Both the position numbers and the translations under genes were made by a program. The notes below the pieces were generated by a model, which saw only the letters and a program-made list of their open reading frames with translations, did no database searches and had not been told where the DNA came from. This document shows positions 1 to 64,000 of a stretch of 64,000 nucleotides of DNA, one piece after another (within the stretch, counting starts at the first letter, position 1; each line of letters starts with the position of its first letter). Source of the stretch: a virus; IMG/VR virus record IMGVR_UViG_3300044624_001039, positions 5,475 through 69,474 of that record. One strand, given 5' to 3'.

Positions 1-1876
1 CTGCATCAACTACATTGTCATCAGACTTTTGTGATTGAGATGCCTCTTTAGCTTTTTGTTCCTCTTCATATTTAACTTTAGTAATAGGACCAATAGCTTC
101 ATACAGTTCTTTAACTTTGTTTTCAATAGATTCAACATCGGTATCAGCTAATGCAACTTCTAATGCATCAATAGCATTAGATGCTTTTTCTTTTTCTTCT
201 GTTGTTACTTTGTCACCGTATTTTTCATAATCTTTACGGAAACTATTTAAGGTTGATTCACCGCTGTTTTTTGCTTGAATCAATTTAACTTGTTTAGCAT
301 CAGATTCGGCGTTAGCCTCAGCTTCGTCAACCATCTGTTGAATTTCACGTTCAGTTAGTCCTGAATCAGATTTAATAGTAATCTTATTTTCTTTACCTGT
401 GCCTTTATCCTTAGCACTTACATTAAGAATACCATTAGCATCAACATCTAATGTAACTTCAATTTGGGGAACACCACGCATTGCTGGAGGAATTCCTTCT
501 AAATTAAACTCACCTAATAACTTGTTATATGTAAACAAATCACGTTCACCCTGTGCAACTTTAATAGTTACTGCAGGTTGATTATCATCTGCGGTTGAAA
601 ACACTTGTGAATGTTTAGTAGGAATAGTTGTATTTTTCTTAATAAGTTTAGTAAATACGCCACCCGCTGTTTCAATACCCAAACTTAGTGGGGTTACATC
701 AAGTAACAATACATCTGTACGTTCACCGGCTAATACACTACCTTGAAGTGCCGCGCCGGCTGCTACTGCCTCATCCGGATTAACATCTTTGCGAGGTGTT
801 TTACCAAACAATTTTTCAACTGTTTCTTGTACTTTGGGCATACGTGTCATTCCACCAACAAGAATTACCTCATCAATATCTGATATTGACACACCAGCAT
901 CTTGTATAGCTTGTTGACATGGTTTGATACTACGTTGAATTAATTCATCAACTAACAACTCTAACTTAGCACGACTTAATTTAACATTTAAATGTTTAGG
1001 TCCACTAGCATCGGCTGTGATATATGGCAAGTTAACATCTGTTTGAGCACTACTACTCAGCTCAATTTTTGCTTTCTCGGCCGCGTCTTTCATTCGTTGC
1101 AATGCCAATACATCTTTAGTTAAGTCAATGCCATTGTCTTTCTTAAACTCATCAACTAAGAAGTCCATGATACGTTGGTCAAAGTCTTCACCACCTAAGA
1201 ATGTATCACCATTGGTTGATAATACTTCAATTTGTTTCTCTCCGTCAACGTTGGCAATTTCAATAATACTTACATCAAATGTACCACCACCCAAATCATA
1301 AACAGCAATCTTGCGATCTTTCTTATCTTGTTTATCTACACCATATGCTAATGCGGCTGCTGTAGGTTCGTTGATAATACGTAGTACTTCTAATCCTGCA
1401 ATACGTCCGGCATCTTTAGTAGCTTGACGTTGACTATCATTGAAGTAAGCCGGTACTGTGATAACTGCTTTAGTTACCTCTGTGCCCAAATAATCTTCAG
1501 CAGTCTTTTTCATCTTACGTAAGACTTCAGCACTGATTTGAGGTGGTGCTAATTTTTGTCCATTAGATTCAACCCATGCATCACCGTTGTCTGCTTTAAC
1601 AATTTTGTATGGCATCAAGTCAATATCTTTTTGTACAGCTTGTTCAGTGAACTTGCGTCCAATTAATCGCTTGGCAGCATAGATTGTATTTTTTGGATTA
1701 GTAACTGATTGTCGCTTGGCACTAGCACCTACTAATATCTCATCGTTAGAATAGGCAACGATTGAGGGTGTAGTTCTTGCACCTTCTGAATTTTCAATTA
1801 TTTTGGGGATTCCGTTTTCAATAACGGCTACACATGAATTTGTGGTACCTAGATCGATACCGATTACTTTGCTCAT
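1..1876 (-). CDS. dnaK: Molecular chaperone DnaK/Hsp70 (3' end runs off the window)
   Basis: Missing from the ORF track, translated manually. ATG at 1876 gives [18 protein letters not shown]..., with [23 protein letters not shown] and [20 protein letters not shown] upstream. Confidence 0.97.
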
Positions 1877-1881
1877 TGTTT

Positions 1882-1932
1882 TCTCCTTTATAAAGCAAGA
1901 TTTTTATTTGTAGACCCTATAATAGGCATCTA
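1882..1932 (-). promoter_or_regulatory. ROSE-like RNA thermometer candidate in the dnaK 5' UTR
   Basis: Minus strand UCUUGCUU-UAUA-AAGGAGA pairs the UUGCU motif (bulged G) with the SD. A second hairpin UAGAUGCCUA-UUA-UAGGGUCUA lies upstream. Confidence 0.55.
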
Positions 1933-1938
1933 GAAAAG

Positions 1939-1945
1939 TATTTAT
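1939..1945 (-). promoter_or_regulatory. T4-like late promoter (ATAAATA) for dnaK
   Basis: TAATAAATAC about 63 nt upstream of the ATG; the same motif precedes many genes in this window. Confidence 0.55.
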
Positions 1946-1985
1946 TATAATTATTTACGTAAAAAATAATATTATTTAGGATAAA

Positions 1986-2204
1986 TTAATACAACTTTTT
2001 AGGAAGACTTTGGTCACGTAAAAACTTATCCCAACGTCTTTTAGCCTGACTTTTAGCTAGTTTACGTTTAACGGTAGGTTTTACAAATTCTTGACGGTCA
2101 CGTACTTCTTGTAAAGTTCCGTAGTCTGTCATCAACTTTTTGAATTTTCGTAATGCTTTGTCAGTATTACCATCGTTAACTAAAACTTTTCTTCCTCTAA
2201 TCAT
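1986..2204 (-). CDS. rpsU: Ribosomal protein bS21
   Basis: DKALRKFKK...EVRDRQEFVKPTVKRK matches the bS21 pattern; basic 72 aa protein. Confidence 0.88.
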   Translation of the reverse strand: MIRGRKVLVNDGNTDKALRKFKKLMTDYGTLQEVRDRQEFVKPTVKRKLAKSQAKRRWDKFLRDQSLPKKLY

Positions 2205-3406
2205 ATTGCGGCTTTTGGTTGTAAAATTTGCTCCTGATTAATATTTATCTTTCTAATGTTATTTTCACGGTATTTCTTTGTGTTATACATATGAGGCATC
2301 AAAACCTTCTCAATCTCTGTATGTAATCCACGTGCACCAGTCTTTAATTTCATAGTGTTTTCGGCTAATTGTGAAATAGCATCTTCACTAAAATCCAACT
2401 CAATGTCATCTAAACTAAGCAAATACTTATATTGGTCAATATAGTTATTTTTTACTTCAGTTAATACCTTAATCATTTCCTCTTTAGTTAGATTCTCTAC
2501 GTTAACTGTAGTAGTAAATCGTCCAATAAACTCAGGAATCATACCAAATCGTGTTAAATCATCAGGGGTAACCATAGACAAATCACCCTCTGTACGAACA
2601 TCTTTAATATCTGCCCCAAAGCCAATACTAGTACCATTAACTCTATTGTTAACAATATCTTTTAATCCTACAAAAGCACCACCGGCAATGAATAAAATAT
2701 TCTTAGTATTAATTTCCATCATATCACCACCGGGATGTTTACGTCCGCCACCGGCTGGTATACGACATGTAGTACCTTCAACCATTTTCAATAATGCTTG
2801 TTGAACACCCTCTCCTGATACATCACGGGTAATACTACTGCCTTCGCTTTTACGGGCAATTTTGTCAATCTCATCAACAAATACAATACCACGTTCTGCT
2901 AGTTTAATATCACCACCGGCAGCATTTAATAACATTGTAATCATGGATTCAACATCATCACCTACATACCCTGCTTCCGTTAAACTTGTAGCATCAGCAA
3001 CAATAAAGGGCACTTCTAAATATTTTGCTACAGTCTTTGCTAGTAATGTTTTGCCAGATCCAGTAGGACCAACTAATAAAACATTACCCTTTTGTATCTC
3101 TAAATCTTTGGGAGGATTGTTAATACGTTTATAATGATTAGCAATAGCTACACTAAGAACCATCTTAGCATTGTTTTGTCCAATAATATGTTGGTCTAGA
3201 AATTCCTTAATGGTTTCAGGATCAAATCTAATATTAACTTTTTCAATCTTTTCTTCTTCAGGGTTTTTATCATCATGCATTAATTGAGTACATAACTCAA
3301 TGCAATCACTACAGATGGCTACATCTTCCCCCACAATGAGTTTGTTTACTACGTCTTTATGATTACCGCAGAATGAACAATGGCTTAATTTTATTTCTGT
3401 TGACAT
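2201..3406 (-). CDS. clpX: ATP-dependent Clp protease ATP-binding subunit ClpX
   Basis: N-terminal CSFC...CSDC zinc finger, Walker A GPTGSGKT, DATSLTEAGYVGDDVE, VDEIDK, RDVSGEGVQQALLK, GRKHP, GARGL. Confidence 0.97.
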   Translation of the reverse strand: MSTEIKLSHCSFCGNHKDVVNKLIVGEDVAICSDCIELCTQLMHDDKNPEEEKIEKVNIRFDPETIKEFLDQHIIGQNNAKMVLSVAIANHYKRINNPPKDLEIQKGNVLLVGPTGSGKTLLAKTVAKYLEVPFIVADATSLTEAGYVGDDVESMITMLLNAAGGDIKLAERGIVFVDEIDKIARKSEGSSITRDVSGEGVQQALLKMVEGTTCRIPAGGGRKHPGGDMMEINTKNILFIAGGAFVGLKDIVNNRVNGTSIGFGADIKDVRTEGDLSMVTPDDLTRFGMIPEFIGRFTTTVNVENLTKEEMIKVLTEVKNNYIDQYKYLLSLDDIELDFSEDAISQLAENTMKLKTGARGLHTEIEKVLMPHMYNTKKYRENNIRKININQEQILQPKAAI

Positions 3407-3419
3407 ACTAATACTTATC

Positions 3420-4427
3420 TTAATTATTTTTTACACACATTTTTTTAGGTACAACTGATAATTCAATTTTAGATAAATTTTGCATTATATTTGCTAATTT
3501 ACTATTGTTTTGAATTTTCATCTCAATCGTACTTTTCTCACCTGCTTTTGTATTAATACCGATATTAATTGTTTTTATATAGTTAATATCATAATAATCA
3601 CCTGCTCTACGATGTAATTGTTTAGGTTTAAAACATTCACTATACTGTGTCCTATTATATAAATCTTTAATTTCCATATTAATTCTAACTTCATTCCAAT
3701 TCATGATGGAATCAAGTATATTATTTGTAATAACAAATTCATTAAAATAGTATTTCTCAGATCCTACTCTGATTGTAGAAGGATATTGCTGTGCAAATCC
3801 TTTTTCTACTGTCCACAATGATGGCTTGCCGTCTGATACTAATCGTATTGCATCGTGGAACGATGCTATATAGTTAGGATTCCAGTTAAGTTCATACGGG
3901 ATAGTTAATGTTATATTCCTATAGGCATCCACCTTAATAACATAATCACTTTGTTTAATATCATATGCCCTTCTAGGATAATCATTTAATACACTAGCAA
4001 GTATCCTATCTCCGTTCTTTTTATTTTCTAAAAATGATTTATATTGATTATTGTGTTTAGCACCATCAAGATTTTTACTATCTTTACCTTTAGATAGAAT
4101 CCTATCACTTAAGCTAAGTAATGATAACTTAACATCTACTACCACTTGAACTTTATTACCAATAATTTCTTGTGAAATAATTTTATATTCATCAACAAAA
4201 GCTGAACTATATGCTAATATTTCATTTTTAATGAGTTTGTCATTGTATGATTCACGTTCACTAGCTATTACCACACCAACTTGATATTCAATAGCTTCTT
4301 TAAACGCATTGTGTTTGGCTTCTTCATATGTGTTACCTATGCCGGTGCTACGAATATAGTTATCAGACTTAGAGGTAGAAGTACATGCGGTAAGTATAAA
4401 ACATACCGTTAGTAGCAATAAACGCAT
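3420..4427 (-). CDS. Putative lipoprotein (LPP20-like N-terminal domain)
   Basis: Signal peptide with lipobox LTAC; GIGNTYEEAKHNAFKEA resembles LPP20-type domains. Confidence 0.6.
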   Translation of the reverse strand: MRLLLLTVCFILTACTSTSKSDNYIRSTGIGNTYEEAKHNAFKEAIEYQVGVVIASERESYNDKLIKNEILAYSSAFVDEYKIISQEIIGNKVQVVVDVKLSLLSLSDRILSKGKDSKNLDGAKHNNQYKSFLENKKNGDRILASVLNDYPRRAYDIKQSDYVIKVDAYRNITLTIPYELNWNPNYIASFHDAIRLVSDGKPSLWTVEKGFAQQYPSTIRVGSEKYYFNEFVITNNILDSIMNWNEVRINMEIKDLYNRTQYSECFKPKQLHRRAGDYYDINYIKTINIGINTKAGEKSTIEMKIQNNSKLANIMQNLSKIELSVVPKKMCVKNN

Positions 4428-4429
4428 AA

Positions 4430-5065
4430 TCAGTTACCGAATTTTTTACGCAATTGATTAGAAACTTGTTCGGATTCTTTATCCCAACGAATAGTTACAG
4501 CAACTTCTTGCGCTCCGATAACTTCTTGTTTGATAACTTTAAATCCACGTAAAATACCCTGTGCATTGACACGAATGGTTTCGCTTAGTTGATATGCAGT
4601 ATCGTTACTATTTTCACGCACAGAATGATTAGTATCTTTTTCAGCATCACTATCACTCATTGCAACAACTTCACCGGTTGTTGTACGTGATTTCATCCGA
4701 TCACTTGCTTTCTCAACATTTTTAGCAAAAGTAGTATTTACTCTTGTACTAGAAACATCTTCCTGAATAAAATTGCGAACATTAGCACGGGCCCTATCAC
4801 CTGCACGAATCAATGCAGTTCGGCGATTACTTTCAGTATTACCATTTGTACTTGCAGTACCTATTGCTTCAATACTAATAATAGTACAATTTGATTTGTT
4901 CAACGTATACCAACTACAATCAGTTTCAATACGGATAGTATCTTGTTTAAATGATGTGGATAGTTTTTGATTACGAACCTGTTCAAATTCTCCCTCACCA
5001 CGTTTCATATTAGAACAGCCCACTAGTGAGATAGCAGATACCAATACCAATATTTTAAAATTCAT
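4430..5065 (-). CDS. Putative lipoprotein
   Basis: Likely start MNFKILV at 5065 (GGAG RBS), lipobox LVGC. Confidence 0.6.
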   Translation of the reverse strand: MNFKILVLVSAISLVGCSNMKRGEGEFEQVRNQKLSTSFKQDTIRIETDCSWYTLNKSNCTIISIEAIGTASTNGNTESNRRTALIRAGDRARANVRNFIQEDVSSTRVNTTFAKNVEKASDRMKSRTTTGEVVAMSDSDAEKDTNHSVRENSNDTAYQLSETIRVNAQGILRGFKVIKQEVIGAQEVAVTIRWDKESEQVSNQLRKKFGN

Positions 5066-5095
5066 TTCAATCTCCAATAAGTTTAAGATATGTAT

Positions 5096-5124
5096 ATAGT
5101 AACACAATATCTAATAATTGTCAA
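5096..5124 (-). promoter_or_regulatory. sigma70-type early promoter
   Basis: TTGACA-17 nt-TACTAT on the minus strand. Confidence 0.65.
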
Positions 5125-6675
5125 TTATTTTTGGTTCTTTAGGTAAATTTCAATCTGTTCTCTTTCGTGATCCGACAACAAATCAAGGTCATATTCGCCC
5201 TTTTCTATCTTTTCAACCAAATATTTGATATATTTTTGGTTATATAAATAGGTATCTGATTGGCCCTTCTGAACCTCAATCCATTTATTTCCGTCATACT
5301 TATATACACGATTTGGTAATGCATCTACTCGTACAAACAAATCACCCTTATTAGCTTCATTTGGAAACTTAATACCAAAGTTAGTGCTGATAGAACGTTG
5401 ACTATCTGGTTTTAGCACGAATATATCTGGACGTAAACTCTTTAGTGCATCTAATTGGTAATGCCTATCTTCAAATATTACATATCCACCTTCTAATTCC
5501 TTATAAGGTTTTTGTTGTTCCAATACTATTTGTTCTGCTGTATCTTCTTCAACTTCTTTTGGTGCAACCATTGGTTTAGTATCAAAATGAACAAAAGGTT
5601 TAGTTAAGTATGGATGTTGTTCCAGTATAGACTTTTCGGGTTCGGGTTTGGTAAATTCCCAATCAACATTGTCTATATTATCCTTCACATCACAATTTTT
5701 ATTAGGACAGAAAGGACCTATTCCGGGTGCATCAATTAACTCAGTGCCACACATGTAACAATTAATAGGTTCTTTAGGAGATCCCGCCATTGCAATAATC
5801 TGTTTAACTTGTTCATCAGTCAACGGACCATCATCTGGCTCATATGCAGGTTCTGTGACAGTGGGAGTCGTTGTTGGTTCAGTCCCTAGAGGGCTGTCAC
5901 CCTCCTCTTTATCCCATTCTTTACTTGCGTTGGCGGCAAGTACAAGTGCAATAGCTAATGGGTCAAACACAATAACCAATAAGATAATAACCCAACGAAC
6001 AGCAGATTCAAGCGTATTGTTATCAGCATCATCACCGTATATTAATGCGGCAATATATTTGATGGGACCTACCTCAGCTTCTATCTTACGATTTTCAGCC
6101 GCAATAGGTGCTCGTTCTTCATTTAGTTTAGCAATTTCTTTTTGTGCGTCACCAATATCTTTTTGTATTTTAGCACGTTCACCTGCTTGTTGTCTACGAA
6201 TTTGAACAGCACGTTCAGCACTATTTTCACTATCACCGCGACTTAATCGTTGGTCAACTTGATTGTCCATTTGAGTTAATGCTTTTCGTGCTAACTCAAT
6301 GTTATCTCTTTGTGTTTTTATCTTCTCGTCATACAATGCTAATTTAGCTTGACTATCACCTGAGGTAATACCTTGATCCATATGTGCTTTACTTAAAAAG
6401 CCAAAGATACCCATACTGGTTAATAATGCTAGTGCAACAACAGCAGGTACTAGATATAATTTTAATAACCAACTAGTACGATACCAATATTTGCGTAGCC
6501 AAACAGTTGCGGTAATCTTTCCTACTTCTAGAATACCTCCCATAATAATAACAGGAATAACCGCACCTGCAAAGATAGCGGTTAACCCGATAATACTATA
6601 CCAGGCTGCTACCGAACTAAGCGATAGTGCCACTAATAGTGTGAGATTTGAGAATGATAAAAATTTAAGGCGCAT
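5125..6675 (-). CDS. Multi-pass membrane protein with coiled coil and Zn-ribbon
   Basis: Several hydrophobic helices, a long coiled coil, CYMC...CPNKNC and an acidic linker. Confidence 0.6.
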   Translation of the reverse strand: MRLKFLSFSNLTLLVALSLSSVAAWYSIIGLTAIFAGAVIPVIIMGGILEVGKITATVWLRKYWYRTSWLLKLYLVPAVVALALLTSMGIFGFLSKAHMDQGITSGDSQAKLALYDEKIKTQRDNIELARKALTQMDNQVDQRLSRGDSENSAERAVQIRRQQAGERAKIQKDIGDAQKEIAKLNEERAPIAAENRKIEAEVGPIKYIAALIYGDDADNNTLESAVRWVIILLVIVFDPLAIALVLAANASKEWDKEEGDSPLGTEPTTTPTVTEPAYEPDDGPLTDEQVKQIIAMAGSPKEPINCYMCGTELIDAPGIGPFCPNKNCDVKDNIDNVDWEFTKPEPEKSILEQHPYLTKPFVHFDTKPMVAPKEVEEDTAEQIVLEQQKPYKELEGGYVIFEDRHYQLDALKSLRPDIFVLKPDSQRSISTNFGIKFPNEANKGDLFVRVDALPNRVYKYDGNKWIEVQKGQSDTYLYNQKYIKYLVEKIEKGEYDLDLLSDHEREQIEIYLKNQK

Positions 6676-6682
6676 CTAATAT

Positions 6683-6895
6683 TTAGTCTATAGTTACATC
6701 AAATAAATGACTATAATAGTTAAGAAACTCAGCTACTGGTAAAACTAGTTTTTGAGGGATACTAGGACCGTGAGTAACATGATATGTAACTAAATAATCC
6801 CCACGATTCTCATCTGTTCTTTTTACCTGTATTACTTCAATCTTGTTACCATCTTCAAAAACGTAGGATTGTCCTACTAGTGTATATGCATTCAT
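6683..6895 (-). CDS. Hypothetical protein
   Basis: ORF coupled by an ATGA overlap to the upstream gene. Confidence 0.55.
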   Translation of the reverse strand: MNAYTLVGQSYVFEDGNKIEVIQVKRTDENRGDYLVTYHVTHGPSIPQKLVLPVAEFLNYYSHLFDVTID

Positions 6896-8172
6896 TTTGT
6901 ATTATGGTACACGTCAAACTGCGACCACTGACCTCTCCAGTTTTCATGTTCACTGTCCATTCCTTCATCTTCAAGCTCATCACCATCATATACTAATCGT
7001 GTGACAACACTTGTGCCCTCAACATCCCAGTTCAATACTTTAAGTTTCTTAGGTTCAAATACACCTTCAATAGTAGTTTGAATACAAGATCCCTTACCAC
7101 CTTGTGTCCACATTAACCAATAACCTTTACCTAGATATTCTGGATATAGTTCTTCTACTTCTTCTGTAGCTTCCCAACGACTATCTTCTTCACCATGTGC
7201 CTCAATAAAGAATGAGTCTAAATCACCTTCATAAATTGTTTCACCTTCACTATTCTCAATAGTCATGTGAGTATCATCTTGGTCAAATCCCCAGAATGAA
7301 ATCTTATCTTGGTACTCATAGTAAGGTAAATCAAATCGTGCCGCTTTAGGAGTATTGTTATCATCGTAATCGTAGCTTTCATTAAGAGCATCACTCAAAT
7401 CACTTTCGTGATCCTCATCACTCCAATAATCATATTGTGCCTTCTTAATCTTACTTACACCAATCTCACGTGTGCGACCCCAGATGCGAATAGTATATGT
7501 ATCTTCAGGATAACTTTCTTTCAAAGAACCATCATCTTCCCCTGGATTATCGAATGGCCATTTAGCAGGAGGATTAGTCAGTGATTCAAATTCACGCTTA
7601 AGTTCTTCCAAGCCTGCTTCCAAATCAGTTTCATCAACTAGTTCTTCATCTTCATCAGTGGCTTCTTTTTCTTTAGCCCAACGTGCGGTTCGTTCATCAG
7701 ATTCTTGTTTATCTTTGATTCCGGCTTCTGTTAGTTCAGTGTCGCTATCACACATTGGGCAAATTTTCTTTGCTTCATCAAGGTCATTGCCATCATTATC
7801 TTGCCATGTCCAATCAGCATCATATGATTGACCTACCCACTTACACTTAGTACACTTATGTGTTGGTTCTGGTGGAGTCGGATCACTGTGCCAACTAGAT
7901 TCATCACCTAGTTCATATGTAACATCGTATCCACCCTTGCGGTCAGTCCAACAATCATCATATTGAAATTCCCATTCAATCTCTACATCATTCTCGTAGG
8001 CATCATTGATTACATCTTCATAATCATATGTGCCGTCGGCAATACCATCCAGTATTACCTTAATCTCATCTTCTTCCTTATCAGGATAAATTTCACTTAA
8101 TAGTGCTTCATCAAGTTCAATGGCGTATTGTCTATCGTGTTGATGCCATTCGTGTTTAACTATTGTTACCAT
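6892..8172 (-). CDS. Highly acidic hypothetical protein with Zn-ribbon
   Basis: D/E-rich throughout; CTKC...CPMC. Confidence 0.65.
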   Translation of the reverse strand: MVTIVKHEWHQHDRQYAIELDEALLSEIYPDKEEDEIKVILDGIADGTYDYEDVINDAYENDVEIEWEFQYDDCWTDRKGGYDVTYELGDESSWHSDPTPPEPTHKCTKCKWVGQSYDADWTWQDNDGNDLDEAKKICPMCDSDTELTEAGIKDKQESDERTARWAKEKEATDEDEELVDETDLEAGLEELKREFESLTNPPAKWPFDNPGEDDGSLKESYPEDTYTIRIWGRTREIGVSKIKKAQYDYWSDEDHESDLSDALNESYDYDDNNTPKAARFDLPYYEYQDKISFWGFDQDDTHMTIENSEGETIYEGDLDSFFIEAHGEEDSRWEATEEVEELYPEYLGKGYWLMWTQGGKGSCIQTTIEGVFEPKKLKVLNWDVEGTSVVTRLVYDGDELEDEGMDSEHENWRGQWSQFDVYHNTK

Positions 8173-8287
8173 TTTGTGCCTCCTTAGCGTTTTTCCAAAT
8201 TGTTTTAACTATATCTACTACAGGACGAACTATCCATCCGCCCCAAAATATACCACCTAAAAAATATAACCATTCATTGAACGTCAT
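8156..8287 (-). CDS. Small membrane peptide (43 aa, not in the ORF track)
   Basis: MTFNEWLYFLGGIFWGGWIVRPVVDIVKTIWKNAKEAQNGNNS; overlaps both neighbours in operon style. Confidence 0.5.
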   Translation of the reverse strand: MTFNEWLYFLGGIFWGGWIVRPVVDIVKTIWKNAKEAQNGNNS

Positions 8288-8508
8288 TCTTCAACTCCGA
8301 AATGTTTACGCAATCTGTTGTACAATTCATGTTGGTTGTATCCGTAACCATCATGGCGTATTGTTTCTTCACTGAGTCTGTTGCAACACTCGTTGATAAT
8401 CAACTCGGCAAACTTTTCTTTGTCAAAGATCCAGCCTTCACCACTGTTAGATGTTGGCTCAATATAAGTTGTAGCTTGTTCAGCAAGTAGTTTAATTCGT
8501 TCGTTCAT
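8284..8508 (-). CDS. Small phage protein, 'EKFAELI-EC...HFG' family
   Basis: MNERIKLLAEQA...EKFAELIINEC...HFGVEE; paralogs at 11335, 11558 and 18372. Confidence 0.65.
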   Translation of the reverse strand: MNERIKLLAEQATTYIEPTSNSGEGWIFDKEKFAELIINECCNRLSEETIRHDGYGYNQHELYNRLRKHFGVEE

Positions 8509-9854
8509 TTGTCATCCCTAAATCTAACAAAGCGAGGGAAACGCAAACTATAAGTACCATCTTGGTTCTGTGTAATCACATCACACAAAACCTCAGCAGT
8601 TCTACCAATAACCAAATTACGGTTAGTCCAATAGTCATCTCTATCAGTGTCACTAAAGCCACTACCCACATTGACTGAAATTTCTTTTCCATCATCAACT
8701 CCATGACAAACTAATGCTCCTAATCTTCCTAAATTTCTACCAGTACCTTCTTCCACACCTACAACTTCTAAATCTACTGTTAGTGTAGGCTTCCATTTCA
8801 TCCAATCTGTACTACGTTTGCAGATATATGGAGCTTCTAATTCTTTAATCATAATGCCTTCAAATCCTGCATTGACATTATCCTTAGCATAACGCATCAA
8901 TTGATCCTTACCGGCTGCTGTATCTAAATCAACCATGATATGCGGTAACAACTCTACACTAATCATTGTATCAACAACAGGGCGCATACTATCAAGCAAT
9001 GCAATACGCTTACGCAGTTGTGCGTTCCAATGTCCTGCTCGGAAATCATCTAATGGAATAATATCAAAGATATTAAATACACTATCTTCTGCTTGAACGT
9101 TATCTTTCCTACGTGCTTGGCGCATAAGTTCTTGGAATGTATTGCCAATCACTTCACCATCTAACACAAATCCGTTAAACAAACTACGACCTTGATCGGT
9201 GCTCTTACAAGCACGAACAATCTTAAGAAAGTTATCCCTAACTTGTTGTTCAATGTGACCAAAGTTGTCAAACTGTTTTCCGTTACGACTGAAACAAATT
9301 GTTGTTATATCACCTGAATCACTAGGAATAACCATTAACAACACACGTACACCATCTAACTTAGGCTCAAGACGTTTCATGCCTTTCATCTCCGGGCGAC
9401 CTTCACTGTTAGTAGCAAGTTGACAACCAAAGATTGGAATCTCGTAAGCTGTTTTCTTACAAATCTTATTGATTGTTTTATCACTAATACCTGCACGTAA
9501 GTCTCTACGCAACACAGGTGCTAAGAATGTATTCCATTCTTCACTATCAAATCGTTCAGCCATACTTTGAATAGCATCACGTGCGGCATGACCCGTCAAT
9601 CTACGTTGACTAAGTTGTAGCATCAACTCATTAAACTCTTCCCAGGGATTGTCTGCATTAGTAATACCAACTGTTTCTGGTACTTGACGAACACCAAACG
9701 TAACGTAAGGATTGTAGCATGCCTTCACAAATGAAAGAAAAGTTATAGCGTTACTACTACCTAGGACACTTGACTCAAGCGCCTGTAAAATCACATCTTC
9801 TTTATGAAGGCGACTATCTGATTCGTTTAATTTATTAATCCAACTTGCTGACAT
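8505..9854 (-). CDS. ATP-dependent DNA ligase
   Basis: Motif I EPKLDGVR, LDGEV, FDII, EGIMIK, WMKWK, VGSGFSD, SLRFPRF. Confidence 0.95.
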   Translation of the reverse strand: MSASWINKLNESDSRLHKEDVILQALESSVLGSSNAITFLSFVKACYNPYVTFGVRQVPETVGITNADNPWEEFNELMLQLSQRRLTGHAARDAIQSMAERFDSEEWNTFLAPVLRRDLRAGISDKTINKICKKTAYEIPIFGCQLATNSEGRPEMKGMKRLEPKLDGVRVLLMVIPSDSGDITTICFSRNGKQFDNFGHIEQQVRDNFLKIVRACKSTDQGRSLFNGFVLDGEVIGNTFQELMRQARRKDNVQAEDSVFNIFDIIPLDDFRAGHWNAQLRKRIALLDSMRPVVDTMISVELLPHIMVDLDTAAGKDQLMRYAKDNVNAGFEGIMIKELEAPYICKRSTDWMKWKPTLTVDLEVVGVEEGTGRNLGRLGALVCHGVDDGKEISVNVGSGFSDTDRDDYWTNRNLVIGRTAEVLCDVITQNQDGTYSLRFPRFVRFRDDK

Positions 9855-9857
9855 ATT

Positions 9858-10343
9858 TTATCCTGAGAATGGCCACGCTGTTGTTGCAACAAAAGGTGGA
9901 CGGGGTTTAAGTTCTACTGTTTCAATACTCTCATTATACACGTCCTCATCTATTTTGTCAACAATATATGGACCCAAAATAGTGATACTTTCATAGTCAA
10001 CTTGCCAATCATGTTCACTATCATAAAGCCATCCTGCACCACCATCTGCCCAAAGTTGTTCAATTTCTTCCTTTTCTTCTTCAGTAAAGCTATCATCAAA
10101 TTCAAAATCTACTGCACATAGGTCCTCAAGTTCACATCCCCAACCAATTTCGGAATCTACAATATGTTCTTTGTCATCACTATATGGAAGTTCATCTTCA
10201 TTTTCAACAAAGCCTTGACCCCAACGATATGTTTCGGTTACATTCCAACTACGTATATTACCTTGCTCATCTTTGCTGTAAACATCATAAAATGCTTCAA
10301 CTGATTTTTTATCTACAGGTCTAATACGATATAATATAGCCAT
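9858..10343 (-). CDS. Acidic hypothetical protein
   Basis: ORF with RBS; very D/E-rich. Confidence 0.6.
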   Translation of the reverse strand: MAILYRIRPVDKKSVEAFYDVYSKDEQGNIRSWNVTETYRWGQGFVENEDELPYSDDKEHIVDSEIGWGCELEDLCAVDFEFDDSFTEEEKEEIEQLWADGGAGWLYDSEHDWQVDYESITILGPYIVDKIDEDVYNESIETVELKPRPPFVATTAWPFSG

Positions 10344-10344
10344 A

Positions 10345-10458
10345 CTATTTTCCTTCTACAACGTAATATTTAGAATGAGGGTAAGTTACCAACAGCCACT
10401 CTAGCATCTCAGGGCTGTATGGTAACTTGACTGACTGATATTTGTTTGTGATATACAT
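10345..10458 (-). CDS. Small hypothetical protein (37 aa, not in the ORF track)
   Basis: MYITNKYQSVKLPYSPEMLEWLLVTYPHSKYYVVEGK; TAATG coupling to the upstream gene. Confidence 0.45.
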   Translation of the reverse strand: MYITNKYQSVKLPYSPEMLEWLLVTYPHSKYYVVEGK

Positions 10459-10886
10459 TACCAGCTACTGTTATAAAATACTTTAAAACCTAAGAATATT
10501 TCTGCCTTAGCATTAGTAACAAACTCAAGGTCTTGTTCATAGTAATGATTGTCTGCAGGATTACCAAAAAAGAAACCTTCTGTATCTGGAAGTTTACCGT
10601 CACGAATAGCACGTTCAAGGTTATCCAAATCATCCCATGTTAGTTCTAACTCAATGCCGTTGAATATAGGCCAACCGACACTTTGTCTTGGACGACCTTT
10701 ACTAACCCAAAGTTGTTCCATCCATCCATGCAAATTAGGATGCTTCCGCCAATAAGCAAGTTCATGTGGCTTAGTAACTGTGTCACTTTCAAAATCATTT
10801 GTTGTTTCATCAAACTCTGCGTTATCGTAGAAGTCATTGTATTGCCCTTTTTTGCTGGCAACATAAGCATACATATCTAGTCCCAT
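10458..10886 (-). CDS. Conserved phage hypothetical protein
   Basis: MGLDMYAY...YWRKHPNLHGWM...FYNSSW pattern typical of a widespread phage family; AAGGAG RBS. Confidence 0.7.
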   Translation of the reverse strand: MGLDMYAYVASKKGQYNDFYDNAEFDETTNDFESDTVTKPHELAYWRKHPNLHGWMEQLWVSKGRPRQSVGWPIFNGIELELTWDDLDNLERAIRDGKLPDTEGFFFGNPADNHYYEQDLEFVTNAKAEIFLGFKVFYNSSW

Positions 10887-10895
10887 TATTACTCC

Positions 10896-11204
10896 TTAAT
10901 TAAATTTCAAGTTAGATTCTGGATACCAAAATCTAAAATATTCTATTGCTGTTTTTGTTAGAAAAAATTGATGTTGTAAGCCACTACTAGTAGAAAGCTT
11001 ATATGACCAATTACTAGTCTGAATATGTCTACCTATCTTTACATACGCATCAATGTCATTGGTGCGATTAAATGATTTTTCAAAAAATGTGAACAATTCT
11101 TTAAAATTGTTATCATTATCTGTTTCACGACCAACCAATGTTATTTTCTTAGAAAACATAGTTGCTTTAGAATTACTACGTATATCATCTAAAATGTATC
11201 TCAT
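10896..11204 (-). CDS. Hypothetical protein
   Basis: ORF in operon context. Confidence 0.5.
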   Translation of the reverse strand: MRYILDDIRSNSKATMFSKKITLVGRETDNDNNFKELFTFFEKSFNRTNDIDAYVKIGRHIQTSNWSYKLSTSSGLQHQFFLTKTAIEYFRFWYPESNLKFN

Positions 11205-11332
11205 TATTTCACCTGTTCCGCAGTTACCTGTTTAACTTTCTCAACACCATTATCAAGTAGTTTAGCAATACCACTAAAGCCTACAGTAGCAACAATGATG
11301 CCAAATACTGTTCCAATTAAAAAGTTCTTCAT
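11204..11332 (-). CDS. Small single-TM protein (42 aa, not in the ORF track)
   Basis: MKNFLIGTVFGIIVATVGFSGIAKLLDNGVEKVKQVTAEQVK; GGAG RBS. Confidence 0.55.
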   Translation of the reverse strand: MKNFLIGTVFGIIVATVGFSGIAKLLDNGVEKVKQVTAEQVK

Positions 11333-11334
11333 TA

Positions 11335-11568
11335 TTAAATCTCCGGAAATTCTAATTTTTGCCAATCTTCTCTATACTCTATCTCTAAACATTTTGCCGC
11401 ATCTGTATAGCCATGATTGACTAATGTTTGAACACACTTTTCTATAATCAAACTAGCAAAAGCGTCAGGATCAAAATCATATGTATATGTAGAACGATTA
11501 CCTTTATCATCTACCTCAACATAGCCATTGGCTTCTTTAAACAGTTTTTCAATATCTTTATTCATCAC
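11335..11568 (-). CDS. Small phage protein, 'FA-LI-EC' family
   Basis: FDPDAFASLIIEKCV. Confidence 0.6.
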   Translation of the reverse strand: MMNKDIEKLFKEANGYVEVDDKGNRSTYTYDFDPDAFASLIIEKCVQTLVNHGYTDAAKCLEIEYREDWQKLEFPEI

Positions 11569-11785
11569 TCATCTCCTCAACACCAAAATGGATTAACAAA
11601 TCTCTACCTAACAAAGGACCATGTTCCCACACACTACGGGCATAACGGTCACACTCTCTAACAATCAGTTCTGCAAACTTTTCAGTATCAAACCGATCTA
11701 CCATATAATTGTCAAACGCATTAGTACCACGCATTTCACGCACAATACATTTTGCCTTCAATTCATTAATTAATTCTGTATTCAT
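11558..11785 (-). CDS. Small phage protein, 'EKFAELI-EC...HFG' family
   Basis: FDTEKFAELIVREC...HFGVEE. Confidence 0.65.
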   Translation of the reverse strand: MNTELINELKAKCIVREMRGTNAFDNYMVDRFDTEKFAELIVRECDRYARSVWEHGPLLGRDLLIHFGVEEMSDE

Positions 11786-12528
11786 AATACCTTTACACGA
11801 TTAAGTTGGGTAGTGTTATCTCTATGAGCTTTAACAGTACCATAAATGTTCATTGTATCACCTGCTGGTACCTTGTTTTTGTAGCTAAAGAATACTGGTT
11901 GATCGTCTGTGGTAATACCAGTCACAAAGAATACATTATAACTATGTGAATAGGTACACTTGATAACTTCAATTTCAAGTTTTACCTTGTCACCTGCTTT
12001 ACCAACAAAACCTCCGGTAGCAAAATTAACACGTTGTTCTACGGTTTGACGTTCAACGCCACGCTCATAGCATGATGGCAAACTAGCAATAACAGCAATA
12101 TCATACGTGCTAGTAATAACATTTCTGTTAGCAATTAACATTGCGGTGTTGTCAAAATCAGTCAAATGTTTACCTTGAAGGATTTTGAATGTCAATGCCT
12201 GATAAAACGCACGAACCTTTTTACCTTGGTCGCGGTCTTCGTCAGTAATACCTGATTGGTCAGATAACAGTTGTTCAACAATCATACGATTGGATAGTTT
12301 TGTTTTTGTAGTATCTGATTCGGAAATCATACTCAACTTGATATAACTGCCATTAATACGTTGTGCCGCACATGCCGCATTCCACACGTCATCGGCGTTG
12401 TGATTAACTACAACTTTGTTTGTTTTAGTTTTAGCACGATAGTAATCACTACCGTTATCATCTGCATGACCCATACGTTGAATTTGACGACTAGTCATGT
12501 TTGATACATTATAAAATCCAGGCATCAT
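11782..12528 (-). CDS. Hypothetical protein with C-terminal OB-fold-like region
   Basis: C-terminal VGKAGDKVKLEIEV...GTVKAH...TQLNRVK resembles an OB fold. Confidence 0.55.
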   Translation of the reverse strand: MMPGFYNVSNMTSRQIQRMGHADDNGSDYYRAKTKTNKVVVNHNADDVWNAACAAQRINGSYIKLSMISESDTTKTKLSNRMIVEQLLSDQSGITDEDRDQGKKVRAFYQALTFKILQGKHLTDFDNTAMLIANRNVITSTYDIAVIASLPSCYERGVERQTVEQRVNFATGGFVGKAGDKVKLEIEVIKCTYSHSYNVFFVTGITTDDQPVFFSYKNKVPAGDTMNIYGTVKAHRDNTTQLNRVKVL

Positions 12529-12535
12529 TAACTCC

Positions 12536-12802
12536 TTAAACTTCAGATTCGTATTCGTAAAAAGTAACTGACGGGTCCAACTTCTTCAATTGTTTAGCCG
12601 CTGTCATCAATTCTTTGTAGCGACGGTTAACTTCTGCACGGGGCAACTCACCATCGCATGTAAGATTCTCCGGGCTAAGAGCCGAATCAATCATATCTGC
12701 TACACGTTGACGACCTGAGGCAGTAGTGATTTCATACTGTTCACCTTTGAAGAATGAATTCCAGTGATTCTTCTGGTCAATAAATGCTTGTAATGCTTTC
12801 AT
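12536..12802 (-). CDS. Early hypothetical protein
   Basis: Directly behind the promoter/RBS cassette; LSPENLTCDGE motif. Confidence 0.7.
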   Translation of the reverse strand: MKALQAFIDQKNHWNSFFKGEQYEITTASGRQRVADMIDSALSPENLTCDGELPRAEVNRRYKELMTAAKQLKKLDPSVTFYEYESEV

Positions 12803-12808
12803 GTTTAG

Positions 12809-12863
12809 TCCTTTATTTAACTGTTTAAGATTCTATTATATACCCAAATCCATTTATTGTCAA
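12809..12863 (-). promoter_or_regulatory. Repeated early promoter + RBS cassette, copy 1
   Basis: TTGACA (12863-12858), 17 nt, TATAAT (12840-12835), then AGAATCTTAAACAGTTAAATAAAGGA. Confidence 0.85.
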
Positions 12864-13081
12864 ATGTAGAAATCTGACGTAAAGCCCAATGATGTGTAGA
12901 CAATTTCACGGACTTCAGTATCCATTGCTTCGCCGAACAATTCATAGTCACTATCGGCCACATCACGCAAATTTTGCAATACTTCGGCCCATGTGCTTTT
13001 ACGATTTTTGTGGAATTCAATGATATCGGCAATTTGTTGATTACCTTCTTCACTAAACATTCCGTATGTTGCTGTAGTCAT
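12860..13081 (-). CDS. Early hypothetical protein
   Basis: Behind cassette copy 2; its TGA stop lies inside the TTGACA of copy 1. Confidence 0.65.
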   Translation of the reverse strand: MTTATYGMFSEEGNQQIADIIEFHKNRKSTWAEVLQNLRDVADSDYELFGEAMDTEVREIVYTSLGFTSDFYI

Positions 13082-13087
13082 TTCGTT

Positions 13088-13148
13088 TCCTTTATCTAAC
13101 TGTCTAAGATTCTATTGTATCACCGGATCCATTTATTGTCAAATTTTG
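13088..13148 (-). promoter_or_regulatory. Repeated early promoter + RBS cassette, copy 2
   Basis: TTGACA (13142-13137), 17 nt, TACAAT (13119-13114), then AGAATCTTAGACAGTTAGATAAAGGA. Confidence 0.85.
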
Positions 13149-13150
13149 GC

Positions 13151-14044
13151 TTATTTTAATGTCACCGAGTATGAATTTACCCGAACTTCCCCTTTACCGT
13201 TTATGATTTCCGTTCCAAATTCTATGTTATTAATATAATTATCAGAAATAACATTTCGTTCTTTAAGAAAATTTAAAAACTGTTTTAAGTCAATATTATT
13301 TTGACCTGCTAATGATTTTATACTATAAAAAGTAACTAATGTGGGATTTCCAGTAACTGGTCCGGGTTGTATATTATAAATATACAGATTTTTACCGATA
13401 GTTACAATTTCTCCTGTAGGATTACACCAACCACCCCAACAATCAATAATAATACCCAATTCTAAATTCACATCACCAGTCTTAAGTCCACGTGGTTTAT
13501 CAGTTTTTGATAACCAAGATGACAAAAATAACCAGCCGGAACCATTATCACGATTAATTTCAATATCCCAATTAATATCTATAGATGTAATATTATTAAT
13601 AACTTTGGGTAATGATGGGCTAATATCAGTATTACCATAAGCGGGTTTAAATCCATAAACAATTTCTGGATATGACCTAACTCCAGTAGCTATATTAGTA
13701 CCAAAATCCCATGTCCATCTAGCAACCACTGTATTTTTACCTGAAAATCCCATACCAATACATTGACTCCATGGTGCAGTTGGTGAAGGTACATTATATA
13801 ATCCCCATGAACCCCATGAATTATTTTCATATCCATATTCCGGATTTATTTTTATATCCGGATGAATTACTACTGTATTCGGAGTTGTTACGCAATTTAA
13901 CTGTAAATCTAAAGGTTTTAATAAAGTATTAATTATTGGTGCAGGCTCGGGTAATGGAGGCAAATCTCCTCCACCGCCGCATCCAATAATTGGACCTATT
14001 AAAATGAATGTTGAAAAAAGTTTAACTCTGGTCCTAGATAACAT
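13151..14044 (-). CDS. Lipoprotein with GH12-like glycoside hydrolase domain
   Basis: Lipobox IIGC followed by a GGGG/Pro linker; ENNSWG, VRSYPEI, ELGII and EFGTEI match GH12 motifs. Confidence 0.6.
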   Translation of the reverse strand: MLSRTRVKLFSTFILIGPIIGCGGGGDLPPLPEPAPIINTLLKPLDLQLNCVTTPNTVVIHPDIKINPEYGYENNSWGSWGLYNVPSPTAPWSQCIGMGFSGKNTVVARWTWDFGTNIATGVRSYPEIVYGFKPAYGNTDISPSLPKVINNITSIDINWDIEINRDNGSGWLFLSSWLSKTDKPRGLKTGDVNLELGIIIDCWGGWCNPTGEIVTIGKNLYIYNIQPGPVTGNPTLVTFYSIKSLAGQNNIDLKQFLNFLKERNVISDNYINNIEFGTEIINGKGEVRVNSYSVTLK

Positions 14045-14062
14045 TGGTAACTCCGTGTATTG

Positions 14063-14106
14063 ACAGTCTAAGATTGTATTATATACTCAAATCCATTTAA
14101 TGTAAA
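14063..14106 (-). promoter_or_regulatory. Repeated early promoter cassette, copy 3 (diverged)
   Basis: TTTACA (14106-14101), 17 nt, TATAAT (14083-14078), then ACAATCTTAGACTG. Confidence 0.75.
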
Positions 14107-14108
14107 AT

Positions 14109-14444
14109 TTAAGCGGCTAGTCTTTGTTGTGTTTTTGCAACATTATCTTGGACCAACTGTTCAAAACCCGCTTTAGTAACTGGATAGCCCAACAATTTCA
14201 ATTGCTTTTTGATATGCGGTTGAATAAAGCCCTTAGAACCGACGATTTCAAGTGGTGCCTCACCCTTTTCTAAACGGCTGAAATATTCCTCAACTGTAAA
14301 ATTCTTTGTAAGGAATGTAAGGAAACTTGCTTTGGTGCTACGGCTATATTTGAAGCGGGCTACAAACTTTGTAGTACCGTCAACTGGGTTTGTATAGTCA
14401 ACATACTCAGTACCGTAGAAATTGCCCTTGATGAATTTAGTCAT
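14109..14444 (-). CDS. Early hypothetical protein
   Basis: Behind cassette copy 4. Confidence 0.7.
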   Translation of the reverse strand: MTKFIKGNFYGTEYVDYTNPVDGTTKFVARFKYSRSTKASFLTFLTKNFTVEEYFSRLEKGEAPLEIVGSKGFIQPHIKKQLKLLGYPVTKAGFEQLVQDNVAKTQQRLAA

Positions 14445-14450
14445 TTCGTG

Positions 14451-14511
14451 TCCTTTATCTAACTGTCTAAGATTCTATTGTATCACTGGATCCATTTATT
14501 GTCAAATTTTG
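14451..14511 (-). promoter_or_regulatory. Repeated early promoter + RBS cassette, copy 4
   Basis: TTGACA (14505-14500), 17 nt, TACAAT (14482-14477); about 60 nt nearly identical to copy 2 (one mismatch seen). Confidence 0.85.
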
Positions 14512-14516
14512 GGCAT

Positions 14517-14545
14517 AAAAAAGCCCCAAAAACGGGGCATTTTTT
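14517..14545. terminator. Intrinsic terminator (possibly bidirectional)
   Basis: AAAAAA-GCCCC-AAAAAC-GGGGC-ATTTTTT. Confidence 0.8.
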
Positions 14546-14559
14546 GAGAACTAAAAGTA

Positions 14560-14832
14560 TTACTTTTTAGTATTAGTACTTTGATTAACAAAACTGTACA
14601 TTTTTTCCGCAGTTTCTAGGATTTTATCTAGTCCAGGAAACTCTGGCATGTTTACTTTGTTAACAATTTGTCCAGTTTTCTCATCACGTTCGGCACTGAC
14701 TTCCCAGCCCATATATTTAGCATGATATTCTTGACCTACTAGGTCTTTAGCCATTGATAAAATATCGGTACGAATTTCGTAGCCATTTTTATTGAATTTA
14801 ACTTCTGGTAGTTTTGGTGTGTAGTCTGACAT
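14560..14832 (-). CDS. Conserved phage hypothetical protein
   Basis: KNGYEIRTDIL-MAKD...AEKMYSFVN; AAGGA RBS. Confidence 0.65.
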   Translation of the reverse strand: MSDYTPKLPEVKFNKNGYEIRTDILSMAKDLVGQEYHAKYMGWEVSAERDEKTGQIVNKVNMPEFPGLDKILETAEKMYSFVNQSTNTKK

Positions 14833-14987
14833 TATATTTCCTTTGTGTGTTAATGTTCATATAGTATATGACATTTTTTTAGGTTCCTGAAATCTTTCGG
14901 GAAAATGTCATTTCATTTTACTTGCTTTGTAGTCTTTGATAGACTGAATTGCCTCTAGTAGGCTGTTGAAAAGTTGTTTAAGTGTGT

Positions 14988-15191
14988 TCATAGAAATCTC
15001 CAATCTGATTGTTTGCGATGGAACTCATAGGTCAATCGCTCAATGTCGCCTATATCTTGTGGATTACGGCCAACTATATATTTTTCTAATTCTGTTCCGT
15101 AGGTGTCTGTGGAGAAACCTAGGAACACTACTAGCATTCCTAGAAATTTCTTCATATTACTTAGCCTTTGTAGATTTAGCAGATTTAGCAA
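14988..15191 (-). CDS. Small hypothetical protein (likely starts at MKKFLG)
   Basis: LEKYIVGRNPQDIGDIERLTYEF. Confidence 0.5.
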   Translation of the reverse strand: MLNLLNLQRLSNMKKFLGMLVVFLGFSTDTYGTELEKYIVGRNPQDIGDIERLTYEFHRKQSDWRFL

Positions 15192-15444
15192 TATTAAAAG
15201 CAGGTACCATTGCTTTATACTGGTCAGCTAATTGTGTGTAGAAATCTTTGCTTGTGAAAATCATACCCAAAGCCATCATTGATTGCATTCCTGCATCTGC
15301 GGCTTGTTTAGTGTATTTTGATTGTGCATCAATAAAACCGTTCAATGCATTTTTAATGCCATCGTGTTGAACTGTTTGTTCTACGAATTGTTTTTTGAAG
15401 TCTGTAACGCCGTCAATAAAGGCGTAAGTTGCTGTGTTAAACAT
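15157..15444 (-). CDS. Phasin-like amphipathic helical protein
   Basis: All-helical A/Q/F-rich 95 aa protein with a K/A-rich tail; resemblance only. Confidence 0.4.
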   Translation of the reverse strand: MFNTATYAFIDGVTDFKKQFVEQTVQHDGIKNALNGFIDAQSKYTKQAADAGMQSMMALGMIFTSKDFYTQLADQYKAMVPAFNIAKSAKSTKAK

Positions 15445-15509
15445 TTTATATCTCCTATGTGTGTGTTTAAAATTGGGTTTTTATGAAGAACCCCTAACTT
15501 CATATATAT

Positions 15510-15821
15510 TTATGCCGATTGATAGATTTCTCTATATTTTGACATAGCTATTTCTCTAGCCAGAAACAATCTTAACTTGACATAATCAGTTAATTCCTCA
15601 TCCTCTTTTAAAGAGGTTTCAATATTTAATACTATCCTACGAGAATTAACTAATATATCCTCATCCTCAAATAGAATCAAATTTGGATCAATGCCCCAAG
15701 TTTTAATTGCAATAAGTTTGTATGGATTACTTCTTAGAAGCTTCGGCTTTTTTATCGTCGGCTTTTGCTGGTGCTGGGCTAGCAGGCTTTGCATCACTTT
15801 TAGTGTCTGCCTTGGGAGCAT
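15510..15821 (-). CDS. Hypothetical protein (true start probably downstream of 15727)
   Basis: The C-terminal half looks coding; the N-terminal part overlaps the neighbouring gene. Confidence 0.4.
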   Translation of the reverse strand: MLPRQTLKVMQSLLAQHQQKPTIKKPKLLRSNPYKLIAIKTWGIDPNLILFEDEDILVNSRRIVLNIETSLKEDEELTDYVKLRLFLAREIAMSKYREIYQSA

Positions 15822-15978
15822 CCTTTTTCTTAGCTAATTTCATTTCTTCTTTTGGTGCTTCTGCTTTAGCAGGTGCAGCCGCAACTGGAGCAGGCGTTGC
15901 TGGCTTTGCGGCAGTATTCTGAGCCATTGCTGTTGCTACTGACAATGTTGTGATTAGGGCGATTGCTAATGTTTTCAT
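15727..15978 (-). CDS. Secreted Ala/Lys/Pro-rich low-complexity protein
   Basis: Sec signal MKTLAIALITTLSVATAMA followed by AKP repeats. Confidence 0.65.
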   Translation of the reverse strand: MKTLAIALITTLSVATAMAQNTAAKPATPAPVAAAPAKAEAPKEEMKLAKKKDAPKADTKSDAKPASPAPAKADDKKAEASKK

Positions 15979-16066
15979 TTTAAGTTTCCTTTATGTTAAT
16001 GAAGTAGATTTTATACCTACATATATATAACGTATCAGACACGTGATTAGTTGACATAAATACATT

Positions 16067-16549
16067 ATGTTATATATATCTTATCAGGGAATTTACGACG
16101 GGCAAAACTACGAATATGCTAACACACCAGACCAAATAGGCAAATCATTTAATAATGGATTTGCATGTATGGTTGATGTTTGGCGAATAAATAATACACT
16201 TTGTGTAGGCCCGGAAGCTGCACCTATTCCAGTTACTGACAAATATTTGCAAGGTAATCGTTTTTGGATTAAATGCGGGAATCAGGTAACATATGATTGG
16301 TTTACAACACAATCATTAAAAAATTACCCTAACTATTTTTATCAACCCAATTCTAATGTAAATGCATTAACTAGTAGTAATAAGTTATGGACACCGGGTA
16401 CAGTTCCGGTAAATAATACTAGTATTGTTGTGCTACCTGAAATAAAAGATAGAGCATTGTTTAGTACAGTACAGTTAAGATGCTACGGAATATGTAGCAC
16501 CTATTTAACTTTTATCAAACGTATGCGTAATGAAGGTGAATGGTATTAA
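16067..16549 (+). CDS. Degenerate GDPD/PLC-like phosphodiesterase-fold protein
   Basis: ISYQG...NTPDQI...GFACMVDVW aligns with the GDPD pattern IAHRG...ENT...G..EIDV; ATAAATA at 16056-16062. Confidence 0.5.
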   Translation: MLYISYQGIYDGQNYEYANTPDQIGKSFNNGFACMVDVWRINNTLCVGPEAAPIPVTDKYLQGNRFWIKCGNQVTYDWFTTQSLKNYPNYFYQPNSNVNALTSSNKLWTPGTVPVNNTSIVVLPEIKDRALFSTVQLRCYGICSTYLTFIKRMRNEGEWY

Positions 16550-16713
16550 CCACCACGACCACTTCTACGAACAACAGTTGCACCACCATTACCCTTAGTT
16601 GGTTTAGGACCTTGTGATTTAGGAGCTTTAGACAATCCTGGATGTTTGTTATTTTGTTTGGCGGCATTAGCCATATTGATAAAAGGGTTCTTGCTTTTCT
16701 TTTCTTCAGTCAT
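16546..16713 (-). CDS. Small basic disordered protein (55 aa, not in the ORF track)
   Basis: MTEEKKSKNPFINMANAAKQ...VVRRSGRGG; ATGA overlap with the upstream gene. Confidence 0.55.
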   Translation of the reverse strand: MTEEKKSKNPFINMANAAKQNNKHPGLSKAPKSQGPKPTKGNGGATVVRRSGRGG

Positions 16714-17129
16714 TTTGTTACCTTTATGCTATCTAAATATTCATTTACATTTCCATACAGACTTATCATCATAGCTATTTTGCTATCATAAAATCTTATG
16801 TACGGAAAACTTCTCTTTTCAAGTTTATTTACTCCCATATAATAGGGGCATTTGATTTTTTTATTAAGTTCTAGTATATAAGCATGATATTGAATTTCCG
16901 GTTGCAATTTTAATTCATATTGATAAAATTCAATTTCTGCCATTCTGAATGCTAGATCACCGTAATCAGTTAAACGTAATCCATCTTGGCGACCAGTCAT
17001 CCACCATTTAAATATTAGCTTATCTACTGGTATAGCTTTTTCTTGTTTAAATGTATCAGGAAGTTGAGCCAATACAACTTCTGTAATAGTTTCTTTTAGA
17101 GCCTTACGCTTACTCATCTGGGTAGACAA
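16710..17129 (-). CDS. Hypothetical protein
   Basis: Operon context. Confidence 0.6.
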   Translation of the reverse strand: MSTQMSKRKALKETITEVVLAQLPDTFKQEKAIPVDKLIFKWWMTGRQDGLRLTDYGDLAFRMAEIEFYQYELKLQPEIQYHAYILELNKKIKCPYYMGVNKLEKRSFPYIRFYDSKIAMMISLYGNVNEYLDSIKVTK

Positions 17130-17403
17130 CTCTACCTGAATTCATAAACACTACAGTAAACTTATCTGTTTTAAATTGTAGGTTTAGTTTACGACACAAA
17201 TTTCGTGCATGACCTGGATTACTGAAACTTGTTTTCTTATACTTAGGAGTTGATTCATTATCTAAGTAATGTTGGCTTTTTAAATTAATAGGTTGACCAT
17301 CATAAAATACTGCCCATATGCCGGCAGCTTCTACAATTTGATCACATTTATATGTTACTTTGTCTACTAGTTCAAGTAAGACTTTTGGTTGGGTTCTACT
17401 CAT
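17110..17403 (-). CDS. Conserved phage hypothetical protein
   Basis: PKYKKTSFSNPGHARNLC; TAATG coupling. Confidence 0.65.
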   Translation of the reverse strand: MSRTQPKVLLELVDKVTYKCDQIVEAAGIWAVFYDGQPINLKSQHYLDNESTPKYKKTSFSNPGHARNLCRKLNLQFKTDKFTVVFMNSGRVVYPDE

Positions 17404-17606
17404 TAAAATTTACCACCGTTAATTTCTACTTGAAATACAGGCTCTATTGCAATTTTATTTTGCAACAATTCATAGTTATCAACAAGTAATTTTGACAGTT
17501 CATCACGTAATCCACGTGCTTCACCTATAGGAATTACCACGTCTTTTCCTTGTTTAGTTTCCATAATGGATACTTTATCTATAAATCGTTTAATGTGTAT
17601 CATCAA
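17403..17606 (-). CDS. Hypothetical protein
   Basis: Preceded by ATAAATA (17608-17614). Confidence 0.55.
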   Translation of the reverse strand: MMIHIKRFIDKVSIMETKQGKDVVIPIGEARGLRDELSKLLVDNYELLQNKIAIEPVFQVEINGGKF

Positions 17607-18064
17607 GTATTTATCGCTGTTTTAGCATCAAATTCAGTTTTATATGGTCCTTGATAAGGATAACGCTGAATAAAGATATATTTAGGGCAAAAAATAGTTT
17701 CACTTTCATTACCTTGTTGAATGTTAAACCATCCTGCGGCGTGATAACACTTGCTTTTTGGACCTGTAGTAAATAGATGCAATTTACGTTTAATATCTAA
17801 CATACTGTTAAAAACTTTATCTGTTGTAGGATATACCTTAAAGGGCAAATCGTGTTTAGTTTTATCTGCTTTTTTTACAATTTCAAACTCAATATTTGTC
17901 CTACGTTTAATAGCATTTGTGTTTTTATAATGGCTTTTATTGCCATTCAATTTCACTTCAAATCCTGATCCATCAGCTAATACATTGCCAACTTTTTCTT
18001 TACCATCAGTAACAATCCAAAATTGATTTTTAACTACGGGTTTTGCAATAAGTGTTTTTGTCAT
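17603..18064 (-). CDS. Conserved phage hypothetical protein
   Basis: Preceded by a sigma70 promoter and GAGGA RBS. Confidence 0.65.
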   Translation of the reverse strand: MTKTLIAKPVVKNQFWIVTDGKEKVGNVLADGSGFEVKLNGNKSHYKNTNAIKRRTNIEFEIVKKADKTKHDLPFKVYPTTDKVFNSMLDIKRKLHLFTTGPKSKCYHAAGWFNIQQGNESETIFCPKYIFIQRYPYQGPYKTEFDAKTAINT

Positions 18065-18081
18065 GTTTGTTCCTCTGTGTA

Positions 18082-18110
18082 AGTATACTATGTTTAAATA
18101 TATATGTCAA
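18082..18110 (-). promoter_or_regulatory. sigma70-type early promoter
   Basis: TTGACA-17 nt-TATACT. Confidence 0.7.
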
Positions 18111-18375
18111 CCTTTGTACCAAGACTATATAAATATCGGTACTCTTGATATTCTTGGGTAAGTTTTAATGATTCATACCGTTTAATTTCGTCAATATGTT
18201 CTTGGAAATCTCTGTCTTGTTCTAATCGTCTTTCCAATTGTGTTTTTAATATCTTTTCTTTTTCTAACTCTTTAGCCGTTGCAATCTCTCGGACTTTTGC
18301 TAGTTCCATAGCATCTTTTAACATATTATACCTTAAGGTATAATTAAGCAAGGGGGTAGGAGCAGATATAGTCAT
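18094..18375 (-). CDS. Coiled-coil hypothetical protein
   Basis: E/K-rich helix ending in LGTKVDIYI. Confidence 0.55.
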   Translation of the reverse strand: MTISAPTPLLNYTLRYNMLKDAMELAKVREIATAKELEKEKILKTQLERRLEQDRDFQEHIDEIKRYESLKLTQEYQEYRYLYSLGTKVDIYI

Positions 18376-18587
18376 TTAATACCAAAATGATTTTTTATTG
18401 CGTTTTTTGCTTCTATAATAGCAGCCTCATGTTGATTTTTATCAAATGAGGTATGTACATGAGGTTTTGCTGTATTATCTATGGCAAGTAAACATTCATC
18501 AATTAATATTGATGCAAATAGTCCGACAGCAAATTGTTCATCAGTGATACATTTTTCTGCTATTCCTTTAAGTTTTTCGTTATCCAT
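18372..18587 (-). CDS. Small phage protein, 'FA-LI-EC...HFG' family
   Basis: LFASILIDEC...HFGIK. Confidence 0.55.
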   Translation of the reverse strand: MDNEKLKGIAEKCITDEQFAVGLFASILIDECLLAIDNTAKPHVHTSFDKNQHEAAIIEAKNAIKNHFGIK

Positions 18588-18598
18588 ATTTATCCCCT

Positions 18599-18838
18599 CT
18601 ATTTAAATAACTTTACATCCTTATGTTTAACAATTATAACACGATGTATATTATCTTTATATTTAATCGGTAAATCTAAATGAACACTAATTCGTGGTCC
18701 TTCAAGTTCATTAATCAATGTATCATTACCAACTGTACCTACAAATGGGATCTTATTCCATTTCCCAATAATACGATCACCGATATTATATTTACCCTGA
18801 TATCGGTTTGCTTTGAAATATTCTGCTAAACTTGGCAT
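18599..18838 (-). CDS. Small SH3-like hypothetical protein
   Basis: YNIGDRIIGKW...GTVG beta-rich pattern. Confidence 0.5.
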   Translation of the reverse strand: MPSLAEYFKANRYQGKYNIGDRIIGKWNKIPFVGTVGNDTLINELEGPRISVHLDLPIKYKDNIHRVIIVKHKDVKLFK

Positions 18839-28418: not shown

Positions 28419-29752
28419 TAAAAACTAAACAGGCTTAATCCTGTTTCCTCTTCTATTGGTTCGTAGCTAGGATCTTTTGTTAAATATGTATCATTGTCAG
28501 TATATATAACACGGAACTTGTGTTTATTTGTTAATACACTACGTACATCATCAATACAAATAATACTACGGTTTAAACTACTGATAAAATCAATATGTTT
28601 AATTGTAGTTTCATTACATATTTTTGCAGTATTTGTGTTGGATTTTTTTGCTTCAAATGTGTTAAAGCATGTATTCCATTTATTAAAAACTGTAGCTTCT
28701 TGTTCTTGTGCGTGTTGCAATGACCCTAAATTATACCATCTTTCAGCTTTTTCAAAAATGTCATATAACTCTTTTGCTTTTTCAGCCATGTTCTTTTTGT
28801 TACAAGTGTAAAAATAATCGCTGTTAAAGTTATTAGTCCAACGCTGATTCTCTAATACAAGTGTAGGCATTTGTATATGTTGTTCATAGAATGCCATACC
28901 ATAACTCTCAACAATACTAGGATTGAATGCAATTCTAGCACTAGTCATAAAGTCAACTTTCTCTTGACCAATGATACCTACTTTAATTTCGTATGGTACG
29001 CCAATCTTCTTTAATCTATCTTCAAACTTCTTAGCACCATTTGCGCTAGTCATTACCTTAGCAGGCAGTTTTGTTTGTTCAATTAGTTCTAAGAATAATT
29101 CAGGATTCTTACCTTCTTCCCATCTACCAACAAACAATATACCTTCACGTTGTTTGTGATGTTCTTCTAATAATGCAGGTTCACTTATAGGAATAGGAAG
29201 ATGCCACACTGTATCACTGATATTAAGTTGATTGAATTTACTTTGTGTTCCTACATACAATTGATCCATTTCTAACTGTCTACGCATCATTTCATTAGTA
29301 GAATATAAGAAAGGATTCTTGGTATCTTTAAAGATTTGACTTTCTAAATGAGTATAAGCAATGATTTGAATTACATCCTCAAGACCCATTGTACTTGCTA
29401 CTTGTACAGTTTCATATGTATTGCATATTAGAGCATCATATAGATTATGTTCTAACGCCTCTACAATTGCAGTACGGAAGTTAGCCATTCGTTCATAGCA
29501 AAATGTATCACCATACATAAAGATATTGCTATGATCGGTATACTTTAATGATTCTAATGGTGCAATAATATTTGCGGGAATAGATTTAACAAACTCATTA
29601 TCATTAGGTTCTTTATCTGTAATGATATCAACTTTAATATTATGTTGATCCATCAACTCGCAAAAGCTTTTTGTAAATTGCCCTATCCCACCATGAGGGA
29701 TAAGAGTTTGATAGCTTACTAAAAAGCCAATTCGTTTATCGTATGTTCTCAT
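28418..29752 (-). CDS. GT-B (GT4-like) glycosyltransferase
   Basis: GGIGQF, LFVGRWEEGKNPE, PSIVESYGMAFYE. Confidence 0.85.
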   Translation of the reverse strand: MRTYDKRIGFLVSYQTLIPHGGIGQFTKSFCELMDQHNIKVDIITDKEPNDNEFVKSIPANIIAPLESLKYTDHSNIFMYGDTFCYERMANFRTAIVEALEHNLYDALICNTYETVQVASTMGLEDVIQIIAYTHLESQIFKDTKNPFLYSTNEMMRRQLEMDQLYVGTQSKFNQLNISDTVWHLPIPISEPALLEEHHKQREGILFVGRWEEGKNPELFLELIEQTKLPAKVMTSANGAKKFEDRLKKIGVPYEIKVGIIGQEKVDFMTSARIAFNPSIVESYGMAFYEQHIQMPTLVLENQRWTNNFNSDYFYTCNKKNMAEKAKELYDIFEKAERWYNLGSLQHAQEQEATVFNKWNTCFNTFEAKKSNTNTAKICNETTIKHIDFISSLNRSIICIDDVRSVLTNKHKFRVIYTDNDTYLTKDPSYEPIEEETGLSLFSF

Positions 29753-29922
29753 TTATCTTTTACAGTAGGTACATCACACCATTCAGTCCATTTTTTCACT
29801 GCTACGTATTTCCCATCATCGGTCTTTGTACTGTAATCAGTTACTTCAATATGTGTTCTATATTGTAACACTTTTTCTGGTCCGTCCCAACCGTTTCGGA
29901 CAAGATATCTTAATTCATACAT
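29749..29922 (-). CDS. Small hypothetical protein (57 aa, not in the ORF track)
   Basis: MYELRYLVRNGWDGPEKVLQYR...WTEWCDVPTVKDK; ATGA overlap. Confidence 0.5.
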   Translation of the reverse strand: MYELRYLVRNGWDGPEKVLQYRTHIEVTDYSTKTDDGKYVAVKKWTEWCDVPTVKDK

Positions 29923-29926
29923 ATAT

Positions 29927-30157
29927 TTACCTTTTTAGTTTCCACATAATATGGGTATTCTTATCGTGCCATCTATACTCAAAAATAGATTCACCGGGCC
30001 CAGTAATGATTCTAGTCATACGATAAGCGTATTCTAACCAAATACGTTTACCTGATATATCACATCTATGTGGTAACCAAGCAAACTTGTATTCGGTGCC
30101 GATCATTCTTTCATAGAAATGATCGTATGCCTGTGTTTGTGGCATTAAGTTCCCCAT
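29927..30157 (-). CDS. Hypothetical protein
   Basis: KFAWLPHRC...RIWL. Confidence 0.5.
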   Translation of the reverse strand: MGNLMPQTQAYDHFYERMIGTEYKFAWLPHRCDISGKRIWLEYAYRMTRIITGPGESIFEYRWHDKNTHIMWKLKR

Positions 30158-30993
30158 TCGTTTTTGAACAACGGGACTTGAAGTCTGTCACTATAACGGT
30201 AACCACGATTCATTGCTTCAATAGCAACATTCTTAGCATTCATGCTGTATACAGATTCTACACCACCGCATGGCATAAAGTATACAGGACCTCTAAATCC
30301 ACCATTACGAAATTCTTGTACAGCTTTATCAGCTTCTAATGCATCATCTTTAGTAGCGATAACAAACTTCAAATAAACAAAGCCAACTGTTTCATATTGA
30401 CGAATAACACTAGGACAAATTGCCTCTTCCCACTTCTCACCACTGATGCTTAATTTAGGACTAACACTAAATGTTAATGCATTCTTTTCTCTGTTAATCT
30501 TCCATTGTTGTAGATAGATTGATAGGTCTTGACTAAGTTCTTGTGTTCCGTTAGTTTCAAACGTAATCTCTTTCAATGCTCTCATTTTTTCATTTGAAAG
30601 TAAGTCAGGATATGCTCTTTGCCAGCCAAGTAAAGGTTCTCCACCTGTAATTACAAGATGTTCATCCATCCAACGATTGTGAGGGAGCATAGCCATGATG
30701 TCATCAACAATATCATCAGTGGGGCGAACAGGACTAAGATGCTTGAACCTAGGATCCCATGAAGCATAACTGTCACAACCTGTACTGACTAAAGGCAATT
30801 TTTTATAATCATCATAATAATGAACCCTTGACGCAATATCTTCTACTTCTTTACTTACTTGACCTTTAGGCATGCCAAAGCCCGCACATTTAAAGTTACA
30901 ACCGAATGTTCGTAAGAACACGGAGGGAACTCCCATATAACGGCCCTCACCCTGAATACTATAGAATAGTTCTGAAATTTTTATGTTACTCAT
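30145..30993 (-). CDS. queE: 7-carboxy-7-deazaguanine synthase (radical SAM)
   Basis: ELFYSIQGEG...FLRTFGCNFKC...CDS, VITGGEP, ETNGT, VSPK, RLQ. Confidence 0.92.
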   Translation of the reverse strand: MSNIKISELFYSIQGEGRYMGVPSVFLRTFGCNFKCAGFGMPKGQVSKEVEDIASRVHYYDDYKKLPLVSTGCDSYASWDPRFKHLSPVRPTDDIVDDIMAMLPHNRWMDEHLVITGGEPLLGWQRAYPDLLSNEKMRALKEITFETNGTQELSQDLSIYLQQWKINREKNALTFSVSPKLSISGEKWEEAICPSVIRQYETVGFVYLKFVIATKDDALEADKAVQEFRNGGFRGPVYFMPCGGVESVYSMNAKNVAIEAMNRGYRYSDRLQVPLFKNEWGT

Positions 30994-30996
30994 ATT

Positions 30997-31188
30997 TTAC
31001 CAATTATGTATTGTGTTTGCTATAATAAAACAACATGTTATCACATGTAAGATCACCCAGAAAGTTTTTAGGAACAATGCAATTCTTGCTTCACCCAATG
31101 TAAGAATAGGTACATCAGGTCTGTCATCATCTGTATTACCCATTAAATGACCGGTTGCTCTAGCCCAAATTTTCTCTAAACTATTCAT
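30997..31188 (-). CDS. Small membrane protein
   Basis: Likely start MNSLEKIW; C-terminal TM helix. Confidence 0.55.
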   Translation of the reverse strand: MNSLEKIWARATGHLMGNTDDDRPDVPILTLGEARIALFLKTFWVILHVITCCFIIANTIHNW

Positions 31189-31816
31189 TTTTTTCCTCAA
31201 TGTTATAGAACCAATCATCACCTGCAGTCCATTTGCGTGTACCATCTACTGTCCATAGATTTTGAGCCGCTTGAAAATCAGGAAATTTAGTTTCACTAGG
31301 AATTAAACTTTGGTCATACCACAAGCAACGATTGTTAGGCTGACAAGCAAATTGTCCATTTTCTAACTTAATAAAATTAAACGATTTGTGTTCTTCAGCA
31401 ACTTCAGTAAAGCCGGTATCTACATCCATGCCGTCAGCACAAAAATCTACTGTAAACAAATAGTTACCATAATGCCATTCTTTATCTTTACCTAAAAACT
31501 TAACACCTAGATTACGCAAGCCTATTTTTTCAATGATAGTAAAACGGTACCCCATACAGTCCCAAAGCTGTAGTATATCTATAGGTAAGTTGCCAGTATG
31601 ATCTTCTTTCCATACATAAGCATGAATAGGCAACTTGTCATAGAGTGCCCCATAATTGGGCAATAATGATTCTATACGAAACACTTGTCCACGCAGTGCT
31701 TTAAGACTGACCCATATAGCAGGTTCTAATTCGCCGTGACCTTTTTCAAAGTTATAGAGAAACTCTCGTTTAACAAAACATTTGATTGGTGGCAACGATC
31801 CTACAATATAACTCAT
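31181..31816 (-). CDS. Conserved phage protein of unknown function
   Basis: LQLWDC, YLFTVD, EHKSFN, GQFACQPNNR. Confidence 0.7.
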   Translation of the reverse strand: MSYIVGSLPPIKCFVKREFLYNFEKGHGELEPAIWVSLKALRGQVFRIESLLPNYGALYDKLPIHAYVWKEDHTGNLPIDILQLWDCMGYRFTIIEKIGLRNLGVKFLGKDKEWHYGNYLFTVDFCADGMDVDTGFTEVAEEHKSFNFIKLENGQFACQPNNRCLWYDQSLIPSETKFPDFQAAQNLWTVDGTRKWTAGDDWFYNIEEKNE

Positions 31817-32437
31817 TTAATATTTTCCTGATGCTAACACGATTTGACAAATGTGTTCTAATCGTTCAATGTGTTCAAATGCACGCCATGGGCTAGTGTC
31901 AATAGCAACTACACCGTGACCTTTAATTCCTACAATGTCATAAGCAATATTACCATAATCATCTAACTTGAGATTTTCGTGACAACGATCTGCTAGTTCT
32001 TGACTGATAGGTGCCACGTCTCCTACATTAGGTGCTACCTTAGTGTAACGATTGAGTTCTGGGAACGCATCGCTAATGGTACTTAAATCAATACCGGCAT
32101 GCATGGCAGCAATGCAATAAGTAGGATGTAAGTGAACTACTACACGTACATCATTACTATGCTGACCCATTGCTCGTTGTAATCCAAAGTGCAGAGGAAT
32201 CTCTCCACTGGGTTTTAGTTTAGCACTGATATCTGAATAGTGTTCTTCTTGCCATAATAGACCACGGATACTGATCTTTTTAAATTGATCAGGCTGTAGT
32301 GTCTGCTTACGGACGCCACTAGGAGTGATATAAAAGTGATCACGGTCGTGATGACGAATACTTACATTGCCATCACGACTAGTAATCCAATTGCGTCTAT
32401 ATGCTTCAACTAATGTATCGCAAATAGTTTCTAACAT
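31817..32437 (-). CDS. Class II aldolase/adducin family protein
   Basis: SRDGNVS, TPSG, SGEIPLH, HLHP, GHGVVA. Confidence 0.9.
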   Translation of the reverse strand: MLETICDTLVEAYRRNWITSRDGNVSIRHHDRDHFYITPSGVRKQTLQPDQFKKISIRGLLWQEEHYSDISAKLKPSGEIPLHFGLQRAMGQHSNDVRVVVHLHPTYCIAAMHAGIDLSTISDAFPELNRYTKVAPNVGDVAPISQELADRCHENLKLDDYGNIAYDIVGIKGHGVVAIDTSPWRAFEHIERLEHICQIVLASGKY

Positions 32438-32919
32438 TATTCAAACTCTCTATCTTCTCTGTGACCACCGCGGCCTGCCATATTACTATCAGTCTCACGA
32501 ACCTCTACTCTACAGCACCAAACACGCTTTGCTTCTTCACTACCACAGTTGGGTAAAAAGATTGTATTCACATATTCATACAAGAAGTCAGCAATACCTT
32601 CACATCCAGTGCGTTCTACTTCTGTAATCTTTGCTAGTTTCAAACGACCTAGTTCTAATAGATGTTCACGCATTGGGTCATCTTGTGCGACTAATAGTGT
32701 ATGGTCAAACCATTCTTCTAGTTTATCTTTGAGTGGTCGTAGTCCACCGAAGTCAGTTACCCAGTTACGTGCGTCTAGTGTATCAGCTTCAAACTCAAAG
32801 TGAAAACTCATGGCATAGCCATGAATTAAATTACAATGACTGTCTGCACGCCATTGACGATATGCGACAGGACCTATTTGTCTGTATGTTTTTGTTGAAA
32901 AGAATTTTTTGTTTGCCAT
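32437..32919 (-). CDS. queD: 6-carboxy-5,6,7,8-tetrahydropterin synthase
   Basis: CNLIHGY, DFGGL, FDHTLL, GCEGIA, VEVRET. Confidence 0.85.
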   Translation of the reverse strand: MANKKFFSTKTYRQIGPVAYRQWRADSHCNLIHGYAMSFHFEFEADTLDARNWVTDFGGLRPLKDKLEEWFDHTLLVAQDDPMREHLLELGRLKLAKITEVERTGCEGIADFLYEYVNTIFLPNCGSEEAKRVWCCRVEVRETDSNMAGRGGHREDREFE

Positions 32920-32925
32920 TTGTTT

Positions 32926-32991
32926 CTCCTATGTTATATTATAGCATAGGACGCAGAATTTGTATACCGGGATGAGCCCAAAGAGACCGGT
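32926..32991 (-). promoter_or_regulatory. Structured queD leader (SD-sequestering hairpin, upstream hairpin, embedded extended -10 promoter)
   Basis: ACCGG...CCGGT hairpin; TCCTATG/CATAGGA stem covering AGGA; TATACA-17 nt-TATAAT with the TG extension. Confidence 0.5.
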
Positions 32992-32999
32992 TATATTAT

Positions 33000-33206
33000 T
33001 TACCGTTTTATTCCCCAAGATACTTTATTCCAAATTCGTTCGTGTACAAAGTATAATATGGTATTGGCAATAATTTGAATCGTTGCAATTGAACTTGCAA
33101 TGACGAAATTACCTGAAATCAAATAGGATATCATAAACGTGCTAAAACTACCAGTTATTCTCCAACTGATAGTCTTTACTAAACTACGTTTATTGGTATC
33201 ACTCAA
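33000..33206 (-). CDS. DUF2061-like small membrane protein
   Basis: RSLVKTISWRITG...YFVHERIWNKVSWG. Confidence 0.75.
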   Translation of the reverse strand: MSDTNKRSLVKTISWRITGSFSTFMISYLISGNFVIASSIATIQIIANTILYFVHERIWNKVSWGIKR

Positions 33207-33993
33207 GACCTAGTTCCTTACGGATCTTTGTAGCACTAATAGAATGAGTAGCATCATCAAACGTTTCTTGTTCAATCTTATACCCAACATCACGACCATA
33301 TGTAATATTTACAATATTTGGAACAATTTGAATCTCGTACTGACCTTGATATAACATATCTAAATCACGTTTGATAAAACTTTTTACTTGTTCAATAGCA
33401 AATGGATTACTTCCTTGCCATCCTTGACAGTCTCTAATTTGAATAACTACTTGTCCTGTCTTAGCAATAGCACGTTCAAACAATTTACGATGACCTGCAT
33501 GCCATGGTTGCCAACGACCTAACATTTGTACTGTTTCTTTTTGCCAATCAAATACTGGTCTACGACGGTTGTCATATAAATGAGCAAAAATGAATTCACT
33601 CCATTTTTCTGCATTTTGTTCGGTAATACGGAAATCATATTGTTCAGGAGGAATAAATGCTTTATTAGTATCTTCATAGCGACCTTTGTCAATAGTATCA
33701 ACCCAAACAGTCCAATCTGCTTTGAAGTTATTACGCATTTCAACTAACGGAGCAACAAAATCACAGATGACATAATCCATGTCTGTCATACTATCTGCTA
33801 ATTCACGCATACGATGGCTTTGACGAATACGACCTTCTGTACTAAAGTCCCAGTCGTTATATTTCTTACGAACATCGTCAGCGTTGAGCCATCCTACTTT
33901 TTTCTTTTCAGATTGTAAATGGTCATTAATGTGTTGTGCCAGATATGTTTTGCCGGCTCCTGGTAAGCCCATGATTAAAATTCTTTGAGTCAT
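33199..33993 (-). CDS. APS-kinase-like domain fused to a HIGH nucleotidyltransferase domain
   Basis: GLPGAGKT, LNADDVR, DFSTEGR, then GRWQPWHAGH and ISATKIR. Confidence 0.75.
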   Translation of the reverse strand: MTQRILIMGLPGAGKTYLAQHINDHLQSEKKKVGWLNADDVRKKYNDWDFSTEGRIRQSHRMRELADSMTDMDYVICDFVAPLVEMRNNFKADWTVWVDTIDKGRYEDTNKAFIPPEQYDFRITEQNAEKWSEFIFAHLYDNRRRPVFDWQKETVQMLGRWQPWHAGHRKLFERAIAKTGQVVIQIRDCQGWQGSNPFAIEQVKSFIKRDLDMLYQGQYEIQIVPNIVNITYGRDVGYKIEQETFDDATHSISATKIRKELGLE

Positions 33994-33994
33994 A

Positions 33995-34468
33995 TTATTT
34001 ATTAAGTGTATTTATAATTTGGGCATCCGCTACCCGTTTTCTTAAACTTGAACTACTGAAACTATGGTCACGACCATTGAAAACTATTTCAATGTTTCTA
34101 TAAAAACATTCTTCTTTACCCGAGAAGTCTTTATCCTGATATTCAACACCCAAAATGCGTACATCTACGGGAAGAATTAGCAACAAGTCTCTTAGGTCAT
34201 TTTCAGTTTGATATACAACAACTTCATCAACATAGCGGCAAGCACTAAGTTGAATTTGTCGTTCTACAATACTTTGAATAGGTTTATTCTTAGTATCTGG
34301 TCTATCAATAGTTGGATCAGTTTGTAAACCACAAATCAAATAATCACAATGATTCTTTGCTTCGCTTAACATAGCGATATGACCTGCATGAAGCATGTCA
34401 AATGTGCTAAAGGTAATACCAATTTTCTTACCTTCTTGTTTGAGTTTTTTAATATGATTAAAAATCAT
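33995..34468 (-). CDS. Glycerol-3-phosphate cytidylyltransferase-like (TagD family)
   Basis: STFDMLHAGH, GLQTD, ERQIQL, SSSSLRKR. Confidence 0.85.
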   Translation of the reverse strand: MIFNHIKKLKQEGKKIGITFSTFDMLHAGHIAMLSEAKNHCDYLICGLQTDPTIDRPDTKNKPIQSIVERQIQLSACRYVDEVVVYQTENDLRDLLLILPVDVRILGVEYQDKDFSGKEECFYRNIEIVFNGRDHSFSSSSLRKRVADAQIINTLNK

Positions 34469-34716
34469 TTGGACAATGTTCTCCACATCTTAGTTTGGTC
34501 GTGTTCTTTTAAGAATTCTTCCTCACCTGCAAATGTAGGACTATCAGCTATAATCTCATCAAGTAGCCACTTGATACGATGTAAATCTTTTTTAATTTCA
34601 AACTGATTGAATCCATCATTATACTTGCTATGTAATTCTACACCTGCAATATAGATTTGATGATGAACACTATTGTAATCCATTGGTTTACGAAATCCCA
34701 TTATACGGTCTCCCAT
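34465..34716 (-). CDS. Hypothetical protein
   Basis: Operon context. Confidence 0.55.
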
Positions 34717-34880
34717 AATTCAAGAGCTTTTGCAGGATATATTTGCACAGAGCCCTTCTCAGTAGAACTTTCAACTGCATAACCTTCGGGAGTTAACTCT
34801 GTTGAGTATGTACCTACTACTTTACCGTGCCATTGTGAACCTGACACTTTCTTAACCATATCACCTAATTTAAATTTCAT
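34701..34880 (-). CDS. dfrB: Type II (R67/DfrB-family) dihydrofolate reductase homolog
   Basis: [47 protein letters not shown] matches the R67 core, including the catalytic VQIY motif. Confidence 0.85.
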
Positions 34881-35557
34881 TTGCAACCTTTATTAGCAAT
34901 TTGTAAAAACTCACTTCGTGCCGCTGGGTCAGTTTTGAATCCGCCACCTAAACGACAAGTAACTGTACTACTACCTGTATCTTCTACACCACGACTTTTA
35001 ACGCAATAATGCTGTGCATCAATCATAACTGCAACATCTTCTGTATCAAGGATGAACTGTAAGGTGTGAAATATTTGTTCAGTTAATCTTTCCTGAATTT
35101 GCGGACGTTTACTGAAATATTCTACGATACGGTTGATCTTACTAAGACCTAATACTTTTTGTTTAGGGACATAAGCTACAGTAGCCAATCCGTCAATGAC
35201 TACAAAATGATGTTCGCAGTTAGATTGAACATTAACATTACGCTCTACAACCATTTCGTTGTATTGCATCTTGTTGTCAACTGTTGTACATTTAGGGAAT
35301 GCTTCATAGTCAAGCCCCCAAAAGATTTCATTTACATACATCTTAGCAACACGCTTGGGTGTTTCAATTAAACTATCATCTGTTAAATCTAAACCAAGAT
35401 ATTGCATAATAGCAGTGAAGTGTTCTTCAATTCTATCAATTTTATCTTTTCTATCTAGCTTATTAGGCAATGTAGGTGTTTCAACACCCATTTTAACTAA
35501 GTGTTCATGTACTTGTTGGCCCAACTCTGGATCTGTTTTTGTTTTATTATAACTCAT
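34877..35557 (-). CDS. folE: GTP cyclohydrolase I
   Basis: [38 protein letters not shown]; likely start MSYNK. Confidence 0.96.
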
Positions 35558-35623
35558 AGATAACCTTCCTTTGTGATGGTTTTGTTTTGATATTGTGTTA
35601 CCTTTATGTAACACAAGTATTTA

Positions 35624-35854
35624 TCACTTTGATTTAGCAACTGATTTTTTTGATTTAGCCCTAACTGCAGGCTTCATGTTAGCAAGTTCTGCACTACGAC
35701 AAGCTTCACGAACCTCGTTAACTAATGCATCCCAATCCCAAATCAATTCAGTATGCCCATCTTCAAATGTTTTCACAGTAAGATGAGTACCCTGATTGAT
35801 TATAGGCCACTCCCCAGAAGGAACGTTTTCAGATTTCTTCTTGCGGGTTGCCAT
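35624..35854 (-). CDS. Hypothetical protein
   Basis: Basic termini; operon context. Confidence 0.55.
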   Translation of the reverse strand: MATRKKKSENVPSGEWPIINQGTHLTVKTFEDGHTELIWDWDALVNEVREACRSAELANMKPAVRAKSKKSVAKSK

Positions 35855-35856
35855 GA

Positions 35857-36051
35857 TTAAGCCTTAGCTTTTGCTTCTGCACGTGCGGCTTTTTCTGCTG
35901 TAATTTCATTACGGCGAGCCTTAACTGCTTTCGCTAGTTCTGCTAATGCTTTACGGGCACGTGTACCTGCGGATGCATTACCTTTGTTAAACTTATCATT
36001 CTCGGCATTATATGCTGCCAAACTAGTTTCAATATCATTTTGTGCGCTCAT
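35857..36051 (-). CDS. Histone H1-like Hc1-type small basic protein
   Basis: KFNKGNASAGTRARKALAELAK...R.EI matches the Hc1 family pattern. Confidence 0.7.
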   Translation of the reverse strand: MSAQNDIETSLAAYNAENDKFNKGNASAGTRARKALAELAKAVKARRNEITAEKAARAEAKAKA

Positions 36052-36066
36052 TTTATTTCCTTTATG

Positions 36067-37245
36067 TTATGAGTATTTTGTTTCTCTTGTGTATTTACGA
36101 TAGTCACTACTCATGCGTAAATATTGTTCTCCGTTGCCTTCCATGATATCACAGATACGGTCAATAGTTCCATCATTATAATCACTAATACGACCTTGAA
36201 AGTTATGTGGTGCTACCAACAAGTTCTGTAACTTAGACATAGCATCATCAATACTCCAGGGGATATATAATCGGGTATTATCATTAGCAAAAGTTTCTGG
36301 AAAACTACGATATGCTGGATATAGTACGTTACAACCCAATGTATCTGCTTCACTAACTGTATTGCTTACCCAGTCTTGCAAAGCACAATTAAACAATACT
36401 CTAGTATCGTTTAGTAGTTCATAATAATCGTTCTTTTCCAAGTCTTCATAGATAACAAGCTTACCCTCGCTTTGTAGTTTACGAGTGCGTTCCATATAAC
36501 TTTCGTTATTGCTTTTTAGTTTACTACCACTGAATACACAGAATTCAATGTTATTATTTGATCTAGCGTGGAATGCTTCAATCAAATCCATATAGAAGTC
36601 TGGTTGCTTTTCTTGATCCCATCTTGCGCTAAATGCTACACGCATTTTACGTTGATTGAAAGGTTTGAGAGGTCCACTGATACGACTACGAACTTCATGT
36701 TTACCAAATGCAAGACCACTAATGTTATATAATGGTGCCTTCCATCCTGCAATTTTCATATGCATAATCATTTCTTCATTGGTAGCTAATACGCCATCAA
36801 CAAAACTATCAACCATTTTTTCATAGTGACCCATGAATTCACTCATTCCCCATACATGTACGAAATCATCCGGATCAATTGACTGAGCAAGACAACGGAC
36901 AAATATACGAGGACGGAGATTAGCAGGAACTTGCTTAAGAATGTAAGGCAAACTCTCAATGCCTGGTTGAAACATATCTTCAAAATAGATAATATCTTCA
37001 TCACTACACTCGCCTTGCTTCATCATTTTAACTAGATTCATAAGTTGACTCATACCGAAGTATGTACGACCATGTGCATCTAGTACTTGTCCTGTCACAA
37101 TAGCTTGGTCATTACTGAGAGTTTCACCCGGTACAATAACATAGTTAATGCCTCTACGTTTGAACACAGATTCATTCCACTCTTGCAGTTGTAGAGTGTA
37201 TCGTGCTTTATAGGGTTCAAGACCCATGTAAAACAGTTTTCTCAT
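36067..37245 (-). CDS. GT-B glycosyltransferase
   Basis: FSARWDQEKQPDF, NCALQDWVSNTVSEADTLG, YRSFPE; likely start MRKLFY. Confidence 0.75.
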   Translation of the reverse strand: MRKLFYMGLEPYKARYTLQLQEWNESVFKRRGINYVIVPGETLSNDQAIVTGQVLDAHGRTYFGMSQLMNLVKMMKQGECSDEDIIYFEDMFQPGIESLPYILKQVPANLRPRIFVRCLAQSIDPDDFVHVWGMSEFMGHYEKMVDSFVDGVLATNEEMIMHMKIAGWKAPLYNISGLAFGKHEVRSRISGPLKPFNQRKMRVAFSARWDQEKQPDFYMDLIEAFHARSNNNIEFCVFSGSKLKSNNESYMERTRKLQSEGKLVIYEDLEKNDYYELLNDTRVLFNCALQDWVSNTVSEADTLGCNVLYPAYRSFPETFANDNTRLYIPWSIDDAMSKLQNLLVAPHNFQGRISDYNDGTIDRICDIMEGNGEQYLRMSSDYRKYTRETKYS

Positions 37246-37445
37246 GGACGTGCATCTTCCTGCCACTGATCTTTAGCCCACTTGCCAGTTACTGCTTTAG
37301 TAAATTGGCGATATGCAAAGCTACGCATATCATATAGTGTTGATTCATCAAACTTGTATCCATAATCCTGACAGAACATTAGATAGTTTTCTAGGTCCTC
37401 AAAGATTTGTTGAACACGTGGGTTAGATTGTTGTTGTTTTGCCAT
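37242..37445 (-). CDS. Hypothetical protein
   Basis: IFEDLENYLMFCQDYGYKFDE; AAGGA RBS. Confidence 0.6.
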   Translation of the reverse strand: MAKQQQSNPRVQQIFEDLENYLMFCQDYGYKFDESTLYDMRSFAYRQFTKAVTGKWAKDQWQEDARP

Positions 37446-37456
37446 TTTATATTCCT

Positions 37457-37912
37457 TTAAATAGCGAGTTGTTGATAAGGTTTATTTGTGTTATAGACAA
37501 TCGTAGCACCATTCTCATTATCTTCTGATACTTGAATAGCGATATTACGATCTGGATACCGAGTTGCGATAATCTCATAAAGATCATCACTAATCATTTC
37601 ACAACTTTTGTAATTCAATTCTAGAATGCCTTGAGAATATTGATTCTCTAACCATCTTTTAAACTGAATAAACTCAATATCACGGTCGTTGTGAAATACT
37701 TCAATAGACACTTCAAAATGAAAGATGTGTCTATGTGGAGTAGCTAAAAAGCTAACATCATACTCATCACCTGTTGCAAGTGCTGGGTCTGTTGCTGCCG
37801 CTGGGTATTTATGAATACCTTCTTTTTGAAAACGTACAAAGATTGTACGTAATGCATTATTTTTAATACGAGAACGTTTCTCTGCCATTGCTTGTTCATG
37901 TTGTTCTATCAT
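37457..37912 (-). CDS. dpdL: QueD-like T-fold protein, probable CDG decarboxylase DpdL
   Basis: LATPHRHIF fits the LxxxHRHxF DpdL signature as I recall it; DRDIEF, SCEMI and VSEDNENG are also present. It is a second T-fold gene besides queD. Confidence 0.7.
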   Translation of the reverse strand: MIEQHEQAMAEKRSRIKNNALRTIFVRFQKEGIHKYPAAATDPALATGDEYDVSFLATPHRHIFHFEVSIEVFHNDRDIEFIQFKRWLENQYSQGILELNYKSCEMISDDLYEIIATRYPDRNIAIQVSEDNENGATIVYNTNKPYQQLAI

Positions 37913-38136
37913 TTATAGTCCCTATTTAATGTTGCCCATGTTAACCACTGATGAAATGTATTATACACTAATTCAGCTTCTTTGTCATCCTGATTTACCC
38001 TAATTCCACGTATATAAAACCCGTCTTTTGCTACACGTAACATCTCACTTGTTCCGCCAGTAAAGGTGATAACAGACTCCTGAGTTTCAGAAGATATTGT
38101 TGATTTCATTGTAAGTGATGGATTAACGGTCATCAT
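37909..38136 (-). CDS. Hypothetical protein
   Basis: Operon context. Confidence 0.5.
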   Translation of the reverse strand: MMTVNPSLTMKSTISSETQESVITFTGGTSEMLRVAKDGFYIRGIRVNQDDKEAELVYNTFHQWLTWATLNRDYK

Positions 38137-38335
38137 CTAAATCTACCCTTTCATGGTCATGATCCCATTGCGCCCTATTCAATAAACGCAATTCATTAAA
38201 ATACTTATCCTTAACATCTTTCAATTTTTGAATTTTTTCAGTATCAGTACTACCTGATTTTTCTAATTGAAAAAGTTGATTCTCAACTAATCTATATGAT
38301 TCTTCTAAAGTTTTAATACGATTTTTATATGGCAT
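38123..38335 (-). CDS. DUF465/YdcH-like coiled-coil protein
   Basis: RIKTLEE...LE....D.EKIQKLK..K...NEL. Confidence 0.5.
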   Translation of the reverse strand: MPYKNRIKTLEESYRLVENQLFQLEKSGSTDTEKIQKLKDVKDKYFNELRLLNRAQWDHDHERVDLDDDR

Positions 38336-38336
38336 A

Positions 38337-39887
38337 TTACTCTCCTAGTATTTCATTCATAGCATCATCGCTATCCTCTATTACCTCTTCAAACTCTGGT
38401 TCATTTTGAACTTCAAATAATTCTTCAAACTTACTTAATGCATTAACAGTTCGTTTACCACTAATACCCTGACTACCTGATTGAAACTGCATCCACAATC
38501 TACTGTTTTGATCAATCAAATCAATTGCTTCCTGTTTAGTTTTTTTACTAAAGATTTCATCAATAACATCTTTGAACAAAACACGTTCAAACTGTTCATT
38601 CATTAACATCTTGGGAACAACACCTTGCTCATATTGACGATTAGCCTCTTGTACAGCATTCATATGCATCCAAACATTATGACTTTGAATCAATGTATAA
38701 CTCAATGTATCCCAACTTGTTTTTGTTTCTTTGTTATGCTGTCCCAAGAAACCATGACCACGATAGCACATATCCTTAAGCAGTAGTTTATCAGTTACTG
38801 GACTATCTGTAAATAGTTTATGGATACCTTCAGCTAATACAGCATCACGATATTTTCTAGTATCACTTGCATATTCTTTCTTTTCAGCAGTCTTTTCCAT
38901 ACTGTATGACCATTTCTTATTATGCTCAATATTAGTATTGAAATATGCTAAACCCTTAGCCGCACTATAGAATGGGCTTGCACAGTCAAACGTAATCTGT
39001 AATTTTGGGTTATGATACTTACGAATAGCACGTTGTATATCAGTAAACAATACTGCATACTCTAATATACTTGTACCCAAACAGTGAATTAAATCATGTT
39101 TACCTTCTACTAATAAACCATCATGGATAATATCAACCATTCTAGTTAGCATCAAGTGTACATCAATCTTGTTTTGACCACCAAATGCCCAACCATTAAA
39201 ATGAGTGTCTGGATAGATATTTGGGTCACAATACTTCTTCATTTCAGCATACCAATCATCTGACTGTGTATGTGTACGACCTTGCAATACATTTAGGAAC
39301 TTACATTTACCCGAACGATTGTTAATGAAGTATTCGTTGTTAATATGAGTAGCAGTAATTGCTTCCTGAATAGTACTAATACCATGAAGACTATTACCGT
39401 TCTTATCCTTCATATTAAAGGTAGTTATTGATTGTGAAGGAATATCAAGTACCATACCATAGTCCATGTATGTATCCATCCAGTTCAATACAGCTTTACG
39501 CTTAATCATAGCCTTAGGGCAATTAGGGTCTTTCCAATCAGCCGGCCATTGACCTTTTAAAATCTGAAATCCACCAGAGTCACCCAACATAAATGTACCA
39601 GCTTCACGTTCTCTAATGATACTTTCGCTAGGATCGTTTACAGTTGTATCTAAGTTAGCATGACCTGCACTGTACAAACCCCATTTATAATAATATAGAC
39701 CTTCACTACTATTTAAAAAGTTTAGTTTCTCTACATCACCGTTGAATTGAGCAGGGATACGTGCAGGGTCAAAGTATTGTTCACCTTTACGTTGCTTACC
39801 CAAGCCAGAGATATAAAAACTACTAACTGCAGGTAAGAACAATGCCCAATCAGGGTTTTGTTTTGCTGATAGATTATCTTGTTCCAT
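38337..39887 (-). CDS. dpdA: TGT-fold deazaguanine transglycosylase (DpdA-like)
   Basis: DSGGFQ, LDIP, VLQG, AFGG, HCLG, FDCASP, SHN; lies in the folE/queD/queE cluster. Confidence 0.8.
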   Translation of the reverse strand: MEQDNLSAKQNPDWALFLPAVSSFYISGLGKQRKGEQYFDPARIPAQFNGDVEKLNFLNSSEGLYYYKWGLYSAGHANLDTTVNDPSESIIREREAGTFMLGDSGGFQILKGQWPADWKDPNCPKAMIKRKAVLNWMDTYMDYGMVLDIPSQSITTFNMKDKNGNSLHGISTIQEAITATHINNEYFINNRSGKCKFLNVLQGRTHTQSDDWYAEMKKYCDPNIYPDTHFNGWAFGGQNKIDVHLMLTRMVDIIHDGLLVEGKHDLIHCLGTSILEYAVLFTDIQRAIRKYHNPKLQITFDCASPFYSAAKGLAYFNTNIEHNKKWSYSMEKTAEKKEYASDTRKYRDAVLAEGIHKLFTDSPVTDKLLLKDMCYRGHGFLGQHNKETKTSWDTLSYTLIQSHNVWMHMNAVQEANRQYEQGVVPKMLMNEQFERVLFKDVIDEIFSKKTKQEAIDLIDQNSRLWMQFQSGSQGISGKRTVNALSKFEELFEVQNEPEFEEVIEDSDDAMNEILGE

Positions 39888-40618
39888 TATTTTGCTTGTG
39901 CTGGGAGTAAGTAACGATAAACTGCTAAACCACTGTCAACAACAATCTCTGTAGCGCCAGCATCACTAATGCGAATAATCTTATCACCGGGTAGATCCAT
40001 AATGCTTAAGAATTCTTTAACAGGCCACATCCATGCTTTGTTCAATGAACCAGTGACACCCGGATGAAACACAAAGTTACCTGAGTGAGTTGACGGATCA
40101 CCAAAGTAAACCATTAAGTTACCATTTTCTGTTTTAGTAGTAAAGTTCTTTTCTTCACTATTGGCACTTGCTTGACGTTTCAATCGTTGAATGCCAGCAA
40201 TACTTGGTTCAAACTCTACATTCCATGTAGTGCCTTTGAACATTACATTCTTAACTTTTTCATCAGCAATAGCTTTACTCATCAAACGATAGTCGTTAAC
40301 GAAATCACCTGCTTTTGTTTCAAAGTGAATGTATTCTGGTACACTTGCACCGTCTTTGTTAACACGTGTAACATTGATTTTAGCATGTTCATCATAGTCA
40401 TCAAAGCTTAGAATTGTTTTAAGTTTACCTAAGTTAGGCATACCAAACGTTCCGATAAACTCTACGCTAGGATGTTTAAGAACACCACTAACGATAACAG
40501 ATTTATCTTCTGCTACTGCGTTTACAGTTGTCTCTGTGTCAGTTCCACTAACTTTAATCAAATCAATACAGCCTAAGCCATGTGTGTGTTGAATTAAATC
40601 TTGTAAATTATCTTTCAT
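39887..40618 (-). CDS. DNA polymerase sliding clamp (gp45-like)
   Basis: 243 aa beta-rich protein adjacent to polB; FGMPNLGKL pattern. Confidence 0.65.
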   Translation of the reverse strand: MKDNLQDLIQHTHGLGCIDLIKVSGTDTETTVNAVAEDKSVIVSGVLKHPSVEFIGTFGMPNLGKLKTILSFDDYDEHAKINVTRVNKDGASVPEYIHFETKAGDFVNDYRLMSKAIADEKVKNVMFKGTTWNVEFEPSIAGIQRLKRQASANSEEKNFTTKTENGNLMVYFGDPSTHSGNFVFHPGVTGSLNKAWMWPVKEFLSIMDLPGDKIIRISDAGATEIVVDSGLAVYRYLLPAQAK

Positions 40619-40695
40619 GTTTTTCCTTTGTTTTAACTATTTAGGTAGTTGTAATACGTATTATAATGGAATATATTACGAATAGCAACACCAAT

Positions 40696-43413
40696 TTAAC
40701 CGAAACTGAATAAATCATTGAATGTACTGTTGGTATCTGTATTACTACGAATATCCCAATCTAATACACCCAATAAGTTATCAATCTTTTCATCTACTAA
40801 CGTTTGTTCCATTGCTGAATCATCAAATGGTAACTCAGTAAACCATTTGGGCAAACGTAATTCATCTACTGGATATGCTACACTAGTAAACCCTAATGGA
40901 TTAGGTTTTAGTTTACAGACTACAACCTTCATACCGTCAATAATCTTTTGACTATAATTGTCTCCGTTTACTCTACGTAGGTAATTATAATTCAATGCCG
41001 CTCTAACGTGACCGGGCATATTAGCACGACCTGTACTACTTTTTGCTTCTAAGTCACCATACATCGTAAGTTTGTTTACACCTTTAGGTGAACCTTTAGT
41101 CCAACTATCCTGTGCTGTTAATATGCGTTTAAAATCTTTTACAGCTTCAATAACTTCTGTACGGCCTTTACCTTGTTGTAGAACCATCTGTAGTACATTC
41201 ATTAAGAATTCTTGTACATACTTAGGAGTATCAGCACGTTTCAAATCAAGACCCATAGCTTTGATATCACCCAATGCACCGTCTTTGTCTTTACGTTTAC
41301 CTTCTTTGTCAAAGATATTAATAGCATAACGCTTCTTAACAATAAAGATAGCACGATCACCAATCAATTCACGTCCAGCTTTAATGATAGCACCATTCTT
41401 ACGTGGTGCATGAAAAGCTTTCTCCATAAATGCAGGGAACGATTCATTTGCTTGGTCAGCTATACCATCATACAATCCAATACAAGTTTCTTTATTCCAC
41501 TCTAATGCACCAGAATCAATCTGAGGCTTTAATGTTGGATAAGCTGTGAAGTAACAACTGTCAGTATCACCATACACAATAGCATTACCTTCGTGTGAAT
41601 AGATACCTTCTACAGTTTCATTGATAGTACTCATCATATGCTTAACGATCTGACGACCAGATAATGTAACTGATTGACCAATACGTTTATCATAGAAACG
41701 ACAATGTTCATTCAATAGTGCACCGTATGCTGAGTTGAGTAAAATCTTACGAACAAGTTGTCGTTTGTCCCAGTACTCTCTATCCTCCGTAGTAGTTGCT
41801 TCTTTAAGTTTTTTCTGCATCTCTTTACGATCTGAGTACCAACGACTTAGTAGACCGGGTACAACACCTTCTTTTTCATAAGTAAAGATTGTACCATTAG
41901 CACTTAACATCCAGGGCTTATGACTATCAAAGATCATCTTCCATATTTCAGCTGCCGACATTTCTACACTACGACCATCTTCGTAGTCAACAGTAAGAAT
42001 AGTTCCACGTTCTTGGTTCATAATCGCTGTGTACTCTAATGCACCAAATAGATTTTCCCAGAGAATAGACCCTGTAACTGCATCATCACCTTCTTTGTGA
42101 CGTTTCTTTTCACTTGCTAATCGTACACCTTTGTCGTGCATATATTGGTCTGTGATTGTTTGTCTGACCTGAGCAACGATGGTTTCTCCTGCCATGTTGA
42201 GGGCACGAATAACCGAGGGATAGAGTGAGTTGATATCAACTGCACCGACCCACTCGTGCATTCCTCTTTTCGGCGTAGCAACAAAGGCACCTGCTGCCTG
42301 CTGGACATCTTCTTCATTTTCAACCTTTCGTTTTTTATCTGGTACTACTAAGCCACGTTCGTGTGCTTCATTAAAAATTGCCATCTCAATCATTGCTACT
42401 GAACCCATAACTGTTGGAAGCAGTACAGTATTCTCGTGTGCAAGTTGATTAGCTAATTCTAAAAACTTAAGTTTGTTGTGAATCTTCACTAACAACATAG
42501 TATCTTGTCTGTTGTATTCAATGAATTTTTTAAAGTCTTTGTTATACAGTTGGTCAAGAGTACCTTCATATTGTGTTTTGTTTTCACCCACTTCCATCTC
42601 ACCGATAGAATCAAGTTTATAACTGTGGCGTGATTCATAGTTATATTTTTTGTACAACTGTAAATAGTCCAAGTGAATACGACCTACTAAGTCATAAGTT
42701 GTTTCACTTTTACCGAATCGTTCGTATTCTCTAGCTTTAGGAAGTTGACCCATCAAGCAGAACTTGCGTGTGTCATCCTTACTCATTACTCTAGTAACAC
42801 GATTGACCATATAGGGTATATCATAGCCTTCTGAGTTCCAGCCAGTTAGTACATCAGCATCTTCAATGAGTTGAAAGAAAACATCAAACATTTCTTTCTC
42901 ATTTGTGAATAGCATTGTATTCTCAAACTCATTAGTGATTTCTTGGGCTGTTTCACTGCTCATATGTTTCGGAGCAATCACTAATGTAATACATTGATCT
43001 AGCCAATCTAAGTAACAACTAATAGCTGTAACAGGATTGAATGGATCATTAGTAGGGCTGAATCCTTTTACAGGATCAAAGTCTACTTCAATGTCAAAGA
43101 AACAAGTATGAAGTTTAGGTGCATCAATACCAAGATAGTTTTCACTTAAACAGCGAAAGACAACTGGTATATCACTTTCAAATAATTTTTTATTTGAATG
43201 GATACGTTTTTCTTTTTCAAACTCTTGTCGTTTGCGAGTACTGAAACGACTGACTGGATCGCCGTATATACTACGTTGTTTACCCCTAGGATCAGGATAA
43301 TACAATACGTAATTAGTAGGGTATTCTTTGTATTGACGCTTGCCGTCCTTGTCTCTTTCTACAACGTAGATACGGTCTTCATCCCTACTGTGAATAGCAT
43401 CCACATAACTCAA
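40696..43413 (-). CDS. Family B DNA polymerase (gp43-like)
   Basis: Exonuclease motifs DIEVD, GWNSEGYD, YNRQD; polymerase motifs DINSLYPS, KILLNSAYG, YGDTDS, KKRY. Confidence 0.97.
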   Translation of the reverse strand: MSYVDAIHSRDEDRIYVVERDKDGKRQYKEYPTNYVLYYPDPRGKQRSIYGDPVSRFSTRKRQEFEKEKRIHSNKKLFESDIPVVFRCLSENYLGIDAPKLHTCFFDIEVDFDPVKGFSPTNDPFNPVTAISCYLDWLDQCITLVIAPKHMSSETAQEITNEFENTMLFTNEKEMFDVFFQLIEDADVLTGWNSEGYDIPYMVNRVTRVMSKDDTRKFCLMGQLPKAREYERFGKSETTYDLVGRIHLDYLQLYKKYNYESRHSYKLDSIGEMEVGENKTQYEGTLDQLYNKDFKKFIEYNRQDTMLLVKIHNKLKFLELANQLAHENTVLLPTVMGSVAMIEMAIFNEAHERGLVVPDKKRKVENEEDVQQAAGAFVATPKRGMHEWVGAVDINSLYPSVIRALNMAGETIVAQVRQTITDQYMHDKGVRLASEKKRHKEGDDAVTGSILWENLFGALEYTAIMNQERGTILTVDYEDGRSVEMSAAEIWKMIFDSHKPWMLSANGTIFTYEKEGVVPGLLSRWYSDRKEMQKKLKEATTTEDREYWDKRQLVRKILLNSAYGALLNEHCRFYDKRIGQSVTLSGRQIVKHMMSTINETVEGIYSHEGNAIVYGDTDSCYFTAYPTLKPQIDSGALEWNKETCIGLYDGIADQANESFPAFMEKAFHAPRKNGAIIKAGRELIGDRAIFIVKKRYAINIFDKEGKRKDKDGALGDIKAMGLDLKRADTPKYVQEFLMNVLQMVLQQGKGRTEVIEAVKDFKRILTAQDSWTKGSPKGVNKLTMYGDLEAKSSTGRANMPGHVRAALNYNYLRRVNGDNYSQKIIDGMKVVVCKLKPNPLGFTSVAYPVDELRLPKWFTELPFDDSAMEQTLVDEKIDNLLGVLDWDIRSNTDTNSTFNDLFSFG

Positions 43414-43676
43414 AGTGTTTTCCCTACAGTTTCTAGGATAGTGTTGAGTTCATCGTGGTCTTTGTTAGTCTGACCTAAACTTGCTTTGTGTGCAATTTTA
43501 ATTGCTTTCTTTAATGTACTAGCTTTGATTTCAAGTTCTTCTGCTACAGCTTTAATAGTGTCGTTTAATCCACCATTCAATGTATCAATTTCATGTAGGA
43601 CGTGCATCCCTTCATTAATTAATTGTGTTAGTTTAATCTTTGCTTCACCGTTAAAGGTTCTGTTATAATCTGACAT
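43410..43676 (-). CDS. Small dsDNA-binding protein (T4 DsbA/GapR-like)
   Basis: Helical 88 aa protein with LKKAIKIAHK; resemblance only. Confidence 0.45.
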   Translation of the reverse strand: MSDYNRTFNGEAKIKLTQLINEGMHVLHEIDTLNGGLNDTIKAVAEELEIKASTLKKAIKIAHKASLGQTNKDHDELNTILETVGKTL

Positions 43677-43699
43677 AGTTTCTCCTTAAATAATTAGTT

Positions 43700-43728
43700 A
43701 GTATACTTGAGTTGTGTAGATAAGTCAA
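43700..43728 (-). promoter_or_regulatory. sigma70-type promoter for the replication operon
   Basis: TTGACT-17 nt-TATACT. Confidence 0.65.
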
Positions 43729-44321
43729 GTGTTTTTCTTACCTTCTACAATCTTCTTGACCAAAGTATAAATACCCGGATTGACTTTCAATACGTGAGGC
43801 ATTAATTCATTACGGATGTAATTACGGGTATATCTGTTATTCTTATTAGATTTATCCTCACACCATTCAATATTATGACTTTCACACCAATATATAAAAT
43901 CTTCTTTTCGTGTGGTTAAGAATGGGCGTAGTACATTGTTTCTTGTTAGTGGAATAACTTTGGGTGTGCCGTGTAAACTTGACCAAATATATGTTTCAAC
44001 ACAATCATCCAAATGATGACAGGTAATGATTGGTCCATGTTTAGCAAAATATTGATAGCGTTCTTCTCTCCAGAATTCTTCTTGGCTCATTGATTTGGGT
44101 TTGTCACGATTTAGCACACCTAAAAATAATGGAAGATTTCTATCTTCACAAAATTTAGATACAAAATCTAATGCTTTATTACTGTGTTCAGTACCATGAT
44201 GGAAGTATGCACAAGATACGTCATGTTTACGACTTAAAAAGTCAACAACAGCACAAGAGTCAACACCGCCACTGAATGCTACTGTAACTTGTTTGGGTAA
44301 TGGTACTGTTAACTTAATCAT
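43725..44321 (-). CDS. tilS: Minimal tRNA(Ile)-lysidine synthetase (PP-loop domain only)
   Basis: AFSGGVDS, HHG, R..RY, HHLDDCVET, RPFL, EDKSN...RNYIRNELMP. Confidence 0.8.
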   Translation of the reverse strand: MIKLTVPLPKQVTVAFSGGVDSCAVVDFLSRKHDVSCAYFHHGTEHSNKALDFVSKFCEDRNLPLFLGVLNRDKPKSMSQEEFWREERYQYFAKHGPIITCHHLDDCVETYIWSSLHGTPKVIPLTRNNVLRPFLTTRKEDFIYWCESHNIEWCEDKSNKNNRYTRNYIRNELMPHVLKVNPGIYTLVKKIVEGKKNT

Positions 44322-44358
44322 CTATCTATTGTAACATAGAATGATTTAGTTACCAATA

Positions 44359-45315
44359 TTATTGGATACCTGAACTTGCGGCCAAATAACTTCTTGCTGA
44401 ACTTAACGGGCCGCGAATACTTGCAGTTGCTGTATCAGTTGCATATGTTATGCGGTCTACCCTAGAAGTAAATGAGCCGCTGCCAAACCAACCATATGTT
44501 GTACTATCAGTTGATGCAGCCAAATATGTTCTACCTGAACTTAATGGACCACGAACACTTGCTGTTGCGGTATCAGTTGCAAATATAACTCGTTGTACTG
44601 TAGAACCACTATAACCACCGCCAAACCATCCATCTGTGGGTGTACCTGTTGCGGCTAGACGAAAATTTGAATTAGTTAATGGACCACGAACACTTGCAGT
44701 TGCAGTATCAGTTGCAAAGGTTACCCTGTCTATGGTAGAACGGAATGTTCCGGGGGCAGGGCTAGATGCATAACCGCCTGCCCACCATCCATCAGTTGCA
44801 TTACCTGTTGCGGCCAAGGCACTTCTGGCTAAACTTAATGGACCACGTACACTTGCTGTAGCAGTATCAGTTGTGTATGTTATGCGATCTACTGTTGAAA
44901 AATAAACACCTGCAGGTGTACGCCCACCACCAAACCAAGCATTAGTTGTATTTCCAGTACCAGCTAAATATTTTTTTGCCGCACTTAGTGGACCACGTAC
45001 ACTTGCTGTAGCAGTATCAGTTGCGTATGTTATGCGATCTACTAATGATTGTACTGTTGGGCCAGTAACTTCTCCGCCTGCAAACCATCCGTAAGTAAGA
45101 TCACCAGTTGCACCTAAACTTTTTCTAGCTAAACTTAATGGCCCTCTATTAGTTGAAGTATCAGTATCTGTTGCATATGTTATGCGACTTACTAATGATG
45201 CGATACTCCCTGTAGATCCGCCGCCAAACCATCCTGCATCGGGTGTTGATGGTGGTGGAACTAGAGTGAAGCCACCGCCGGCTGCTGTAAATCCACCTGT
45301 TATTGTTATTGACAT
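44359..45315 (-). CDS. Six-bladed Kelch-like repeat protein, family A
   Basis: Six GWFGGG-x-RITYATDTATASVRGPL repeats; MSITITGG leader and PPP linker. Confidence 0.75.
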   Translation of the reverse strand: MSITITGGFTAAGGGFTLVPPPSTPDAGWFGGGSTGSIASLVSRITYATDTDTSTNRGPLSLARKSLGATGDLTYGWFAGGEVTGPTVQSLVDRITYATDTATASVRGPLSAAKKYLAGTGNTTNAWFGGGRTPAGVYFSTVDRITYTTDTATASVRGPLSLARSALAATGNATDGWWAGGYASSPAPGTFRSTIDRVTFATDTATASVRGPLTNSNFRLAATGTPTDGWFGGGYSGSTVQRVIFATDTATASVRGPLSSGRTYLAASTDSTTYGWFGSGSFTSRVDRITYATDTATASIRGPLSSARSYLAASSGIQ

Positions 45316-45328
45316 TCTTTAACCTTTA

Positions 45329-46210
45329 TTATAAATCACCAGTATTGGTTGATGGGTAGGCACGATTTGGTCCCCATATTATACGTACAGCTCCGTCACC
45401 ACCGTCACCATTAGTGTAGGCATTTTGCTGTGCATTTAGTCCGCCACCGCCACTCCCACCGCCGTATAATCCACCGTCACCGCCAGTACCATATGCGCTG
45501 TTAGTCCCGTTTCCGCCACTTGAGCCGCCACTTCCAGCAGTTGGAGAATAGCCGCCGGCGCCACCTCCCCCACTCGGACCTTCTCCGTAAATACCTACTC
45601 CGCCGCCACCTGAACCATTATTGAAATACCAAGGTGGGTTAGAATATATGTAACTAGCACCGCCACCTCCACCGCCACCACCACTTCCTGAACCACCGTT
45701 ACGGGAATCTGGATTACCGCCGGTGCCACCATTACCTGAATAGCCACCGGCTCCGCCACCTCCGTTTTGAGAACCATTACTACTATTACCACCATTGCCG
45801 CCACCAACGGTACCACCGTAAGGGCCAGCACCAAATGCAGATCCGGTACCACCTTGAAACCCGCCTGCGCCACCGTATACAAGAATATTACTGCTTCTAC
45901 TAATTGAACTATCTGTTGCGTAGTCACCACCGTTTAATAATTTAAATGCTTCACCGACTACTACTGTTAATGTTTCTCCTGGTGTAACTGGTAGATTATT
46001 AATATATCGTAGTCCACCTCCACTTCCACCGGATGATCGCGGTGCACCGGCACCGACGCATACTGCACAAACAGTAGTAACATCTGCAGGTACTACAAAC
46101 GAGGTAGTACCGGGTGTAGTGAATGATTGTTGACCCGTGGGCGGGGGTGCCGAGACTACAGTCCATCCGCTACCATCTACTGTTATGCCACCTGTTATCG
46201 TTATTGACAT
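45329..46210 (-). CDS. Glycine-rich virion-associated protein
   Basis: FTTPGT..FVVP..V..V.AVCVGAG...GG repeats...GGDGAVRIIW; same MSITITGG/PPP leader. Confidence 0.7.
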   Translation of the reverse strand: MSITITGGITVDGSGWTVVSAPPPTGQQSFTTPGTTSFVVPADVTTVCAVCVGAGAPRSSGGSGGGLRYINNLPVTPGETLTVVVGEAFKLLNGGDYATDSSISRSSNILVYGGAGGFQGGTGSAFGAGPYGGTVGGGNGGNSSNGSQNGGGGAGGYSGNGGTGGNPDSRNGGSGSGGGGGGGGASYIYSNPPWYFNNGSGGGGVGIYGEGPSGGGGAGGYSPTAGSGGSSGGNGTNSAYGTGGDGGLYGGGSGGGGLNAQQNAYTNGDGGDGAVRIIWGPNRAYPSTNTGDL

Positions 46211-46228
46211 TTTTTAACCTTTATTCTT

Positions 46229-47182
46229 TTAATATTGACCTGCATTTGCAGTCACAAACGTATCCCCGGCGGCGGTCAATGGTCCTCTTACACTAGCAAC
46301 ATCAGTATCAGTTGCATATGTAATTCGTAAAACAACACTAGTGTCAGGTCCCCCGCCTGCTATCCATCCGTAATTACTATCTCCTGCCTGTCCTGCTGCA
46401 CGTCTTGCCGCATTTAATGGTCCTCTAGTGGTTCCAGTTGCTGTATCGGTTGCATATTCAATACGCATCACATTTGACATAGGGGAACCACCTGGATTAT
46501 TTCCACCCGCAAACCAACCATATGTACTATTTCCACTGCCACTTGTTTCTGAGGTAGAAATACTCAATGGACCTCTAACACTAGCTGTTGCAGTATCAGT
46601 TGCATATTCTATACGATCTACCCTAGAAAGTGCCGGAGAGCCAGGTGCACTTCCTCCTGCAAACCATCCATAGCTAGTAGTAGAAGTTGATCCTAGTCCG
46701 TACCTACCTAAACTTAATGGTCCCCTTGCAGTGGCAGTTGCTGTATCTGTTGCATATATAATACGGTCTACTGTTGTATAATATACAAAGGGTACAGTAG
46801 CAGAAAGACCTCCTCCAAACCAACCATACGTAGATGAATCGGATACTCCAGCCAAAGTGTTTCTACCAACAGTTAATGGACCTCTAGTTGTAGAAGCATC
46901 AGTGTCAGTTGCATATGTGACTCGCTTTACATTAGAACCATTATCATAACCACCGCCCCACCAACCGTTAGCAAGTGTTGCTACACCTCCTGATCCACGA
47001 ACGGCGTTTGTACCTCTATTAGAGGCTGTTGCAGTATCTGTTGCAAAAACTATACGTTGATTCACTCCACCTGCGGGACGTGAACCTCCAAACCAAGCTG
47101 CAGTAGGCTCTGAAGGTGGCGCGGCACTGAAACTAAACCCTCCACCTGTAAATGTTATTCCACCACTAAATGTTACTGACAT
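46229..47182 (-). CDS. Six-bladed Kelch-like repeat protein, family A
   Basis: Six repeats; MSVTFSGGITFTGGG leader. Confidence 0.75.
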   Translation of the reverse strand: MSVTFSGGITFTGGGFSFSAAPPSEPTAAWFGGSRPAGGVNQRIVFATDTATASNRGTNAVRGSGGVATLANGWWGGGYDNGSNVKRVTYATDTDASTTRGPLTVGRNTLAGVSDSSTYGWFGGGLSATVPFVYYTTVDRIIYATDTATATARGPLSLGRYGLGSTSTTSYGWFAGGSAPGSPALSRVDRIEYATDTATASVRGPLSISTSETSGSGNSTYGWFAGGNNPGGSPMSNVMRIEYATDTATGTTRGPLNAARRAAGQAGDSNYGWIAGGGPDTSVVLRITYATDTDVASVRGPLTAAGDTFVTANAGQY

Positions 47183-47197
47183 ATATTATTCTTTCTA

Positions 47198-48133
47198 TTA
47201 TTGTATACCTGATGATGATGCCAAAGCCTGTCTAGCTAAACTTAGTGGACCACGCACACTAGCTGTTGCTGTATCTGTTGCATATGTTATTCTATCTGTA
47301 GTTGACAATACTTGAAAACTAGAACTATATCCGCCACCAAACCATCCATCAGTATTATTTCCGGATGCAGCCAAATATCGTTTAGCTGATGATAGTGGAC
47401 CACGCACACTAGCTGTTGCTGTATCTGTTGCATATGTTATTCTATCAACTGTTGAACTAAACCCGACACTCGGATCATACCCACCACCAAACCATCCATC
47501 AGTTGTATTGCCGGCAGCGGATAAACCATATCTGGCTAAACTTAATGGACCACGTACACTTGCAGTTGCGGTATCAGTTGCATATGTTATTCTCTGTACT
47601 GATGACACCGGCCCGGGATCGCCACCACTAAACCAGGCATCGGTTGTATTACCTGTTGCTGCCATTCGTGCTTGTGCAGTATTCAATGGACCACGTACAC
47701 TTGCGGTAGCAGTATCTGTTGCATATGTTATTCTATCTATCCTTGATAATGGACCAACACCACCACCAAACCATGCATCAGTATCATTGCCGGCAGCGGC
47801 TAAAAGGCGTCTGGCTAAACTTAATGGTCCACGTACACTAGCTGTATCGGTATCTGTGGCATACGTAATGCGTTGTACAGTTGATTTAGGTCCAGGATCT
47901 CCACCACCAAACCAACCGTAGTCGAGATTTCCAGTACCGGCTAGTTGAGTAGTAGCTGAATTTAGTGGGCCACGTACACTTGCAGTAGCAGTATCTGTCG
48001 CATATGTTAGCCTATCTATCCGTGAAGACGGTCCGTTTCCTCCACCAAACCATCCTGCAGTGGCAGTGGGAGGTGGCTGAACTATTGATATCCCACTACC
48101 TATTGTCCAACCTGGTCCTATCACAATCGTCAT
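47198..48133 (-). CDS. Six-bladed Kelch-like repeat protein, family A
   Basis: Six repeats; ATAAATA at 48155-48161. Confidence 0.75.
   Translation of the reverse strand: MTIVIGPGWTIGSGISIVQPPPTATAGWFGGGNGPSSRIDRLTYATDTATASVRGPLNSATTQLAGTGNLDYGWFGGGDPGPKSTVQRITYATDTDTASVRGPLSLARRLLAAAGNDTDAWFGGGVGPLSRIDRITYATDTATASVRGPLNTAQARMAATGNTTDAWFSGGDPGPVSSVQRITYATDTATASVRGPLSLARYGLSAAGNTTDGWFGGGYDPSVGFSSTVDRITYATDTATASVRGPLSSAKRYLAASGNNTDGWFGGGYSSSFQVLSTTDRITYATDTATASVRGPLSLARQALASSSGIQ
47243..47446. repeat. Identical 54-nt intragenic direct repeat (47243-47296 and 47393-47446)
   Basis: tagtggaccacgcacactagctgttgctgtatctgttgcatatgttattctatc occurs twice, 150 nt apart; similar near-identical frameworks recur across family A. 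Confidence 0.85.
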
Positions 48134-48200
48134 ATATTTACCTTTATCATAGCGTATTTATCACACTATTTATAACTATATGGCTTAGGACACAACTATC

Positions 48201-48614
48201 TTAACCACCTAAAGTTTCCGAAGCAGGTGCTAATTGTGCAAAACTAGCTAACATTGACTCAACACTACTATTGTCAAAAGCCATAGCTAATACTTCAGCT
48301 TCGGTCTTGCTCAATCGTGTCAACATATCACTATTGCTAGCTACACTAGCTCTCTGTGCTTCATATTGGCCCTGTATTTCATTGGCCCACTGAGAATATG
48401 TACCCTCACCCAAGCCATTTACTGGAGTAATAACAGTCTCATCTGGTACAACACTCATGCAATAGTCAATACCATTACTATCTACAAACCAAAACTTAAC
48501 GTCTAATCCGTCAATTCTTGGATGTGTCTTACCATTAGGTCCCATGTTCTTATCAACAAAGAACTCTACTAAATTCTCACCATCAACGTAATAATGCTTT
48601 ATGTACTTAGCCAT
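48201..48614 (-). CDS. Hypothetical protein
   Basis: Coupled to the upstream oxygenase. Confidence 0.6.
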   Translation of the reverse strand: MAKYIKHYYVDGENLVEFFVDKNMGPNGKTHPRIDGLDVKFWFVDSNGIDYCMSVVPDETVITPVNGLGEGTYSQWANEIQGQYEAQRASVASNSDMLTRLSKTEAEVLAMAFDNSSVESMLASFAQLAPASETLGG

Positions 48615-49306
48615 GTTTTATCCTTTTTATTAGCTATAGGTTTATCAACACCTATATTATATTTATGATTAATCATATTAGTTTCGTCTTCCATACTTGG
48701 AAAACCCTTAACTGTCATCCAATTTACTATACTATATCTGGTTCCTTTAGTAACAGCTTCAACCCCATGCAAATACTCATGCGTAGAGGGAAAACAAACT
48801 AACATTCCCGGTTCTGGACGAACTCTTACTCTTAACTCAGGAAATACAAAATCTCCACCTTCAAAATCATCATTTAAAAACAATACTGTACTCAAATCTC
48901 TATCAGTACTTTTACGCCAAATCAATGGTTCATTGCCAGGTGGCTTCCACAATGATTGACCGTCACAATGCGGTAAGTAATGACCATCTATTCCATAATG
49001 CAATAGTTGCGGCAACTCAGAATCTTTAATCTCAAACTCATAGAATGGATTGATAACATTGGTTACAACATTACGAAACAAATCAATAATCTCATCAGCA
49101 ATATCTTCTAGGTCAATCATCTGTGTATCTCTAACTTTTTTGTCTACACTAAATTTGGTACTTTTACTTTTGTTACTTTGTTCTGGATCAAATACAGATA
49201 AATCAACTTTTTGCTGCCTTTTGGCATGATTCATAATGAACTCTACACCCTCTTTGGAAATCACATTGGGTGCAATTAATATGTTACTTAGTGGATTATG
49301 TTTCAT
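48599..49306 (-). CDS. 2OG-Fe(II) oxygenase, prolyl 4-hydroxylase-like
   Basis: HCD, RDLSTVLFLNDDFEGG, HGVEAVTKGTRYSIVNW. Confidence 0.88.
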   Translation of the reverse strand: MKHNPLSNILIAPNVISKEGVEFIMNHAKRQQKVDLSVFDPEQSNKSKSTKFSVDKKVRDTQMIDLEDIADEIIDLFRNVVTNVINPFYEFEIKDSELPQLLHYGIDGHYLPHCDGQSLWKPPGNEPLIWRKSTDRDLSTVLFLNDDFEGGDFVFPELRVRVRPEPGMLVCFPSTHEYLHGVEAVTKGTRYSIVNWMTVKGFPSMEDETNMINHKYNIGVDKPIANKKDKTWLST

Positions 49307-51123
49307 TTACTATTCCATTTGTCATTAAACAAACTCTTTGGTGATACTTCTGGTTTACTATGTGTTGATGGCTTCTCGTGCATTCTGTCTAATCTTTCAG
49401 TAATACCAATACGTTCAGTAACCTTCTCATTTGCTAATGCTAGTATATCACTACTGGTTACTTCTTCAATACCAGCAACAACTTTCTTCTGTAACTCTAA
49501 TAAGAATTCTACACTATGCTCACCACCAGTCAATGCTTTACCTAAATCAGGAAAGTCATTCTTAACACGATTTACATCACCTGAAATCAATGTAGGTGCA
49601 CTGGCTCTACGCATACTGTGAATGTTACCGACACCAATCCCAGTGTTCCGACTAATCATCTCATCCATAGCTTGGTTAGCTAATCTACGCTCCCAATATA
49701 CATGGTCTTCATTCTCAAACTGTTCACGAGTTATTGGACCACCATTCTGTTCTACTAATCTATCTAAAATCTTATCAAACGTAGCAATCTGCTGTACCCG
49801 ATCACGTATCTCTAACTCACTACTCTTTAAGAAGTTTTGTAGATTTAAATAATCTAAATCATACCAACACAACTTAGTACCACCATCTTTAGTTGGCCAT
49901 TGAATTGGTTCTTCTTTGTTTTTCTTATTCCACTTATAATCAAACTCACGTTGATGTTCTTTCATCTCAGTAATCTTGCTGAATAATCCTTCTGCCATAA
50001 TTCTACGATTCTTCAACATAGCATTGAATGCACTTGGAATTGTATAGTTATCCAGTGTGATAAACTTTTCAATTTGGAAGTTACTACGCCCTTGAGCATG
50101 TTCTTTATCTGCTTCTTCCCAGCGAAAGATTTCGTCAAATACTTGTGTTAGTATTTTTTCATCATGTACAATCTTATCACCTGTATGTGATGTTAGATTA
50201 GATATTTCCATTTTCTTTTTCATTGTTGATCCTTTTGTTGATAGTTTGTTTAGTAGAATATGCCATTCTTTGGCAATAGTGTTCCAGTTATAGTATTCAC
50301 AAGCCCATTCAGCCTGTTCCCTAGTATGTGTATATTTAGTTTGTGATAGTGCTTGGCAAATATTATGTGCAAAATCATCTAAAAACTTTTTACTCGGTAT
50401 CCATCCACTTGGATGATATTGTGCATCTAATGGAACAATAGTTCCATAACCATTACTTGTTTCGGGTAATGCACCTATATCACTTAATACTGGGTAACAT
50501 CCTGAACGCATCGCTTCAATCAACGTAACACAGCTTGTTTCTTCCCAAATATTTGGATAAACAAGTAATGATGCTTCACTAAATTCATTAGCAAGTTGTT
50601 GATGATTTATTGGTTCACTATAATATGTGTTTGGTGTATTTTGTAATTCTTTGTATATTTGTTTAAACTCTTGTGTATCACTGTTACCATACAATTTCAT
50701 ACCCGAGAATACTTTAAGTATTGCGTCTGGATGTTGTTTTAGTACTTGTTTAAAGATATAGGGTAGATATTTTAGTCCACGAAATGGTGTACTAGCGTAT
50801 ATAAGAGTTTTGTTTGTTTTTTGTTTATATGTAAAATAGTCTGCACCGCCATTACGTATTACAGATATCTTATGTTTTGGTATGTTAAGATATTTAATGA
50901 ATTGAGTTTTTTGCCATTCACTTACACATACAATATGTGTTATTTTAGTCCAATCAACGTTTAAGAAGATTGGTTGATCGTGGGCGTAGTGTGCCCAGAG
51001 TATCTTTATTTGTTTATTGCTATTGATTAGTTTATGTGGGTCAAAATCTACTAAAGTATCAGTCGGGAAATTGATATGTTCTTGTAAAAAATGAAACCCA
51101 GATTGGGTAGCACCTAACATCAT
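49303..51123 (-). CDS. GT-B glycosyltransferase fused to a coiled-coil domain
   Basis: VCVSEWQ, YASTPFRGL, YPNIWEETSCVTLIEA, GALPET; C-terminal RSNFQIEKF...YWERRL. Confidence 0.8.
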   Translation of the reverse strand: MMLGATQSGFHFLQEHINFPTDTLVDFDPHKLINSNKQIKILWAHYAHDQPIFLNVDWTKITHIVCVSEWQKTQFIKYLNIPKHKISVIRNGGADYFTYKQKTNKTLIYASTPFRGLKYLPYIFKQVLKQHPDAILKVFSGMKLYGNSDTQEFKQIYKELQNTPNTYYSEPINHQQLANEFSEASLLVYPNIWEETSCVTLIEAMRSGCYPVLSDIGALPETSNGYGTIVPLDAQYHPSGWIPSKKFLDDFAHNICQALSQTKYTHTREQAEWACEYYNWNTIAKEWHILLNKLSTKGSTMKKKMEISNLTSHTGDKIVHDEKILTQVFDEIFRWEEADKEHAQGRSNFQIEKFITLDNYTIPSAFNAMLKNRRIMAEGLFSKITEMKEHQREFDYKWNKKNKEEPIQWPTKDGGTKLCWYDLDYLNLQNFLKSSELEIRDRVQQIATFDKILDRLVEQNGGPITREQFENEDHVYWERRLANQAMDEMISRNTGIGVGNIHSMRRASAPTLISGDVNRVKNDFPDLGKALTGGEHSVEFLLELQKKVVAGIEEVTSSDILALANEKVTERIGITERLDRMHEKPSTHSKPEVSPKSLFNDKWNSK

Positions 51124-51126
51124 TTT

Positions 51127-52089
51127 TTATTGTATACCACCTGCAGCGGCCATTCTCTGAGAATATGCACTAAGTGGACCGACTAAACTTGCAGTTGCAG
51201 TATCAGTTGCAAATGTTATTCGGTTAACTGTTGACACCGGTCCATTGCCGCCACCAAACCACGCATCAGTTGTATTACTCACCGCCGACAAAAAATATCT
51301 AGCAGAACTAAGTGGACCACGCACACTAGCAGTTACAGTATCGTTTGCATATGTGATTCTATCTACTATTGAAAGGCTGCCCGGTGAAGTTGTGCCACCA
51401 CCAAACCAACCGTCAGTGGTATTACCCGCCGCGGCTAAACGCTGTCTAGCCAAACTAAGTGGACCACGTACACTAGCGGTTGCAGTATCGTTTGCATATG
51501 TGATTCGGTCTACCGTTGAACGGTTGATGTTGGGTGAGGCCGGGACGTATCCTCCACCAAACCAGCCATAATCACTATCACCTGCAGCCGCAAAAAGCCT
51601 TCTAGCCACACTAAGTGGGCCCCGCACTGACGCGGTTGCAGTATCGGTTGCATATGTAATTAGTTGTACCGTTGAACCGGGTGCTCCACCTGTGCCGCCA
51701 CCAAACCAGCCATTAGTAGTATTACCTGCAGCGGCCATTTGATAGGTAGCCGCACTAAGTGGACCACGTACACTAGCGGTTGCAGTATCGGTTACAAATG
51801 TTATTCGGTCTACGACTGATAAACCTCCTGCACCTCCTGCACCTCCTGCAAACCAACCGTAAGTAAAATTACTGGAGGCAGCCATATCACTTTTATTTCC
51901 AGTAAGTGGTCCACGAACACTTGCAATTGCAGTATCGGTTGCATATGTGATTCGTTGTACGGTTGAGGTACGACCGTATGTCGGTGACAAATATCCACCG
52001 CCAAACCAACCCGCTGTGTTTTGTGGGGGTGCACCTTCCATACTAACACCGCCCGAAAATGATATTCCACCTGTTATTGTTACTGACAT
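51127..52089 (-). CDS. Six-bladed Kelch-like repeat protein, family A
   Basis: Six repeats; MSVTITGGISFSGG leader. Confidence 0.75.
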   Translation of the reverse strand: MSVTITGGISFSGGVSMEGAPPQNTAGWFGGGYLSPTYGRTSTVQRITYATDTAIASVRGPLTGNKSDMAASSNFTYGWFAGGAGGAGGLSVVDRITFVTDTATASVRGPLSAATYQMAAAGNTTNGWFGGGTGGAPGSTVQLITYATDTATASVRGPLSVARRLFAAAGDSDYGWFGGGYVPASPNINRSTVDRITYANDTATASVRGPLSLARQRLAAAGNTTDGWFGGGTTSPGSLSIVDRITYANDTVTASVRGPLSSARYFLSAVSNTTDAWFGGGNGPVSTVNRITFATDTATASLVGPLSAYSQRMAAAGGIQ

Positions 52090-52104
52090 TTTATATTCTT
52101 TCTT

Positions 52105-53079
52105 TTATTGTACACCGGAGGTTGTAGAGGTAGAGTATACGGCAGCATTTAATGGGCCGCGAACACTAGCTGTTGCAGTATCTGTTGCATATGTTATTCT
52201 ATCAACAGTTGATCTACTGCCTCCGCCACTATTTACATAACCGCCGCCAAACCAACCATTAGTATTATCGAAGGCTGCAGACAGTAGCTGTCTACGTACA
52301 GTTAATGGTCCACGGCTGCTTAATGCGGCTGTATCATTTGCAAATGTCATACGATTTACTACCGATGTTACATATGGGGGTGTGGGTGTAATGCCCAGGT
52401 AACCTCCGCCAAACCAGCCATATGTAGTAGAATCCGTGACTGCTGCCATGGCCCGATTAGCTTCACTTAATGGCCCGCGGTCGATTGCAACATTAGTATC
52501 AGATACATATGTTATCCTAGATACAGTAGATACGACTCTAGCTGGACCCGGTGCAAAGCCACCGGCAAACCATCCATATTCATTTGTACCAGTAGCGGTC
52601 ATATTATATGAAGTATAACTTAGTGGACCTACGCCAGTAGCTGTTGCTGTATCTGTTGCATATGTTATACGTGATACTGCACTTGTGTTATTGGTAGTAT
52701 AACCGCCACCAAACCACCCATATGTGTCAGTGGTAGAGGCTGCTAATTGACGTACGGAACGATTTAATGGCCCTCTAACAGAAGCAGTATTAGTATCTGA
52801 TGCAAAAGTTATTCTACCTACAGTAGACGATGGTGGATTATTACCACCGGCATACCATCCATAAGTAAGTGTTCCTGTAGCGGCTTGATCGGTGAATGAG
52901 CCGCTTAATGGACCCCTGACTGATGTACTTGCAGTATCTGTTGCAAATGTAATACGCTGTACAGTTGATCCAGTAGATCCACCTGCCCACCATCCTGCTG
53001 TTGCTGTTGATGGTGGTGCAAATTCCATAGTCAATCCACCCCCGCTAAATGTAATTCCTGCTGTAATCGTTACTGGCAT
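52105..53079 (-). CDS. Six-bladed Kelch-like repeat protein, family A
   Basis: Six repeats; MPVTITAGITFSGGG leader; ATAAATA at 53099-53105. Confidence 0.75.
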   Translation of the reverse strand: MPVTITAGITFSGGGLTMEFAPPSTATAGWWAGGSTGSTVQRITFATDTASTSVRGPLSGSFTDQAATGTLTYGWYAGGNNPPSSTVGRITFASDTNTASVRGPLNRSVRQLAASTTDTYGWFGGGYTTNNTSAVSRITYATDTATATGVGPLSYTSYNMTATGTNEYGWFAGGFAPGPARVVSTVSRITYVSDTNVAIDRGPLSEANRAMAAVTDSTTYGWFGGGYLGITPTPPYVTSVVNRMTFANDTAALSSRGPLTVRRQLLSAAFDNTNGWFGGGYVNSGGGSRSTVDRITYATDTATASVRGPLNAAVYSTSTTSGVQ

Positions 53080-53110
53080 AATATATCTCTCTTTAATATA
53101 TTTATCAATA

Positions 53111-53956
53111 TTATATACTAAACAGCTTGATTTTACTCGGTTTTACAACTTCTCTCCAATATTCTAATTTAGAATACTCTCTAACTAACTCAATACCTAA
53201 TATCTCTACTGGATCTAAATTCCTACTGGCTAATTTAGGTCGTACACTATGCATACCCTCTAAATTGTAAGTTACATCATCTACGGGTGTTACATTCTTA
53301 ATATTATTAAAAACAAACTTATACGACGGAATATCTAAAAAATCAACAATATCACTCAATGTTTCTTCCGGATTACTAACTAAATCATCATACTCTACTA
53401 TATGCATACAGGCTTTTACACTTGGATTATTGTAACCCTGATACATACTCCATAAACTCTGATTTACAATACCCGTAGGTTGCATCAAATAATAACATCG
53501 GTTCTTAGTGTTCAATTCCATACGATTGTCTACTAACCAACGGTCAATAAAGTTATCACCGGGATTATTGCTACGATTTACTAAATCAATAAAACTAGCT
53601 AAGATAGATGGTACATCTCTAACAATACATACAATCTTTGGCTTTGTAGTTATAAACTTACATATTCTATCAGTGTTGTTAGGCCATGCACGATTGTTAT
53701 CCATTATGTACTTTTTAGGTATATTCTTATAGTACTCTCTGGGTAATGATTCTAATACATTTTGTTTAGCTACTGGTTGTGGATTAGCACTATACGCTTC
53801 ACTACCTTCATCAAAGTATTTCTCTGTATAATATAACAACTCTACAGTAGGGCTTAATGGACTTACATACAAGTCTGGATGTTGATTCATTACTGAAGCT
53901 AGCATAGTGCCACCAGCTCTTGGTAATCCACTATAAAAAAAGAACTCTTGTTTCAT
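53111..53956 (-). CDS. PAPS-dependent sulfotransferase
   Basis: SGLPRAGGTML (5'-PSB), NQHP, VRDVPSILAS (3'-PB), VEYDDLVSNP. Confidence 0.82.
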   Translation of the reverse strand: MKQEFFFYSGLPRAGGTMLASVMNQHPDLYVSPLSPTVELLYYTEKYFDEGSEAYSANPQPVAKQNVLESLPREYYKNIPKKYIMDNNRAWPNNTDRICKFITTKPKIVCIVRDVPSILASFIDLVNRSNNPGDNFIDRWLVDNRMELNTKNRCYYLMQPTGIVNQSLWSMYQGYNNPSVKACMHIVEYDDLVSNPEETLSDIVDFLDIPSYKFVFNNIKNVTPVDDVTYNLEGMHSVRPKLASRNLDPVEILGIELVREYSKLEYWREVVKPSKIKLFSI

Positions 53957-53957
53957 A

Positions 53958-54452
53958 TTAATTTGTTTCTGTCATCATTTGTTTCATACGTAGTTTAGTA
54001 GCTTCGGACACATTCATAGTACGTTCTAGTTCTTCATAACTCCACGCACCATTGTGCCAAAATGCACCATTATCTAAATTATAACTTTTGGGTAAATACG
54101 CAGGATCAAAGTAACTTAGTAGTTCTTCAGTTGTATTGATTTTAACTACATCTTCACCAAACCATTCATAACATATTTCGCTACTAACAATACATGGTAT
54201 ATGAGTATACTGTCTACGATGTGTTAACGCAAACAATCTGGACACACCACTTGGTCCTGCATGTACCTGTTGTTCGTCATGTATAATTATTTGTATTGGA
54301 TCTATATGTTTACTATTATCCATATGTTCTAGTATTGCACCTAGATAGTCATAACGACTTCTTGGATGATTTGGCATATGACACCAACCATCTTCACCGG
54401 TTTGTGTGATACGATTTATAGGGAAGTTTGGTACAAAGTATGCTTGTTTCAT
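53958..54452 (-). CDS. Hypothetical protein (possible ParB/Srx-like fold)
   Basis: DPIQI...G.SRL.A...IPCIV. Confidence 0.4.
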   Translation of the reverse strand: MKQAYFVPNFPINRITQTGEDGWCHMPNHPRSRYDYLGAILEHMDNSKHIDPIQIIIHDEQQVHAGPSGVSRLFALTHRRQYTHIPCIVSSEICYEWFGEDVVKINTTEELLSYFDPAYLPKSYNLDNGAFWHNGAWSYEELERTMNVSEATKLRMKQMMTETN

Positions 54453-55063
54453 TTTTGTTTTGTAAAGAAGAATAGCATAACCAATCTGCCGTTATCCATA
54501 CAATCACCAAAGTTATCACCATGACTGTGCCATAATAACGGATCAAACAATACTAAACGATTATACTTCATTGGACTAGATGCATAGCGTGTCCATAATG
54601 TTTTATCAAGCCCATCACCATAGATTACATTTCTACGTAGTTCTTCATAGTTAGTGAAGCCTAAATATTTACCTTCTTCTGGTGTAGCTGGAGCACGTTC
54701 TATACCTAATCTATTATGATAATAAAAGTGTGTTCCAGATTCTGGACGACATTGATTTGGTGTATTAAGATATAGTACACCGCCCACATCCCAACCTGGA
54801 TCAATATGTATATTTTGTTCAAAGGTATCAGTTGCTAAACTAATTCTAAAGTAACCGCAACTACTGCCCTCTGCCGGGATTAAGTAATCACCCCAACGAT
54901 TTTGCACCTTCTCTAACATTTCTTCTGTGAAGTAAGATTTATCAGAGTTTTTGCCTGGATATGTATGATCTTTTGGTTCCGGATAATTTGAGTTCAATGC
55001 GTTTAATCGCATTTGATATGGATCATCTAAAAAGTCATCAATGATTACGATATTAGTTTTCAT
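54449..55063 (-). CDS. 2OG-Fe(II) oxygenase (DUF6445-like)
   Basis: IIDDFLDDP, YPG, HID, GVLYLN, GT.FY, YNRLVLFD...HSH, RL. Confidence 0.75.
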   Translation of the reverse strand: MKTNIVIIDDFLDDPYQMRLNALNSNYPEPKDHTYPGKNSDKSYFTEEMLEKVQNRWGDYLIPAEGSSCGYFRISLATDTFEQNIHIDPGWDVGGVLYLNTPNQCRPESGTHFYYHNRLGIERAPATPEEGKYLGFTNYEELRRNVIYGDGLDKTLWTRYASSPMKYNRLVLFDPLLWHSHGDNFGDCMDNGRLVMLFFFTKQK

Positions 55064-55719
55064 TATAGTTCCTGAAAGACATGACTACCAACGTGACATA
55101 GATTGATACTAGTATCCATCCAAGCTTGCATTCCAGTACTACGGGCCCTAGTGAAGAAGCTTAAATCTTCTGGTAGATAGATATCACCCTGACGCATTTC
55201 ATGGAAGTAGTGATAGCTGTTATCATATTCCTGTTCAGTTGGGTTATGAGTAGTGCTTTCGTTTGTTGGTGTATATTTAAGATCTGGGTATTGTTTTGCA
55301 ATACGAATGAATACGTTACGGTGAATGAGACTGAAGCCGATACCAATTTTATCTATAGCTACTAGATCACCTTCACGTTGTGGTGGTTGAGTGAGTGTGA
55401 AGTTCCATTTTAGTGGTATAGTTTTCATTGGGTAAGCACCGCATACCATTTCTTTATTGTGATTAAGAAGTTTTAGTACATCATCAGCTTCAAATCCAAC
55501 ATCGCTATCTAAAAAGAATAGATATTCAAAATCAGTATTGTTTATGAAGAAGTTAGCTATACGGCTGCGACCACGACTTATTAAACTTTCGTTTGCAAGT
55601 GTGAGCATACCGTGATCTATGTTATTTCTAACAAATTGTTTACCCAATTTAAAGAGGCTGTTGGTTGTTTTATCTGATACTACTCCGCCGTAGCAAGGCA
55701 TTCCTATTAATATTGACAT
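55063..55719 (-). CDS. GT-A-fold glycosyltransferase-like protein
   Basis: IGMPCYGG, ESLISRGR, FLDSD, GAYP.K, GIGF.LI.R, EDLSF, HVG. Confidence 0.75.
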   Translation of the reverse strand: MSILIGMPCYGGVVSDKTTNSLFKLGKQFVRNNIDHGMLTLANESLISRGRSRIANFFINNTDFEYLFFLDSDVGFEADDVLKLLNHNKEMVCGAYPMKTIPLKWNFTLTQPPQREGDLVAIDKIGIGFSLIHRNVFIRIAKQYPDLKYTPTNESTTHNPTEQEYDNSYHYFHEMRQGDIYLPEDLSFFTRARSTGMQAWMDTSINLCHVGSHVFQEL

Positions 55720-55780
55720 GTAGATATTTAGTAGGAAATATCTGTTGTCAAAATATTATTGACATTTGTTATTACTTTTT

Positions 55781-56356
55781 CTATTGAAATATTTCAGGAT
55801 GTGCTTTACCAAATATTTTAATATATTTTCCAGCCATCATATCCGCTTCTGCTTCTATTGGACTACCCGGATAACTATCACCCGGCTTAATCATATTTAA
55901 TTCACCCTGACGTACATGAACCAATTCATGGAATACTGTACGAAATATATCTACTAAATTTCTATTAGCACAATAAACCCATACTTCACCTGTTTCTGGA
56001 TTATGTCTTCCAGTATGATGACCCTCTTGTGCTTCTTTACTATCATAACTAAACTCTATCTTTGGTGTACTTTCTAAATTTAACTTCTTACTTGTCCAAG
56101 CAAGAAACTTCTGTACAATAGGATTATTATTCAAATCTGCTTGACCATCTTCATCTAGTTTACCTTTAATCCAATTGTCTGGAGTTTTGTGATATTTTCT
56201 AACAAATAAGTCATGTAATGCATCACCGGTTATACGATGCTTCTTTGCTATACTTCTCATTAGTTTATCAATGGTATTATAGTCGTGTTTCTCTAAGCTA
56301 GGAAGTTTCTTAGCTAGTTCACTTGCGGCTGATTCGTATAGTTCTATTGCTCTCAT
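55781..56356 (-). CDS. Zincin-like metallopeptidase domain protein with capsid-targeting-like leader
   Basis: True start likely MRAIELYE, just after ATAAATA (56362-56368); HELVH...EAEAD. Confidence 0.65.
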   Translation of the reverse strand: MRAIELYESAASELAKKLPSLEKHDYNTIDKLMRSIAKKHRITGDALHDLFVRKYHKTPDNWIKGKLDEDGQADLNNNPIVQKFLAWTSKKLNLESTPKIEFSYDSKEAQEGHHTGRHNPETGEVWVYCANRNLVDIFRTVFHELVHVRQGELNMIKPGDSYPGSPIEAEADMMAGKYIKIFGKAHPEIFQ

Positions 56357-56368
56357 ATTAGTATTTAT

Positions 56369-56464
56369 GCTCACTTTAAACAGAGTCTGGCGTAACTCTG
56401 AACCAGGCAGCAGCCGCCTGCTTGACGCCATTAACCGTTGACGACAACGTGCCCTAAGGTGGGT
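56369..56464 (+). ncRNA. Candidate structured RNA (multi-stem junction with pseudoknot)
   Basis: GC-rich intergenic stretch with stems CAGAGU/ACUCUG, CAGGC/GCCUG and CGUUG/CAACG, closing stem GCUCACUUU/AAGGUGGGU, and loop UGGCGU complementary to ACGCCA. Confidence 0.6.
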
Positions 56465-56901
56465 TAGTTACACCAAGAAGTTTTAGCTTCTCCGTAGTAT
56501 TCTCTTGCAAATCCATTCTGTATTAACATTGTTCTTAAACTTTGTCCATCAAGTAATATATCACCCAATACACGTCCACCATACTTATCCCAATCAGCAA
56601 TAGCTACTTGACGTTTTTGTGCTTTAGTTATAGCATTTTTTGTGAATGCAGAAGCAGCCTGACCACGTTGATCTTCAGCTGGACATTGCGCTCTATGACC
56701 TTTTTCAGGTGTATCAACACCAAATACACGAATACTTAATTCTTGTTTTAATGGTGGAGGTAAGAACGGTGCTTGAAATGCTACAGTATCGCCATCAATA
56801 ACTCTAGTGATTGTAAAATCATATACATTCATTGGTTTTTGTTTTTGTGCAAATGCTATAGTAGATATTGCTAATAATATGATTGTTATTATTTTTTTCA
56901 T
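56464..56901 (-). CDS. Secreted thermonuclease (SNase family)
   Basis: Signal peptide; VIDGDT, IRVFGVDTPE, DKYGGRVLG. Confidence 0.9.
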   Translation of the reverse strand: MKKIITIILLAISTIAFAQKQKPMNVYDFTITRVIDGDTVAFQAPFLPPPLKQELSIRVFGVDTPEKGHRAQCPAEDQRGQAASAFTKNAITKAQKRQVAIADWDKYGGRVLGDILLDGQSLRTMLIQNGFAREYYGEAKTSWCN

Positions 56902-56911
56902 TTAGTTGTCT

Positions 56912-57793
56912 TTATAAAATATTTTTGTAATCAATAAACTTTGCATGTCTATCTTGTAATCCACGTAGTGCTGGATTAATCTTTTTTGTTACTGCCTTTG
57001 TATCGTTAAAGTTATTTATATGTGGTTTAACTCTTGTTTGCCAATACCATACTGCAATCTTGGCTGCGATATCAGGTCTTTCTGCTAATTCAGGTTGATT
57101 TAATAAATCAATACCTAATGCTTGACTAGCCATACGATAGTTATCACGTCCGGTCAATTGAATGAAGCCACGACCATGATATTTTTCTCCATCACCTACA
57201 TATTTATTACCTAATATCTTTGCAGTACGTGGTGCATATTGGCGATCATATTTCTTAGCAAAATATCCTTGACCAACACTTTTTTCTTTTAGTCTACTAA
57301 AATTCCATGATTCATGTTTAGTTTGAGCCATAAACTGTGCTAATTCAGTACCAACTATACCGGCAGCTACCGCGGCTTTATGTAATAAACTTTCAATTTG
57401 AGGATAGTTACTTAATGTAGTTATGGGAGCTTCTTTTTGTGGTTCTATCGGTGTGTCTTTATTAACAGTATTGTTAGGTTTTGTATCTCTAGTGCCTAAT
57501 GCAGCCATGCCAGCTAACCCACCAAGAAAACCTCTACGACTTAAATCTTCTAATACTTTACGATTTTTTACTTTACTAATCTCAATACTTATTGGTGTAT
57601 TAGTTGTTTTTGCTCTAAATATATTATCAGTCTCACGTACCCCTGGCTTAAGTTCAGATGCTACAATTAAGAATCTTGCTCTATTCTTTTTTATGCCAAC
57701 AAACTCACCAACTAATACTTGATAGTTGGGATAATTTGGTGTCAAATCTACTTTAGGATTTGCTTGTTCGGTAATAAACTCTGTAGCTCTCAT
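56912..57793 (-). CDS. GH19 lysozyme/chitinase-family protein
   Basis: FMAQTKHES, GDGEKYHGRGFIQLTGRDNY, A.WYW, TKKIN; likely start MRATEFITE; internal SRRGFL. Confidence 0.88.
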   Translation of the reverse strand: MRATEFITEQANPKVDLTPNYPNYQVLVGEFVGIKKNRARFLIVASELKPGVRETDNIFRAKTTNTPISIEISKVKNRKVLEDLSRRGFLGGLAGMAALGTRDTKPNNTVNKDTPIEPQKEAPITTLSNYPQIESLLHKAAVAAGIVGTELAQFMAQTKHESWNFSRLKEKSVGQGYFAKKYDRQYAPRTAKILGNKYVGDGEKYHGRGFIQLTGRDNYRMASQALGIDLLNQPELAERPDIAAKIAVWYWQTRVKPHINNFNDTKAVTKKINPALRGLQDRHAKFIDYKNIL

Positions 57794-57797
57794 TATT

Positions 57798-58718
57798 TTA
57801 TGATGTTGAATAACCTGCAGCCGCAAGTTGAAATCTACCAGTACCTACACCTGTAGTATCAGTAGCAACTACACCTGTATTACTTACTAAATTAGTCATT
57901 GATAAGCCATTAACTCCATTAATAGATCCATATCCAAATATAGCCTTATCCCTACCATACCCAGTGGCTGCTAATCGGTTTCTTGCTGTACCTACACCGG
58001 TAACATCATTACTAACAACGCCTGTATTTGATACTAGATTGGTTATTGATGTGGGTCCGTCTCCATACCCAAATATAGCTTTATCAGTTCCATAACCTGC
58101 AGCCGCTAATGCCACTCTATCAGTACCGACACCTGCAGTATCTGTGGCTACTACACCTGTGTTTGATACTAGATTGGTTACCCTAGTAGTTCCGTATCCA
58201 AATATAGCTTTATCACCGCCATAACCTGCGGCTGCAAGCCACCATCTTGCTGTACCCACCCCGGCAACATCATTACTAACAACACCAGTGTTTGATACTA
58301 GGTTAGTCATTGATTTAATGCCTGTGCCGCTGGTGCCATACCCGAATATAGCTTTATCATAGCCATATCCCGCGGCAGCAAGATAACTTCTAGCAGTGCC
58401 CACACCTGTAGTATCATTACTAACAACACCAGTGTTTGATACTAAGTTAGTCATAGATAAATATGTAAGAGCTTGATTGTATCCAAAACCAAATATGGCT
58501 TTATCAGTTCCGTAACTTGCGGCTGCAAGGCCCTCTCTAGCAGTACCAACACCACTCGTATTTGTAGCAACAACACCAGTGTCTGATACTAAGTTGGTTA
58601 TTGCTGTAAATGTAGTAATAGCAGTGGCACCATATCCAAAGATTGCTTTTGTTGTTCCCGGTGGGGGAGGTGGACTATAAGTAAATCCACCACTTAAAAC
58701 CATTCCACTAAATTGCAT
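57798..58718 (-). CDS. Six-bladed repeat protein, family B
   Basis: Six KAIFGYG-x-TNLVSNTGVV..D..GVGTAR..LAAAGYG repeats; PPPPP linker. Confidence 0.75.
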   Translation of the reverse strand: MQFSGMVLSGGFTYSPPPPPGTTKAIFGYGATAITTFTAITNLVSDTGVVATNTSGVGTAREGLAAASYGTDKAIFGFGYNQALTYLSMTNLVSNTGVVSNDTTGVGTARSYLAAAGYGYDKAIFGYGTSGTGIKSMTNLVSNTGVVSNDVAGVGTARWWLAAAGYGGDKAIFGYGTTRVTNLVSNTGVVATDTAGVGTDRVALAAAGYGTDKAIFGYGDGPTSITNLVSNTGVVSNDVTGVGTARNRLAATGYGRDKAIFGYGSINGVNGLSMTNLVSNTGVVATDTTGVGTGRFQLAAAGYSTS

Positions 58719-58742
58719 AATATTTTTCCTTATTCTATATTT

Positions 58743-59690
58743 TTAAGTAAATGAATAACCTGCGGCTGCTAAGCCTAATCTTGCAGTACCTACACCTGTC
58801 GTATCAGTAGCAACAACACCGGTGTTTGATACTAGATTGGTCATTGACACCTTTACAGAAGTAGTACCATATCCAAAAATAGCTTTATCAGTGCCATATC
58901 CTGCAGCCGCAAGACTATCTCTAGCAGTACCAACACCAGTTGTATTATTGGCTACAACTCCGGTGTTTGATACTAGGTTGGTTATTGCTGTTACTGATCC
59001 ACTATTTCCATATCCAAATATAGCTTTATCTGTACCATAACCTGCGGCTGCTAATCCAGTTCTAGCAGTACCTACACCTGTCGTATCAGTAGCGACCACA
59101 CCTGTATCTGATACTTTGTTAGTTACTGATACCACCTGACTTGAAAAAGTAATTCCATAACCAAATATTGCTTTATCAGTACCATACCCTGCGGCTGCTA
59201 GAAAATATCTTTCAGTACCGACGCCTGTAGTATCTGTAGCAACAACCCCTGTGTTTGATACTTTGTTAGTAATTGATTGCGTAATACCTGTGTCAGTACG
59301 AACTCCATATCCAAAAATAGCTTTATCAGTTCCGTAACCCGCGGCTGCTAATGAATTTCTAGCAGTACCAACACCAGTAGTATCAGTAGCAACTACACCG
59401 GTGTTACTTACTAAGTTGGTCATTGATTGTGATCCTGCTCCTGTATCATTGCGACCATATCCAAATATAGCCTTGTCCCCGCCATAATTTGCGGCTGCAA
59501 GATAATATCTAGCAGTACCTACTCCTGTAGTATCAGTAGCAACAACTCCTGTATTTGATACTAAGTTGGTTACTGCTGTAATTCCTGACGCAACACCATA
59601 ACCAAAAATAGCCTTTTGCGTTGGTCCGCTAAGAGGGGGTGGTGAACTATAAGTAAATCCACCACTTAAAACCATTCCACTAAATTGCAT
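58743..59690 (-). CDS. Six-bladed repeat protein, family B
   Basis: Six repeats; same MQFSGMVLSGGFTYS leader. Confidence 0.75.
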   Translation of the reverse strand: MQFSGMVLSGGFTYSSPPPLSGPTQKAIFGYGVASGITAVTNLVSNTGVVATDTTGVGTARYYLAAANYGGDKAIFGYGRNDTGAGSQSMTNLVSNTGVVATDTTGVGTARNSLAAAGYGTDKAIFGYGVRTDTGITQSITNKVSNTGVVATDTTGVGTERYFLAAAGYGTDKAIFGYGITFSSQVVSVTNKVSDTGVVATDTTGVGTARTGLAAAGYGTDKAIFGYGNSGSVTAITNLVSNTGVVANNTTGVGTARDSLAAAGYGTDKAIFGYGTTSVKVSMTNLVSNTGVVATDTTGVGTARLGLAAAGYSFT

Positions 59691-59729
59691 AATATTTCCT
59701 TATATGTTTTTCATGTGCATCTATTGCTC

Positions 59730-60170
59730 TCACTCACGTTCTCTTTTTAATGTAGAACGGATAAACCAAGCTTTCTTACCATATAGGTCTTGTAATTCAG
59801 CCATATAGTTTTCTATACCATGTTGGTTTTCATTTGCCGCTTCAGCAAACATAGCAACAACTAATTCAATCATCTTTTCACAATCTTGTAATGATTCAGC
59901 AAACATTAACTCAGCACGTGGGATTTTAGTTTGGTCTTGAATAATACTTAGTTCACCATATCGTGACAAACTGCCAGGAGTATAATGTCCTAAGATTCTG
60001 ATATATTCAGCGATCGGGTCAATAGTGGCACTTACATCACCGTACAATGTATCAAAGAATTCGTGATATTGCGGAAAATTACTTCCCTCCACATTCCAGT
60101 GAAAGTTTTGACTTTTGATAGCAAACGCTTGTGTGCTTGCTAATAATACTTTTAAGTTATCTGATAACAT
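59730..60170 (-). CDS. dps: Dps/ferritin-like DNA-protection protein
   Basis: FHWNVEGSNFPQYHEFFD.LY, D.IAEYIR.LG, K.AWFIRS. Confidence 0.9.
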   Translation of the reverse strand: MLSDNLKVLLASTQAFAIKSQNFHWNVEGSNFPQYHEFFDTLYGDVSATIDPIAEYIRILGHYTPGSLSRYGELSIIQDQTKIPRAELMFAESLQDCEKMIELVVAMFAEAANENQHGIENYMAELQDLYGKKAWFIRSTLKRERE

Positions 60171-60213
60171 TATCTTGGGTATCCTTTTCTATTCCAATAA
60201 AATTCATAATCTG

Positions 60214-62967
60214 TCATTTCTTTTTTCCCTGACAATGTGCTTTTTGACTAAAGCCTTTAGGATTGCTACAGTTGATACTATCTTTGTATTTCTGTGACCA
60301 CTTTTCTTCTAGTTGATCTTCATTTGCTTTTTTCTTAGTATTAACATTGATAGCTTTGCCACTACGCTCTGGATTAGGATCTTCTCTGCGCTTTCTTGAG
60401 GCAGCACTTGCACGACCCTTCTTACCTAAACTGTGTGCTTTACTTTGTGGCAAACACTTTGGCTTGCCTTCACTATCATCACCTCTAGCACAGTCACCAC
60501 GAATCTTACCATCTGGACCAAAACGAACCCACTTCTCTTTGAACCATTTATTTAAGTTCTCGTCTACTTGTTCAATACCTTCTAGTATAGAGCTTTCATT
60601 CTTCTTGCCACCATTGCCCCAGCTATCTGCGCCTTTCTTGCGGCACTTAACTAATGCACCACTAGCATAAGCACTTGGCCATACTTTATAACGGCTCTTA
60701 ACTTTATAGTAGCAAGCGTCTTTCTTCTCGTTCATCAATTCTTCACTGACCATCTCGCCACCGCAATGTGGGCAACTATGTTGTTCTTCCGATATATCTT
60801 CTTCATTTGTTTTATTTTTTTCACAACTACCTGGAAAGCCTGCTTTTGTGCCGGCAACTCTATGATAGCCGGACCAACATTTTAACTCATCTAATTGTTC
60901 TTCTTCTTTTAACCCTGACTTTTTACGTATATACAATCTATTTTGTAACATTGCAATAGTGTTGTCTAATTTTTTATTTAGTGATTCATAATTATCTTTT
61001 GCACCATATCTAACATGCATTCTTGTATCAGTATCATTTTGCATTGCAGGAGTCATTAAACCCTTACGTTCTAATCTATCAACTAGCTTATCTAATAATG
61101 CTTGTTTCTCTATAGCACTATTCAATTGAGCTAGTCTGGCTTTTAATACTGAATGTTTCTCACCGGGTTGCGCTACAGGTGTTGGTTGAAATTCTCTACG
61201 TAAACCTTGTTGCGCTTTTTGTACTGTATTCTTTTCAAAATCTCTTTTCCAAGCTTCTATCTCAGCTTCACGCTGTTGCTCTATGGCTAATTTAGCTTTT
61301 ACTAATGCATCCAATGATGTAGCTTTAAGTTGATCTCCTAAATTCTCATCCAGGTTACTAGACAAACTATTCCACATGTCTTGTGTACCGCCCCAAACAT
61401 TATGTTTTGATGAATATTTAAAATTCAATGATTTAAGTTCGTTCTCTGTATGACTGCCACCTATTTGATTAGGTCTTTTCCAAACAAACTTAGTACTGCC
61501 TGGATTCATTTTTTGTGCAGTTTGTTTACGTATATTATTAGCTTGACCGGATGTAGGTCTGAATTCTTCATTTGTTGCCATTTCGCCATCATCACTATGA
61601 CCGTAATATGCGGCTACTTTTTGTAAATCTGCAGAATTTCTAGCGTTAAGATAATCAGTTACTAAATCATGTATCTGATTTCTTTGTTCACGTGGTGGGG
61701 GTAATTCTATTTCACCTTCACTAGCATCAGCAATATGAGCGGCACCAGGACTATCTAAGAACCATATCTCATCATCCTCATCCCATTCTAATCCCCATTT
61801 GTCTATTGTTGCAGTTAATACATAGTTGTTAGTAGTACCTACTACAAACTTATTACCACCTATATAACGTGAGCTATTTGGTTGACCGTAATCTTTAGGT
61901 CCTTTAGGGCCATTAGGAACTACAGCAAATTCGTTTATACCTTGACTGATACCAGATTTCTTTGTATCATTAGCAAATTGTTTCTTAGTTGCTTTAACAA
62001 TACCACTGAAACGTTTATCTCCACGCTTGTAATCACCTTCACTATCAGCTTTACTAGCATCGGCTGCTGCCGCTGTTTTGTATTGTGATAATTTCTCATT
62101 AGAGATTTCATCTAGTTGTGATTCTGGTATTAATCCATATTTTTTAACACGTGCATCTAAGTCAGCACGTTCTTTGGATAATTTATGTACAAGTTCGGTA
62201 TCACCAAACTTAATTGCTTGTCTAAGCTTTTCCTGAAGAGCATCGGCTAAATCATAATACTGATCCATTTTCATTCTAGTATTATTATCATCTTCTTCTA
62301 TGGTTGTACCACGACCCAATTGTTGTAAATCACTTGTTAATACATCTTGTGTAACACTACCGATACCTTTAGAAATTGTAATACGAGACTGTTTACGATC
62401 CTTACTCATAGCAACTACTTTTGCAGGTTGTCCTAGATACTTAACAGTATCACCTGTCTGTATGTTCTTAATAGAGACACCGCCAAGTTTAACTGGCTTA
62501 TCACCTGCAAAGTTACCTTGATCTCCCCATGGATCATCTATGCCTTCTGCTACACCTTTACTCAATACTTGTTGTACTAATAATTCAGGTGCAAAATTCA
62601 TGTCACCTGCTAACTCTCTCGCTGCCGCTAATATTGATTGGCGTGTTGGTTGTAATCTTTTTTCTTCAATGTCACGGCGTAATTTCATTATAAGAGATTG
62701 TGCATCATAACCTAAATCTCTGACACCTTCATTTGTACCAGTTGCTAATCTATCATGGTCAGCATCACGTTTTTGTTTTTGGCTTAGTTGATACATTTTC
62801 CTAGAATACTCAACATCATCGTCAAATGTATCATCTTCTTGTGAAGGATAACTAGAACGTGATTTGTTAAATCTTGGTGGATCCTCAGCTCCATATTCTC
62901 TAGCTGGATCACTATGTCCATATACTGAATTGGATTCTTTTAATATACCTTTAAGGATATTGCTCAT
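60214..62967 (-). CDS. Large modular putative internal head (poly)protein
   Basis: Short modules separated by LDE/NE/EE junctions; C-terminal basic Cys modules (DACYYKVKSRYKVWPSAYAS; KWFKEKWV; INCSNPKGFSQKAHC). Confidence 0.6.
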   Translation of the reverse strand: MSNILKGILKESNSVYGHSDPAREYGAEDPPRFNKSRSSYPSQEDDTFDDDVEYSRKMYQLSQKQKRDADHDRLATGTNEGVRDLGYDAQSLIMKLRRDIEEKRLQPTRQSILAAARELAGDMNFAPELLVQQVLSKGVAEGIDDPWGDQGNFAGDKPVKLGGVSIKNIQTGDTVKYLGQPAKVVAMSKDRKQSRITISKGIGSVTQDVLTSDLQQLGRGTTIEEDDNNTRMKMDQYYDLADALQEKLRQAIKFGDTELVHKLSKERADLDARVKKYGLIPESQLDEISNEKLSQYKTAAAADASKADSEGDYKRGDKRFSGIVKATKKQFANDTKKSGISQGINEFAVVPNGPKGPKDYGQPNSSRYIGGNKFVVGTTNNYVLTATIDKWGLEWDEDDEIWFLDSPGAAHIADASEGEIELPPPREQRNQIHDLVTDYLNARNSADLQKVAAYYGHSDDGEMATNEEFRPTSGQANNIRKQTAQKMNPGSTKFVWKRPNQIGGSHTENELKSLNFKYSSKHNVWGGTQDMWNSLSSNLDENLGDQLKATSLDALVKAKLAIEQQREAEIEAWKRDFEKNTVQKAQQGLRREFQPTPVAQPGEKHSVLKARLAQLNSAIEKQALLDKLVDRLERKGLMTPAMQNDTDTRMHVRYGAKDNYESLNKKLDNTIAMLQNRLYIRKKSGLKEEEQLDELKCWSGYHRVAGTKAGFPGSCEKNKTNEEDISEEQHSCPHCGGEMVSEELMNEKKDACYYKVKSRYKVWPSAYASGALVKCRKKGADSWGNGGKKNESSILEGIEQVDENLNKWFKEKWVRFGPDGKIRGDCARGDDSEGKPKCLPQSKAHSLGKKGRASAASRKRREDPNPERSGKAINVNTKKKANEDQLEEKWSQKYKDSINCSNPKGFSQKAHCQGKKK

Positions 62968-62968
62968 A

Positions 62969-63796
62969 TTATGCTTTCTTATTCTTGTTATCTAACATGC
63001 CACGTTTGTTAGCAGTAGCCCAAGCAATGTTCTCTGCTTCGTCTTTACTTTTGCCTAATTTTTTTTCAGATTTAGCAATATGCTTAACCATTCTATCTAC
63101 TTTGGCACCTTCATACATGTCATTGTTACCACTTGTAACATAATATTCAATTTGTTTAATCACTTTACCTATATTATCAGAGTTGATATGTCTAACATTA
63201 CTTGCAATTCTATCAATTGCATCACCTACACGATCGGCACCATGTTTTAATAAATCAGGACGATTTTTCATAATATAATTTACGAGTGCATTTGCTACTG
63301 GATTATTTTCTATACTTTCATCAACACCTTGAACTTGTTTACCTTCTAAGTATTCACGTATAGTGTTTAGATAGTCATTAGCTTTAATAATCTTTTCTTG
63401 TACCCAACCTTCAAGACCTTCTTCTTCACTAAGGTCTTTGATCATTAAATAAACTTGTTGAGCATTCTTTGCGGCGCTGAATAAATCACTGCGAGCCATC
63501 TCTACTTCATGGTCTAAACGACTTTGTCCATGTTGAACAAATCCTGTCTTTGATTTGCGGCCTTGACCGGGAACAACAATTAAATCTTGTTCACTTAAAT
63601 CTTGTTCACTAATTTCAGTACTTTCATTGATGCTATTGGCATATGGAGCACTAGTTTTTTTACCTTTGAATAAAGATCCTACTTTTTTACCACCATATAT
63701 GCTAGGATTGCCTCTACTTTGAGTGCCATCTAAGGGTGAATTTACAGTAGCCATTGAGCCTGATGTTGTAGTTTCAGTGATTTGTTTGATTTTCAT
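62969..63796 (-). CDS. Modular putative internal head protein
   Basis: Likely start MKIKQITE after ATAAATA (63820-63826); DHEVEMARSDL...LEGWVQEKI; IAWATANK. Confidence 0.6.
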   Translation of the reverse strand: MKIKQITETTTSGSMATVNSPLDGTQSRGNPSIYGGKKVGSLFKGKKTSAPYANSINESTEISEQDLSEQDLIVVPGQGRKSKTGFVQHGQSRLDHEVEMARSDLFSAAKNAQQVYLMIKDLSEEEGLEGWVQEKIIKANDYLNTIREYLEGKQVQGVDESIENNPVANALVNYIMKNRPDLLKHGADRVGDAIDRIASNVRHINSDNIGKVIKQIEYYVTSGNNDMYEGAKVDRMVKHIAKSEKKLGKSKDEAENIAWATANKRGMLDNKNKKA

Positions 63797-63851
63797 AACG
63801 GATTTCCATACTAATAGTGTATTTATCAAAATACCATAATATGGAAACTTA

Positions 63852-64000
63852 TTAGATTTTGCCTGAGGGCTTTGCTGTTGGTGGGATACCTGCTCTACTA
63901 GTATTCCAATAGAAAGCTTTTGCGTTCTTTTTGATACTATTAGGCTTAACATCTACTGTTAATGCTGTACTAAAACGAGGGTCATTCTTTTCTTTTTTGC
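63852..64000 (-). CDS. 3' end of a gene entering from the right edge
   Basis: ...KNDPRFSTALTVDVKPNSIKKNAKAF...KI-stop. Confidence 0.5.
   Translation of the reverse strand, partial: KKEKNDPRFSTALTVDVKPNSIKKNAKAFYWNTSRAGIPPTAKPSGKI

Follow-up and report, generated by a model that had tools for sequence, protein, structure and literature searches.

The element at 56369-56464 of the window, as we call the whole 64-kb stretch of DNA that was analysed, raises the question of whether this short GC-rich segment between two genes encodes an RNA, on which strand, and what such an RNA might do. An initial annotation had described it as a structured phage non-coding element without an Rfam family, and the strings on which that description was based are all present (GCTCACTTT at 56369-56377, AAGGTGGGT at 56456-56464), as are the three hairpins that had been drawn (CAGAGT..ACTCTG, CAGGC-AGCAGCC-GCCTG and CGTTG-ACGA-CAACG). 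Local GC is indeed raised, 0.48-0.52 compared with about 0.31-0.38 around. The annotation had proposed a comparison with Rfam and a search for homologs with covariation. Both bear the description out: Rfam returned no match at gathering score, and relatives were found in phage contigs in which all three hairpins covary.

A structured RNA family of large freshwater phages

Several known kinds of RNA were sought in and around the element. No Rfam 15 family reached its gathering score in the 64-kb window or in 117 kb from 16 related loci, and E<=10 brought up only two chance-level matches, to CRISPR-DR49 (16.8 bits versus a cut-off of 41) and to a human lncRNA model; a likeness to SAM-I junctions, which had been noted at first, finds no support in Rfam. 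ARAGORN predicts no tRNA or tmRNA gene in the window. For an rRNA fragment, the LSU model RF02541 has no match in the phage record, and the rRNA similarity described below runs antisense, extends over 12-24 nt and is not collinear along the element. Relatives were collected from IMG/VR phage contigs, where 259 fetched loci yielded 170 distinct matches to a regular expression. After chance matches had been dropped (labels L239, two; L240, one; L258, two, one of them a true member sharing the label), 165 were analysed, or 163 where the GGCUKCU loop was needed, which L032 and L081 do not have. The collection scans required CCTTAGG, GGCTKCTG and AAGTGAGC, so that the invariance of these motifs in 154 of 259 loci is by construction; moreover, the sequences are related and counts are not independent events.

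We define the new family, with its classes 1 and 2, by CCUUAGGRCC as the conserved 5' segment, one hairpin that has GGCUGCU as its loop, another hairpin on the 3' side, the tail AAGUGAGC, and stems that covary when read on the gene strand. The window element has these stems and is matched at full length on the minus strand by the class-1 model R1 (107.6 bits, E 5e-30; 56367-56470, 104 nt, with the conserved core at 56369-56464). With filters off, this is the single R1 match in the 64 kb, the runner-up scoring 10.7 bits. R1 also finds a copy in 37 of 80 loci that were fetched via the neighbouring protein alone, and R2 finds one or two copies in each of five phage records of about 260-525 kb. 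The neighbours vary, with 39 upstream and 46 downstream protein clusters flanking the family; the downstream clusters are spread over 131 neighbours and the two largest hold 31 and 21. The closest relatives of the window are 90% identical to it over 1.6 kb, yet they carry a different RNA class at the same spot, and the RNA copy of the window is 92-95% identical to copies in unrelated contexts. These varied flanks and the class swap at one spot argue for an independent gene and not for a regulator of one gene. In cellular genomes the family is nearly absent, with five pattern matches in 185,579 species genomes, two of them confirmed by a model. Bacterial matches set aside are L264, which reaches 16.8 bits with R1 and by eye looks like chance, and L261 (scanned with R1) and L262 (scanned with R1 and R2), both without a model match. 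Blastn of window positions 55700-57000 against GenBank phages gave no match, while lake-water DNA runs contain the window stretch, and several of these may be the source sample. Sequence comparison thus identifies the element as one copy of a structured and conserved RNA, 80-120 nt long, that large lytic phages of fresh water carry once or twice per genome. Judged by its distribution, the family is widespread, previously unnamed, phage-specific and exchanged between phages as a cassette.

A compact, conserved and maybe pseudoknotted RNA could also belong to a new class of small self-cleaving ribozymes or riboswitches, and small ribozymes are common in phage genomes. However, no Rfam ribozyme or riboswitch model matches even at E<=10, the conserved bases lie in hairpin loops and in the tail and not in junctions, and no downstream gene is constant; the 46 downstream clusters likewise provide no constant functional class as sought for a riboswitch or cis-regulatory leader. 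We hold this to be the least probable of all readings considered here. Nothing speaks for a packaging RNA or an ssDNA structure, which had been suggested initially as well.

Fold, strand and neighbouring genes

Folded as a single sequence, the element is no better than chance on either strand, with a minimum free energy of -30.3 kcal/mol (z -0.71) for the plus and -30.7 kcal/mol (z -0.48) for the minus strand. The fold is nevertheless real, because the relatives covary. Alignment A4 has 349 double-change cells compared with 138.5±10.3 in shuffles (none of 500 shuffles is as high), a score of 0.571 versus 0.214 in shuffles and 80% pairing versus 29-50% in slid controls. Its 97 distinct rows come from 100 loci (L116-L215) that were all fetched by pattern, hence a count of 100 of 100 is by construction. 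A2 was built from 28 of 36 long-class sequences, after removal of near-duplicates and of two intermediates, L094 and L229; it has 77 double-change cells compared with 22.8, at 95% pairing. A3 holds 28 of the 35 shortest sequences. Across the family, the fold consists of three to five hairpins with conserved apical loops on variable stems, and the loop sequences are far more conserved than the stems.

Read along the minus strand, the window copy runs from the nuclease stop codon through a conserved 5' segment, hairpins, three or four in number, whose loops are conserved, and a candidate pseudoknot to the tail AAAGUGAGC. The UAA stop of the upstream gene (56464-56466) directly adjoins the 5' end. 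The conserved unpaired 5' segment L1, ACCUUAGGGC, spans 56451-56460, and the 5' strand of the short closing helix P0 (CAC, 56459-56461) is partnered by GUG at 56372-56374 within the tail. On the minus strand, the outer P0 pair is C-G in 19 rows of A2 and U-G in nine, and the other two pairs are invariant. At this place a 9-bp plus-strand closing stem with G-U pairs had originally been proposed; it never covaries, and CAC/GUG alone was kept. In hairpin Pa (56435-56451), CGUUG and CAACG enclose the loop UCGU, and an outer C-G pair, accompanied by a bulged A, extends the stem; as helix 2 of A2, Pa has 92.9% of its cells paired, with G·U at 24-33 in four rows and U·G at 20-36 in six. The joining strand UGGCGUCA (56423-56430) follows, of which GGCGU (56425-56429) can pair with ACGCC of the 3' hairpin loop. 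The TGGCGT/ACGCCA complementarity (56425-56430), from which a pseudoknot had been proposed, is present and is paired in all 27 class-1 rows with letters (helix 4 of A2), but it never varies, which neither supports nor refutes the pseudoknot. Hairpin P2 (56404-56420) has the 5-bp stem CAGGC/GCCUG and the conserved 7-nt loop GGCUGCU (56409-56415); 97% of its cells are paired, with swaps between G-C and C-G of 66 to 31 and 58 to 30. Hairpin P3 (56381-56400; CAGAGU/ACUCUG, loop UACGCCAG), helix 6 of A2, has changes on both sides in five of six pairs. The conserved 3' tail (56369-56377) is also retained in a divergent second copy that was found without requiring this motif. In four intermediate members the 5' segment CCUUAGG pairs, by eye, with a downstream CCUAAGG and hence is not free.

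The strand was judged from helices that covary. In the minus-strand reading G·U exceeds A·C by 32:1 in the covarying A2 helices and by 47:1 in P2, the covariance models match every member on the gene strand, and the minus strand gives the more stable fold in 99 of 163 sequences. Because the covarying helices carry G·U and hardly any A·C, this wobble asymmetry puts the RNA on the minus strand of the window, sense to both flanking genes, and not on the plus strand antisense to them, as had been assumed initially. A strand-symmetric helix finder, in which G·U and A·C are both allowed, gave about equal numbers (169 versus 162) and was rejected as a strand test because the A·C cases are invariant long-range motif pairings and end extensions.

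The upstream neighbour (56464-56901, minus strand) encodes a secreted-type SNase-like nuclease of 145 aa (PF00565, E 3.8e-12). The downstream gene (55781-56356, minus strand) has its start codon 12 nt past the tail; its product, 191 aa long and of unknown function, contains an HELVH motif. A longer downstream ORF, listed up to 56431, is an artefact that crosses the RNA, and the relatives all begin at an ATG of the MRAIELY type. A search for a promoter of the element's own found no conserved upstream motif in the family and none beside the element in the window. The sequence ATAAATA is not enriched on the window minus strand (17 versus 14.6 expected). Intrinsic terminators were sought at 55700-57100 with no terminator-like site found, and the 12 or so bases after the last hairpin are unpaired. 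Since no promoter of its own was found, the element is probably carried on a polycistronic transcript, within an intergenic stretch or a 3'-UTR. In a relative, one RNA-library contig bridges gene, variant element and gene; the four RNA libraries consist of contigs only, mostly of relatives' flanking genes, and do not give strand, ends or level of the element.

This setting invites the view that the element acts in cis, as part of an intergenic region or 3'-UTR. As a compact fold it might shield the upstream mRNA from 3'-exonucleases, serve as a processing mark, keep transcription units separate, or either uncouple or recruit ribosomes between two genes; its rRNA likeness would then be a relic of captured rDNA or a cis tether. 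Of the 170 matches, 109 have an upstream ORF on the same strand that ends 4-27 nt ahead of CTTAGG, and 88 have the start of a same-strand ORF within 30 nt. This speaks for such a role, as do the bridging contig and the lack of a conserved promoter motif upstream in the family and of a promoter or terminator beside the window copy. Within 60 nt downstream of the element a sigma-70-like promoter is found in 31-42 of 163 sequences and a T-rich run in 51 of 163, which fits the end of a transcription unit. However, a genome of about 260-525 kb has one or two copies, whereas many genes should carry one if it served as a general stabiliser or terminator; the flanking genes are varied, and the terminator scan shows no G+C hairpin followed by a U-run. 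A purely structural roadblock would also not need loops that are far more conserved than stems. We therefore consider a cis-acting element rather unlikely.

Complementarity to conserved parts of ribosomal RNA

The conserved unpaired segments of the family are complementary to E. coli 23S rRNA 1917-1937, and some loop types also to 1971-1978. The family consensus of the 5' segment, ACCUUAGGACCG, is exactly complementary to 1920-1931, where helix 69 ends with its 3' strand and helix 70 begins; the L1 of the window copy is complementary to about 1921-1931 if one G·U pair is included. Of 165 elements, 162 contain an exact complementary run of 10-15 nt, compared with mostly 8-9 nt for runs in sense orientation. 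The best local alignments match antisense 23S 1910-1933 at 22 of 24 positions and score 36, versus 21.6±2.2 and a maximum of 30 in shuffles. Among 106 combinations of rRNA window and strand, antisense 23S 1841-2000 ranks first with 18.35 nt per element against a median of 0.96, and it stays first when the three motifs demanded by the search are masked (7.04 versus 2.16 for the next best). The divergent second copy, which was found without motifs, retains CGCUACCUU, continuing the antisense rRNA register. Two variable positions opposite an rRNA U alternate between A and G (A 74%, G 19%; A 77%, G 10%). Taken alone, the window's own copy scores 18 against antisense 23S, which is chance level, hence the rRNA link rests on the family.

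Other parts of the element show a corresponding likeness. Hairpin Pa stands at the position of the antisense image of 23S helix 69, and the equivalent hairpin of class 2 is like antisense H69 at up to 22 of 24 positions. The family form of the joining strand, AGGCGUCA, is complementary to 23S 1827-1834, and the P2 loop with its closing pair to 16S 519-527 in the 530 loop; this middle-loop match of 9-11 nt is not significant alone, and 12 nt are reached at some place in rRNA by about 4% of shuffled elements. CAGCAGCCGC is indeed identical to E. coli 16S 519-528 over 10 nt. This likeness had been seen at the outset and put down as possibly chance; it is part of a wider rRNA complementarity that lies on the strand opposite to the one then chosen. 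In the window, 23S 1971-1978 finds its complement in UUACGCCA (56388-56395), made up of the last stem U of P3 and the seven bases that open the loop. The 3' loop comes in five types, and types a, b and e make up 133 of 163 elements. Their commonest best matches are 23S 1928-1937 for type a (70 of 96), 1971-1979 for type b (23 of 34 match 1971-1978 or 1971-1979) and 1968-1976 for type e (two of three). Types c and d (30 of 163) have no significant complementarity to E. coli 23S, and antisense 23S scores at shuffle level with them; a 10-nt match of type c to flavobacterial 23S 402-411 is within chance. RNAduplex calculations predicted extended, gapped duplexes between the element and all stretches of 23S (-60 to -82 kcal/mol) and were dropped as uninformative.

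A trans-acting RNA could alternatively bind a phage or host protein, or an RNA other than rRNA, as a sponge, scaffold or regulator, with a complementarity to rRNA that is inherited and not used. Three hairpins with conserved apical loops on variable stems would be in line with this, as would the two 3' loop types without an rRNA match and the tail AAAGUGAGC, in which the longest rRNA match is 7 nt and none is notable. We consider it unlikely nonetheless. No neighbouring protein gene is conserved, and no other part of the window or of five large genomes offers a complementary (sense) partner: exact matches of the 5' motif are confined to the elements, and in the five large genomes matches with one mismatch are at control level. 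Moreover, the loop types map to different parts of one rRNA domain, which is hard to reach by descent alone.

Read on the plus strand, the same segment would be a mini-mimic of 23S domain IV (H67-like pairing, H69-like hairpin, CCUAAGG and a 530-loop-like loop) that might act, as RNA or ssDNA, as a decoy for a factor or nuclease. It does read there like sense rRNA, with an H67 strand followed by a short hairpin, an H69-like hairpin and CCUAAGGU, and the invariant pairings CACCUU/AAAGUG and CCACCU/AGGCGG are better on this strand, containing A·C on the other. Defence nucleases that cut rRNA upon infection are described in a preprint (bioRxiv 10.64898/2026.07.14.738597). However, the pairings that favour the plus strand never vary and hence carry no weight, every covarying helix has minus-strand G·U wobbles at the ratios given above, the flanking genes are all on the minus strand, and no adjoining plus-strand promoter rises above chance. 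A plus-strand mimic is thus very improbable.

A possible action on host ribosomes and its relation to known RNAs

We propose that the RNA acts in trans by base pairing with host rRNA, a reading to which we give a probability of about 40%, the pairing and its effect being deduced from complementarity. The folded hairpins would display the conserved unpaired 5' segment and two conserved loops, in the window's class possibly with a loop-to-strand pseudoknot in addition. The 5' segment would pair with 23S 1920-1931, the 3' loop with 1929-1937 or 1971-1978 depending on its type, the joining strand with 1827-1834 and the middle loop with the 16S 530 loop. In mature ribosomes these rRNA segments are paired or buried, and for this reason nascent or unfolded rRNA seems the likeliest target. 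By such pairing, the RNA might interfere with or steer the assembly or use of host ribosomes during infection. The targeted parts are identical in E. coli and a flavobacterium, so that one RNA could work across many hosts. Counted against rRNA pairing was that a phage has no obvious benefit from harming ribosomes that it needs; the unmatched loop types c and d, the chance-level score of the window copy and the buried targets were counted likewise.

A bolder and more doubtful version would be a dedicated 'anti-ribosomal' RNA, a scaffold whose three or four antisense stretches clamp strands of 23S H67, H69 and H70 and the 16S 530 loop. Paired to nascent or damaged rRNA, it might block the assembly of new host ribosomes as a takeover step, mark rRNA for double-strand-specific cleavage and nucleotide recycling, or splint and shield sites against rRNA-cutting defence nucleases. 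Of these outcomes, the assembly block corresponds to the mechanism of our best explanation, and the other two go further.

If the pairing holds true, it would constitute a new viral route to the translation machinery, by an RNA antisense to the most conserved parts of the ribosome, and the first natural RNA known to target rRNA by antisense in bacteria or phages. The idea could then be put directly to the test in laboratory strains, and it would indicate which antisense sites on rRNA natural selection has favoured. Whatever the mechanism, the RNA family is large, covaries well, is phage-specific and missing from Rfam, and merits a family model.

The nearest relatives in kind are the candidate structured RNAs (csRNAs) of viruses and phages, more than 10,000 motifs, some of them highly expressed (Fremin et al. 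2023, PMC10690425). Like the RNA described here, they are conserved intergenic folds without an Rfam family that emerged from the comparison of IMG/VR contigs. A difference is that the available text of that study mentions no rRNA-complementary motif and says only that none of the csRNAs overlapped an rRNA prediction (PMC10690425). Full-text searches of the literature found no published phage RNA complementary to 23S helix 69-70, although the csRNA motif list may include this family. Small RNAs derived from 3'-UTRs or from phages resemble our RNA in coming from the end of a coding transcript, in their length of about 100 nt and in having conserved seeds in loops. The known ones target mRNAs and belong mostly to temperate enterobacterial phages, and none complementary to rRNA is reported in the literature searched.

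Short conserved stretches complementary to rRNA are also found in the calicivirus TURBS and the 'epsilon' enhancer of T7 gene 10, which are thought to tether ribosomal subunits. They share with the phage RNA a location between or before genes. However, theirs is a single single-stranded stretch complementary to small-subunit rRNA that acts in cis on the next start codon, while the phage RNA is complementary mainly to 23S domain IV, has a multi-hairpin fold, and the next gene often lies behind a promoter of its own. The C/D and H/ACA guide RNAs of archaea and eukaryotes are, in a similar manner, small structured RNAs with 9-15 nt of complementarity to universally conserved rRNA. To our knowledge, no such rRNA guides exist in bacteria or phages. 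Neither C/D nor H/ACA boxes were seen by eye in the phage RNA and no Rfam snoRNA model matches; its two stretches complementary to 23S share 1929-1931 and do not flank a target base. Finally, synthetic antisense oligomers against functional rRNA sites, including helix 69, can inhibit ribosomes. They address the same kind of target site, and differ in that they are man-made and short, and not a natural folded RNA.

A conserved RNA fold on the gene strand

The source IMG/VR virus record is 69 kb long with a completeness estimate of about 20%, and the window is AT-rich and encodes a family-B-type DNA polymerase, a DNA ligase and glycosyltransferases. The element (56369-56464, minus strand) lies within a 107-nt gap between genes that both run on the minus strand: an SNase-like nuclease gene (56464-56901; PF00565, E 3.8e-12), the stop codon of which abuts the element, and a gene for a 191-aa protein with unassigned function (55781-56356). 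An ORF reaching 56431 extends the latter gene upstream across the element and was rejected because all relatives begin at the ATG at 56356. The 191-aa protein has one weak PHROG match (phrog_10346) and no match in a Pfam search; a HELVH motif near its C-terminal part looks zinc-protease-like by eye. Elsewhere in the window, two adjacent paralogous minus-strand genes (57798-58718 and 58743-59690; 306 and 315 aa) carry glycine-rich repeats of roughly 36-40 aa each (…TNLVSNTGVV..D..GVGTAR..LAAAGYG.DKAIFGYG…).

All strings listed in the initial annotation are found at 56369-56464, and local GC climbs to 0.48-0.52, as its description of a GC-rich element implies. It had assigned the element to no known family, in line with Rfam 15, which gave no match in the window at gathering score and only two around the site at E<=10, both chance-level. 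Rfam 15 also yielded nothing in 16 related loci (117 kb in total), and ARAGORN found no tRNA or tmRNA in the window. Single-sequence folds were not above chance when compared with shuffles (z -0.71 and -0.48 on the two strands).

A search for homologues and covariation, of the kind that had been proposed as a check, recovered an RNA family whose stems change freely yet remain paired. A conserved element was seen in the gap both from 80 loci fetched via the 191-aa neighbour and from 34 loci retrieved with 17 nt of the middle hairpin. A regular expression for its two end motifs then gave 34 distinct copies, and two further collection scans with three motifs raised this to at least 170 distinct matches in 259 loci; 165 of the 170 matches listed were used, chance matches being removed. 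Read on the gene strand, the members fall into a short class 2 of about 80 nt and a long class 1 of about 104-120 nt, to which the window copy belongs. Pairing holds in 95% of the cells of the class 1 alignment, which uses 28 of 36 sequences, compared with 31-42% in slid controls, and 77 cells show double changes against 22.8±4.0 after shuffling, a value reached in 0 of 500 shuffles. The model-based class 2 alignment (100 loci, 97 distinct rows) contains 349 double-change cells against 138.5±10.3 in shuffles and has a covariation score of 0.571 against 0.214, again with 0 of 500 shuffles as high; its middle hairpin is 97% paired and shows G-C/C-G swaps.

Not every proposed helix covaries. Only a 3-bp helix, CAC/GUG, is kept of the long closing stem. 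The pseudoknotting loop-to-strand pairing GGCGU/ACGCC is present in 27 of 27 class 1 rows with letters there, and being invariant it is a candidate only. The element had also been placed on the plus strand, antisense to its neighbours, and this call has to be reversed. Read on the minus strand, the covarying class 1 helices contain 32 G·U and 1 A·C pairs, and the middle hairpin 47 G·U and 1 A·C across 163 sequences. A·C pairs on this strand occur in the long closing stem, on which the plus-strand call rested, and in a second long-range pairing; both consist of invariant motifs and never covary. Since both covariance models built for the family also match all members in the orientation of the adjacent genes, the RNA is sense to them. 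The same wobble asymmetry contradicts a plus-strand mimic of rRNA, which we regard as highly improbable.

A phage-specific family in changing gene contexts

The family is phage-specific, variable in context and low in copy number. A model scan with filters off found exactly one copy in the window (107.6 bits; runner-up 10.7 bits), and five phage records of 264-525 kb hold one or two copies each. In one of these, a complete 353-kb genome with terminal repeats, the model alone detected a second and divergent copy (G002:C1:76940-77017, locus L269:241-318), which has a degenerate 5' segment (CCUUAA-AC) and retains the middle loop, the tail and the 3' loop. In bacteria and archaea the family is all but missing, with five pattern matches in 185,579 species genomes, two of them model-confirmed. 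Both confirmed members lie in Bacteroidota MAGs, on a 14.6-kb contig of a Lishizhenia MAG (L263) and a 183-kb contig of a Haliscomenobacter MAG (L265); these may be phage contigs binned with their host, or may hint at hosts.

Of the 80 loci fetched via the 191-aa neighbour, only 37 carry the element, and the matches listed are flanked by 39 distinct protein clusters upstream and 46 downstream. A relative of the 191-aa protein is the downstream neighbour of the RNA in 21 loci and its upstream neighbour in 10. The nearest relatives of the window share 90% identity with it along 1.6 kb spanning the locus, yet hold a class 2 element (L002/L003, about 2895-2990) where the window has class 1 (56358-56470), identity resuming within the conserved end motifs. 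The window copy is in turn 92-95% identical to copies in two loci with unrelated flanks (L082 and L109). The element seems to move between phages as a cassette whose break points fall in the conserved ends. Classes 1 and 2 therefore substitute for each other at a single site, which argues that both do the same job.

Among the 170 matches listed, the stop codon of the upstream gene precedes the conserved CTTAGG by 4-27 nt in 109, and in 88 the element is followed at no more than 30 nt by the start of a gene on the same strand. No conserved promoter motif was found upstream of the elements, and no promoter or terminator signal adjoins the element in the window; a sigma-70-like promoter lies within 60 nt downstream in 31-42 of 163 elements and a T-rich run follows in 51 of 163. 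One RNA-library contig of a relative joins the nuclease and 191-aa genes across a variant element of 76 nt, which hints at co-transcription, DNA carry-over being possible. A cis-acting role in a polycistronic transcript is an alternative that we consider rather doubtful.

Several features of the adjoining genes were noted. The commonest downstream neighbour, behind a sigma-70-like promoter in 31 loci (for example L235, L118 and L138), is about 90-108 aa long and may resemble the GapR/DUF2312-type DNA-binding proteins found in Alphaproteobacteria and in their phages. A motif (G/C)ATAAATAC, presumably similar to a T4-type late promoter, stands 5-10 nt ahead of the start codon (ATG) of the gene that follows the RNA, both in the window (56361-56368) and in many relatives; no Shine-Dalgarno sequence precedes the start at these sites, and motifs of this type are not enriched across the window overall. 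Several large proteins adjoining the RNA in related phages (L134, L193 and L236) contain repeated short QGVAEG-type linkers between segments; these motifs may link domains or be sites of protease cleavage.

Complementarity to ribosomal RNA

The RNA family is complementary to rRNA. Gene-strand RNAs were compared with an rrn operon of E. coli. The consensus 5' segment is complementary to 23S 1920-1931 (in single members with exact runs of up to 15 nt), the commonest 3' loop to 1929-1937 (9 nt), the class 1 3' loop to 1971-1978 (8 nt) and the class 1 joining strand to 1827-1834 (8 nt), while the middle loop with its closing pair is complementary to 16S 519-527. The best local alignment matches 22 of 24 positions of antisense 23S 1910-1933 (score 36; shuffles 21.6±2.2, maximum 30); the window's own copy scores 18 against antisense 23S and is too diverged for significance alone. 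Of 165 elements, 162 contain exact antisense runs of 10-15 nt; runs in sense orientation mostly measure 8-9 nt, and about 4% of shuffled elements reach 12 nt on either strand. With the remaining rRNA serving as control, antisense 23S 1841-2000 ranks first of 106 combinations of rRNA window and strand, and still does so once the motifs demanded by the search are masked.

That the loops pair with rRNA is our tentative reading of these matches, with a probability of about 0.4. It is favoured because several loops of differing sequence fall on a single rRNA domain, for which descent alone is an unlikely source. The 3' loop types a, b and e make up 133 of 163 elements, and their commonest best matches are 23S 1928-1937 (type a, 70 of 96), 1971-1979 (type b, 23 of 34) and 1968-1976 (type e, 2 of 3); the 3' loop of the divergent second copy likewise continues the antisense register. 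Against pairing count the types c and d, whose loops have no match to 23S (30 of 163 elements), the four members in which the 5' segment is paired internally, and the burial of the target segments in mature ribosomes. A protein-binding RNA in which the rRNA similarity is a relic seems unlikely to us.

23S 1917-1937 is identical in a flavobacterial genome. The 1827-1834/1971-1978 pair differs there by covariation, so that class 1 copies match the E. coli type. Positions 1830-1833 and 1972-1975 pair, as we assume, as helix 67, and the candidate pseudoknot would then be an antisense image of this helix. The members in Bacteroidota MAGs contrast with this class 1 fit to the E. coli-type rather than the flavobacterial helix 67 sequence.

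No description of such an RNA was found in the accessible full-text literature; the motif may be listed in the supplements of an IMG/VR-based catalogue that comprises over 10,000 candidate structured RNAs (PMC10690425). According to a 2026 preprint (bioRxiv 10.64898/2026.07.14.738597), defence systems that cut rRNA upon infection exist, and a protective or splinting role of the phage RNA is therefore conceivable.
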